In this document: positions 1 through 64,000 of the stretch, one piece after another
Layout: each line of letters begins with the position of its first letter
Position numbering within the stretch: the stretch's first letter is position 1
DNA from: Mytilus edulis
Taxonomy: Eukaryota
Assembly (NCBI RefSeq): GCF_963676685.1
Contig: NC_092346.1
Location: forward strand, 68,820,001-68,884,000
Length of the DNA: 64,000 nucleotides
Reading direction: 5' to 3'
Made by a program: the position numbers and the translations under genes
The notes under the pieces: model-generated
What the model was told of the DNA's origin: nothing
Database searches by the model: none
The model's input: the letters and a program-made list of their open reading frames with translations, nothing else

Positions 1-32
1 AGTGATACCAAAATAAAAAATTGGAGATTTAA

Positions 33-703
33 CCCTTTCACCGATTGCTGCCCAGACAGAAGCTACTCTGAGACGATGGCGTCCCTGGCTACTATTACTC
101 AAGTTGGAAATATTCATAATAAATGTCAATAAAAACTTGTTTATATTTATTTGTGTATTTATTTTATTCACTAAGACCATGTTCACAGTTTTGTTCATGT
201 TTTGACAATCTTTTCTTCATAAAATATCAAAATTTTCAAATTTTCGTCATTATCAAGGTGAAATTCTCAAAATTCGACTCTTTCACCCCAAATCGTAATT
301 TTTTAACCCAAAACGGCAAAATTTTGAAAAATTTTATGAGGCTGTACAAATTCATCACACTGATCGATGTCCATTCCAACTGTTTTGTACATAAAACGAC
401 ATTTTATGTCAAAAAAGTATACTAGTTTGGCTTCAATTCTTCCATATTCTTTCAAAAAAAATGTTCCCTCATTTCAAATTCTCGTAAATTCCGTAAATTT
501 CCTCTGATTTTGACACGGTTTTCAACAAACGGAACCGGCATGTTTACACTTTCATCCGGGTTATCCATCAAAGAAAGATAACCCACGTTTGCACTGTTTG
601 AGCGGGAAACATAAAAGAGGTATTCCGATCCCGGTAAAACGGGACTCATCGTCAGCTGTCTGAAGCGTGAATCCCGGTAAACCGGGACTCGTCGGCGAAA
701 GGG
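33..703. mobile_element. piggyBac-like non-autonomous element (MITE), probably inside a WDHD1 intron
   Basis: TTAA(29-32)-CCCTTTCACCGA ... TCGGCGAAAGGG-TTAA(704-707): 12-bp TIR with 1 mismatch, TTAA target duplication, and two subterminal CCCGGTAAA(A/C)CGGGACTC repeats. Confidence 0.75.
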
Positions 704-1019
704 TTAAGGTCCTGTAGCAATAAATGCTATTCTTCAAACAACTTTTTCAATGCCAAATCCTATTTTAAACAGGTTGACAGTATTACATTATACAATGTGT
801 AGTGTCAGATGCACTTTTGATCTTATTTTTAGATATTAAATTTGGAAGTTAAGTAGAGCATTTTTGTAAATGGAAAATTTATGATTATATATTATACATG
901 GTTGGTGCCCTTCAGAACAAACAGGAAGAAATGAGGTGGAGGGAGGCTGTACCCCATATAAGGTTTGAAATTTTCACATGATCAAGAGATAATTGTGTAC
1001 ATCTTTAATAATTTTGTAG

Positions 1020-2405
1020 AACAGCATCAGCATTTGATTTGTGGTATGAGGATAATAAGACAGAATTATTAGATGAGTTCCCAGACTTGTCTGAAGAAGA
1101 CCTAACGCAAGTAGCAGCAGAAAGATTTAGAGAATTATCAAAAGATCAGAGACAGGTAACTTCCAAACTTTTTTTTAAAGATTTTTCAATTTAAAACAGA
1201 AAATCAAGTTAAATACATGTACAAATGTAGCATCTTACAGCAGTGTTCTCTGAATGATTTCTGGAAAGATAATCTGCCTTAAAAAATTAAACTGAGATGA
1301 AATACTTGATGTCAAATACCAGGATATACAACAAAAGTTGAAAGAAGCTACACATGAGTACATGTGAATTTTATTTTATTTATAGTTATTCTGATTGAAG
1401 AAAATTAAGCATAACATTTTATTTATTTTTCCTTATTATGTGAAAATTATAACAAAGTGATATATTTTGTGCAATGTCAATATCACGTGTCACTATTCTT
1501 CCAATTTTAGGATGGAAAAAATGTTTTATTTCTGTTGAAGTATTTCAATTGCTATCGTGGTAGCCATCTTTAGCTTGAGTATATAAACACTTAAGATCAA
1601 TGCCCAAGAAAATATGTGTTTCATTGTATTCATTGAAGGGTTTTTACTGGTAAATCCTCAATGTTACCTATTTCTTAGCCTGATACAAATAGTTGATATT
1701 TCTCAGACATAGAAGTAATATTTATAATAAACACTGTTTAACAGACCTGTATTGTATTTAGAAACAATCATACACAGCTGTTTTTTGTAGAGCATGTCAG
1801 GAAGTCTATATTTTAGAAATAATTCATTTACTTTTCTCCTAAGTCAATATTCTTAAAATGAGTTTGTTGCTGTTCAAAAATTAAAAGCATGGAGGCACTT
1901 TTTAAGACTCCAAAAACTCGTAATATTAAGTTTTTCATTTTAATACTTATAATTCTTTCAAATTCTTAGGAAAATGCAACCACATACAAATATAATTTTT
2001 AGTGCCTCATAATGCTGCATGTAACAACTAGGTGCATGATTAAAGTGTCAGGTTTTAAACAAAAAGGTTGATTGTATTGTGTGATTTGGTGACAAGTAAA
2101 AGATTCATCAAGTTAACAATGGTTCCACTGCAAAGTATAATAGAAGATTTCAAATGTAACATGGTTTGTGGTAGTTTTTCAGTATTTTCTAATGCTATTA
2201 ATTCATTGCTTTTTTGTATCTTTAATAGGAATGGTTACAGAAAGCCAAACAGTTAAAATCTGAGAACACAGAAAACACAGACAATAAAAAGAGAAAAAGA
2301 GATGAAGATTCAGACTCTGCCTCAAAAAAGAAGAAAGAAATTTCAAAGCCGTTATCATCAAACTCTAACACTAAACTAGCTGGATTTGCATTCAGTAAAG
2401 AATGA
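1020..2405 (+). CDS. WDHD1: WD repeat and HMG-box DNA-binding protein 1 (And-1/Ctf4), last two coding exons (1020-1155, 2229-2405); 5' part lies upstream
   Basis: AG/GT-bounded exons translate to TASAFDLWYEDNKTELLDEFPDLSEEDLTQVAAERFRELSKDQRQ|EWLQKAK...KLAGFAFSKE*. This matches the WDHD1 C-terminal HMG box and the terminal KLxxFAFxxE motif. AATAAA at 3041-3046. Confidence 0.88.
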
Positions 2406-5400
2406 TTGATGAATAAAAGAGTTGATTTTTTTAACAAAATTAAAAGACTTTTTTGTTCAAAACTGGCTGAAAATGAGATATGTGTCAATGTAAATGAAAT
2501 ATATGCCCATGTCATTAATCTTATTTATTGCAGCAAGCTTCATTTTGGTGTACCATGTGACATAAGTAAACAACATTAGACAGGGTTGTACTTTATGAGG
2601 AAAAGCTTACAGTACATATTATTAAACATGGGCATACTGTGTTTCCTTGATCAATTAAACTTTCAACATATTTTGTCATAATCAATTATACAGGCAAGCT
2701 GTATTAATATGTCTTCTATTGTTGCATCAAAGAGTTGACAAATATTAATTTACATTTTTGCTATGTTGATATATTATTTATTTTTTGAATATTGTTATAT
2801 TACATATTTTTAACATTACATCGTTTATATATTGAAAGAAAGTATTCTTCTGTTAAATCTGTCAAGGCTGTTACCCATCAGAACTGGGGGCCAATTTTTA
2901 TGAAAACAAAATTGGCAGTGTGTTGTACAAAACTGTTCAATTTTATAGATTGAATTCCAGTTCCTGTAGGGTAAGGTTCAGTCACTTTTATGTATTTATT
3001 TAAATGACTGCAATACATGTTCTATCAGATGTGCTAAAAAAATAAACAGTGATTTGTATTCTTTTTTTTTCTGCAAGGTACATCATTTAACCATTTAAAA
3101 TTTCTTGTAAGGATGGAAATTCTTGCTTGCCAAGTTGCCCATAGCAACCAAATTTTTTTTAAATATATTATCCAGTAGTCCATGTGGCTATAATATTTGT
3201 CCTTAATACATTAAGGTAAAACCTATGATAGTTTCTCCAAAATCATCTCCTCAGCATATCAATCATTATAACTAAATAAGTGATTTTATCAATTTACTCA
3301 ATGTTTTTGACAAAACCAAGGTTTATCCTCATCACTTAGTTCATTTGAATATTGCAAATGACTTACTTTCAGGTGACATGTATTAAACCTGAATTGAATT
3401 CTGAGTCTTAAGAAAAAGTGTTTAAGCTATCCAATGGGACATTTCTGACCTTCCAATGTTGGTCTCCAAGGATCTCTGCCACCACTTCAGTTTAAAATTT
3501 TGCTTTTGTTTGATCAAGCCTGATACAAAGGGATACAAGTCTTTCCCAGGTCCGAATATTTTCATGACAGCTTTGTCTTTTGTCCTGGTTAAGAACAATG
3601 ATAACACTGTCAAAGCTAGTGGAAGCAAGTTCCCTGACTTTGTATCTAAATCTATCTATGATGAGGTTTTTTTTTATCCAAAGACAATTAGTCTTCTCAG
3701 TCTAAGACACCTTGTTTTTTGTTTTGGTTCTTTATCTGTAGATCAATTCCAGCAAGATATGAACAGGTCACCCCTTGTCAAGGTTACTGGTGGCAAAAGA
3801 TATTTCAGTACAACAAACTTGAATCCTCTTTCCAAGACCAGAAGAGATCAGCTGGTTTTGTCCTAACCTTTCTGATAGCAAGAAAGACCAACATTGAAAG
3901 GGTTGGAAACAGTATAAGTGATGTGTTGACCCCTCCGATAGAAATGTCAGAGGAAATATCATCTGCCCATGTTTCAGTGGGGCAAGCTATCCAAGTTTCT
4001 TCTAGATCAATTATCGCTCACAACAGATATGTGGATTCCTTCGATACTACGGAAAGTTTCTGGATTCTGTTCACTTTGGAACAGCCGCCACATCAGTTCC
4101 AATCGATCTGTCTTGACAAAGGATTCTCAAAAGAATTGGTTGCAAGATTTGACAGATTGATATTTTCACATTCCGATTTCTCCAGTTTGGTTTGGCCAGA
4201 CAAAGTTTATCAATGCTGAGATTAATGCTTCACTAGCTTTCCTCGGGGTATCTTGCCTTAATTCTCGGTTGTTCTCCTATACTTCTATCTAGACGATTCA
4301 TGCATCTCAACAGTAGTAGCTTACCTACAGAATCATGGGGAAAGTTCTCATTCGTTTACTTCTAAGCAAGGCAAATATGCCAGTCTACAAAGGCTCATCA
4401 TTGACACTCGAATCAAAATAGTAGACAAACATAGTTTGTTTGAAATTGAGCACCCAGCTGGGATCGCAGCCTTAGCTCATTTTGGATAAGACCAACTGCC
4501 GTTGCGTTGTAAATTGGTGGTGGGTACGCCAGGCTGTGTTGATATCCTTTACACCAGTATCTTGAACAATTTATTATAGGCGAAATAATACTGGTTTGTG
4601 CACCGATCATATTCACTGTAAATTATTCCTGCTACAAAAGTAGGGGTACTCCAGATTGTGGAGGAAAAAAAAAGAACATTGTCAAATAAAATGCGTTGGA
4701 GAGATTTGAGGGCCCAAAATTCCGAATTTTTTTTAACCAAACTTTTAAGCTAAGGTAATATATGGGGTGGAAAATCCTTAGTTTGATGATAGACCTCTTT
4801 GCACCAGTCAAGAGTCGGGGACGTATGTTTCTGAAATTACCGACAAAAACGACACTATGACCCTATCTTAGATGGGAATGTTAGCTGTTAATTTTTGTGT
4901 CATTTGATCTGTTGTGAAGAGTTGGCTCATTGGCAATCCCACCACATCTTATTTTATATTTTGCAAAGTTTAGTAACTAAGTTAAACATATATATCCCAT
5001 CGAACTTGAGATAAGTCTGTATCATATCTTAGTAATGAGGTTCGTTTGAAAACAAAACTTGACCAAACAAAAGAGATGTATTAGACTTCCTAATTAATTA
5101 TCCCTTCTTACGTTTTATGGACACAATAACGAGTGTGTTGGATTATCTGTTTTACAGATATGATCCACTGAACGTTTTTGTACTTGCATGATCAACACGA
5201 CGAGTGTCAAATGTGAAGCAGAATCTGCTTACCCTTCCAGAGCACATGGGATCGCCCCCGGTTTTGGTGGGGTTCGTGTTGCTCAGTCTTTCGTTTTCTT
5301 TGTTGTGTTTTGTGTGTACAGCTTTTTATTTTTATTTTAATTTTCTACTCCTAATTTTAAGATAGCAGAAATGTTTTATGAGATTCTTCATGATGATACC

Positions 5401-6057
5401 TAGCAATTCGTCACTTTACCTTGCTCTTGGGAAAAACAAATCCGTCAAGAAAAATAGATTAAGCACCGAACATTCATTTTTATGTGTTGGGGTGTTTTCT
5501 AATCTCACTAAAATAACAATTTGTCGACAGTACTTATTCTAAAACATAACCATTTTTTTAATGACATATAGGAACAAGATTCTTTTTTTGTAAATTCAAT
5601 GTAGTGTTTATGTATTTCCCTAATTTTAAATCGAAACAACCATTTTTTTTTCACAAAATATTCATTTCAAGAATATTTTAATTGAACACTTAAAATCCTT
5701 TCCTCTTCTCTGTTTTTTTTATAGTGCTTGATAATTACTAACATAAAACATAAACATACACAAAATCCAATCATGACATTGGTCATGTTAAAGCTTGTAG
5801 AAAGATATTATTCTAGGAAGGAAATAAGTATAAGTATATAACAACCAATCCTATTATGTTTCTAAATATAAATATAGTGTTAGTTGAAAGACAACCCCGA
5901 TTATCTATATTTATTCAGACTCGACGTATCAGCATGGCTACATCGTTATGAATAAAACCTGTGTGGTCAAATCTATATATATATATATAAATACTGATAG
6001 TCATTAACAAAAATAGTATGATTTAATTTGAAGTAAAGAACGATACATCAAGAAGAA

Positions 6058-10313
<4,256 letters not shown>

Positions 10314-10328
<15 letters not shown>

Positions 10329-10568
10329 ACAGTCCCCGCATGTAATGGCCAGCACAACAAACATGGATTAACAAATGTTCCTACTGAATAAGTATAAATG
10401 AACAGTCCGAATGTAATGGCCAGCACAACAAACATGGATTAACAAATGTTCCTACTGAATAAGTATAAATGAACAGTCCGAATGTAATGGCCAGCACAAC
10501 AAACATGGATTAACAAATGTTCCTACTGAATAAGTATAAATGAACAGTCCAAATGTAATGGCCAGCAT
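10314..10568 (+). repeat. Minisatellite, ~71-bp unit, ~3.5 copies, overlapping the stop codon of ARF-A
   Basis: AAGTATAAATGAACAGTCCGAATGTAATGGCCAGCACAACAAACATGGATTAACAAATGTTCCTACTGAAT repeated; AAATGAACAG at 10323, 10396, 10467, 10538. Confidence 0.9.
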
Positions 10569-12184
10569 AACGAAGATGATTTCAACGACATGAACAAAAT
10601 ATGTACTATGCACAACAAAGGGTAAAAAGCTATTGCAAAAAAACAAATAAAAAACAGCTCAGCGCATCACAACAGATGGTATGATTTTGTTATTGATTTT
10701 TAAATACAAATTAGAGTGTTTTTTCCCCGTTTGCATGACACTGGAGATAATGAATTTCTTGTTTTCTTAGCTTCATTTTATAAGCAACGAATTAGCCAGA
10801 ATGTAGTATAAAACATATCTCTATTAAATAAGTTTGTCAGTTTTTCTAATGACTTGGTTCAATATTGGCATTGGAACATGAGGAATTTTCTGTTGATATT
10901 GAAATATTAGAAGTCATGGTTTATATAGAAGAAGATTAAATATATTGTGATTATTGTTTTACTAGAGTTTCTGTTGTTTGTAAAACCGACATTACTGATC
11001 TGAGAAATTGTTCAAATTATCAAATAAAGGCAACAGTACTATACCGCTGTTCAAAGGTCATAAGACGATTAAGCGAAAATAATTCCGGGTCACAAACAAA
11101 AATCAAAGGAAACACATAAACTATAAGAGGGAGACAAAGACACAACAAAAACACTGAACTGCTACTAAAACAAATGCAAACATACATAGACACGGACTAT
11201 TTGATAACAACTGACATATTCCTGACTTTGTACAAGAAATTTTAAGGAAAAAAATGGTCGGTGAAAGCTAGTGTTATGGCTAGCAAAATATAACGCATAT
11301 CTGGCAATGCTAAAATGTCGATAAACTGTACTTTTGAAAAAAGTTGTTGATGTTTTGTCGTTGTTTGTTTAATTTATCGAATTGTCCCACACTTGTGTCA
11401 ACTCAATCATAGGTGTATGAGAACATGTCTCTATGTTGAGAACTCATAGTCCCTCCCCTGTTATTAATATATATCCCTGATTTTTAATATATATATATAT
11501 ATATATAATTTATTTGTACATTATGTTTACCAATTTACCGTATTTAACATACACTATAACAATATATCATTTTACCAGACCACGGTTTGCGGAAGTAGTC
11601 AAGAAGACAATATTATGTTTTTCAGGGGTTGACAGGATACACGTGATCGTTGTTAGTTTCAACTTCAATATTATTATGCAAGCAGATGTAATAAAAAATT
11701 ATTTCATACATTATTTCTTTTTGGTTTACACTTTATATAGGGCTTTATTTATGATCTTATTCCAGAGTGCACAATTCTTATTCTACATATTTCACCTTTA
11801 TCATTTTGTTGTAGGGAAGTTTAGATTAAGTGTCGAGTTAATATGTATATTATTTTGTGTTGTCTGCGAGGAACAAATCATTTTTCTGATCTAGTAACTA
11901 AATTCAAAACCAATATAGATAATGTTAACATGTATATTTTATTGAACTGTGTAAATTAATCAGAATGCGAATGACAACATGCACCTACAATTCTTTTGTG
12001 TGTTTCCCGTTTCTGTAACACATGACATTTGCGCGGGAACTTCTTACATAAACATCGTATTGAAGATTATTGAAACATGTGAAATGTACTGTAACAGTTA
12101 TTGCTTTTTGGAGGTAATGTGATATTATTTATTATTCAATAGTATATAATTTTACGTCAGGTTTGTACACATTAAGTCTCTGGT

Positions 12185-12843
12185 CAGTGGCGGATCTAGG
12201 GGAGGGGGGATTCCGGAGGTTGAACCTCCTTTTTTTGTTGACGATCAATTCATTTGGATAGGGATATCAGTTGGAACTGACCCTTTATCCTGGGTTAGGA
12301 TCCCCTTTTAAAATGGCTGGATCTGTCTCAGCTAGTCAAGTCAGAACCGAAACACATCAGTGGCAGACCTAGCCATTTCGAAAGGGGGGTCCAACCATGT
12401 CCCCATTCAAATGCATTGATCACCCCACAAAAGGGGCGATTCCATCCGGGAACCCTCCTACTGGATCCGCCACTGCACACTTCACGGACCTATGTTATTT
12501 AGTGCTCAAGTGATTCGAAAAAACTCAATTTACATTAGGTCCCCCTTTTTGAAAAATTACTAAATCCGCCTCTGCTTATCCTGGGTGAGGTCCCCCTTTT
12601 AAAAAATGGTTGGATCTGTCTCAGTTACTCTAATCTAAACTGAAACACATTAGGGGCGGATCCAGCCATTGGGAAAAGGGTGGGGTCCAACCATGTGCCC
12701 ATTCAAATGCATTGATCATCACCCCAAAAAAGGGGCGGTTCCAACTGAAAACCCTCCCCTGGATCAGCCACTGCACATTACTTGGACCTATGTTAGTTCG
12801 TTACATGTAATTACTTAAGTGATGCGAAAACAACTCAATTTAC
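12185..12843. mobile_element. Cluster of short CAGTGGCGGATC-terminated MITEs, locally duplicated
   Basis: Copies start at 12185, 12358 and ~12652, two ending in GGATC(C/A)GCCACTG; ~12290-12535 is duplicated at ~12580-12843. Confidence 0.6.
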
Positions 12844-14839
12844 TAATAAACTTCCTTATTATTAAAGAAACTTTATATAAAAGTAAACATTCTCATTATA
12901 TTTTGCTGTGTGAAATTGCTTATGCGGGAAAGACCCATTACAACCCGACCATAGAGGAGACAACAGCTGAAGGCCACCAATGGGTCTTCAATGCAGCGAG
13001 AAGCTCCCACACCCGGAGACTCACAACAAACCCGTTCTAGAAATAATTTGTGAATGAAATTGGTAAATACAGTTATTCTTGATCTTCATACAATTTAAAG
13101 GCATTTCCAAATAGTCTTAAATACATGTATAATGCTCTATGCATCTGAAAAGGGTTGAAAATAACACTGAAAAATCATCGTTTTTCCTCTAGCATAGTTT
13201 GTACGTGCAGTATAGGTGTATTTTAAAGGCAAAACAGTGAAGCCGCCGTATAATACTTCAATCGAACCGATTTACTTTTTGAAGTTTAATCACTATACTA
13301 TATATAAAAATATTAATTTTCGCGAACCATTTAGGTCACGGAAATTCCAAAATATGGCATCAGTAAGGAGAGTTGTACAAATAATGTGAATACACAGAAC
13401 CCCCATCCAATTCATCTTTAACTAAAAGTATTCATCATTTTCTATTTTATATGTACTAACAATATTCCATTTTTCTATAATTTGGATTAAAATGTGCAAA
13501 AATCTGAGTTAGAATAGGTCGAATGCCCCAAATAAACATTCCCTGATTGGTTGAAGCACTGTGGCGTCGATGTAAAGCATAGCAAGCCTCGATGTAAAGC
13601 ACACGCTTCACAGGAATAATTAAGGAGAGTTTTACAAATAATGTGAATACACAGACCCTCAATCCAATTTATGTACATGTATTGCTAAAAATAATCAAGT
13701 GTTCATCATTTTCTGTTTTGATTCTGCTAACAACATTCTATTTTTTCTACAATTCCATTTGAAATATGTGAAACCCCGCAATGAAAATAGATGGCCTCAA
13801 TGATGTAAAAGCAACCCAAAAAATTTCCGTTAATATGTTAACATCTTGAACTTCAACCCTGGGTTCAAAGGGTTAATAAACCGATTCACAAATAGAGATA
13901 TCCTTTCCCTCAAGTGAAGTATACAGGCAACTTCGTTTACAGAAATATATACACACTTTATCAGTAATATATTGTCATGCTTCTGCATATCCACGTTTTT
14001 TTGTATGCTGAACTTCAGTCAAATTCAATTCTATACAAACTTTATTACGTAAAGCAATAGGAGTAAGAATATTTTTTGCGCCAATTTAACCGTGACCAAC
14101 ATCATCATCAGTATCAAAATTGTTTATCGTTATCATTGTGAAATTTCACTGACATAGGGTTTATTAATATAGAGTAATTTTGGTAATTATGGCTTATTTA
14201 TGTTAAAGTTCTCCAGATGTGCTTCTCTAGATATCTTTGACGGTCAGTTTAATCCCATTTATCTCAATATTATCCCCGATGACAGAAATGTCAACCCGAC
14301 CTATTCGTGTCAAAAGTGAAAATCTAATCTATTTGATGAACTAATTTCTTCTAAAACTGTACATGCATTATTTCTGTATTATTTGATAACCAATCACATT
14401 TGCGTTGCATGATAATGGGTACTGTTTGAGCGAACTGTCTAGTGTACTGCAAGATCGATGCAAATTGTGACGTCAGTGAGTGATCACGTGACATTATTAT
14501 TTGTAAACAAACCAGCTCCTCATGTAACATGTGTCTCAGTCTGAACCATACATTCAAAGTGCAATCAATCTTTCAATCGCTATTTTATGATATTTTTGTG
14601 TCTGTTTTTTGGTTTGCATATCAGTAGTCGAAGTAAACTCAAGGTTATTATATAAAATTATTTGTCTCTTTTCGTCTGTAGTACATGCGTTTGAGGTCCG
14701 GTTTAATTTGTACGCATGAAATCTCTAGTCTAAAAAAAGCTAGTGATAGAACCTTAACCAGATAAGCAACTGTCTAGGGCCAAGTAAGGAAGGTGAAAAA
14801 AACAGTATTGGTACTATTACGCAGAACCATAAACAGATG

Positions 14840-15102
14840 CATAGACAGACCCAGGAGGTGGCAGTGGCGGATCCAGAACTTTTCATAAGGTGGGGCCCGC
14901 TCCAGTCATGCTTCAGTGATTCCCTATATAATCAACAAAATTTTTCCAACAAAAAGGGGGGGAGGGGTCTGCCCCCTAGATCCTCCTATTGGTGGGGAAA
15001 ATTTAGTTGATTATATAGGAAATCATCAAAGCTTGACAGCAGTGGGCAGCCCTTTGGAAAGTCAGAGGCCACCCCTTTATGAAAAGTGCTGAATTGCCAC
15101 TG
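14840..15102. mobile_element. CAGTGGCGG-family MITE nested inside a related copy
   Basis: Inner copy ~14862-14990 flanked by GGTGG on both sides; outer copy ends GAATTGCCACTG. Confidence 0.55.
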
Positions 15103-16081
15103 AGATTTGCAGGTTTTCTTTGTAAAGATACCTTATTAAAAATATCAACAACTCTGACTGAGTACACAATTTGATTCATTTTAGCTCATTAGCTGGGCTC
15201 ACTCGCTAAAAATATTCATTGCGCCTCACTGGCAAATATCTTACGATACTCATGTGTAGAAAAACTGATAATCTATACATGTGTGTGTGGAGTAGTTAGC
15301 TTAAATATACTTTTAGCTAAATTTGGAAAATTTGAAAATGACTTGGGGAATGAAGATGTACAAAAATGTAGTAAAGACCGAATATCAGTTTTGGTCTTAT
15401 ATATGTAGTTGTATAAAATTTTAGTTTTACATGTATATATGTGTATAAATATATCACTGTTTCAGGGGCAATGGTAAATAGACAATGAAAAGTCTTGGAT
15501 AACATTTTATAGTTTTGAATGTTTCTTCATCAGTTGACTTAAATTAGGTGGAGCCAGGAGGTGTGTTCTTATTTTACTCTAAATATATTATATATATTGT
15601 ATTTTATTGAAGTCTGTTTGGCCTATATATTTTGATGATTTGTTATTTTTGTTGTTCTTGAAACAAGCGAAATTTTATTAATATTTGATATTATTACAAT
15701 GCTTACTGCTGTATCCCGATTTATGACCATTTTACCGTATCATATAATCAAAACTTTATTACAATATTAACAGCTGTTACTCAAATTTTTACATTTTTAC
15801 CTTGTAGGTCTGTTTGTTTTGCCCACACATTGTTGTCAATATAATGAAATTCTATGCCCCTGTCATATCTTTACACTTGAGAGGTTTAACTAGCTATAAA
15901 ATCAGGTTTAACCCACCATTCCTTACATAAGGAAATGTATGTACCAAGTCAAGGAATATAGCAGTTGCATTCCATTCGTTTGATATATTTGAGCTTTTTA
16001 TTTTGCCACTTTTCGTTTTCGGTATTTTTGTTAATTACTTTTTGAACGCTTATATTCATGGTTTCCCTCTTCAAACGAACA

Positions 16082-16662
16082 AAGGAGTATGTTCGATAAA
16101 GTCCCAAAATGGCCCCCTTTTTTAGCGTAAATTTAAAATTCGTATTTATCGACCTATATCACGATAAATTATAGCTAATACATTGACTAGCTAGGATATA
16201 ACCCATTTTGTTGAAAATTTTACGTTTCTGCGTTTCATTATGACGTCACAAGTTGTACTCATATTGATTTTTCATGAAAAAATCAACGAAAATGGTAGAA
16301 TTTCCATAGATTATTGGACAGGAAACATAGAGTGCATACGTCGACAACAAAGATCTTTTAAAATAATGTTTGTGAAGACATTTCACATGTCTTATTTAGA
16401 TTTTAAGCTTGTCGACGCCTGCGCTCTATGTTTCCTGGTCCTTTATTTGGTTGAAATCTAGCTGATTTTGTCACATTTCACCAAAATCCCTTATCTTGAC
16501 CTTTTTTGGATGTAAAAATCAACGTGTTAGAATTAAACTTTGACAAAAACAGGTCTGTTTAACTTTCTAACATGTCTTTAGGGCAACTTTAAACATGTAT
16601 TACCTTGTAACTATGAACTTTATAATTGGGGCCAAATATGGCCCTTACCGAACTTACTTCTT
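16082..16662. mobile_element. Non-autonomous TIR element (MITE)
   Basis: Imperfect ~35-bp terminal inverted repeats AAGGAGTATGTTCGATAAAGTCCCAAAATGGCCCC / GGGGCCAAATATGGCCCTTACCGAACTTACTTCTT. Confidence 0.6.
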
Positions 16663-17379
16663 TAGAGAAAAATCCAAGAAATGGCAATCAATTCACAGTA
16701 TATAACAAATAATCACTACATGCTACTGATCATATATCTCCGAGTATTTATAACTTTATGTATACACTTTACATGACGTATAATAAATTTTACCAAACAT
16801 AGTTTTAAACATACCTTCCGGTTTGACCTTGCCTAAATATAGATATGTGATGTCTACTACATTGGTAATAACACAAATGTCGCAAAATAAAAAAAAGTTA
16901 ATTGCAATATGGAAATTGTGAATTTTGTAAAGTAATTTTCTGCAGCTTCCATTCTAGACATTTTTATATGGTATTTACATGTAACAATGAAACATAATAT
17001 TTTTCACTGTGAAATGTTCATTTCGTTGAATATGTAGAACACGTTTTTTTATGTGATATCTTGAATCTATTTTAGTGCAGATTTTTAAACAGCATAAATA
17101 CCTATATAGTCACTTATTTTTTTATATTTATGACTTGAAAGTTTATAAAAGCTGGTTTCTGGTCTACAGTCGCACATGTTCATCTTTTTATATATAAAAA
17201 AATCCTTTTTCTCATAAATTCTTCACATTTTATTAAACTACCAAATACACATCGTATATTAAGCCGTCCACAAACTCCCGAACTTAAAAGCAGCTAGCCT
17301 TTTCTGAATTTCGAACGTTCCAGCATCTGCTATATTATTATCTAGTTGTCTCTCTTGACTCATTTCCACATAATCTACC

Positions 17380-19596
17380 CTATTTTTTAGTTTCTCTTTG
17401 ACGTATTTTCATCATTTCACTAATTCCTTTCATGGCGTCATAAACGCCATCTCCAGTTGTTCCACAGGTTCCTATAATGTCCCACATTCTGTCCAAGTCG
17501 TACAGATGCAGACTTGTTGAAATATCAGAAATAGGTATCGTTTCTAAAATAAATAATTTAAACTGTTATCTATGTATCCTAATAGTATAAACAACATCAA
17601 AAACAACAAGAGTTACACTATCTTGAATAAACAACAAAAACAAAAAATACTTAAAAAATGCACTAGAGGTTTTATTGTAAAGTTTAACAAGCGCATACGT
17701 TAAAGTGCTGTTTTCAGATGTGATCAAAACATATATTGTAGTCAGAAAAAAAATTACGGGAAATGTGTTATTTGTAATATTTATCGCTACTGAGATTCAT
17801 ATCTTATTTCTGATTGCTTTATAATTTCGTATTCTCGTTAAATAAATGCGGAAGATTAGTGTATTGCAGTAAATAAGATTACTACCCCCTTTCCTTAGTT
17901 GTTATATAGAAATCATTTCATATACGTTTTGTACAATACGAATTTAGAAAACTAATATCCAATGTTGTTTATTTGTTCACAGTTCACTTTCTAAATTAAA
18001 CTTAATGGTTTTGCACAGTTTGTGTGCATGTGTTGCTAGTAGTTATCAAAGGTACCAGGATTATAATTTAGTACGCCAGACGCGCGTTTCGTCTACATAA
18101 GACTCATCAGTGACACTCATATCAAAATATTTATAAAGCCAATCAAGTACAAAGTTGAAGAGCATTGAGGATCCAAAATTACAAAAAGTTGTGCCAAATA
18201 CGGCTTAGGTAATCTAAGCCTGGGATAAGAAAATCCTTAGCTTTTCGAAAATTCAAAGTTTTGTAAACAGGAAATTTATCAAAATGACCACATTATTGAT
18301 ATTCATGTCAACACCGAAATGTTGTTGCAGTTGATCATTGTTTGTTTATAAAGTAATATCTAGTATATTATAGCATATGACAAAACACCGCTGTTGAATT
18401 TTATTTGAATATATATTTTTTTTATATTTGAAAAAAAATTACCGGGAAGATCTTGCTTGTTTGCCATTACCATTAAAGGAACACCTGTTAATATCTTTTT
18501 ACTTAGAATGATATTTAGTTCCATAGAGGCTTCTGCTAATGTGTCCTTGTTGGTACTATCAACTACAAACACTATACCTGAATATATTTATACGATTCAA
18601 AATTAATACATGGTTGCAGATTCGATCATTTCAAATGAAATAAGCAAAGGGAAAAAAAGGCGAAGATACCAAAGAGATATTCAAATTCATAAGCGTAATG
18701 AAGTTCTCCTCATTAACTCAACAAAATTATCGGATAACTGGAAAATTACTGATTTTTTATTTATTTAAAATGATATTTAAAATGAAATAATAATATTTAT
18801 TTTCTTTCAATCTTGATGCTATCGAACTAATTGTTTATGTCTTCGGTAGATTGATTTTAACTCTAGTTATATTTGTATTATAGGTAAAAGGTTCCCATGC
18901 AAAATGTTCGAAAATTTATTGATTTACCTTTAGATACACTGAAATAATGTTCCCACATACACCGTAACTCTCTAGGTCCACCAACGTCCCATGCTGTGAT
19001 GTGAACAGTTTTACCAACCTTTGCTGTAAGAATTGGCATTCCTAGCTGGGAAATATTCTTCAATCTGGATTGCAAACCCATACCTCGCATAATGGTTGTT
19101 TTACCTGTCGAAAAATATATCTAATGTAAATCGAATGATAAATAACTACAGTTGTGTAGTTCAACCTTTTTAGATTTGGGTGTAGTATAGGGATAAAATT
19201 GAGAATGGAAATGGGGAATGTGTCAAAGAGACAACAAGCCGACCATAGAACAGACAACAGCAGAAGGTCACCAACAGGTCTTAGCGCTCGGACACACACT
19301 CCATAATCTAGTATATTATAAGAGCATAAACCTAAAGCACGGGGAGGCACTCTACTGTCTCCAAACGGCACTAAAGACCAAAGAAGCATATATCTGATGA
19401 GCGCTATTCCAGCAACATGTGTCATGCGTTCAGAAGTTGGAAGATACCATTGGTTTGAATTAATTTGTTTATTATGATACTTTTGCTTTAAAATAATCTT
19501 ACCCGCATTGTGTAATCCAATCACTATTAAATGAGTTTTATCCAACTCTGAAAAGTGTGAGAATAATTCATCAACTTTCGAGGACTTTCCACCCAT
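17380..19596 (-). CDS. Divergent ARF/ARL paralogue B (189 aa), exons 19596-19503, 19104-18928, 18577-18443, 17543-17380
   Basis: Same 94/177/135-nt phase-1 exon pattern; spliced ORF open (570 nt): MGGKSSK...GLHNAGKTT...NISQLGMPIL...WDVGGP...NKQD...TCGTTGDG. Confidence 0.88.
18073..18116 (-). ncRNA. Type I hammerhead ribozyme, intact core, within a retrozyme copy (~18040-18325) in intron 3 of ARF-B
   Basis: Minus strand: GTGTCA-CTGATGA-GTCT-tatgt-AGAC-GAAA-CGCGCG-TC-TGGCGT. Confidence 0.85.
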
Positions 19597-20667
19597 GCGT
19601 TTCAGAACATTACTGAAATAAAAGACGATGAAATGAAAAAAATATAAAGAATAACTGTCAATGAAATGAAAAAAATATAAAGAATAACTGTCAATATTTA
19701 TTTCTTATCCAGAGAGTAAGATATTAAAAGTGTCAAGAAATAATATCTAATGTTAAGACATAACTGGAAGTAAAAAGGAAAAAAATATAATTTGATCAAA
19801 ACAGGTGAATAAGTTAATAAGTAAATACAATGTCAACTGAAAAGATATTGTAAACCATTTGATAACAAAAATTCCCTCAGGCACTTGAAAAAGCATGGAT
19901 TTTATACAGTTACACTTGGCCAACATCACGAGAATAGTACTGATGAACAAACACGGTTCATGAAGCATACTGGTAGGGTGTATATGTATCATTTGAGTCT
20001 CAAAACGTACGTATTAGAATAACACTGAATAACGCTTCACTACACATATAGCCTTATGACACCTTAGATCACCTTAGGCTATCAATAGCGGATTTTGATA
20101 AATTATTTAATATAAGTAGACTTATATTCAGCTTTGCAACTTGTAGAAATGGTGACAAAGAGTAAAATGATGTCCTTCTCAAGAAAGTTTTATGATATAT
20201 CAGCTAATATTAAAATCAAGAAAACTTGCAACCGAATGACTGTAAAGGAAAGGAAGGAAAAGTTTCGAAAACAGTCACTTAAATGATATTTCTCCAGTCC
20301 AATGACTGTTATCCAGTACCACATCATCTAACGGCTGTCATCCAGTCATTGAGTAGCTGTAGTAAATAAATATATCTTGTCATTATTCAATCGTTTACAA
20401 AATATGCGTTTAATTTTCGAAGGGGACAGGGTGGTGCTTTCCGTGGCTAAAAAAGATGGAATATTCTGCCGATAGTGTCTTTTATAAAACTGATTCCAAT
20501 TCCTTTTACGTTAGCAGTTATTCAAGCGAAACAATACAATCGATACTTTGTGAAAATATTCCACTATTTTGACAAGCTATTTAAATTTAAACATATGAAC
20601 GTTGTAACTATGTAATTATAAATATAGTTATTGTATTTATCATTTCTATTTTTAAAATTAAAATATA

Positions 20668-21956
20668 CACATGGAAAAAAGTATTGCAACACCTTGATTT
20701 TTTAAAATTTGAAAAATCAGCCTCTTTTTTTGGATGGAATATAACAAAATATTTGTATAATATTATTGAAACATAGTTTATGATAACATTGGCATTGAAA
20801 CGAACAAAAAATGTTTGAAAAAAAAATGATTTATATAACCACAATTTTAATAACAAAATGAAGTGTTTTTTGTACAAAAAAATGCATTTTACAACTTTTA
20901 CTGAAGTCGAACCTTACAATGTCAGACATTTCAAAATTAATCTTCAGATGACTGTTCACATCATGGTTGATCGTTATACGCCAAAGAATTAGTACTTTGT
21001 GCGCAGCCGCCATTCAAACGGATAACCGCATCTAAACGTCTTCTGATTCCTGCCAAAAATCGACTAATTTGTTGCTAAGGTAGCAGCAACCATTTCTGAT
21101 GAAGAGCATTGTTTATTTCATGATGTGTTTGAACTGGGGTGTCCTTTCGCGCACGTTCCGCCCAATAGTGTTCCATATATGCTCGATATGGTTCAAATCC
21201 GGGCTACGATCCGTCCAAGGAAAATGAACCGAGTTCCATTGGAACAATGGATCTTCCTCCACGATGCTAATTGTCAACTTTAGCGAGCTCTGCACTACAT
21301 TGGATACGGAAAACTGTGTGTCTGTTTGTAAGCAAAGGTCTCTGAAATGGTCTTATCGCACGATAACCAGTAGCGATGAGTCGATCACGATCAGTTCTTG
21401 TTAAAAAGCTCCTGTATGCCCACCACCCTCTTTTTAGGATTGTATTGTATGCAATGGGTTTCCTTCTGATCAACCTTCATTATGCTTGATTTTCCCTAGC
21501 AAATGGTATAGGATGTCTTCTTTGTCTCGGAAGGTCTTGAACATCGTTTCGTGTCTTATTTTTAACTCAAAACGACTTATAGAGGAATGGTGATGACCAA
21601 CTATACGTGCAGTTGTTCAACGACGTCCCTGCTTCTCTCATGCTGATAATATGCCATCTTGCTGCAGTTTAGAGTTGTCGAGGACCCGTTACAAGGTGTC
21701 AATCACATAACTTTAAAAACTTGGTTATTTAAAGTGTTGAAAACAATGAGGATGAAAACATCTGTTTTGCTGTTTACGGGTACAGTAGCTGCATGTGCAG
21801 ATAAAAACTTATCGATTCGATATTTATTGATTAAGCTCAGGTGATACTTAAATAATGTTTAAGTTGATCTATTTTACCAAATTATATCACAAAAAAATAA
21901 AAAGTGTTTTTTTTATTTCAATTTCAATTTGGTGTTGCAATACTTGTTTCCATGTG
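20668..21956 (-). mobile_element. Tc1/mariner DNA transposon, decayed
   Basis: TA-CACATGGAAAAAAGTATTGCAACACC ... GGTGTTGCAATACTTGTTTCCATGTG-TA TIRs; minus-strand transposase remnant WTDRSPDLNHIEHIWNTIGR (SPDLNPIE motif). Confidence 0.85.
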
Positions 21957-22035
21957 TATAGATCCGTCTGTTATACCATGTTGGACGTTTTTGTTTGCTT
22001 TGTATGCCAAAAAGATTCAATACCATTAATATACC

Positions 22036-25000
22036 ATGGGATCAAGGTTGTCTAAATCATATTGGTTTCCTTTATTACGGGAACCAGTTTCATACAAAAT
22101 AGTAATGCTTGGATTAGACGGTGGAGGTAGGTACATTACCGGTTCTGTTTGTTTAAGCAATAAGTATTTAATATTGAAAGGTATTATCATGTGTACAAGT
22201 CCATAACACTCGTAATGTAAGCGTTGGAAAAGACTTGGGAATGTTCAAAATATGCTGTAATCGATCTAAAGGTGTTAATCTTTTTTAATTTCTTTATTTT
22301 GGTATACAGTACCGTTGTCCTTCCGTCCGTGGTCAACACTTCGGACAATATTTCAAAAATGTTTTGACAAATTTTCAAGAAAATTTGGGGAATTGTTTAT
22401 ATCTATTGACGTAAGCCACCATTAGAGTTTTTTTTTTCATTTAAGATTTTACGCATCCGAGTTGTATAGGATATTATTCATACGGGCACTCAAGGTACAA
22501 CTCTTTAATAAAATTTGTAATTCTAGGTTACAGGATTTTGTTTTTGTTTTATTGTTTCGTTTTTCAATCAAGCCGAACATTTCCTTAAATTTTGTCAGTT
22601 TGTGACCTTTTATAGCATACGTTATAGATTTTGTTAATTGTTGAAGGCTACCTATAGTTGCTTACATTTACGTCATTTAGTCACGAGTTGATAGTTGCCT
22701 TATTGGGAACCATACCACATCTTCTTATTTTAATATCAAAATCAATGACATTCTTTTTGTTCACAGAAAAAATGCCCATTTCATCAACATTTCTTACATC
22801 AGAAGATATGTCATATTGCATGAGACAGTAAATAAATATTTTTGTATTTGCTTGTAGGAAAAACGGCAATCTTATATAAGATGAAATACAACAGAAATGT
22901 CCAGACAATACCAACGATTGGATTTAATATTGAACCATTACTCCAGTTGAAGGGATCAATTTTACAGTTTGGGACATCTCCTTTCAGGAAAAGATGATTC
23001 CTTTGTGGGTACATTACTTTACAAACACAGAAGGTATGCCTATTTTTGACATTTTTGCCTATTATGTCTATATGTTTTATTCACACATCGTTGTCAATAT
23101 AGTGGAATTTCATGCGACTGTCATACAAGTGAGAGGTATAGCTAGCCATAAATCAACCATATTCTACATAAGAAAATGACTGTACGAAGTCAGGAATATG
23201 ACAGTTCTTATCCATTCGTTTGATGTGTTTGAGGTTTTGATTTTTCCATTTAATTGTGGGCTTTCCGTTTTGAATTTTCCTCGGAGTTCAGTATTTTTCT
23301 GATTTTTCTTTTTAGGTATTTGTATTTTGGCTCAATTGAGTTTCTGTAGGATTCTTACGCAAAACTGTACACTTTCCGTAATCATGAAACAATATATTTT
23401 TTGTAAAATGTATGTCTCAGATCTATGTAACCAATCTGAATTGTAAAACTAACAAACTACATATAGATATGATTTCACTGAATAAATTCCCTGGTTATCC
23501 AGTGACTAATTCACAGGGATACTCGGCCAACTGCTGTTATTTTAGGGGTAAAAAAGAAAAAAAAAGGATTCTTACGCAATGGTTCATTCTGGTAACTTTA
23601 AATCTTTAAGGAATGTCGTGTCACACTTATTTTTATTAATTCTGGCTAACTTAAATTCTTTACACATAATATGAAAAGTGCAAATACCATATATTACCAG
23701 GAAGATTACATGTATCAAACTGTTAATGATAGGAAGCTTTACCATGACTGGAATGGTTTATTTCAGAAAGTCATTTTAATCTTTGCTGTGCTTACTGTTT
23801 TGAGAATTTACACATAAACATATTACTATCCTGTCATGTTTACTGTTCTGAAGTTAATTCTGTAGGGATCATATACGTTGTGGATAGCAATGATGGAGAA
23901 AGACTGAATGAAGCGATAGAGATATTGCATCGTATACTTAACTTTGAAATATTGAAAGAAGTACCACTGGTTGTTGTGGCTAATAAACAGGACCTTCCTA
24001 GTTAGTATTTTATATCTATGAAGTAATTTGTCTTATGTTAAATACCATTTATTGTACACAAATTAAAGGAATGTGTGCATATCTAGCGATTTATAAGTAA
24101 TAAACTTAATAGAAACCAGCATGCCCCCCTCGAATGAGAAAAATCGTGGGTTCGTTCCTCCTGAATTGTTCAAACAATTAGTTATTGCTTCTTGTGCATT
24201 TTGAAGTAAGAGCAAACATTGATCAATTTGAAGTAAAAATAAGTGAATGACTTCCTTCTTTCAATATTTTTCAGAGCTAAGTACTTTTAAAAATCCGACT
24301 CTGCGTGTCAGTCGAGTACAAACAAATCAGGGTAATCTCATTAACATGCTATTGTCCTAAATACTCGAGTAACATTTGTTGTTGACGTCCAAAGACATCA
24401 ATCAGTAAATCAAATGTGGCAATAATAGTGTGTTCGACCAAGAGCCTGATTAAAACAAAAACAATCTACAAATCAGTCTATAAACTGTGAATCTACAACG
24501 CCATCAAAAACGGGGACTGTCTCAGGTTGCTCGTAAGGTTGTTCATGTCAAGTATAAATTCGATGAAAGCTGTACTTTTTATCATTACAATAAACATATT
24601 TTTAAGGGTTATTTCTATGTTTCAAACAACCTTTTCAAAAAGTTGTTGTTATAATGGTATTCTATGCAACTGTTCAACAAGTGAGAGTTTTCGCTAGCTA
24701 TAAAACCAGGCTTAATCCACCAGTGTCTACAAAAAGAAATGCTTTTACCAAGTCAGAAATATGACAGTCGGTTTCCATTCGTTAGATGTGCTTGAGGTTA
24801 TGATTTAGCCATTTTATAAAGGATTTTATTCCGTTTTGAATTTCCCTTCTAGTTCGGTATTTTTGTTATTTAACTTTTTGACAGGCAATGGAAATGTTAC
24901 TCTATTTCAAATTCAATAATAATCCATCATATTTTTTTCACCTTTTCAAAAAGTTGATGTTATAATGGTATTATATGCAACTGTTCAACAAGTGAGAGTT

Positions 25001-25399
25001 TTAGCTAGCTATAAAACCAGGCTTAATCCACCAGTGTCTACAAAAAGAAATGCTTTTACTAAGTCAGAAATATGACAGTCGGTTTCCATTCGTTAGATGT
25101 GAATGAGCTTATGATTTAGCCATTTTATAAAGGATTTTTTTCCGTTTTGAATTTCCCTTCTAGTTCGGTATTTTTGTTATTTAACTTTTTAATAGGCAAT
25201 GAAAATGTTACTCTATTTCAAATTCAATAATAGTCCGTCATATTTTTTTGCAGATGCCATTTGTCCGTCAGAAATTGCAAATGTTTTGAATTTGCATGAA
25301 GTGAGGGACAGACGTTGGTTTATAAACGGTGCAAGTGCCCCAACCGGGAATGGACTAAATGACAGCATGATAGCAATGGTAGAAGCCATCAGGAAATAA
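22036..25399 (+). pseudogene. ARF/ARL paralogue C with 1-nt frameshift in exon 2; exons 22036-22126, 22858-23033, 23866-24000, 25254-25399
   Basis: Exon 2 is 176 nt instead of 177 (GAACCATT for GAAACCATT near 22934). With the base restored: GLDGGGKTA...PTIGFNIE...WDISFQ...NKQD...SAPTG. The indel could be an assembly error. Confidence 0.78.
24630..25250 (+). repeat. Tandem duplication of ~310 bp in intron 3 of ARF-C
   Basis: CCTTTTCAAAAAGTTG...CATATTTTTTT occurs twice (24630-24939, 24940-25250). Confidence 0.85.
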
Positions 25400-27285
25400 C
25401 CGGCTGTGTGTTTGACATTAAAGGTGACCGTAATTGATCCACAACGATATAAGGAATCAAATATACTAAAACCAACACAATAGTCACTAAGAACACATCA
25501 CTAAAGCCAATGATGAAATAAATGCTTACAAATGCCGCTGAAAGAATCCAACAAAAAAAATCCTAAATTGAAAACAAACTGGACGAATGGGATAGCACAT
25601 CCTATTGTTTTACGGAGATGTTGTATACAGAGCTCTGAAATGTAGATACGATCCGGGTAATTTTATCTATCTTTAAAATGCACTTAATAAAATAAACACT
25701 AAATCAACACTGTACTTAGATCTTTCAGTTTGAGTATTTTTTTATTAGTATAGATATTGATTTTACTATCAGTAAATATATTCGCACATTCACGTTTCAA
25801 AAATCTTTCAATACCTGTTTTTTAGCATTGTATAAGGTTATGTTTTTCTCTGACTGTTACTGACGTCTTAACACTAAATCCATAGGATGTTGGATGTGTT
25901 CCGATTGATATTTAAGTCCAAGATTCATTTTCTACAATTATAATTGGCGTTTAAATACTAAGTAACTGCCACTTAATGATGCTATTTGTATTTGGCAATA
26001 AAACACTCACCAATCAATCAATATGTTAATTATGAGAAACGTCACTGAAACCTTTTACATAATAACACTATTTGATTGCTATGAGTATTTGTATTCAAAA
26101 ACTACATATTGGAAGATATGAAGGGATTTACTGTGGAACATATACATTTTTTTCAAAAAAAAATTATGATTTATTTTTTTCCGTTCAAGCAGATGCATAG
26201 TAAATGTATTCCCATTGCATTAGTAGAACGCTTTCTGACACATGGTCAAATGTTAAAAATTTCTCCTAAACACCAATCAAGAGAATGTGCCGTGTGCATG
26301 ATTTTTTGTTTTATTAACTAATGTCGTTTCTATATACATGTTTCAAATATTACACACCGAGAAAAATAAAACAAAATGCAAAAAAAAAACACACATTTTA
26401 TAAATTTTATTGGCCCAAAGCTGTGATTTACCATCATTAAGAACTTTAAAAGTCGCATATAAGATATGAAACAGTTGAACAGCTATATGACAAAATAAGT
26501 CTGAAAAACAATAGCCAAATCCATCTAAGGTCCCTTTCCCTGAGAGAGTGAACATCATAGTGTCTTTATATACTTTTGTTAATTTATCAACGAATAATTT
26601 AAGATAAAAATGTTATGGACTAATTTACGTCAGTATCAAAGTACTGCCTAATACTCAGTTAATGATACACTCGGGGACCGATGGTCAACAGCAGCGGTAT
26701 CGACCAAGTGCTGGAAAAATTAAAACAACATTTCATAGACTTCATGAATCCAACGCGCTATCCTGGATTTATCTTCACCAGAAACGTAGGATGATTTCTG
26801 CAGAAACATCATAACACCTCAATCCTTGCCACTAAAAAGAAAAAGATGTTTTGGGGTGAAAAGATAATCCCAAAGAGATTCAAGAGTTTTCAAAGAGCCA
26901 TAATTGTATGTTAAACGTATAGTTTAGCGATTTTTTTTTTATCTCCGATCCAAATGCAAAGATAATTAAACACAATAAATTATAAAATGCATATGCATTT
27001 ATGATTAATTTTGTAAAAAAATAATAGGCAACAAACAACTAGTTATTTTTACTTAAGGCTGATGCGGCTTAATTATAAAGTTCGCACCTTTAGCGACGTA
27101 TGGACTAATAAGGAAACTGATTATCTTTATAAATAGACAATAAATCATTATGCATTAAACTTTATACCTCCAATAGGAAGAGATCGTTCATAATTGAGGA
27201 TTTTACATCCTGAAAGTATCATCACATATTTAACAGAAATACAAAAATAAGTTTTACATAAATAGTTCAGATGATAATATGAAGT

Positions 27286-29829
27286 ATGGGAATTTGTTCA
27301 TCAAAAAAGAACCCATTGACGATTCTTCTGCTTGGTTTAGATGATGCAGGTAATATATAAAACATAGCCAAATACTTCAATCAGTCTGAACTGAACCAAA
27401 TATTTCAGCACGTCATTGATAACTATGCATTAATATTTGAACTAAAAGACTTATTACAATTACAGGGAAAACGACATTGTCGTACAAGATTCAAAATAGA
27501 AATAGTTTGACGATGCCAACTATAGGGTTTAACATTCACACAATACATCCATTGAAAGGAGTTCACTTTAATTTGTTCGATATTGGTGGCGGCGAAAAAG
27601 TAAAAGTAACATGGAAGCAGTATTACAGAGATGCAGCGGGTGAGTGCCATGTGATTGATTGTTTTCCAGCTTTCATATTTCAACCAAAAAACAAAAAAAA
27701 AAACTGCAGATAATCAGTTACGAGCAATGTTTTTATTTTTGTAAAATGATCATATGAGTCAGCAGTAAAATCTTGAATTCAACGCAATAGACCCAGTATT
27801 TACTTGAGAATGATTAAAGATTACCATATTAGATCAAAGTGTTCCACCTGAATACTCATTCAAATGAGACGTTTTTATCCACAATTACTTGATCTGCCAT
27901 TGTTCAAAGTTGCCGTGTTTCTCTTGGAATGATTACTAGAGCTATCTGCTCAGAAATTAACGAACAAATTCTTTTTTGCATTTTTACAATTAATTTTTCC
28001 ATCTATTAAGTTTAGAAATTTTTATTGCAGGTATTTTATTTGTCGTTGACAGCATTGATAAAGGGAGACTACAGGAGGCAAAGGACGCCCTACATCAGTA
28101 TATAGTGAACTGTGAGACAGCGGCAAACATTCCAATAGGAATTCTAGCAAATAAACAGGATGTTCAAAGTATGTAAGTTTTATTGAGTGGGGCATTATAT
28201 ATTTTCATGAATTATTTTAAAATGGACAGTGTAGCATAAGAGCATGGTTTGCCCTCCATCGTGGGCTCCGTGTATGGAAAAACTTCATATGTTTCCACAT
28301 TTTGAATGTTTGAAGTAATTATGCACACTTTACAAATTGAATTGGTTTAGAAAAATAAAAAAATACAATTATATATTTTTCTTTCGTCTAGAGTGTTCTT
28401 CTGGATTTACCTATATCAGGAACGCTCAAAGCCTAATATTTGTAACAACATAGATGTATAAAAACAGAAACAAATTGAATAGGAGCTATATGAACACAAG
28501 GACATAAAGGAAATAACCAAATGCATGTCAGGTCAACTTTGCCTGAAGAAGTTGAAACTTTAGTTCTCTATAATTGATAAATTAATACACGGATAATCTT
28601 AGAAAGGTTTGTCATAAATCTTGCAAGTACCGAAGTACTGACGACGACTGAGTTGATGATACCTCGGGAACTGATAGTCCACCAGCGTTGGTATCGAACA
28701 AATGTAATAAATTAAAAAGAAAGAAACAACACTTTATAAATTTCATACGCCCAAAGCGCTTTTCTGAACTAACTTTCACCAGGCACACACGAAGGCGAAT
28801 ATTTGAAAGACAAGGGTGCATAAAAATTGAAACAGTTGAAGAGCTGTATGACAGAAAAGGACCAACATAAATAGCCAAATCCATCCTAATATGTTTGAAT
28901 TTAGTTACGCTTATTTAAGTACCTCTTACGATGAACTTAATTGTCTAAGCAGCTATAAAGGTAATGCAACCATATTAAAAGAAGAAGCAATTTAATCATT
29001 TTGATGCAGTTTTAACAGAATTAAAGTAGTCTGTTAAACCAAATGGACGAATCTTCAAAATATTAAAAAAAAAAAAAATTAAAAAAAAAGAAGATATTAC
29101 TGGTCCACCGAACTTATCATATCTAACATGATAAAAAAAACTTCCTTATTGGTACTATTTTTATAATCTGTTAAGCCAAATGGACGAATCTTCAAAATAT
29201 AAAAAAAAAAAAAAAAAAAAAAAAAAGGGAAATATTACTGGTCCACCGAACTTATCATATCTAACATGATAAAAAAAAACTTCCTTATTGGTGCTATTTT
29301 TATAAAATATTGTAAGTGGTTTTCTGATTAATGAGCTTTACAAAACAATGAACTGAAACCTATTGCAGTGGGAAGAAGAGCAAAAATATTAAAATACAAG
29401 ATATAGATGACTTCGTCGAACAAAGTAAGATATGACCATAACAAATTGACGTCTCCCAATTTAAATAAGGAAGCAGTTGATGTTGATTAATATAGGAAGA
29501 TTGTCATAGTATTTACCTTATATAAGTTATTTCTTAACCTCCAGTACACCTCTTTCGAATCTTTTGAAGACACGGGTTACGCACAAAATCGTTTTACACG
29601 AAACATAATTTTAGAAGTATGATGAATCGTTTGTATCAAAGCAAACTAAGAACTCCTTTCTTTTCCAGATGCCCTAAATAAATCTGACATATCATGTGAA
29701 CTGGGTTTACATCAGCTCACAAACAGAAAATGGTTCGTAAATGGCGTTAGTGCAAAAACAGGAGATGGATTACTTGAAAGCATGAAATTGATGTCAGATA
29801 CAATAAAAAAGAAAAAATCGTCAAGATAG
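27286..29829 (+). CDS. Divergent ARF/ARL paralogue D (178 aa), exons 27286-27349, 27466-27639, 28031-28168, 29669-29829
   Basis: Spliced ORF open (537 nt): MGICSSKKNPLTILLLGLDDAGKTT...PTIGFN...FDIGGGEKV...NKQD...SAKTG...KKKKSSR*. Confidence 0.88.
28385..28890 (-). mobile_element. Decayed retrozyme-like repeat of a second subfamily (degenerate hammerhead cores)
   Basis: Minus strand: GAGCGTTC-CTGATATAGGTAAATCCAGAAG and GTGTGC-CTGGTGAAAGTTAGTTCAGAAAAGCGCT, ~360 nt apart; shares the CAGCGGTATCGAC block with the main family; related piece at ~26630-26790. Confidence 0.45.
29030..29306 (+). repeat. Tandem duplication of ~138 bp containing A-tracts, intron 3 of ARF-D
   Basis: TCTGTTAA(A/G)CCAAATGGACGAATCTTC...CTTCCTTATTGGT(A/G)CTATTTTTATAA occurs twice. 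Confidence 0.85.
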
Positions 29830-31012
29830 TATAGTATGTGCGATATATTGCTAAATACAGTACGATTTAACAAGGTCAAAGATCAGAGGATACTGACGAC
29901 AAATTTAAAATTCCTCATTGAAAGCAACTTGTGACATAACGATTTTGATGTACGAAAATACAATAAATAGAGCTATTTATATTTTCTTTTGAAGATAACG
30001 TAACAATCAAATAGAAGAACGTAGCTCGTCGATGTTGTTTGAACCTATTGTCAATATTTATAGATGCAATGTTTACTCATCTGTAGAGTAAAAGGAATGT
30101 AATATGTTTTTGTTCTATAACAATTAAGTGTTTCCTAAACTATAACAGAAATAAATAGTACGATGTATGAATATTCTCAACGGAAGGCAACAGAAACCTA
30201 TATATATATATATATATATATATTTCAGCTGTTTGAAAGACTATTTCTTAGTTTTAAACATTATTTTGATCAATAATTTCTTTTAAAGAAATCTGAACAT
30301 TAATAAATGCGACTGTTGTCGCCTTTGGAACAGATACTTCTTATCTATATTATAGCTAAATGCGCATAGAGTACACAATCATATTTAGTCGGCTTTGGAT
30401 TTTGAACCTTATGGATTATTTTGTTTTCAATTTGGTTCATACTGCATGAATTCCTTGCCATTGACGGTTTACAAAATTTGTTACATCAGTATCCAGATAC
30501 ATATTATTTAATTTTGACCACAAAAGATATATATGAACACTGACGTTCTTTTCGATCGTATATATAGATATATGTACAATCGTAAGACAGGAACGTCTTA
30601 TTAACAGGATGTGTATTTTATATGATATAATATTTGTGTTATTTAATACTGTTTAAGGTTGTAAAATGTTGTTAATCAATACAATTAAAGACTGTTTTAT
30701 TTAACCTTGATTTTGAAAACACGATAATTTTTATTTTTTTTATTTTAAAGCCAACCATGTTAAATTACGACAGGATGCACCAATCATACTTATATTCATA
30801 ACACTACAAAGCCTTCTTTAGGTGTACTATCATTGACAATACCGTTCTTTACACACTATGCCTATTTTCATGTCGTTACGACTTTAGATATTACTTTTTT
30901 ATATCATACAAAACGAAATATTTAATTGTAATGACGGTTCGTATGTCAATGAATGTAATCTTTGTACACCTAGTAATTTTTTTGGTCGGGGATTTCGTTG
31001 CCATAAATTATT

Positions 31013-31560
31013 TATTAAGGCAACAGTAGTATACTGCTTTTCGAAATTCATAAATCGATTGAGAAAAAAACAAATCCGGGTTACAAAAAGAAACTGAGGG
31101 AAACACATCAAATATAAGAGGAGAACTATGACAGAACAGAAACACAACACTAAAATTTAACACACACTGACACGAACTATAATATAACAATGTCCAGTTT
31201 CCTGACTTGGTACACGACATTTTTAGAGAAAAAAAATGGTGGATTGGACCTGGTTTTGGGGTTAGCCAAACCTCCCTCTTTTATAGTAATGTTAAATATA
31301 ACATTAAAATGACAACATTACATTACAGGACTACAATACAAGTAATTTGGAGAACATATAGGACAGAGTAACACACAAATAATAGCTATCAAAAGGTACC
31401 AGGTTTATGATTTAATACGCCAGACGTGCGTTTTGTCTACACAAGGCTAATCAGTTACGCTCAGATAAAAATAGTTCGAAAGCCAAATCAAGAACAAATT
31501 TGAAGAGCATTGAGGACCGAAAGTTCCAAAAAGTTGTGCCTAATACGCATAAGGTTTTCT
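31013..31560 (-). mobile_element. Interspersed repeat (AAGGCAACAGTAGTATAC family) joined to a degenerate hammerhead retrozyme unit
   Basis: Homologous to ~11024-11290 and ~9366-9577; continues into ACGCCAGACGTGCGTTTTGTCTACACAAGGCTAATCAG, a mutated hammerhead. Confidence 0.6.
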
Positions 31561-32255
31561 TTTACTAAATTTTACCATAGATACAAATAATGTGTTTCAA
31601 ATTTTGAATGTGCCTGTAAACTTCTATTACAAACGGGATATTACCTCCCATTTTTTACAGTGATGTTGTTTATAAATACTTAAAGTTTAAAAACGATTAT
31701 CTAAACTCGTTGATCAGATAAATAAAGTGAGTCTTTAAGAATGCAAATAAAACATCGTAGTTAGAGCTTTTGATATTGGTTTTATCGGTACAAAGGTTAT
31801 CGGTTAAAAGGTTAGATTAAAACTACATATTTATAACTGCACATTTATAATGAAAAGTTATCGCACCTTGGGTAAATAAGTGACAATGTAATTGGTTTAA
31901 CGACGCTACATTGTGACCTTCGTATCGATTCAAAGGGGTCATTAGTTTTCTTGTTTGATTTTTTTTACATTTGTCATTCTGTGTCCTTTTACAACTAACT
32001 ATGCAGTATTGGTTTTGCTCTTTGTTTAAGGATAAATGAAGGAAAGAAAACGAATAAAATGCAGTTGTGTCTGTTGACTGCCTATATTGGTCTATATTTT
32101 CACGATTATTACCTAGTATTTAAACTTAAAAAAAAAATGATTTTTACGAACTATAAATAAACTGATCGTATGTTAACCTAACCTATGAAGGAAGTATCGA
32201 CATCACAAAAACACGTCGGAAGATATACATGCATGAAGTCATTTGCTTAACAACA

Positions 32256-32986
32256 ATGGGGATATTTGTGTCGAAGTTTAATAATTTTTCATTGTATTTG
32301 TTCCATGGTAAAGAACCTTTAAAGGTTATGGTGCTTGGTTTAGATGCGGCAGGTAGGTGTATTTGTTTAAATAAAATTGTAACTGTAGAAACGACAACTG
32401 TATGTCCTTTTAAAAGATGATATATGTTATGTTAATATGTTATGTTTAAGTCTCCTTTTAGTAACTATATGCTAAACTGTTTTCTGAAAAAATGACAAAC
32501 GCCGCAAATGGATATAAATGGATGTTTTTCAGCTCATGTTAAACAGTGGGATTCAAACTCCAAAGCTGCAACCATGTTTTACCAAATCTTTAATTTATTT
32601 GTTGCCTGTTAATTTCTTTGTTTGTATGATGAAATAATTCATCTTTGTATTAAACATATAGATATGGATGTACATATACATAAATGAGTTACAAGACGTA
32701 TATACGTGTATATTTGAATATACACACAATTTGTAAGTTTAAAATTTTAACAACATTTGTACGGAAATTGTTGCATTTTACTTTATTTACTTTCCAAGTT
32801 TATAATTATTTTGCTCTGTTTTTAAACATATTTTTATTTCCAAGGAAAAACTAGATTGTTATACAAGTTTAAAAACGTGGATCACAAGACTACATTACCC
32901 ACAATTGGATTTAATGTTGAAACTATCAACGCATCTAAAGATGTTAAATTTTCTTCTCTGGAAGCATTATTGTATTAACGTTTCAG
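32256..32986 (+). pseudogene. Truncated ARF/ARL pseudogene E (exons 32256-32352, 32845-32986)
   Basis: MGIFVSK...GLDAAG|KTRLLYK...[11 protein letters not shown]; exon 2 is 142 nt, a 35-nt deletion removing WDVGGQ and shifting frame before LWKHY; no exon 3/4 seen downstream. Confidence 0.82.
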
Positions 32987-35900
32987 GTTTGACATATGTA
33001 TGAGAAAAATTTTCAACATACTTGAACATAGTAACATATCAAAAAATGAGAGACGGGACACATCAAAGGGGTATTCAACTTATAGGTCGAAAACAAACTG
33101 ACAAGTTATAGCAAAAAAAACGAAAGATGTCGAAAAGACACACAACAGTAAACAATACACAGCCTTGAAAATTAAAAAACACCACAAAAAACTGGGGTTA
33201 CCTTAGGTGCTCCGGAATTAATGCAGATCCTGTTCATCATGTGACAACCGCTGTTGAGGTCAAATATATAACTAAAATTGTCAAATATGATAGATTAGGC
33301 AAAATTTAGAGGAGAAAAAGGTTACATACCACATGATTTGAACATAATTAAACACCACGTATTCTGTTCAACTCTAAAACTGCAAACTTATTTAGACAGT
33401 GAAGTAAGAAATCAGATTTATGTTTATATATTTATTTAACAAGAATTGCATATTTGAAAATGAGATTTTAAAATAATAATTTAGAATTGTGTTTTAAAAT
33501 TTTACCAGTATGGCGCCATTACCTTCATTTATAGTAAAAACAAAACTATAGTTCAAACAATCGGGGAAATCAAATACAAGAATTACAGATTAAGATTTAT
33601 GGATCGAAGCTGCGAACAATAAATCTTCGCGATTTTCGAAGCGAGAACGTTTTGGATCACATTTTAAATTTGATGGGTATACTAAATTAAACGGTAAGTT
33701 GATCATCTGTACATTGCTTAATGATTAATTCAGCCGACATCGATACTCGCAAATGGTTTAGAATTAAATTCCGCACATTCATTATTCGTATCTTTGCCTT
33801 AAGAGATTTTCAAGTGCATCACTAAGAAAAATCAGTCGGCGAACCTAAAACCAACATTTTTACCCTCTTAGTGTACAAATTAACGTAAAAACCAGACTTA
33901 ATTAACTAAATGAAGTATATTTCAAGTGGTGGTAAAAGTTTCAACCAGATCTTTGAAGCCAGAAATAAGAAAATTACACTTGTTTGAATTTCTCACTGTA
34001 CGATCAGTCTCGCTTGTATATTTTAAAACTGTATGATCAGTCTTTATGTCACTGTATTCTAGTGGTGATTTCAAAAAGTTATTTACGTTACATTAGAAGG
34101 TGGTAATTTTCTAAATAACACAAATATATTTCAATACATTCACATCCTGAAAACTTATGAAACATGTTTTAGCTTGATAGGGTGTGCTCGACTTACTACA
34201 TTAAGTAAGGATTTTTAAATGTTGCTAAAATAAGAGGAAGGTTTGTTGTATATATAAGTTTCAGAAATGTCCTCCGTTATAATTAAAACTGTACAAACAC
34301 ACAGTTTAATTGTTATGTAAAAATGCATGTATTTAACATATTTGAGGCTGTTCTGTAGCCTATAATTGATTACAGTTCCTTTACTTTGTTTAAGATGTAG
34401 AACTGTCTCTTTGACACTCAATTGTAGTTATAGTGATAAAGAAGTCCGTCTTTCCGTTCGTCCGTTGGACCGGTATATGTTTCGCCGGTTTTGTTAGCGC
34501 ATCTCCTCATAAACCACTTAATATACATTGGGGGTTCCGGCCATTTTTAAATGGAGAGGGGGTCCAATCCAGGAGAAAAGGAGATTCCAAATATATGTTA
34601 CCATACAAATGCATTGATAGTTAAAAAGGGTTTCAAACAGCCGGATCCCCTTTTTTTAATCCATCACTGATATAACTATTAATTAATCTTATTCGGATTC
34701 CTTATCATAAATGATAATGACTGTATTGTGCACCGTCTATTTCGAATTTTAGTAAAAAATCTTTTAAGGGGTTACTTTATATAAGATACGGACTTGAACA
34801 TTGCATTATATGGGGGCATCCATCAGGTATTTCCAACACCTCCTAAACCAATCATTAAAGTTTTCTGAAATTGCTCCATTGTTACTCGATTAATGCATTA
34901 TGGACCTTCTATTTCTGTAAACTTACCAAAATTATATCACATGAATTATCCCCCTACGCAAAGCTGTCTTTATCCATTTTTTATTATTTTAAAAGAGACA
35001 AGCTTGATTTATGTTATCATCAATTGGTCAACAAAAAATGTAATAGCTAAACAGATAACTGTAACGATACGATATTACAAAGTCCACAAGCGAATCATGT
35101 ATTACTTTTTAGGCATTTAATTTTAAATAAGACTGATGGAACAAAAATACAATTATTTTGCCGTCTAAAAAAATCATCAGAAATATATTTGTATTGTCTG
35201 ATGAAAGTAATTACACGTTATAGTTCCCTGGATAGTTCATAATATCACATATACACGTATGTACCTTCAAATTGCTGTTGTTTTTTTCTTCAAAATCACG
35301 ACTGGTCATACAGTCAAAAAATCTTAAATCGCTTCTAGAATACAGTCAGTTCTAGACTGATCGTACAGTAATTTATTTTGGGATCCTCAAGGAAAAAATA
35401 TTTTTTAATGGGAAATACGAATATTCTACTTAAATACGAAAAGAATATTGAAACAGTATATATTTAACTGTAAACTGATGCAAATATTTGCAATAAAAGA
35501 TTATTTGCTTTGTACTACGAGAGCAAAATTGTCCATCGATTTCACTTTTTTCTGCCAAGTTGATGTGATGCACACGTATATTTTATATTCTAATGCATGT
35601 TTTTGTTACAGTTACTCATATTTATGATGCTATATATACCTTGAAGATGTTCAAAGCACTTTGTAGATATAGGAGTAAACAAACGATGAGAAAAGTTACC
35701 GTAGGCAAGACCGTCGTGTTAGCCAGTTTGGAAATCATCGCTTCGAAAATCGCGACTTCCGGATAGCGTACAGAATAGTATCTACACTGTGACATATAAA
35801 TCCATGACATATAACATTGTTTCTCATTCGCATCTTTTCTTTTTCCTCGGTTAATACCTCCAACGCCTGTACGTATGTAATAAACATAGCAGCAACTGAC

Positions 35901-36921
35901 AATTTACCAATGTGACCAACTTCAATTCGACGCAACTGCGAGCACCTTCGATAATATTACATTTAAATGCCAAACTTTATATAGTACCATTAAATCCCAC
36001 CCGTAGAAACCGCCAAAACTTTCCTCGTGCATTATACACCCGACATCAAACTCTATAAATAGTACATACTGTTGCAGAACTAGTTATACTAGTTCCCATC
36101 TATAAATAATTACCACTAATAGCAAACGGAAAAACACCAATTTCAAACGAAATAAAATATATTTATATATTACTAATACTATATAGTATATGCCCTTTAC
36201 CCCTGGACACAATGTTTAAATATGAATCGTTGGTCTAGATAATAAAGATAAAAAAAAAATATCGTTGGTCTAGATGCTACAGGTCGTGAGTTCTAATCAC
36301 AGCATAGACACTGGATATTTTCTACATTTCTACATGATTTCGATAATTACTCTTATCCTGATAAATAAGTCGACATTGTATTCTGGATTTGACATTCCCG
36401 CCAAAATGATACAGAACAAAAGTAAGCATGCAAAACAAAGAAAATCGCCTCTGGAAGAAACAAAGGAGGTCAGGAATGTAATGTAATGAACACTGCATGT
36501 TCCAAGAGGAGGGAACTGAGGCTAGTTGATTGATTTCTCGAACATGAAAGGCGGGTGGGATTCAATATTGAGTTTTTAAAAAATGTTCTTGTATGTTATC
36601 GGAAAACAAATCGTTGTTGTTTTTTTTATTTATTACACATTGATTTTTATTAATGGGAACGTAATTGAGTTTAGTATAAGTGAGGAGTACACATACACCA
36701 CATCGAGTTTAGCTACAGATAAAAAAAACTAGAGGCTCTTAAGAGCCTGTGTCGCTCACCTTGGTCTAACTGCATATTAAACAAAGGACACAGATGGATT
36801 CATGATAAAAATTATGTTTTGGTGATGTTGATGTGTTTGTAGATCTTGTAATGAACTTGGGCCTTTAGTTACAGACGAAAATATTTTGTAAAAACTTTTA
36901 CCAAATTAATGAAAATTGTTA

Positions 36922-38970
36922 TGCCCGCGTCACACTGTCCCGATTTTTACGCCGATGGCAACACGATAATGGAAATTTTCAAAATCGGGACTGATCGTAT
37001 CCAGATCGGGCTATTCGTAGTGCCATCTTTAACCATCGTAGAACCATCGGCCACTTTTTCTAGGCTTCGGGGACAACTTCGCGAAGGGTTCTAATTTTTT
37101 TAACATGTTAAAAAATCCCCGAAGGTGCGTCCGATGTTGAGGGTTCGTATTGAGTTCGTATCACCATCCTTACCATCGTAATGTCACCGGGAATGCATCT
37201 TTGCACATCGTATTGCATTCGTGTTTCCATCGTTTCCATCGGGCAGTTTTGACATTACGATGTCTACACGAATGAATCACGAAGAATCCCGAAGGTCTTA
37301 CGATGGCAACACGACTTCGTGAAGACCTCGTAATCCCGTCGTGTTGGCATCGAATAAAAGTACGAAGGCGACAAGATGGAACTACGACGATAATAAATCC
37401 AACTAAATGTAAGTTAATTTTCGCGCTAAAATACATTTAAAGTGTCATGCGTGATATGCACTGGTCAGTCTAATACGACAGTTAAGAAAGACGTTCACAA
37501 AACATGGAGCTCATATCATATGATTCTATGAGAACAAGAATGGCGACAGCGTTGTTTCTATTAATTCAAATACAAAGAGCAGCTATTACAGGCTCAGGAT
37601 TTACTTTTACAAGTAAAATATTATTTTTTGTCAATTTTTTATATCAAGTAACATAATGAAAATCATAAACGCGCCTCGTACACCAACACTGCAGGTACAC
37701 GTATACAGGGAAACCAACTTTTTCTCCATTATTCTGATTTTTTATGTATCGTCTGAGTTGTTGTCACACGAATGTTTACTCCATTTTGTTTTCTATATGT
37801 CATATTTTGCCGCATTTGTTGCTTTTCCCACATCCTTCCTTTTGTCTATATTATTATGATATTCTCCTGCAAAGAGCTCTTTTGAATAAAAGGGATCAAC
37901 GAACCCATTACCTTACCTTTAAGATAGATCAGTAAACATGGGCATAATTATGGGTGATTATTTAGACTAGTGCACTCATTTTACAGTTCAAACAAGGCAA
38001 TGCCGAGCGTGGCATCCCCTCGTATGTAACATATTAGGGACAAAAATGGACACTATATTTGTATATGACACATGCAGAAAATGTTAAATTGAATATGCAT
38101 ATTTGATAAATAAACTATTTTTTTAGAAATCAACCAAAACATTCAGTAACTGGAAATACCTTTAATATTGTCTTTAAAACCAGCAGGTAAAAAAATGAGC
38201 AACCAATCTCCTGTGTGTTATGCTATTTCAAGGAGAAAAAACAAGTCAATCTGCATGACCTTGACCTTTGGCCTTGAACGTAAAAAATGTCAGATCATTA
38301 CAAGGAGGAACAATATACCAAATTTGGTTAAAATCTTTTGAAGCATATTGGTTTTAGAGTGTCCACAAGGGTGATATTGCCTTGTATTACAACTGCCACT
38401 GTGACCTTGACCTTTGAACTTTAAAGTCAATAGCGCTTAAGATATTCTTAACGAGTAACACCATACCAAGTTTTGAGCATTTTGGTTCTAGAGTGTCCAT
38501 AACAATTTTATCTACACGTAACTTACATGTAGTAGGCGAGGGGATAATAAACTCAGTTTTATACGAATGAGACAAAAAGATCGATTTCCCGCCATGCATG
38601 GCAGACTTGTACAGAAACGATATGTTGTCGAAATTCTGTTCGTATCTTTTAGACATCGTATGGCCATCGCGCCATCATCGTAATCCACCGTGTAGCCTTC
38701 GTAATCCATCGTGTAGCCTTCGTGATCCATCGTGTAGGTTTCGGCTGAGATATGAAGCTTTAATACCCGTCTTCGGTTAACCTTCGTATGTCCATCTTTT
38801 GCTATCGTATATAATTTTGGCACCATCGTATAGACTTCGTTATTCGTCGTACTTGCTTCGGTCAATTTTTGGTATTTTAACGAGATCGGGACCAACTTCG
38901 TACGAACTTACAATTTTCGCATTCGGGTGTCCATCGTATATATAAAAATCGGGACAGTGTGACGCGGGCA
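36922..38970. mobile_element. PIF/Harbinger-like non-autonomous element
   Basis: TTA-TGCCCGCGTCACACTGTCCCGATTTTTA ... TAAAAATCGGGACAGTGTGACGCGGGCA-TTA: perfect 28-bp TIR, 3-bp TTA TSD, many CCATCGT motifs. Confidence 0.85.
37990..38550. mobile_element. Small HINE-like element nested in the Harbinger-like element
   Basis: AACAAGGCAATGCC..GGCATCCCCTCG start, CGAGGGATAA end (short inverted match), internal TGACCTTGACCTTT repeats. Confidence 0.5.
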
Positions 38971-41303
38971 TTAAGCATTGACTATAAACGGCAATAACTC
39001 CTGAAGGAGTCAACTGACCATTTTGGTCATGTTGCCTTATTTGTAGATCTTACTTTGTTAAATATTATTGCTGTTCACAGTTTATCTCTATCTATAATAG
39101 TATTCAAGATAATAACTCAAAACAGCAAAATTGTGGGGCAGCAACACAACAACAAGTTATCCAATTCATCTGAAAATTTCTGGGCAGATAGATATTGACT
39201 TGATAATCAATTTATCCCCGTAAGGTTTGCTCTAAATGCTTTGGTTTCAGAGTAATTAGCCAAAATCTACATTTTACCCCTATGTTCTATTTTTAGCCAT
39301 GGCGGCCATCTTGGTTTGTTGGCCGGGTCACCGCACACATTTTTTTTTAACTACATACCCTAATAAAGATTGTGGCTAAGTTTGGTTAAATTTGGCCCAG
39401 TAGTTTCAGAGGAGAAGATTTTTGTAGAAGGTTACAAAAATTTACGAAAATTGATAAAAAATTGCTATAAAGGACAATAACTCCTTAAGGGGTCAACTGA
39501 CCATTTTGGTCATGCTGACTTATTTGTAGATCTGACTTTGCTGAGCATTATTGCTGCTTACAGTTTATCTCTATCTATGATAATGAGCTAACTTGGTAGT
39601 TGTTGCGGTTACCCAAGCCATGATTAATTTATACCTTGTATTTATCGGCTAGCCGCTACCTTATAAAACAAATGCTAAAGAGAGATGCTAGTATATTATT
39701 GTAATTGCAGCGTTATATACGTTTATTGTTTCGTTATGTTTCTGTTTTGATTATTTTACTATTTAATTTGTATCATCTTATCTTATTGAACTGCGAATTG
39801 AAATAAAATTTATACCTAGACCAAATACATAGAAAAGATTTGTACAAAACACGATTTAACATCCCAATGAATAGAGTAAAACATTGATTATGAAATTGTA
39901 GTTATTATATTTGATGCTAAAGGCCGTCTCGGAATTTGTTAAGTGCCAATTCAATAGAGCATGATACTAGTAGTGTTAAACCTTCATGTACTAACTGTTA
40001 AGATACTGAAGTGTAATTTCAACAGAGCATGCTACTAGTTGTAACTGTACAGATACAGTACAATCTCAATTGAGCATGCTATTAGTAGAGTAGAGCATGA
40101 CAATAGCAGTGGGAAACCTTCCAGTTACTGTTAGATAAAGTGAAAGTTCAATATAGAACATGGCACTAGCAGTGTAAAACCTTCCTCGTTTTTGGTGGGG
40201 TTCGTGTTTTTTTTCTTCAGTTTTCTATGTTGTGTCATATGTGCTATTGTTTGTCTTTTGACGCTCATATCAAAATAGTTACAAAGCCAAACTACTAAAA
40301 AGTTTAAGAGCACTGAGGATCCAAAATTCCAAAAAATTGTGTCAAATACGGCTAGGTAATCTATTCCTGGGACAAGAACATCCTTAGTTTTTCGGAAAAT
40401 TCCAAGTTTCAATAACTGTTCATATAAAGAGTAAGTTCAATAGTGCATGATACTAGTAGTAAAATAAACTTCCAAAAATAGAGCATGACAACAGTAGTGT
40501 AAAAAGTAAAATCACAGAAATACTGAACTCAAAACGAAAAGTCCCTAATCAAATGTCTAAATCAAAAGTTCAAACACATCATACGGAACAACTGTCTGGT
40601 CATATTCCTGACTTGGTACAGGCATTTTATTTTGTAGAAAATGGTGATTAAACCTGGTTTTATATCTAGATTAACCTCTCACTTGTATGACAGTCGTATG
40701 AAATTCAACTATATTGACAACGATGAGTGAACAAAACAAACTGACGTAATAGGTAAAAATGTCAAAAATAGGGGTACAGCAGTCAACGTTGGGTTATTAT
40801 CTTAATCAATTTAACAGTAGCTGTACATTTGAGTACTATTCATTAATTAGTGTTGTCTAGAAAGATACGACGATCTTGTATAATATATACAACTTTATAT
40901 ACTCCGTAACAAAAGTTTAGTAAACCTTCTACTGCAGTAGTTAGTAAGGTCCGTTGACGTCGTTTTATTTTGTTCTCAATAAAAGTAAGTGTAATTTATA
41001 ACCGTATTATTTATTTGCTTGCTATCTTCTTTTTAAAATAATGCTAACAGGCAACAGCTGAGAAGCAAACTAATAACAGCTGGAATATGTCCGTGTATAA
41101 AACTAAATAGAATCTAAAAGTACAATAACTAACACAAACACGTATTGTATTTGATCGATTTCTCTATTCTCTAAACGTATAAATGGTAGGAAGTGGTCCC
41201 GTCATAATTTGGGAAACATGGAAGTTGACATCCGGCATTGATGACAGAATACAATCACGTAGATTAATAATCATGATATAATTTTCAATTAAATATTCAC
41301 AAT

Positions 41304-44281
41304 ATGGGAATGTGCTTATCAAAATGGAGCAAATTTTGGCAACAATTAACAAGTGGTCCGATACCATTGACGATTGTTCTGCTAGGTCTAACCTCAACAG
41401 GTAATTATAAATAATAATTATTGGAAGAATACTTATTTGGCGTCTCAATTTAAGTAAAATAAGAGAACTATTTGTTTGCACAGCAATAGCATCAAAAGAG
41501 GGACGAAAGATACCAAAGGGACAGTCAAACTCATAAATCTAAAACAAACTGACAACACCATGGCTAAAAATGAAAAAGACAAACAGAAAAACAATAACAC
41601 AGCACAATAATTGTTCAAAGTAGAAACCTTGTTGTCAAGTTTGCACCAGCTTACATTAAATATAATAAAGTTACAACAAAAATTTCCGATATTTAGCCAT
41701 TTGATTTATATAACTTATTTCTAATTATTATTATCTGACCTTACCAACGATGTTTCTAATATTTGTAGGGAAAACTACGTTATTATATAAGCTTCAAAAT
41801 AATACTTCTGAGACATTACCTACTATTGGGTTTAACATAGAGACAGTTAATACATTCAGAGGCATATATTTAACAATCTTAGATGTTGGTTGTGGGGATA
41901 AAATCAGACACGAGTGGAAGCGTTATTTCGTAGATGCATCAGGTTAGACATATAACTACTGTATCCAATATCTATTTTCTACATTCGAATACACTCAGGC
42001 ATGATGTTATAATACAAAATTAAAAAGAAAAAATAAGCTTCTTCAATAAAATTGAGAATGGAAATGAGAAATGTGCCAAAGAGAAAAAAAGACTAAAGAT
42101 CAGTCCGAAAGCCACCAATGGGTCTTCAAAACAGCGAAAAAATCCCTAACCCGGAGGCGGGTTTCAGCTGGCCCATAAACAAAAGTATGTACTAGTTCAA
42201 TGAAAATAAACTCCAAATCTCATAAATGAAACAAACAAGACTAACAATTGCCAGAGACTTCTGACTTGGGACAGGTGCAATATTGCGGCGGGGTTAAATA
42301 TGTTTTGTGAGATCTCAACCCCCTTTACCTCTAGCCAATATAGAATGAACAAACACACAGTAATACGTATATAGTAAAACTCATGTTAAGAGAAGTCTCA
42401 GTCCGATGTCCGAATATGTAACAAAAGAAACTAAGCAAATTATAAAAATACAAAAATTATCAAGGGACTGCTTGCTGCTCCAAACTTCAATTAAACAGAT
42501 TGAAAGAGTCTGTCTTCATCATATGAAAATAAAGCACAGTCTCTCTCGTTAGGGGTTTAGTATCATAGTATCATGAAATATATGAGAAGAACGTAACCCG
42601 TATCAAGCCAACAACTGGTTTTAGAATAAACGTGTTTAATTCCAATGCAAAGATACTTCGAAACATGGTTTGATACAGATTCCTGCTCAACATGCAAACG
42701 ATATTAAACTAAACGAATTCTAATGATTTTACCAAAACAATCGTTCTTCAGCTTTTAGTCTCTGTGTGCACCCATATTTATCGGGTTTCGTGATCTGTGA
42801 ATTTATATTGTTATGTTAGTTGAAATATTGTATTGTTGATGAAAACAATTGAAAGAATTTCAATGATCCGAAAGTCTGATATAAAAATGTGATTAGGCAT
42901 TATAATTAGATAAGAGACAACAAATTAAAAGTATTTCATGAGATATTTTTTTTAATCAATAAAATCCGAAGAACAATTGATGATTGTTGCTATTTTTTTA
43001 AAACGTTTTTTTTAAGACACTTCAATCTAGATGTGCATGGCCAAATGTATTCGTCAACCGTTTTTGCAAGCCTCTGTGCAATGATTATGTGCAAACTCTG
43101 CTTCTATTGATACCAAGTTGAAGTTGATTAAAATCTGATCAGAAATTACCACCAAAATTTTTTTTTGAAAAGTTTTATATGACAAGTCAGTGACGGACAT
43201 TAGTTTTATTGCCATGCACTAAACATGCAAATATGTTAAAACCTTAATGCTAACATATAACAGTTGATAGTGGGTTTTGAAGCGAATTCCTTATTTTAGG
43301 CAAAGAACAAGGTTTATTTTTACTTTTTTAGCCATGGCGTTGTCAGTTTACTTTCGATCTATGAGTTTGACTGTTTCTTTTGTATCTTTTGTCCCTCTTT
43401 TGTGGCCAAATATTGCCTTGAATTTCAACTTTATCGGTAAACCAATCTAAATGAAATATAAATCTATGATTGCGTTATTTTCATGCAGATATGTACGAGT
43501 TAATAAAGATATGAATTTTTAATTAGCTTGAGTGATTATTTAAGATGTCGATATATACCTAATTCGTTTATTTTGTTGTTAATATTGTGTGTATTCGTAA
43601 TTATTATTTGTATTGTTATGAATAAATAAATTTTTTAAAAAGAAAATTTTACAGGTATTTTATTTGTTGTTGATAGCAGCGATATAAAAAGATTGCATTC
43701 AGCTAAAGTAGCCCTCCATCGTTACATAGTGAACTGTAAGGAAGCACGAGGTATTCCTCTTGGGGTTATAGCTAATAAGCAGGACCTACCTAGTAAGTCA
43801 CCATTCTTAAAATAACAATAATGAATGAAAAAAATGTTGCCACTTTCATGGATCTAATGTCAAATAAAGCAGAGGGGTTATCTCAAAACATATGTTTTCT
43901 ATCCAAATGCACTTTCAATAATCTTTCGCATCTTGGGACAATAACTACAAAATCATTTGTTTTCTGTAAAATTATGATAATACTTGCAATCATTTTTGGT
44001 ATTTTGCTAAATAAATCTACCATGGATTTTCTCGTTGAATCTACAAATAAAATGTAGTTTAAATGCACGCAAAAATGAAAATGTTTTTAAAAAAAAAATC
44101 TTTTCTTTATTTAATAGATACTTTAACTCCTAAAGATCTGGCATCAGGCCTTGAATTATGTCTGATAGAGGACAGACAATGGTTCATACATGGTATGTGT
44201 GCCAAGACAGGCAGTGGAATAATAGAGAGCATCACTTTACTGATAGAAGCAATTAAAAGGACAAATATGATACGAACGTGA
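41304..44281 (+). CDS. Divergent ARF/ARL paralogue F (190 aa), exons 41304-41400, 41769-41942, 43655-43792, 44118-44281
   Basis: Spliced ORF open (573 nt): MGMCLSKWSKFW...GLTSTGKTT...PTIGFNIE...LDVGCGDKIR...NKQD...CAKTG. Confidence 0.88.
42046..42655 (-). mobile_element. Penelope-like (Naiad) 3' tail copy with degenerate SECIS (~42520-42584), intron 2 of ARF-F
   Basis: Collinear with 51677-52330; the SECIS 3' quartet TGAT is mutated to TTAT. Confidence 0.75.
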
Positions 44282-44474
44282 AAACGACTACAGCAAATTT
44301 TGACTGTCGATTTAAACATATCTGAATATTGTGTTTATGAAATGACGACAACATATTTTAGTGTTTTCAACTGGTCAGGACTCATAACATACTTGTCGAG
44401 TGTAAAAATAATAGCTGTGTATGAAATGTTTATACTTTGACATGTAACGAGTATTGGAAATGTCATTATATTAA

Positions 44475-44705
44475 GGATGTACACCTCTGAAGGAGCCAAA
44501 CATTTCTGGAATTAAACTTTTTTCTTAATCTGATTTTTTTACCGGATTGCTTACGAAAATTGAACATTTTATTACTCTAAAATTACTTATTGTAAGTGCA
44601 ATTTTTTCACATAGTTATATTTTATTATAACATTTTTAAAATTCATTGATATTTTTCTCTGGCATCACAATTTTTTAAAATAATTCCCGCCAGGAGAATA
44701 CATCC
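44475..44705. mobile_element. Short TTAA-flanked MITE (Kolobok/Crypton-like ends)
   Basis: TTAA-GGATGTA ... TACATCC-TTAA. Confidence 0.5.
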
Positions 44706-45297
44706 TTAACACAAAATAATATTGACATAACTGATTTCTTTTGAACATAAGTAAAAGATAGATATTTGATCAGGAGTTGAATAAAGTTGTAACTTTCTGA
44801 AATTAATTATCTCCAAATTATGGTTTGTTGGTAAAATATTTACAAAAATATAAGAAAGGATGAAAATTTTAAGGGGAAAATCAAAACCTTGTGGATTAAA
44901 AAAAAAATATAGAGACTACAATTAAAACAAGAAAAGCTTAGGACAAACATCACAAAGAAAAAGGGAGAGAAATTGAGTGTGCGAGAGAGAGAGAGAGAGA
45001 GAGATCGAATAACATGAATCCTATTAAAAATTATACATGACAAAAGAAACAGATATAAGCATCCTTGAGTAGTTTTTGTTCGTCGCAAGAATCTACACTA
45101 AGAAGAGTGAAAATCTATAAAACTATTCTTACAAGGCTGAGATGAAAATGAAATAATCAAAGAAACGCAAAGAGAAGAATGAAGAATATATTGATAATTT
45201 GCAATTTTTAATATATTTAAACAAATAAATTAATGACGTATTCTTTTTACAACAAAATTGAAAATAGAATTGAATGCCAAAAAAAATAATTTAAAAA

Positions 45298-46282
45298 AAA
45301 TCTGTAAGGGTTCCGCGGAACCAAAAGTCTTGCCTACTTTCGCTGTTAATCGCAGGCTCAATAAGAATGAGGAAAAAACATCAATTAAAATATACCTCTT
45401 CTTTGATGGTAAGAAGCTTCTGTCCAAGTTCGGTACAAATCCACGATAGTTTATGAATTTAAAAACTTTAACTGCAGACTGTATGTTATGTTTACTGGAA
45501 GAAAAACTAAGTCCATTTATGAGTATAATACAGATACATAGGTACAAAATTTTAACAAATTTCCTTCTAGATACTAGCTTTTGATCATAAACAAGCTTCT
45601 GTCCAAGTTCGGTACAAATCCAAAATAGTATAAGAAAGTTATTATACAATTTTAAAAAACTTTAACCACAGGGTGAATGTGCTGTTTCCAGGCAGAAAAT
45701 TTAAGTCCATTTAAAAGTAAAATATGGAAAAAATGGATTTATTTTTTTACAAAATAAACATCTGGATACTATCGTATAATCACAAACAAGCTCCTGTCCA
45801 AGTTTGGTAGAAACCCAGTATAGTTTAAGAAAGTTATTAAAATTTTAAAAACCTTTACCATAGACATAGAGTGAATGTAATGTTTCCTAGCAGAAAAACT
45901 AAGTCCATTTAAAAGTAAAATACAGAAAAAATGGAAATTTATTTTTACAAAATTTACTTCTGGATGCTATCTTATTATCATAAACAAACTCCTGTCCAAG
46001 TTTGGTACAAACCCAGGCTGGTTTAAGAAAGTTATTCAAATTTTAAAAACTTTAACCGCAGAGTGAATGTAATGTTTCCCAGCAGAAAAACTAAGTCCAT
46101 TTATAAGTAAAATACGGAAAAACGGAATTTGATTTTTACAAAATTTACTTATGGATACTATCTTATGACCATAAACAAGCTTCTTTTCTAGTTTGGTAGA
46201 AATCCAGGATAGTTTAAGAAAGTGATTAAAATTTAAAAAAAACTTTAACCACAGAGTGAATATTTGTGGACGCCGCCGCCAC
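45298..46282. mobile_element. Helentron/HINE-like element carrying a ~190-bp x5 satellite array
   Basis: Start palindrome GGTTCCGCGGAACC; AAGCTTCTGTCCAAGTT-type units at 45414, 45593, 45788, 45986, 46177; (GCC/GAC) microsatellite at the end; absent upstream of paralogue H. Confidence 0.65.
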
Positions 46283-46802
46283 CGACGCCGACGCCGACGG
46301 AACCAATTGCCTTTCTTTTACTTAATTTCCATAAAATTATATTTATATAGCAATCTAGATGATATACACATATTCTTTTTTTTAGTATACAAGAATGTAC
46401 CTTATTTTTCGTTTCGCCGAGTTCAATATTATACAATAATAAAGAAATAAAGACATAGTATTAACTGCTAAGAAAACTGTTGTTTATATCTACATCTATA
46501 TATAGATAATATTGTCGATTTAGGAAAATACCTATTTATTTATTCAGTCGTCATGGTGCAATGTTATTTAACATTCGATACTCCTCGATCTTTAACGCGT
46601 TAATCATAGGTTTAAAAATTTCTGTCAAACTTGCCATGCTGGAAGTTAATTGCTGGATAGTACGACTTGGTTGTGTTCAAATGGCATGTATGACGAAATC
46701 GCGCTTTAAAATTAACTATAACAGGCTGAGATTTTCTAACAGTTATATTCAATTTCGGAAGGCTGTGAAGAAGTGAACTAGTAGACAAATAAAGTTTACA
46801 AA

Positions 46803-48262
<1,460 letters not shown>

Positions 48263-49001
48263 CATTTTCCATCTTAACATAATAAATAATGTGATCTTAA
48301 AGATGAAAAAGAGACTCCAGGATCTCCCGACATCCTATCTCCTTGGCACTTCGACATCGATCAGTGTGCAATAGACACTGAAATATCGATCCCAAATTAA
48401 ATTAAGGAGCAACTTAACCTAGTGGATTGTGCAATATGTTTGATTGAACTGAGAAAGATGAATAACACGAGTGTTATTATTGTGATTTTTAATGTTATAC
48501 TGTTTTTGTTTTGTTTTGTTTGTATTTAATCATATAAAATAAAAAATATCTTGCATTTAATAGCTTTCTTTTCTGAATCATTCATAATTTCACTTTTTTA
48601 ACTTTAATTTGACTTTATTTTTCATTTCTTTAGTTTTCGACATCATTAATTCTATCGTTCCATAATAATCTGAGTTTTCCCGTGTAGAGGAAATAGTTAA
48701 CCAAAACATTTCTACTTAAATATATAATGATCAATTTGGAGCGTTAGGCTGAATAATTTAGCTCAAACAATCTGACTGTGTCATTTTTCAGTTTTAGCAT
48801 AATCGTAATAACATTCCACAGAATTTCAACTTAAAAAAAAAGGCAGGGTAAAAATGTATTTCTTCTTACAAAAAAGTGCCTTTTTTTCACATTTTACAAC
48901 TGAAATATATAAGATTAGAATAGATGTTAAACTTTTATGAATCAGAATTTGAAATCGGACACGCATATAATATCGTTATGCAAATAGTAGAACAATCATT
49001 A

Positions 49002-49811
49002 TGTTCCGGACCATATGAGTATTTGGACCATACGCGTATGGTCATGACCATATGGGTATATACTCATATGGTCCGACTATACGCGTATGGTCCTACCGTA
49101 CGCGTATGGTCGGGGTAATTAACACTCTGTTACAGTTTACTTTGAATACTTCTAAACTCTTCATATGGTATGACCGTTCATTAGTTAATTTTACTACCTA
49201 GTCAAAATTAAATTATAATAAACACATTTTATACCGATGTCCATTATCGATTTGTTATTACGAGTGAATAGCAATATTTTGACTTGAAAAGATAACTTCC
49301 AAAAATTTCTCAATAAACTCTACACAAGAAGTCACTGGCAAGCGGTACATATTTTATTTAAGTTGTTTTGTGAATATGGTGTATTGTAGTGCATATTACG
49401 ATATTAAAGAACAAAAGGTGTAACTGAAAAGAATCGTGCACAACCATGACGTGCAAACGCAAAAAAAGTTATGTTACCGTGTGGAAGTAAATGTCGCCGT
49501 TAGCCTACATGCAAGAATGTAATAAGCGATGAAAATTAACTTTTGCATTAATATTTAATTTTAACGTAGCCTTTTAAATTAATACATTATCATGTATAAC
49601 CATCATTGTTTTTTCAGACAAAGTTTATTGTATTATTGAAACGTTTGTAATGCATATTTGAAAAAAAAAATATCTATATGGTCAAAATACTCATATGGTC
49701 CGGCCCGTTAATAACCATACAAGTATATACTCATATGGTCCGACCATATGAGTATACGCATATGGTCATGACCATACGCGTATGGTCCAAATACTCATAT
49801 GGTCCGGAACA
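49002..49811. mobile_element. Harbinger-like MITE with long palindrome-rich TIRs
   Basis: TTA-TGTTCCGGACCATATGAGTATTTGGACCATACGCGTATGG ... CCATACGCGTATGGTCCAAATACTCATATGGTCCGGAACA-TTA; absent at the paralogous site (~57520). Confidence 0.8.
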
Positions 49812-51676
49812 TTATACATTTCCATTGATGGTGGAATGTAAATTATAGTTAGTATAAAGTTTAATGCACTTTAACTCAATTTGTATCACAATCCCCCTTG
49901 TATTGAATTATGTTCTCCGCACGTTTTATTTCAAACTGAAACTTTTTTTGATGACTAATCAATCAAAATACACATTACGTATTTTAAATTTCTATGATAG
50001 TATATCCTTCCTCTTATAATTTTTTCTTGGTCTGCGTGAATTAGGGAAATCATGTTCAAGTTTAACTTTCCAAAATATGAATTTAAGGAACTAACAAAGT
50101 AAGACCACACCTGAATTTATTTAGACGACATCTCGGCGATTCCAGTAAATTGTTTTCGAAAAACCAAATTAGGCTTCATCTTGGTAGAATATAGTGTGGA
50201 CAAATAAATGATCCAAGTATTCATCTCATTTGCCTACAAACAGTGGAATATGATACAATAGATGACTAGGATGATACATACAACTAATGGACCTCTTTGT
50301 CTTCATTATTAAAACTTTTTTGGTCCATATATACCTCTCATTTCTTCAAAATATAACTTTTTAAAAAAATTGTGGTAACTTTCACTCATTTATGTTTGAA
50401 ATGTTATGATAAATGAGTAATTGAAATTTCAAGCTGAATATATACAAGTTTACTGACACCAAGGAGGTTTCAACAAGTTCTTACGACAAACTTAAATTTA
50501 CACCACGTTCCAGAGAGGGACATAAAAAGCATCCTTTTTATTGAATAATTTGCTGTGACTACTGAAAAAAAAGTTTCATTTACTTTTAACTTTCTATAAA
50601 AAAAAAAAAAGAAGATGTGGTACGATTGACATTGAGACAACTTTCCACAAAAGACCAAAATGACACATAAATTAACAACTATAGGTCACCGTACGGTCTT
50701 CTACAATCAGCAAAGCCCATACCACATAGTCAACTATAAAAGGCCCCGAAATGACAATGTAAAACAATTCAAACGAGAAAAAAAACTAACGGCCTTATTT
50801 ATATAAAAAAATGAACGAAAAACAAATATGTAACACATAAACAAACGACAGCCACTGAATAACAGGCTCCTTTATTAAAGTATTGATTAAGGAAAATATT
50901 TTTATTAAAGCAGAATATAAGAAATAAGGAGAAAAGGTCAGACAAAGCTACCCAAAACAATAAGTATGGCTTGATCTGACTTCTTATATTCATGGTAGGG
51001 GTCTATTTCACTGCATTTTTCTCATTTAATATGTTTTTGAGACTCAATCCACTCAGATCATTTTTTTTTTAGTAGTTCACCTTAATAGCATGAAATTGTA
51101 ACAAATGGGTAATACCACCATTGTTTTCTCCTATTAGTCTTTGATAAATTTGCAATAAAAAACATATGTGCAGTATTTATCTTTGTTTCAAATAAAGAAA
51201 TACTTGGCGTGAGTAAAGTTTTATACTGCCCGTTACTTTAAACATAATTTCACATGACATTTCATTGCATATTATAAGAAGAAAAAAACATCACTGATAG
51301 TTAACCAATCAAATTATCACTACTTTTTTTTACTTGTGTACAAGCTTTAGTAACCTGGTACCCTCAAGTTTCAACATATTCTATAGAATCACCAAATAAA
51401 AAAGAAATATGGTGCGTTGAAACACCAAATATATATAATGATGACCCAGAATATGTTTACTTTTACTGCAATGTAATGTAGAATTAATTCTACAACTGCA
51501 AAATTCAAGGGATTTTTTCGATCCTTTTTCGTATACAGCCGGACAATCATTTGATGGTATTACAACTGTTACAGAAAACCATTCAAAATTTGGCTTGCAT
51601 ATCTTTAGTTATAGCTGGCTTTTAATTTCCTGTGCGGACACCGAATTTGACTCGATGTCGCAAAGTCATGAGTTGT

Positions 51677-53195
51677 ATAAAATTGAGAATGGAAATGGGG
51701 AATGTGTCACAGAGACAACAACCCGACCAAATAAAAAACAACAGCAGAGGGTCACCAACAGGTCTTCAATGTAGCGAGAAATTCCCGCACCCGGAGGCGT
51801 CCTTCAGCTGGCCCCTAAACAAATATATACTAGTCCAGTGATAATGAACGCCTTACTAATTTCCAAATTGTACACAAGAAACTAAAATTAAAATAAAACA
51901 AGACTAACAAAGGCCAGAGGCTCCTGACTTGGGACAGGCGCAAAAATGCGGCGGGGTTAAACATGTTTGTGAGATCTCAACCCTCCCCCTATACCTCTAA
52001 CCAATGTAGAAAAGTAAACGCATAACAATACGCACATTAAAATTCAGTTCAAGAGAAGTCCGAGTCTGAAGTCAGAAGATGTAACCAAAGAAAATAAACA
52101 AAATGACAATAATACATAAATAACAACAGACTACTAGCAGTTAACTGACATGCCAGCTCCAGACTTCAATTAAACTGACTGAAAGATTATGATTTCATCA
52201 TATGAACATCAGGCACAATCCTTCCCGTTAGGGGTTTAGTATCATACCATCATAACATATATGAGAAGAACATAACCCGTGTCAGGCCAACATCTGTTTT
52301 TAGAATAAATGTCTTTAGTTTTGATGCAAAGACCTTATCAGTGACTCAATATTAACGCCAAAATATGCAATTTTCAATGACTTGACAACAGTATCATAAT
52401 TATATCCCTTCTTAATAAGTCTATTCAAAGGTTTTGTATGTTTCTGAGGTGAATACTGACACCTTTGTGCTTTATAAAGAATATTTCCATAAAAAAATGG
52501 GTGCGAAATACCTGAACGTATTAGAAGTCTGCATGTTGAGCTATATTTACGAATGATGTCTTTATACCGATGATAAAATTTAGTAAATGTTTTGACTAGT
52601 TTGTGATATCGAAAACCCTGGTGTAATAATTTTTCAGTAATACATAAATTTCTCTCGTTAAAATCTAAAACATTGTTACATACGCGAGCGAATCGTACAA
52701 GTTGAGATATATAAACACCGTAAGATGGTGACCAAGGGAACGTCACCATCTAAAAACGGATAATTAACGATAGGAAATGAAAAATCATCCCTTTTATCAT
52801 AAATTTTAGTATTTAGCTTTCCATTAGTGATATAGATATCAAGATCGAGAAAAGGGCAGTGGTCATTGTTAGTATTAGCTTTATTTAAAGTAAGTTCAAC
52901 AGGATAAATTTCATTAATATACATACTGAAGTCGTCATTATTGAGAGCCAAAATATCATCCAAATATCTAAAAGTACTATTAAATTTGTTTATCAGATGT
53001 TGTTTCGATGGGTCTTTGCTTATTTTTGTCATAAATTGTAACTCATAACAATACAAAAACAGGTCCGCAATAAGTGGTGCACAGTTAGTCCCCATTGGGA
53101 TTCCGATAATCTGACGATATACGGAATCCCCAAAGCGAACAAAAATGTTATCTAGTAAAAATTCAAGGGCATATATAGTATCAAAGCATGTATGT
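51677..53195 (-). mobile_element. 5'-truncated Naiad-type Penelope-like retroelement: RT/thumb (one frameshift near 52735, stop at 52315) plus ~640-nt 3' tail
   Basis: GIPMGTNCAPLIADLFL, RYLDDIL, FLDL, YDKRDDF, SYGVYISQLVRFARVC motifs; no C-terminal GIY-YIG before the stop. Confidence 0.88.
52199..52263 (-). promoter_or_regulatory. Eukaryotic SECIS element (type II)
   Basis: Minus strand: CATAT-ATGTT-ATGAT-GGTATGATACT-AAA-CCCCTAACGGG-A-AGGATTGTGCC-TGAT-GTTC-ATATG: AUGA/UGAU core, 11-bp helix II, apical AAA, mini-stem, helix I; starts ~50 nt after the RT stop. Confidence 0.8.
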
Positions 53196-53776
53196 TTATA
53201 TATCTCACCGTAGATGGTTTTTACTGCAAATAGAGAAATTATGCGCATATACTAACAAGTATAAATAATCAAACTTTCATGATAGTTGGACATATGAATT
53301 TCATACTTTGTTTAACTTTGAAGTTATAAGTTCACCAGCAATCGATCATTTGCCCAAAATTTTTCCATTTCTACGTTTTTTTTCTTTTGGTTGATAAGAA
53401 AGCAAATATAAGCATTAGACTATGTTTACCACCCTCCCTATATAAAACGTAATATACCAAATTGATTGTATGGTACCCTCAACAACAACAAGACAGTAAG
53501 TACAGATCTGAGAGTACTCGCAGTTACTGACAGCTGGTTCAAAGCCACTAACAACTAATAAAAAAAGCATGCATGTAAGACTGAATACAGAAATAATCCA
53601 ACACGATAAGAAAAAGAGAAGCATGAAGAACATATTGATAGTTTGCAATTCTTAATATATTTAAACAAACAAATTAATGACGTATTAATTTTTTACAACA
53701 AAATTGAAAATAATATTAAATGCAAAAAAAAAGCAAAAACAAAAACAAAAAACAAAAACAAAAATCACCTTTCTTG

Positions 53777-53954
53777 TATGGCAAGCCGTTGTGGATTCCC
53801 TATTTATTAATATTAATAAATCATTTATTATTATTAAATATTATTTTTTAATGTTAATAAATATTTTTTAATATTACAAAATCATTTATCAATATAAATA
53901 AATGATTTTTTAATATTAATAAATAGGGAATAAATTCCACAACGGCTTGCCATA
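53777..53954. mobile_element. Foldback MITE with apparent TTCTTG target duplication
   Basis: TATGGCAAGCCGTTGTGGA-TTCCCTATTTATTAATATT ... AATATTAATAAATAGGGAA-TCCACAACGGCTTGCCATA; empty site upstream of G. Confidence 0.65.
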
Positions 53955-54702
53955 TTCTTGTACTTATTATAATTTCAATAAATTTATATTTTTTTGGCAA
54001 TTCTGTTACAATAAAATTGAGAATGGAAATGGGGAATGTGTCAAAGAGACAACAACCCGCCCAAATAAAAAACAACAGCAGAGGGTCACCAACAGGTCTT
54101 CAATGTAGCGAGAAATTCCCGCACCCGGAGGCGTCCTTCAGCTGGCCCCTAAACAAATATATACTAGTCCAGTGATAATGAACGCCATACTAATTTCCAA
54201 ATTGTACACAAGAAACTAAAATTAAAATAATACAAGACTAACAAAGGCCAGAGGCTCCTGACTTGGGACAGGCGCAAAAATTTACTTTAGAATGTGCCTT
54301 ATTTCTTGTTTCGCAGAGTTCAAATTGTATACACTAATAAAGAAATAAAGACAGCATATCTGCTTAGAAAACTGTTGTTAATATCTATATCTATATATAG
54401 CTAATATTGTCGATTTAGGAAAATACATATATGTATTTATTCAGTCGTCACGGTGCAATGTAATTTAACATTCGATACTCCTCGATCTTTTACGCGTTAA
54501 TCATAGATTTAAAAATATCTGTCAAACTTGCCATGCTGGAAGTTAAATGCTGGATTGTACGACTTGGTTGTGTTCAAATGGCATGTGTGACGAAATCGCG
54601 CTTAAAGATAAACTATAAAAAGCAGAGGTTTTTTAACAGTTCTATTCAATTTCGAAAAGCTGTGAAGAAGTGAACTAGTAAACAAATAAAAATAAATACA
54701 AA

Positions 54703-56868
<2,166 letters not shown>

Positions 56869-59800
56869 CATTTCCCATCTTAACACAAGTAATGTGAACT
56901 TAAAGATGAAAAGGGGACTCCGGGATATATATCCTGAAACCCTATCTCCTGGTCACATCGACATCAATCAGTGTGAAACAGAAACGAAAGATAGATCCCG
57001 CATCAAATTGAGGAGCAATAAAAATACGTGGATTGTGCAATATATTTAATTGAACTCAGACAGAGAAATTAAAAGATAGATAATATTGTGATATTTTATG
57101 TTATTCTTTTTTTTGTTATGTGTGTATGTATTCATAAATAAAAATTAACAATGGATGTTTTTTTTCTGACTCATTAAAAAGTTAAGAGGAACACAATGAT
57201 AAAACTAAATTATTCTTTGTTTAGTTTTTGACATCATGAATCCCATCATTCCATAATGGCCTCAATGACTAATATAAAGATATACAAGCTGATTGTTTCA
57301 AATTACAATTTATAAAATATCCCGAAAGAGCTTTCTATGGAAAATAATATTCAAATTAATTAACAAAAAAAGGGTAGAAAATGCATTACATGTTTCAAAG
57401 AAGGTGCATTTTTTTTTTACATCATTTACAAATTTACAACCAAAAAATACAAGATTACAATAATGTTTAAATCAATCAGAACACATATATGATATCTTTA
57501 TACAAAGAGTGAAAAATGCAATGTACAGAACCATTGATTGTGTGATGTAAATTAAAGTTATTTACAGCTTAATGCTCTCGTACTTCGATAACCAAAAGTA
57601 TCAAAATCGCTCATTATGCACTCCACACGTATTTTTTTTTACAAAAACTTTTTAAAAGATTTTCAAACAATAACATGTAGTATATAACGTAATCGGAGAT
57701 CAATATTTTAATCAGATTGTTGGAAAATATGCATTTTCTTCCTCTATCAATTTTTCCTGGTATAAGAGTTCTAAAAAAATATGTTCTAGTTCAACTTTCC
57801 AAACCCAAAAATGGATGATAGGGACCTAAGTAAGACAACATCTGATAATTTTTTATACATATTGTCCTCCAATTTATAAATTTAAACACCAGTGGATGAA
57901 GTATAGTTGGCTTATGATTTTTTATTCTCAGCTTTTAGTTCTTAATACGAAACTGTTAACATGTTTTTAAAAAGGACAAAGAACAAAGGACTTTTCAATC
58001 ATGCCTTCTACAAAAAAAAAAAGGTTTCAATCATTTTAAACTTGTGAGTCCTAAATTATTGCTAAACGTTTGTCCATTATGTATCCTGTTTGCATACCGA
58101 TTTGGACTCAATAACTTGTATTACAAATAGTTACTGGCGACTGAGCTAAACACCAAGGTTACCGCATGAGAAGTAGCGAATGCGTTCTCCTACATAGCAT
58201 TTGATGTCAAACTGTGGGCCTCATGTTTGTTGGTTTTAGAATAATACAAAATTGAAAAAAGTGCAGAGACAAAATATATCTGCAAATTTAGAAACCAATT
58301 GTCAACACGGTAAATCCTATAACGTATGAGTTTGAACGTCCCTTTTGGTATCTTTCGTCTCTCTCATATCACATGGCAAGGTGTTAAACTCCCTTGCTTA
58401 CTCGTGAGGTTCTCGAACGGTCAGAAAACGAAAACAAAAGTTGTGTTTTATAATAGTATATGAATATGAATTCAAAACAACGATGTATTCATATAAAGTT
58501 AACAGTTTGTTTTTTTTACAAAATATATGTAATTGTTGACCGAATGACTGCTAAAATGGCGTACTCCGGGAATGTATTCGTCAAGCAAAATTTAAACCAA
58601 TTTTACACCAAGCTTCTATAGCCTGCTGTACTTGCTGCTTGCTATTTAAGGAGGGCAACGATAACATTCAACTGAAGTTTGTTTTTATTTCAACTTATTT
58701 CTCATTTCATTTTTTTTTACCATTTACAATAAGGCTTTCCCGTAAGTTTATAACTGATGGCGGCCTTTCAAAAACGGGACAAACAATAAAAAGATCTAGT
58801 TTTAGGGTCTACAACAAGGGAGGTAGTATTTTTTCACTAGAATTCCTACTGAGTGGTCGATTAAATTTGTAACGAAAAGCTGAGTTTCACACTAGTAGTC
58901 AGTTCGGAAGCCGTATAGTAGTTCGGGGGATCAACAATTTGTTTTCTCTAGGTATTTCAGCATGTTTTAACTAATGAGTGCTCCAATAACTTGCGTGATA
59001 CAGAGGTCGATAGTTTTCTGCTTATGGTATTGTCACTTTTCAACTACTTATAAAAGGTAATTTTCAGTGTTGTTAGAGTGTCGAAAATGGTTGTTAGTGA
59101 TGGTGCAAGGTGTTCAGCACATTCTCAGAGAACTGTATGTTGTTTCGGGTGAAGCTTTGGTAGGATCGACTTCCCTTAGTAATTCTGCGACTCCTTGTTC
59201 TATTATAATAATCTATGAGTTTCATTGATATCTTTTCCGGCAAAAAAGTTCCTACTTTAGAAAAAAAAAGATTGTTTTTACATGGCTTGAAAAGAGACAT
59301 GTTATATTATATATTTCTGGTTGAAATGAAAATATTGACCACAATAAGATTCTGTGTTATAATTTGTCAATGAAACCGCACTTTTTGTGGTGCTATGCTT
59401 CAAAGGACAATCAATTTGCAACAGTTTGGTGAGATGTTTCAGCAGAGACACATCATACAGTATGACACAAATTCGTACACGTACAGCAAAACAAGCAAAG
59501 GAACAGGAATTGCTGTTCTTTATCTGAAAGACCTTAAACTCAGGGAAAAAACTCTAACCCCACTGCAAGTTCATACGGCGCCTAGCACCGGCTTTACATT
59601 TAGCAGATTTCTGTGCAAACCGACGATTTCGAACAATATTGAATTGCAGAACAATACCATGGAGTAATAACAAAAAAATATCAAACATTTACTGTCACAA
59701 TTTAGTCTGACAATCACATTTAATTTTATAAAATAAACCTGTATTTAACTTCTTACTAAAAAAAAAGTAGAAACAAAAGAAGTAAGAGATAAGACTGATG

Positions 59801-59994
59801 ATATGTCTTCAATTACATAAATGTAATGTAAAAAAGACAGCAAAATCTCTATAAAATTTACATTAATACAAGCATTCTTTATAATTTTAGTGGCCTCAAA
59901 TTTTCTCGAGGAAATTTATGGTCAATATTTCAGCATATAACATTTAAAATAATATTATTTCCGTGATCGATTTCAAGAAATGAATAACTGTTAT

Positions 59995-60152
59995 TGTAAC
60001 GATATGTATATGTTTATGATGCGCTCCATAGATTAGCACTGACACTGATGACGTTGTACACGTACATGATGTAACTGTTTGGAATTATACTTGTGTGCCT
60101 AAACTATTGTTTGTACTTCTTATGGCCCTCATATCGTAGGAATAACGATACA
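59995..60152 (+). repeat. 5' LTR (~158 bp) of the Ty3/Gypsy element, followed by a tRNA-Leu-type PBS (60153-60167)
   Basis: TGTAACG...CGATACA then TGGTGTCAGATGTGG; the 3' LTR is outside the window, so the left boundary is inferred. Confidence 0.7.
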
Positions 60153-60395
60153 TGGTGTCAGATGTGGTTGCAAACGAACAATATAAATCATATTAGTGAA
60201 TTATGTGCACCGAAAAGTTTATAAATAACATTTGAAGCGAGACGCCAGCATCCCGGCATTGTTTGGATAACACGTTTTGTTCAAGGACATACAATTCGCT
60301 ATGTACCGTGAGTTATTTATGACTTGTTAACAATTTATATTCGAAAATCATTCTCATTTTGAAGAAAACTTTTCATATATATATTAATTATCAAT

Positions 60396-63300
60396 ATGGC
60401 TGATAATGAAGCTGAAGTGGTCGCTGAGGCAATAATTTCTACGGAACGCATAATTAACACTAATCTGCCGTTTCCACAGAAATTGGATTTTCGAGGAAAC
60501 ATTGCTACAAATTGGAAACGTTTTAAACGAATGTGGACTAACTATGAAATTGCAACAGGATTAGAGAAGCAAGAGGGCAAAACAAGAACTGCTACGTTCT
60601 TAACGTGCATTGGCGCAGATGCGCTAGAAATTTTTGATGGATTCGTGTTTGCTAACGAAGTTGAAACTAATGATATAGATGCCGTTATTGAGAAATTTGA
60701 GAACTTTTGCATTGGTAAAACGAACGAAACTTATGAGAGATATTGTTTCAACAAACGAGACCAAGAGCAAGGTGAAAACATTGATACATATGTTGCTGCA
60801 TTACGCACATTAGTCAAAACATGTAATTATGGCACAATAGAGGAAAGCTTAATTCGAGACAGAATAGTAATTGGCCTACGTGAAAATTCAACAAGAAAGA
60901 AGTTGTTACAAGATGCGAAACTGACTTTAAATCGGTGTGTAGACGTTTGCCGAGCAAATGAGAAAACTAGCATCCAAATGAAGGACATTTCACAAGAAGA
61001 GGTCCAGTATGTAAGGAGACGGGATCAGAAACCGAGAAAAAACTTTACTCCGAGACCGCAAACCGATAAGAAGTTTGATGATTGCAAGTATTGTGGAAGA
61101 CAACACGTGCAGAAAAGAGAAGCATGTCCAGCATGGGGCAAAACATGTGGAAAATGTGGCAAGTCAAATCATTTCAAAATCAAATGTGAATCCGGAAGAG
61201 CGACTCCGAGTGCAAACAAGCCGAATTTTAGACAAAAGAACAGAAGAACCGTACACAACATCGAACAATCCGATGATGAAAATATGTCTGATGAAGAATA
61301 TATGTTCATTGTTGAAGACGTAAATACCGTTGGACTAAAAAGAATAAATGCAATTATGAATGTTCAAAACAAGCAAGTTAAGTTCCAACTCGACTGTGGA
61401 TCGACCGTCAATGTTCTTCCGACAAAAGACTACAAGAAAATATTCAATGATAAAGAACTTGTGCAATTAAAACCGTCAAATCAGACACTTGTTATGTTCA
61501 ACAAGACCGAAACTAAACCTGCTGGAAAGAGGAAAATCACAATAGTCAATCCGAAGAATAAGAAATGGTACAATTTAGAATTCGTAGTTGTATCTGGAAA
61601 TGTACAGCCGATTCTAGGATCTGAAGCGATTCAGAGGATGAAATTAATTACTGTGAACAAAGTTAATATTCACAATGACAATATTTCGAAAGTAGATGAT
61701 AAAACTGAAAATCAAAGAACTGATAGCACTGTAAGTGTTGTATCAAAACAGATGCTTGAAAAGCAATATCCAGATGTGTTTAAGGGAGAAGGAAAGCTAC
61801 CCGGAAAACTGAAGTTGGACATTGATGAAACCGTTAAGCCAGTCAAGCTCGCTACACGGAAAGTGCCAGTTGCACTTAGAGACAAAATAAAAAATGAACT
61901 AGATACTTTGATTGAAAAAGATATTATTTCACAAGTTGATGTTCCGACCGATTGGATATCGTCGATGGTTGTTGTTACGAAATCGTCCGGGAAAATAAGA
62001 CTTTGTATAGACCCGAAACCACTGAATGAAGCGTTGAAAAGGAATCATTACCCGACTCCGACGATCGACGACTTGTTACCAGATTTAGAAAAAGCAAGAT
62101 GGTTCTCAGTAGCAGATGCAAAAAACGGATTTTGGCATGTGCAGTTAGAGGAAGAGACTAGTTACTTGACAACTTTCGGAACTCCGTGGGGACGATACCG
62201 ATGGAAGAGAATGCCGTTCGGTATATCGCCAGCGCCCGAGGAATTCCAGCGTAGAATGGATGAAGCGCTCGAGGGATTAAAAGGCGTGAAAGTTATTCAT
62301 GATGATATCTTGATATATGGTTGCGGAACCAACGACAAGGACGCACAAGAAGATCACGATAAGAACCTGATAGGGTTAATGGATCGTTGTAGACAGAAAG
62401 GTTTGAAACTAAATAAAGACAAACTGAAACTAAGATTACAGGAAGTTAGCTATCTTGGTCATAGAATTACCGCTGAAGGACTGAAAATAGACTCCGAAAA
62501 AGTGAAAGCTATTACGGAAATGCCGATACCTGAGGACCGACAAGCAGTTCAGAGACTTTTGGGCATGGTGAACTATGTACAGAAGTTTGCACCATGTTTA
62601 TCCGAAATCACCGCTCCACTTAGACAATTGCTTAAGTCCGAAAATGATTTCAAATGGGATCCTCACGTACACGGACTATCATTTGATCAGCTAAGAACCG
62701 TATTGTCAAATACACCGGTACTTAGATACTTTGATGAAAAGAAAGAAGTCATTTTGCAGTGTGATGCATCGAAATCAGGACTGGGTGCTTGCTTGTTGCA
62801 GGAGGGACAACCAGTATGTTATGCGTCGAGAGCATTAACACCAACAGAAGAAAACTATGCTCAAATTGAAAAAGAATTACTAGCAGTAGTTTTTGGAATG
62901 GAAAAATTTGAAACATACACATATGGAAGAAAAATCGTCGTCGAATCAGATCATAAACCGCTTGAGATTATATGTAAGAAAGTTTTGCTTTCCGCTCCGA
63001 AACGACTACAAAGAATGTTGTTACGCTTACAAAAGTTTGAATATGTTGTTGTTTTCAAACCAGGTATTGAAATGTACATGGCAGATACATTGAGTAGAGC
63101 ATACATTAACAAAGAACTAAGTGGACAAGATAAAAGATCGGAAACCGAGAAGGAAGTTGAAACTGTGAATGCGATTCAATTCTTACCGATCACCGCCGAA
63201 AGGTGTAAAACACTACAATCAGCTACCGCAGAAGATGAAGAACTTCAAATTCTTTCGAAAGTTATAAAGAAAGGATGGCCGATTAACAAGGATGCCGTAG

Positions 63301-64000
63301 ATATAAAGATACAGAAGTATTTTCCGTTTCGAGAAGAACTTACAATTCAGAATGGATTGATTTTCAAAAGTGATAGGGTTGTAGTGCCGAATAGTGCAAG
63401 AGCAGATCTGACAGAAAAAGCACATTCTAGTCACATAGGAATACAAGGATGCTTACGACGAGCAAGAGAATGTTTATATTGGCCGAATATGAACTCGGAC
63501 ATTGAAAGTTATATTAAAACATGTGAAACTTGCAATGCATTCAACATGGAACAACAGAAAGAAAGTCTGCACAGTCATGAACTCTGTACAAGACCATGGG
63601 AGAAAATTGCTTGCGATCTCTTTGAGTTTAATCAACAAGACTATTTGATGACAATTGATTACTATTCCGACTACTTTGAAATTGACAGATTAAATAACAA
63701 GAAAGGAAAAGAAGTAATTGGAATCTTGAAGAAACATTTTGCGAGATATGGACTACCTGATTGCGTATTTTCAGACAATGGACCGCCGTTCAACAGTCAC
63801 GAGTTTAGACATTTCTCAAATCAGTATGAATTTACGCATACAACAAGTTCACCGAGATTTCCACAATCAAACGGAAAAGTTGAAAACGCTATCAAAACAG
63901 CGAAAAGGTTAATGGTGAAATCTCATAAGGATGCGAAAGACCCGTATTTAGCATTGTTAGATTGGAGAAATACACCATCTGAAGGCTTGGATAGTTCTCC
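60396..64000 (+). CDS. Gag-pol polyprotein of a Steamer-like (Mag clade) Ty3/Gypsy LTR retrotransposon, 3'-incomplete
   Basis: Single frame from ATG 60396 to the window end: gag, CCHC knuckles (CKYCGRQH..C, CGKCGKSNHFKIKC), protease LDCGS, RT MPFG/IHDDIL, RNase H CDAS, integrase HHCC and SDNGPPF/SNGKVE. Confidence 0.93.
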   Translation, partial: MADNEAEVVAEAIISTERIINTNLPFPQKLDFRGNIATNWKRFKRMWTNYEIATGLEKQEGKTRTATFLTCIGADALEIFDGFVFANEVETNDIDAVIEKFENFCIGKTNETYERYCFNKRDQEQGENIDTYVAALRTLVKTCNYGTIEESLIRDRIVIGLRENSTRKKLLQDAKLTLNRCVDVCRANEKTSIQMKDISQEEVQYVRRRDQKPRKNFTPRPQTDKKFDDCKYCGRQHVQKREACPAWGKTCGKCGKSNHFKIKCESGRATPSANKPNFRQKNRRTVHNIEQSDDENMSDEEYMFIVEDVNTVGLKRINAIMNVQNKQVKFQLDCGSTVNVLPTKDYKKIFNDKELVQLKPSNQTLVMFNKTETKPAGKRKITIVNPKNKKWYNLEFVVVSGNVQPILGSEAIQRMKLITVNKVNIHNDNISKVDDKTENQRTDSTVSVVSKQMLEKQYPDVFKGEGKLPGKLKLDIDETVKPVKLATRKVPVALRDKIKNELDTLIEKDIISQVDVPTDWISSMVVVTKSSGKIRLCIDPKPLNEALKRNHYPTPTIDDLLPDLEKARWFSVADAKNGFWHVQLEEETSYLTTFGTPWGRYRWKRMPFGISPAPEEFQRRMDEALEGLKGVKVIHDDILIYGCGTNDKDAQEDHDKNLIGLMDRCRQKGLKLNKDKLKLRLQEVSYLGHRITAEGLKIDSEKVKAITEMPIPEDRQAVQRLLGMVNYVQKFAPCLSEITAPLRQLLKSENDFKWDPHVHGLSFDQLRTVLSNTPVLRYFDEKKEVILQCDASKSGLGACLLQEGQPVCYASRALTPTEENYAQIEKELLAVVFGMEKFETYTYGRKIVVESDHKPLEIICKKVLLSAPKRLQRMLLRLQKFEYVVVFKPGIEMYMADTLSRAYINKELSGQDKRSETEKEVETVNAIQFLPITAERCKTLQSATAEDEELQILSKVIKKGWPINKDAVDIKIQKYFPFREELTIQNGLIFKSDRVVVPNSARADLTEKAHSSHIGIQGCLRRARECLYWPNMNSDIESYIKTCETCNAFNMEQQKESLHSHELCTRPWEKIACDLFEFNQQDYLMTIDYYSDYFEIDRLNNKKGKEVIGILKKHFARYGLPDCVFSDNGPPFNSHEFRHFSNQYEFTHTTSSPRFPQSNGKVENAIKTAKRLMVKSHKDAKDPYLALLDWRNTPSEGLDSS

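Follow-up and report, generated by a model that had tools for sequence, protein, structure and literature searches.

A hairpin on the minus strand of a 64,000-nucleotide stretch of the Mytilus edulis genome (the window; NC_092346.1, 68,820,001 to 68,884,000) resembles a SECIS element and lies in the tail of a retroelement. This raises the question of whether the hairpin is a real SECIS, which UGA codons it would serve, and whether it could act on host genes. Our analysis identifies it as a genuine SECIS of a selenoprotein-encoding Naiad. We consider it highly probable that it is the 3' UTR SECIS of a Naiad Penelope-like element (PLE) family, in which it likely decodes four UGA codons as selenocysteine (Sec).

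Structure of the SECIS hairpin and its carrier copy

The hairpin and its surroundings comprise the following features:

51676..53191, minus strand: Naiad (Penelope-like) copy, subfamily A, 5'-truncated, 97.7% identical to the intact copy L108
52315..53191, minus strand: C-terminal third of the RT frame, with a frame-breaking 1-nt deletion near 52732 and its TAA stop at 52317-52315
52199..52263, minus strand: type II SECIS element with AUGA/UGAU core, helix II, AAA and apical mini-helix
51923..51989, minus strand: twister-P5-like motif, 23.1 bits against a cut-off of 37.6 (RF02684)

The hallmarks of eukaryotic SECIS elements (RF00031) are present, i.e. the AUGA...UGAN non-Watson-Crick core with helix I beneath it. 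On the minus strand the AUGA strand of the core maps to 52253-52250 and the UGAU strand to 52211-52208. Helix II has 11 positions (52248-52238 with 52222-52212), ten of them paired and one an A.G mismatch, and above it follow the AAA at 52237-52235 and a CCC/GGG mini-helix at the apex. The preliminary description, which named no strand, had placed a canonical SECIS directly downstream of the RT stop, and both the element and its position are borne out: the hairpin lies 51 nt behind the stop codon, and in a search of 1.8 kb the match to Rfam SECIS_1 has precisely the coordinates 52199-52263 (E 4.9e-4). The score of this match, 32.3 bits, is below the gathering threshold of 35 bits, which explains why an Rfam scan of the whole window at gathering score returned no matches. 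Thirteen sister copies in the same genome score between 35 and 41.4 bits. The folding energy is unremarkable (z -1.88; 11 of 200 shuffles equally good). The hairpin shares the core, the 11-position helix II, the AAA and the apical mini-helix with RF00031; it differs in its score and in its carrier, a mobile element with thousands of copies. Its sequence is the same as that of the SECIS in the intact copy L108. The carrier copy itself contains none of the four UGA codons of the family, and the SECIS is therefore a passenger at this locus.

The intact element and its copy number

Stepping upstream through genomic copies gives an element length of about 3.85-3.9 kb. Intact copies hold one 1002-codon endonuclease-reverse transcriptase (EN-RT) frame from Met to TAA, with in-frame UGA at codons 55, 86, 97 and 522 only. 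The frame contains an N-terminal CxxxxUxxC finger, a GIY-YIG-type EN, a KR-rich block, CxC, GPKY and DKA motifs, and the RT. This corresponds to the layout of Naiad PLEs, with an N-terminal GIY-YIG EN carrying CX2-5CxxC and CCHH motifs and a C-terminal RT recognized by its motifs. Pfam searches with the full protein (P0001) and with its EN part gave no significant RT or GIY-YIG match, so the domain calls rest on motifs and on homologs; P0015, a Cys-type homolog with PF01541, shows 39% identity over 925 aa. Further Naiad traits are a body within 3.4-4.4 kb, 5' truncation and a tandem pseudo-LTR arrangement, in which pairs lie ~4.03 kb apart and reads join 4337 to 446. Subfamily B is very young, with ORFs that are 99.75% alike (L179 and other loci), and its loci are often head-to-tail tandems with the same ~4.03 kb spacing. 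A genome search for more divergent families with the C-terminus of P0003 gave matches that, taken together, looked like the A/B group.

The high copy number suspected for the tail is evident from at least 4,981 exact genomic matches to a 30-nt SECIS pattern, compared to none for the reversed control. An exact pattern at the codon-97 site yields at least 439 EN-bearing copies, i.e. about eleven SECIS tails per EN-bearing copy. Target-primed reverse transcription of PLEs begins at the 3' end and usually stops early, which would explain this ratio: 3'-end-first synthesis would leave a SECIS in almost all insertions, the majority of them without the UGA codons.

Four UGA codons are maintained in a frame under purifying selection

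In subfamily A, 5 of the 20 loci chosen for long frames have the 1002-codon frame with four UGA; in subfamily B it is 13 of 15. UGA is retained in all 18 intact frames across the subfamilies despite a dS of 0.27. The two subfamilies differ by a dS of 0.27-0.28 with a dN/dS of 0.117-0.129; by stretch, the ratio is 0.05 for codons 1-97, 0.125 for codons 98-522 and 0.126 for codons 523-1002. Because both subfamilies keep all four UGA under low dN/dS, the active elements were very likely translated through all of them, as judged from these sequence comparisons. Three of the codons lie in the EN region, and the corresponding TGA are present in 139 of 150 scored EN matches, even with Cys at these positions of the query. 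The codon-97 site is TGA in 97 of the first 100 listed of the 439 matches. Among 120 database homologs, the EN columns contain Cys in 31 of the 32 sequences aligned at position 55. At position 522, 104 of the 120 have Cys and 11 have Trp. Sec is hence not essential at position 522. The homologs with Trp in place of Cys or Sec at this site (DKA+8) are P0004, P0008, P0009 and eight more; three such homologs placed in the tree fall into the Sec clade, which fits a TGA-to-TGG change.

The SECIS had been proposed to serve the UGA codons of the EN domain. For full-length copies this is strongly supported by the four UGA, the Cys columns and the purifying selection. The proposal needs correction in two respects, since the fourth UGA lies in the RT N-terminus (DKA+8), so that the RT would also depend on the SECIS, and since the copy at 53191-51676 has no UGA codons to be served.

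SBP2 and eEFSec deliver Sec-tRNA to UGA codons. In the full-length sense RNA the SECIS follows the last UGA at a distance of over 1,400 nt, and the host genome contains five tRNA-Sec matches above cut-off. We propose that the SECIS of full-length copies recruits the host selenocysteine machinery, with SBP2 and eEFSec bringing Sec-tRNA to the four codons. These would then be read as selenocysteine to give a single 1002-residue endonuclease-RT protein. A single SECIS serving four UGA would be expected to give a low and selenium-sensitive yield of full-length protein. SBP2 binding, Sec insertion and the low, selenium-dependent yield are inferred from the established SECIS/SBP2/eEFSec pathway, and the link to selenium supply drawn in the preliminary description is plausible on the same grounds. 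Just under the tRNA-Sec cut-off, a tRNA-like unit (45.9 bits) occurs in a tandem array with an 895-bp period (G000:C10:14401393-14442259 and G000:C945); it probably represents another tRNA type.

Conservation and covariation of the SECIS

Across 157 distinct locus rows, the core and the AAA are unaltered in every common haplotype, and 26 of 30 young subfamily A loci pass a strict SECIS pattern. Helix II shows five recurrent changes within the genome. Four of these are one-sided and yet keep pairing, which is about the chance expectation from transitions and not significant. In subfamily B, the youngest, the first pair of helix II, next to the core, is an A.C mismatch. Between A and B the SECIS differs at 5 of 65 positions and is no better conserved than the remaining tail. 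Within the genome the evidence for selection on the structure is weak; divergent relatives are more telling. Convincing covariation is absent among the genome's own copies and present in the relative L254, the one sequence that supplies all four double-sided helix II changes; 1 of 500 shuffles is as high. The L254 SECIS retains the same apical loop, with all 11 helix II positions paired.

A SECIS descriptor matches the 3' regions of 10 of 17 metagenome relatives (L255 being the same family), compared to none of the six Cys-type loci and 6 of 1050 shuffles. The matched helices have only ~3.5 of 10 letters in common. Pairing holds at 105 of 110 helix pairs, a figure that is partly circular since the descriptor selects for pairing. 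The UGA-bearing relatives L262, L263, L269 and L265 gave no descriptor match; the L265 contig ends inside the frame. Among 20 relatives Rfam detects a SECIS in six, three of which belong to the A/B families; one of the six, that of relative L266, is above the cut-off at 38.8 bits.

The Cys-type Naiad of the same genome serves as a control family: it has Cys at all four sites at 6 of 6 loci, and a SECIS match was found at none of the six at E<=10. In a quick tree all 11 UGA-bearing frames form one clade (SH-aLRT 100) apart from 28 Cys-type rows, and no full-length Cys protein falls within it. This tree excludes frameshifted relatives, most partial homologs and published sequences, and since kin share labels it speaks to clustering only. 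With the UGA-bearing relatives united in a single clade, the use of Sec seems to be an ancient feature of one Naiad lineage.

A twister-like motif downstream of the SECIS

About 210 nt downstream of the SECIS the tail contains the twister-P5-like motif listed above, which was detected with E 0.0036 in a preselected 141-nt search and is absent from the listing of the 1.8-kb search. It displays the conserved GAGGG, UAA and GUCCCAAG, with P2, P3 and P4 paired. In an alignment of seven sequences 98% of cells are paired and three pairs show double changes, and the motif is kept in the relatives L254, L261 and L271. Two short palindromes of its P1 region change as palindromes, i.e. they covary, which hints at dimer folding in tandem copies. 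The Rfam matches to the element include no canonical hammerhead ribozyme, an absence typical for Naiad PLEs, and by analogy the putative twister could fill the role that the hammerhead has in other PLEs. No read-end pile-up at the expected cleavage site was seen among the rows listed. A search by title and start of abstract returned no twister in a Naiad, with most subscription journals, Dfam and Repbase outside its scope, and the word twister is absent from the main text of PMC8557442. Further twister-P5-like motifs occur in the window at 9075-9164 (plus strand) and, decayed, near 42272 (minus strand).

Naiad copies, host genes and transcription in the window

Apart from the carrier copy, the window contains the following Naiad pieces and host genes:

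54011..54281, minus strand: second short 3' tail, subfamily A, 98.5% identical to 51677-51947
42046..42653, minus strand: old and decayed tail, 74%, lying antisense between two Arf-like exons; its SECIS at 42520-42584 is broken
8375..9369, plus strand: internally deleted Naiad copy, 5' end and EN fragment joined to a SECIS-less tail
46893..48262, plus strand: 3' exons of a host Arf-like gene, GT..AG junctions in run X24
54793..56860, plus strand: duplicated host Arf-like gene on the other side of the SECIS copy, on the opposite strand

The short tail at 54011..54281 begins within the twister-like motif and lacks the SECIS. A decayed second SECIS copy, as previously suggested, is indeed found at 42520-42584: the 3' core G is lost, with UUAU instead of UGAU, helix II is broken (MFE -2.8), and Rfam gives no match at E<=0.5. 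In the closest genomic relatives of this tail the core is mostly kept, as judged by eye, and 9 of 30 pass the strict SECIS pattern, compared to the 26 of 30 young loci. The copy at 8375..9369 retains TGA at the codon-55 and codon-97 sites, while the codon-86 site is deleted; it sits in sense orientation in an intron of an Arf-like gene. Old tail fragments of the Cys-type (Mgal-like) Naiad are scattered over the window (11203-11280, 15878-15981, 23053-23314, 24679-25094, 31199-31255 and 40499-40785), and a palindrome-rich, MITE-like inverted repeat pair is located at 48998-49114 and 49711-49815, ~800 bp apart.

Spliced reads of run X24 define plus-strand exons at 46893-48105 and 54793-56206, and the SECIS copy at 51676-53191 lies between these two Arf-like genes on the opposite strand. 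They belong to a tandem cluster of Arf-like GTPase genes, at least six or seven in number (window ~6590-56860), one of which is on the minus strand near 18460-19000. The segment 46392-48666 is duplicated at 54289-57257, and the duplicate starts beside the Naiad tail that ends at 54281. We considered the window SECIS copy as an element serving a host gene and rejected this on account of its antisense position between the two genes. With both SECIS copies oriented antisense to Arf-like genes, there is no host UGA that either of them could serve, and the read-through of host UGA codons envisaged in the preliminary description has no support in the window; no host gene using a Naiad SECIS was found at this locus.

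RNA reads were analysed at the level of the family, as they are not assignable to single copies; the runs may stem from a sister species. On both strands, read depth climbs toward the 3' end. Coverage of the SECIS region is 3-9x that of the EN region on the presumed sense strand, at a rough level of 180-390 TPM-like units assuming a mean transcript of 2 kb. In the three stranded-looking runs tail reads are equally common or commoner on the presumed antisense strand. A one-strand excess in the EN region, about 5 to 1, is clear only in run X22. Strand polarity is uncalibrated, because the stranded-looking runs X21-X23 show hardly any expression of the Arf genes, and X24 appears to be unstranded. 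Reads extend beyond the 3' end of the element into many dissimilar flanks, as expected from passive co-transcription, and the tail RNA may be nuclear and intronic.

Could truncated tails nevertheless also act on the host, either by conferring read-through when inserted in sense orientation into 3' UTRs or by titrating SBP2 with SECIS RNA? We regard this as unlikely. The number of tails and the depth of presumed sense reads over the SECIS, with their run-on into many flanks, are in its favour, as is the finding that all 30 of the best Rfam SECIS_1 loci inspected are Naiad-derived (130 of ~47,000 candidates were scored). For titration, the abundance of SECIS-region RNA on both strands counts as well. 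Against it speak the antisense orientation of both window copies, the equal or greater abundance of presumed antisense tail reads, and the downstream twister-like motif, which could remove the poly(A) of a host mRNA with a sense insertion. A wider form of this idea appears similarly doubtful. In mussels, mobile SECIS might outnumber host SECIS about hundredfold and be co-transcribed on a large scale, competing for SBP2 or converting host genes ending in UGA to read-through or to new selenoprotein genes, and the tail might be a cassette of a SECIS and a dimer-forming twister that replaces the PLE hammerhead.

Alternative readings of the UGA codons

The UGA codons could alternatively be bypassed or read by near-cognate Cys or Trp tRNAs, with the SECIS as a relic of an earlier selenoprotein phase. 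The 11 of 120 homologs with Trp at DKA+8, the A.C mismatch adjoining the core that subfamily B tolerates, and the UGA-bearing relatives without a detectable SECIS would fit such a reading. However, four consecutive leaky stops would leave almost no protein, the core and AAA are unaltered in the common subfamily haplotypes, helix II covaries between families, and UGA persists in all 18 intact frames at a dS of 0.27. We therefore judge this reading very improbable. That the UGAs are true stops and the family is non-autonomous, mobilised in trans by the Cys-type Naiad that has intact 1053-codon frames in the same genome, is barely credible because of the purifying selection over the whole frame (dN/dS ~0.12, and 0.05 around the EN UGAs), and also in view of stops that fall only on conserved Cys columns and of full-length copies that are abundant and young (subfamily B 99.75% alike).

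Comparison with known Naiads

Translation of the four UGA as Sec agrees with what is known of related elements. Our literature search, with most subscription journals, Dfam and Repbase outside its scope, found one report on Sec-encoding Naiads, which describes them in two clams and two spiders (Craig et al. 2021, PMC8557442). Like the clam elements Naiad_Mmer (Mercenaria mercenaria) and Naiad_Scon (Sinonovacula constricta), the mussel family combines an N-terminal GIY-YIG EN and RT in one frame, places UGA at the Cys that precedes GIY-YIG, at the first Cys of CCHH and at DKA+8, and carries its SECIS after the stop (PMC8557442). The stop-to-SECIS sequence of L266, which falls into the same clade as the mussel Sec-Naiad in the quick tree, closely matches the Naiad-Mmer context in the text of Fig. 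S3B of that report (PMC8557442).

In contrast to both clam elements as described there, the mussel family has one more Sec, in place of the second Cys in the CX2-5CxxC finger, and its relatives add a Sec in the CxC motif. The mussel SECIS has a type II mini-helix, whereas the clam elements are called type I, and the distance from stop to SECIS is 51 nt compared to 1-21 nt or an overlap in the clams (PMC8557442). Sec at the second finger Cys is reported in PMC8557442 only for the spider element Naiad_Sdum. With Naiad_Sdum and Naiad_Smim (Stegodyphus) the mussel family further shares Sec at the Cys before GIY-YIG and at DKA+8; the spider Naiads differ by Sec at the first finger Cys, none at the first CCHH Cys, and a reduced IFD. 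The mussel family thus unites the Sec sites of the clams with one site of the spiders and has a type II SECIS (PMC8557442).

The Mytilus elements Naiad_Mgal and Naiad_Mcor belong to the same PLE clade (PMC8557442, File S1). In the Cys-type family of our genome the N-terminus barely differs from the visible part of Naiad_Mgal; this Mgal-like Naiad differs from the Sec family by Cys at the four sites, lack of a SECIS at 6 of 6 loci and a separate tree branch. Of the 11 bivalve rows in PMC8557442, four are mytilid families without comments on UGA or SECIS, and for most bivalve Naiads no insertion preference is given there. The Sec-Naiad is a new family of a known kind, the mussel families of PMC8557442 being Cys-type.

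Selenoprotein-encoding transposons, described in two clams and two spiders, now include a young and very abundant mussel family. Relative to the accessible part of that report, our analysis adds evidence from covariation, purifying selection and a control family. Donation of SECIS elements to host genes by truncated copies has already been proposed there (PMC8557442), and with ~5,000 tails this genome is well suited to testing that idea. In practical terms, gene callers split and miss the frames of the Sec-Naiad lineage, and searches for SECIS elements or selenoproteins in such genomes will be swamped by Naiad tails.

The genome also contains a five-Sec sister family (L258:473-3481, with genomic copies L338-L349 and a piece in the window at 53495-53585, minus strand), which likewise extends selenoprotein-encoding transposons to the mussel. 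Its copies are 98-100% alike and contain five UGA, the extra one in the CxC motif. Its SECIS (AUGAC/CGAU) is located ~140 nt after the stop and was missed by Rfam at E<=2.
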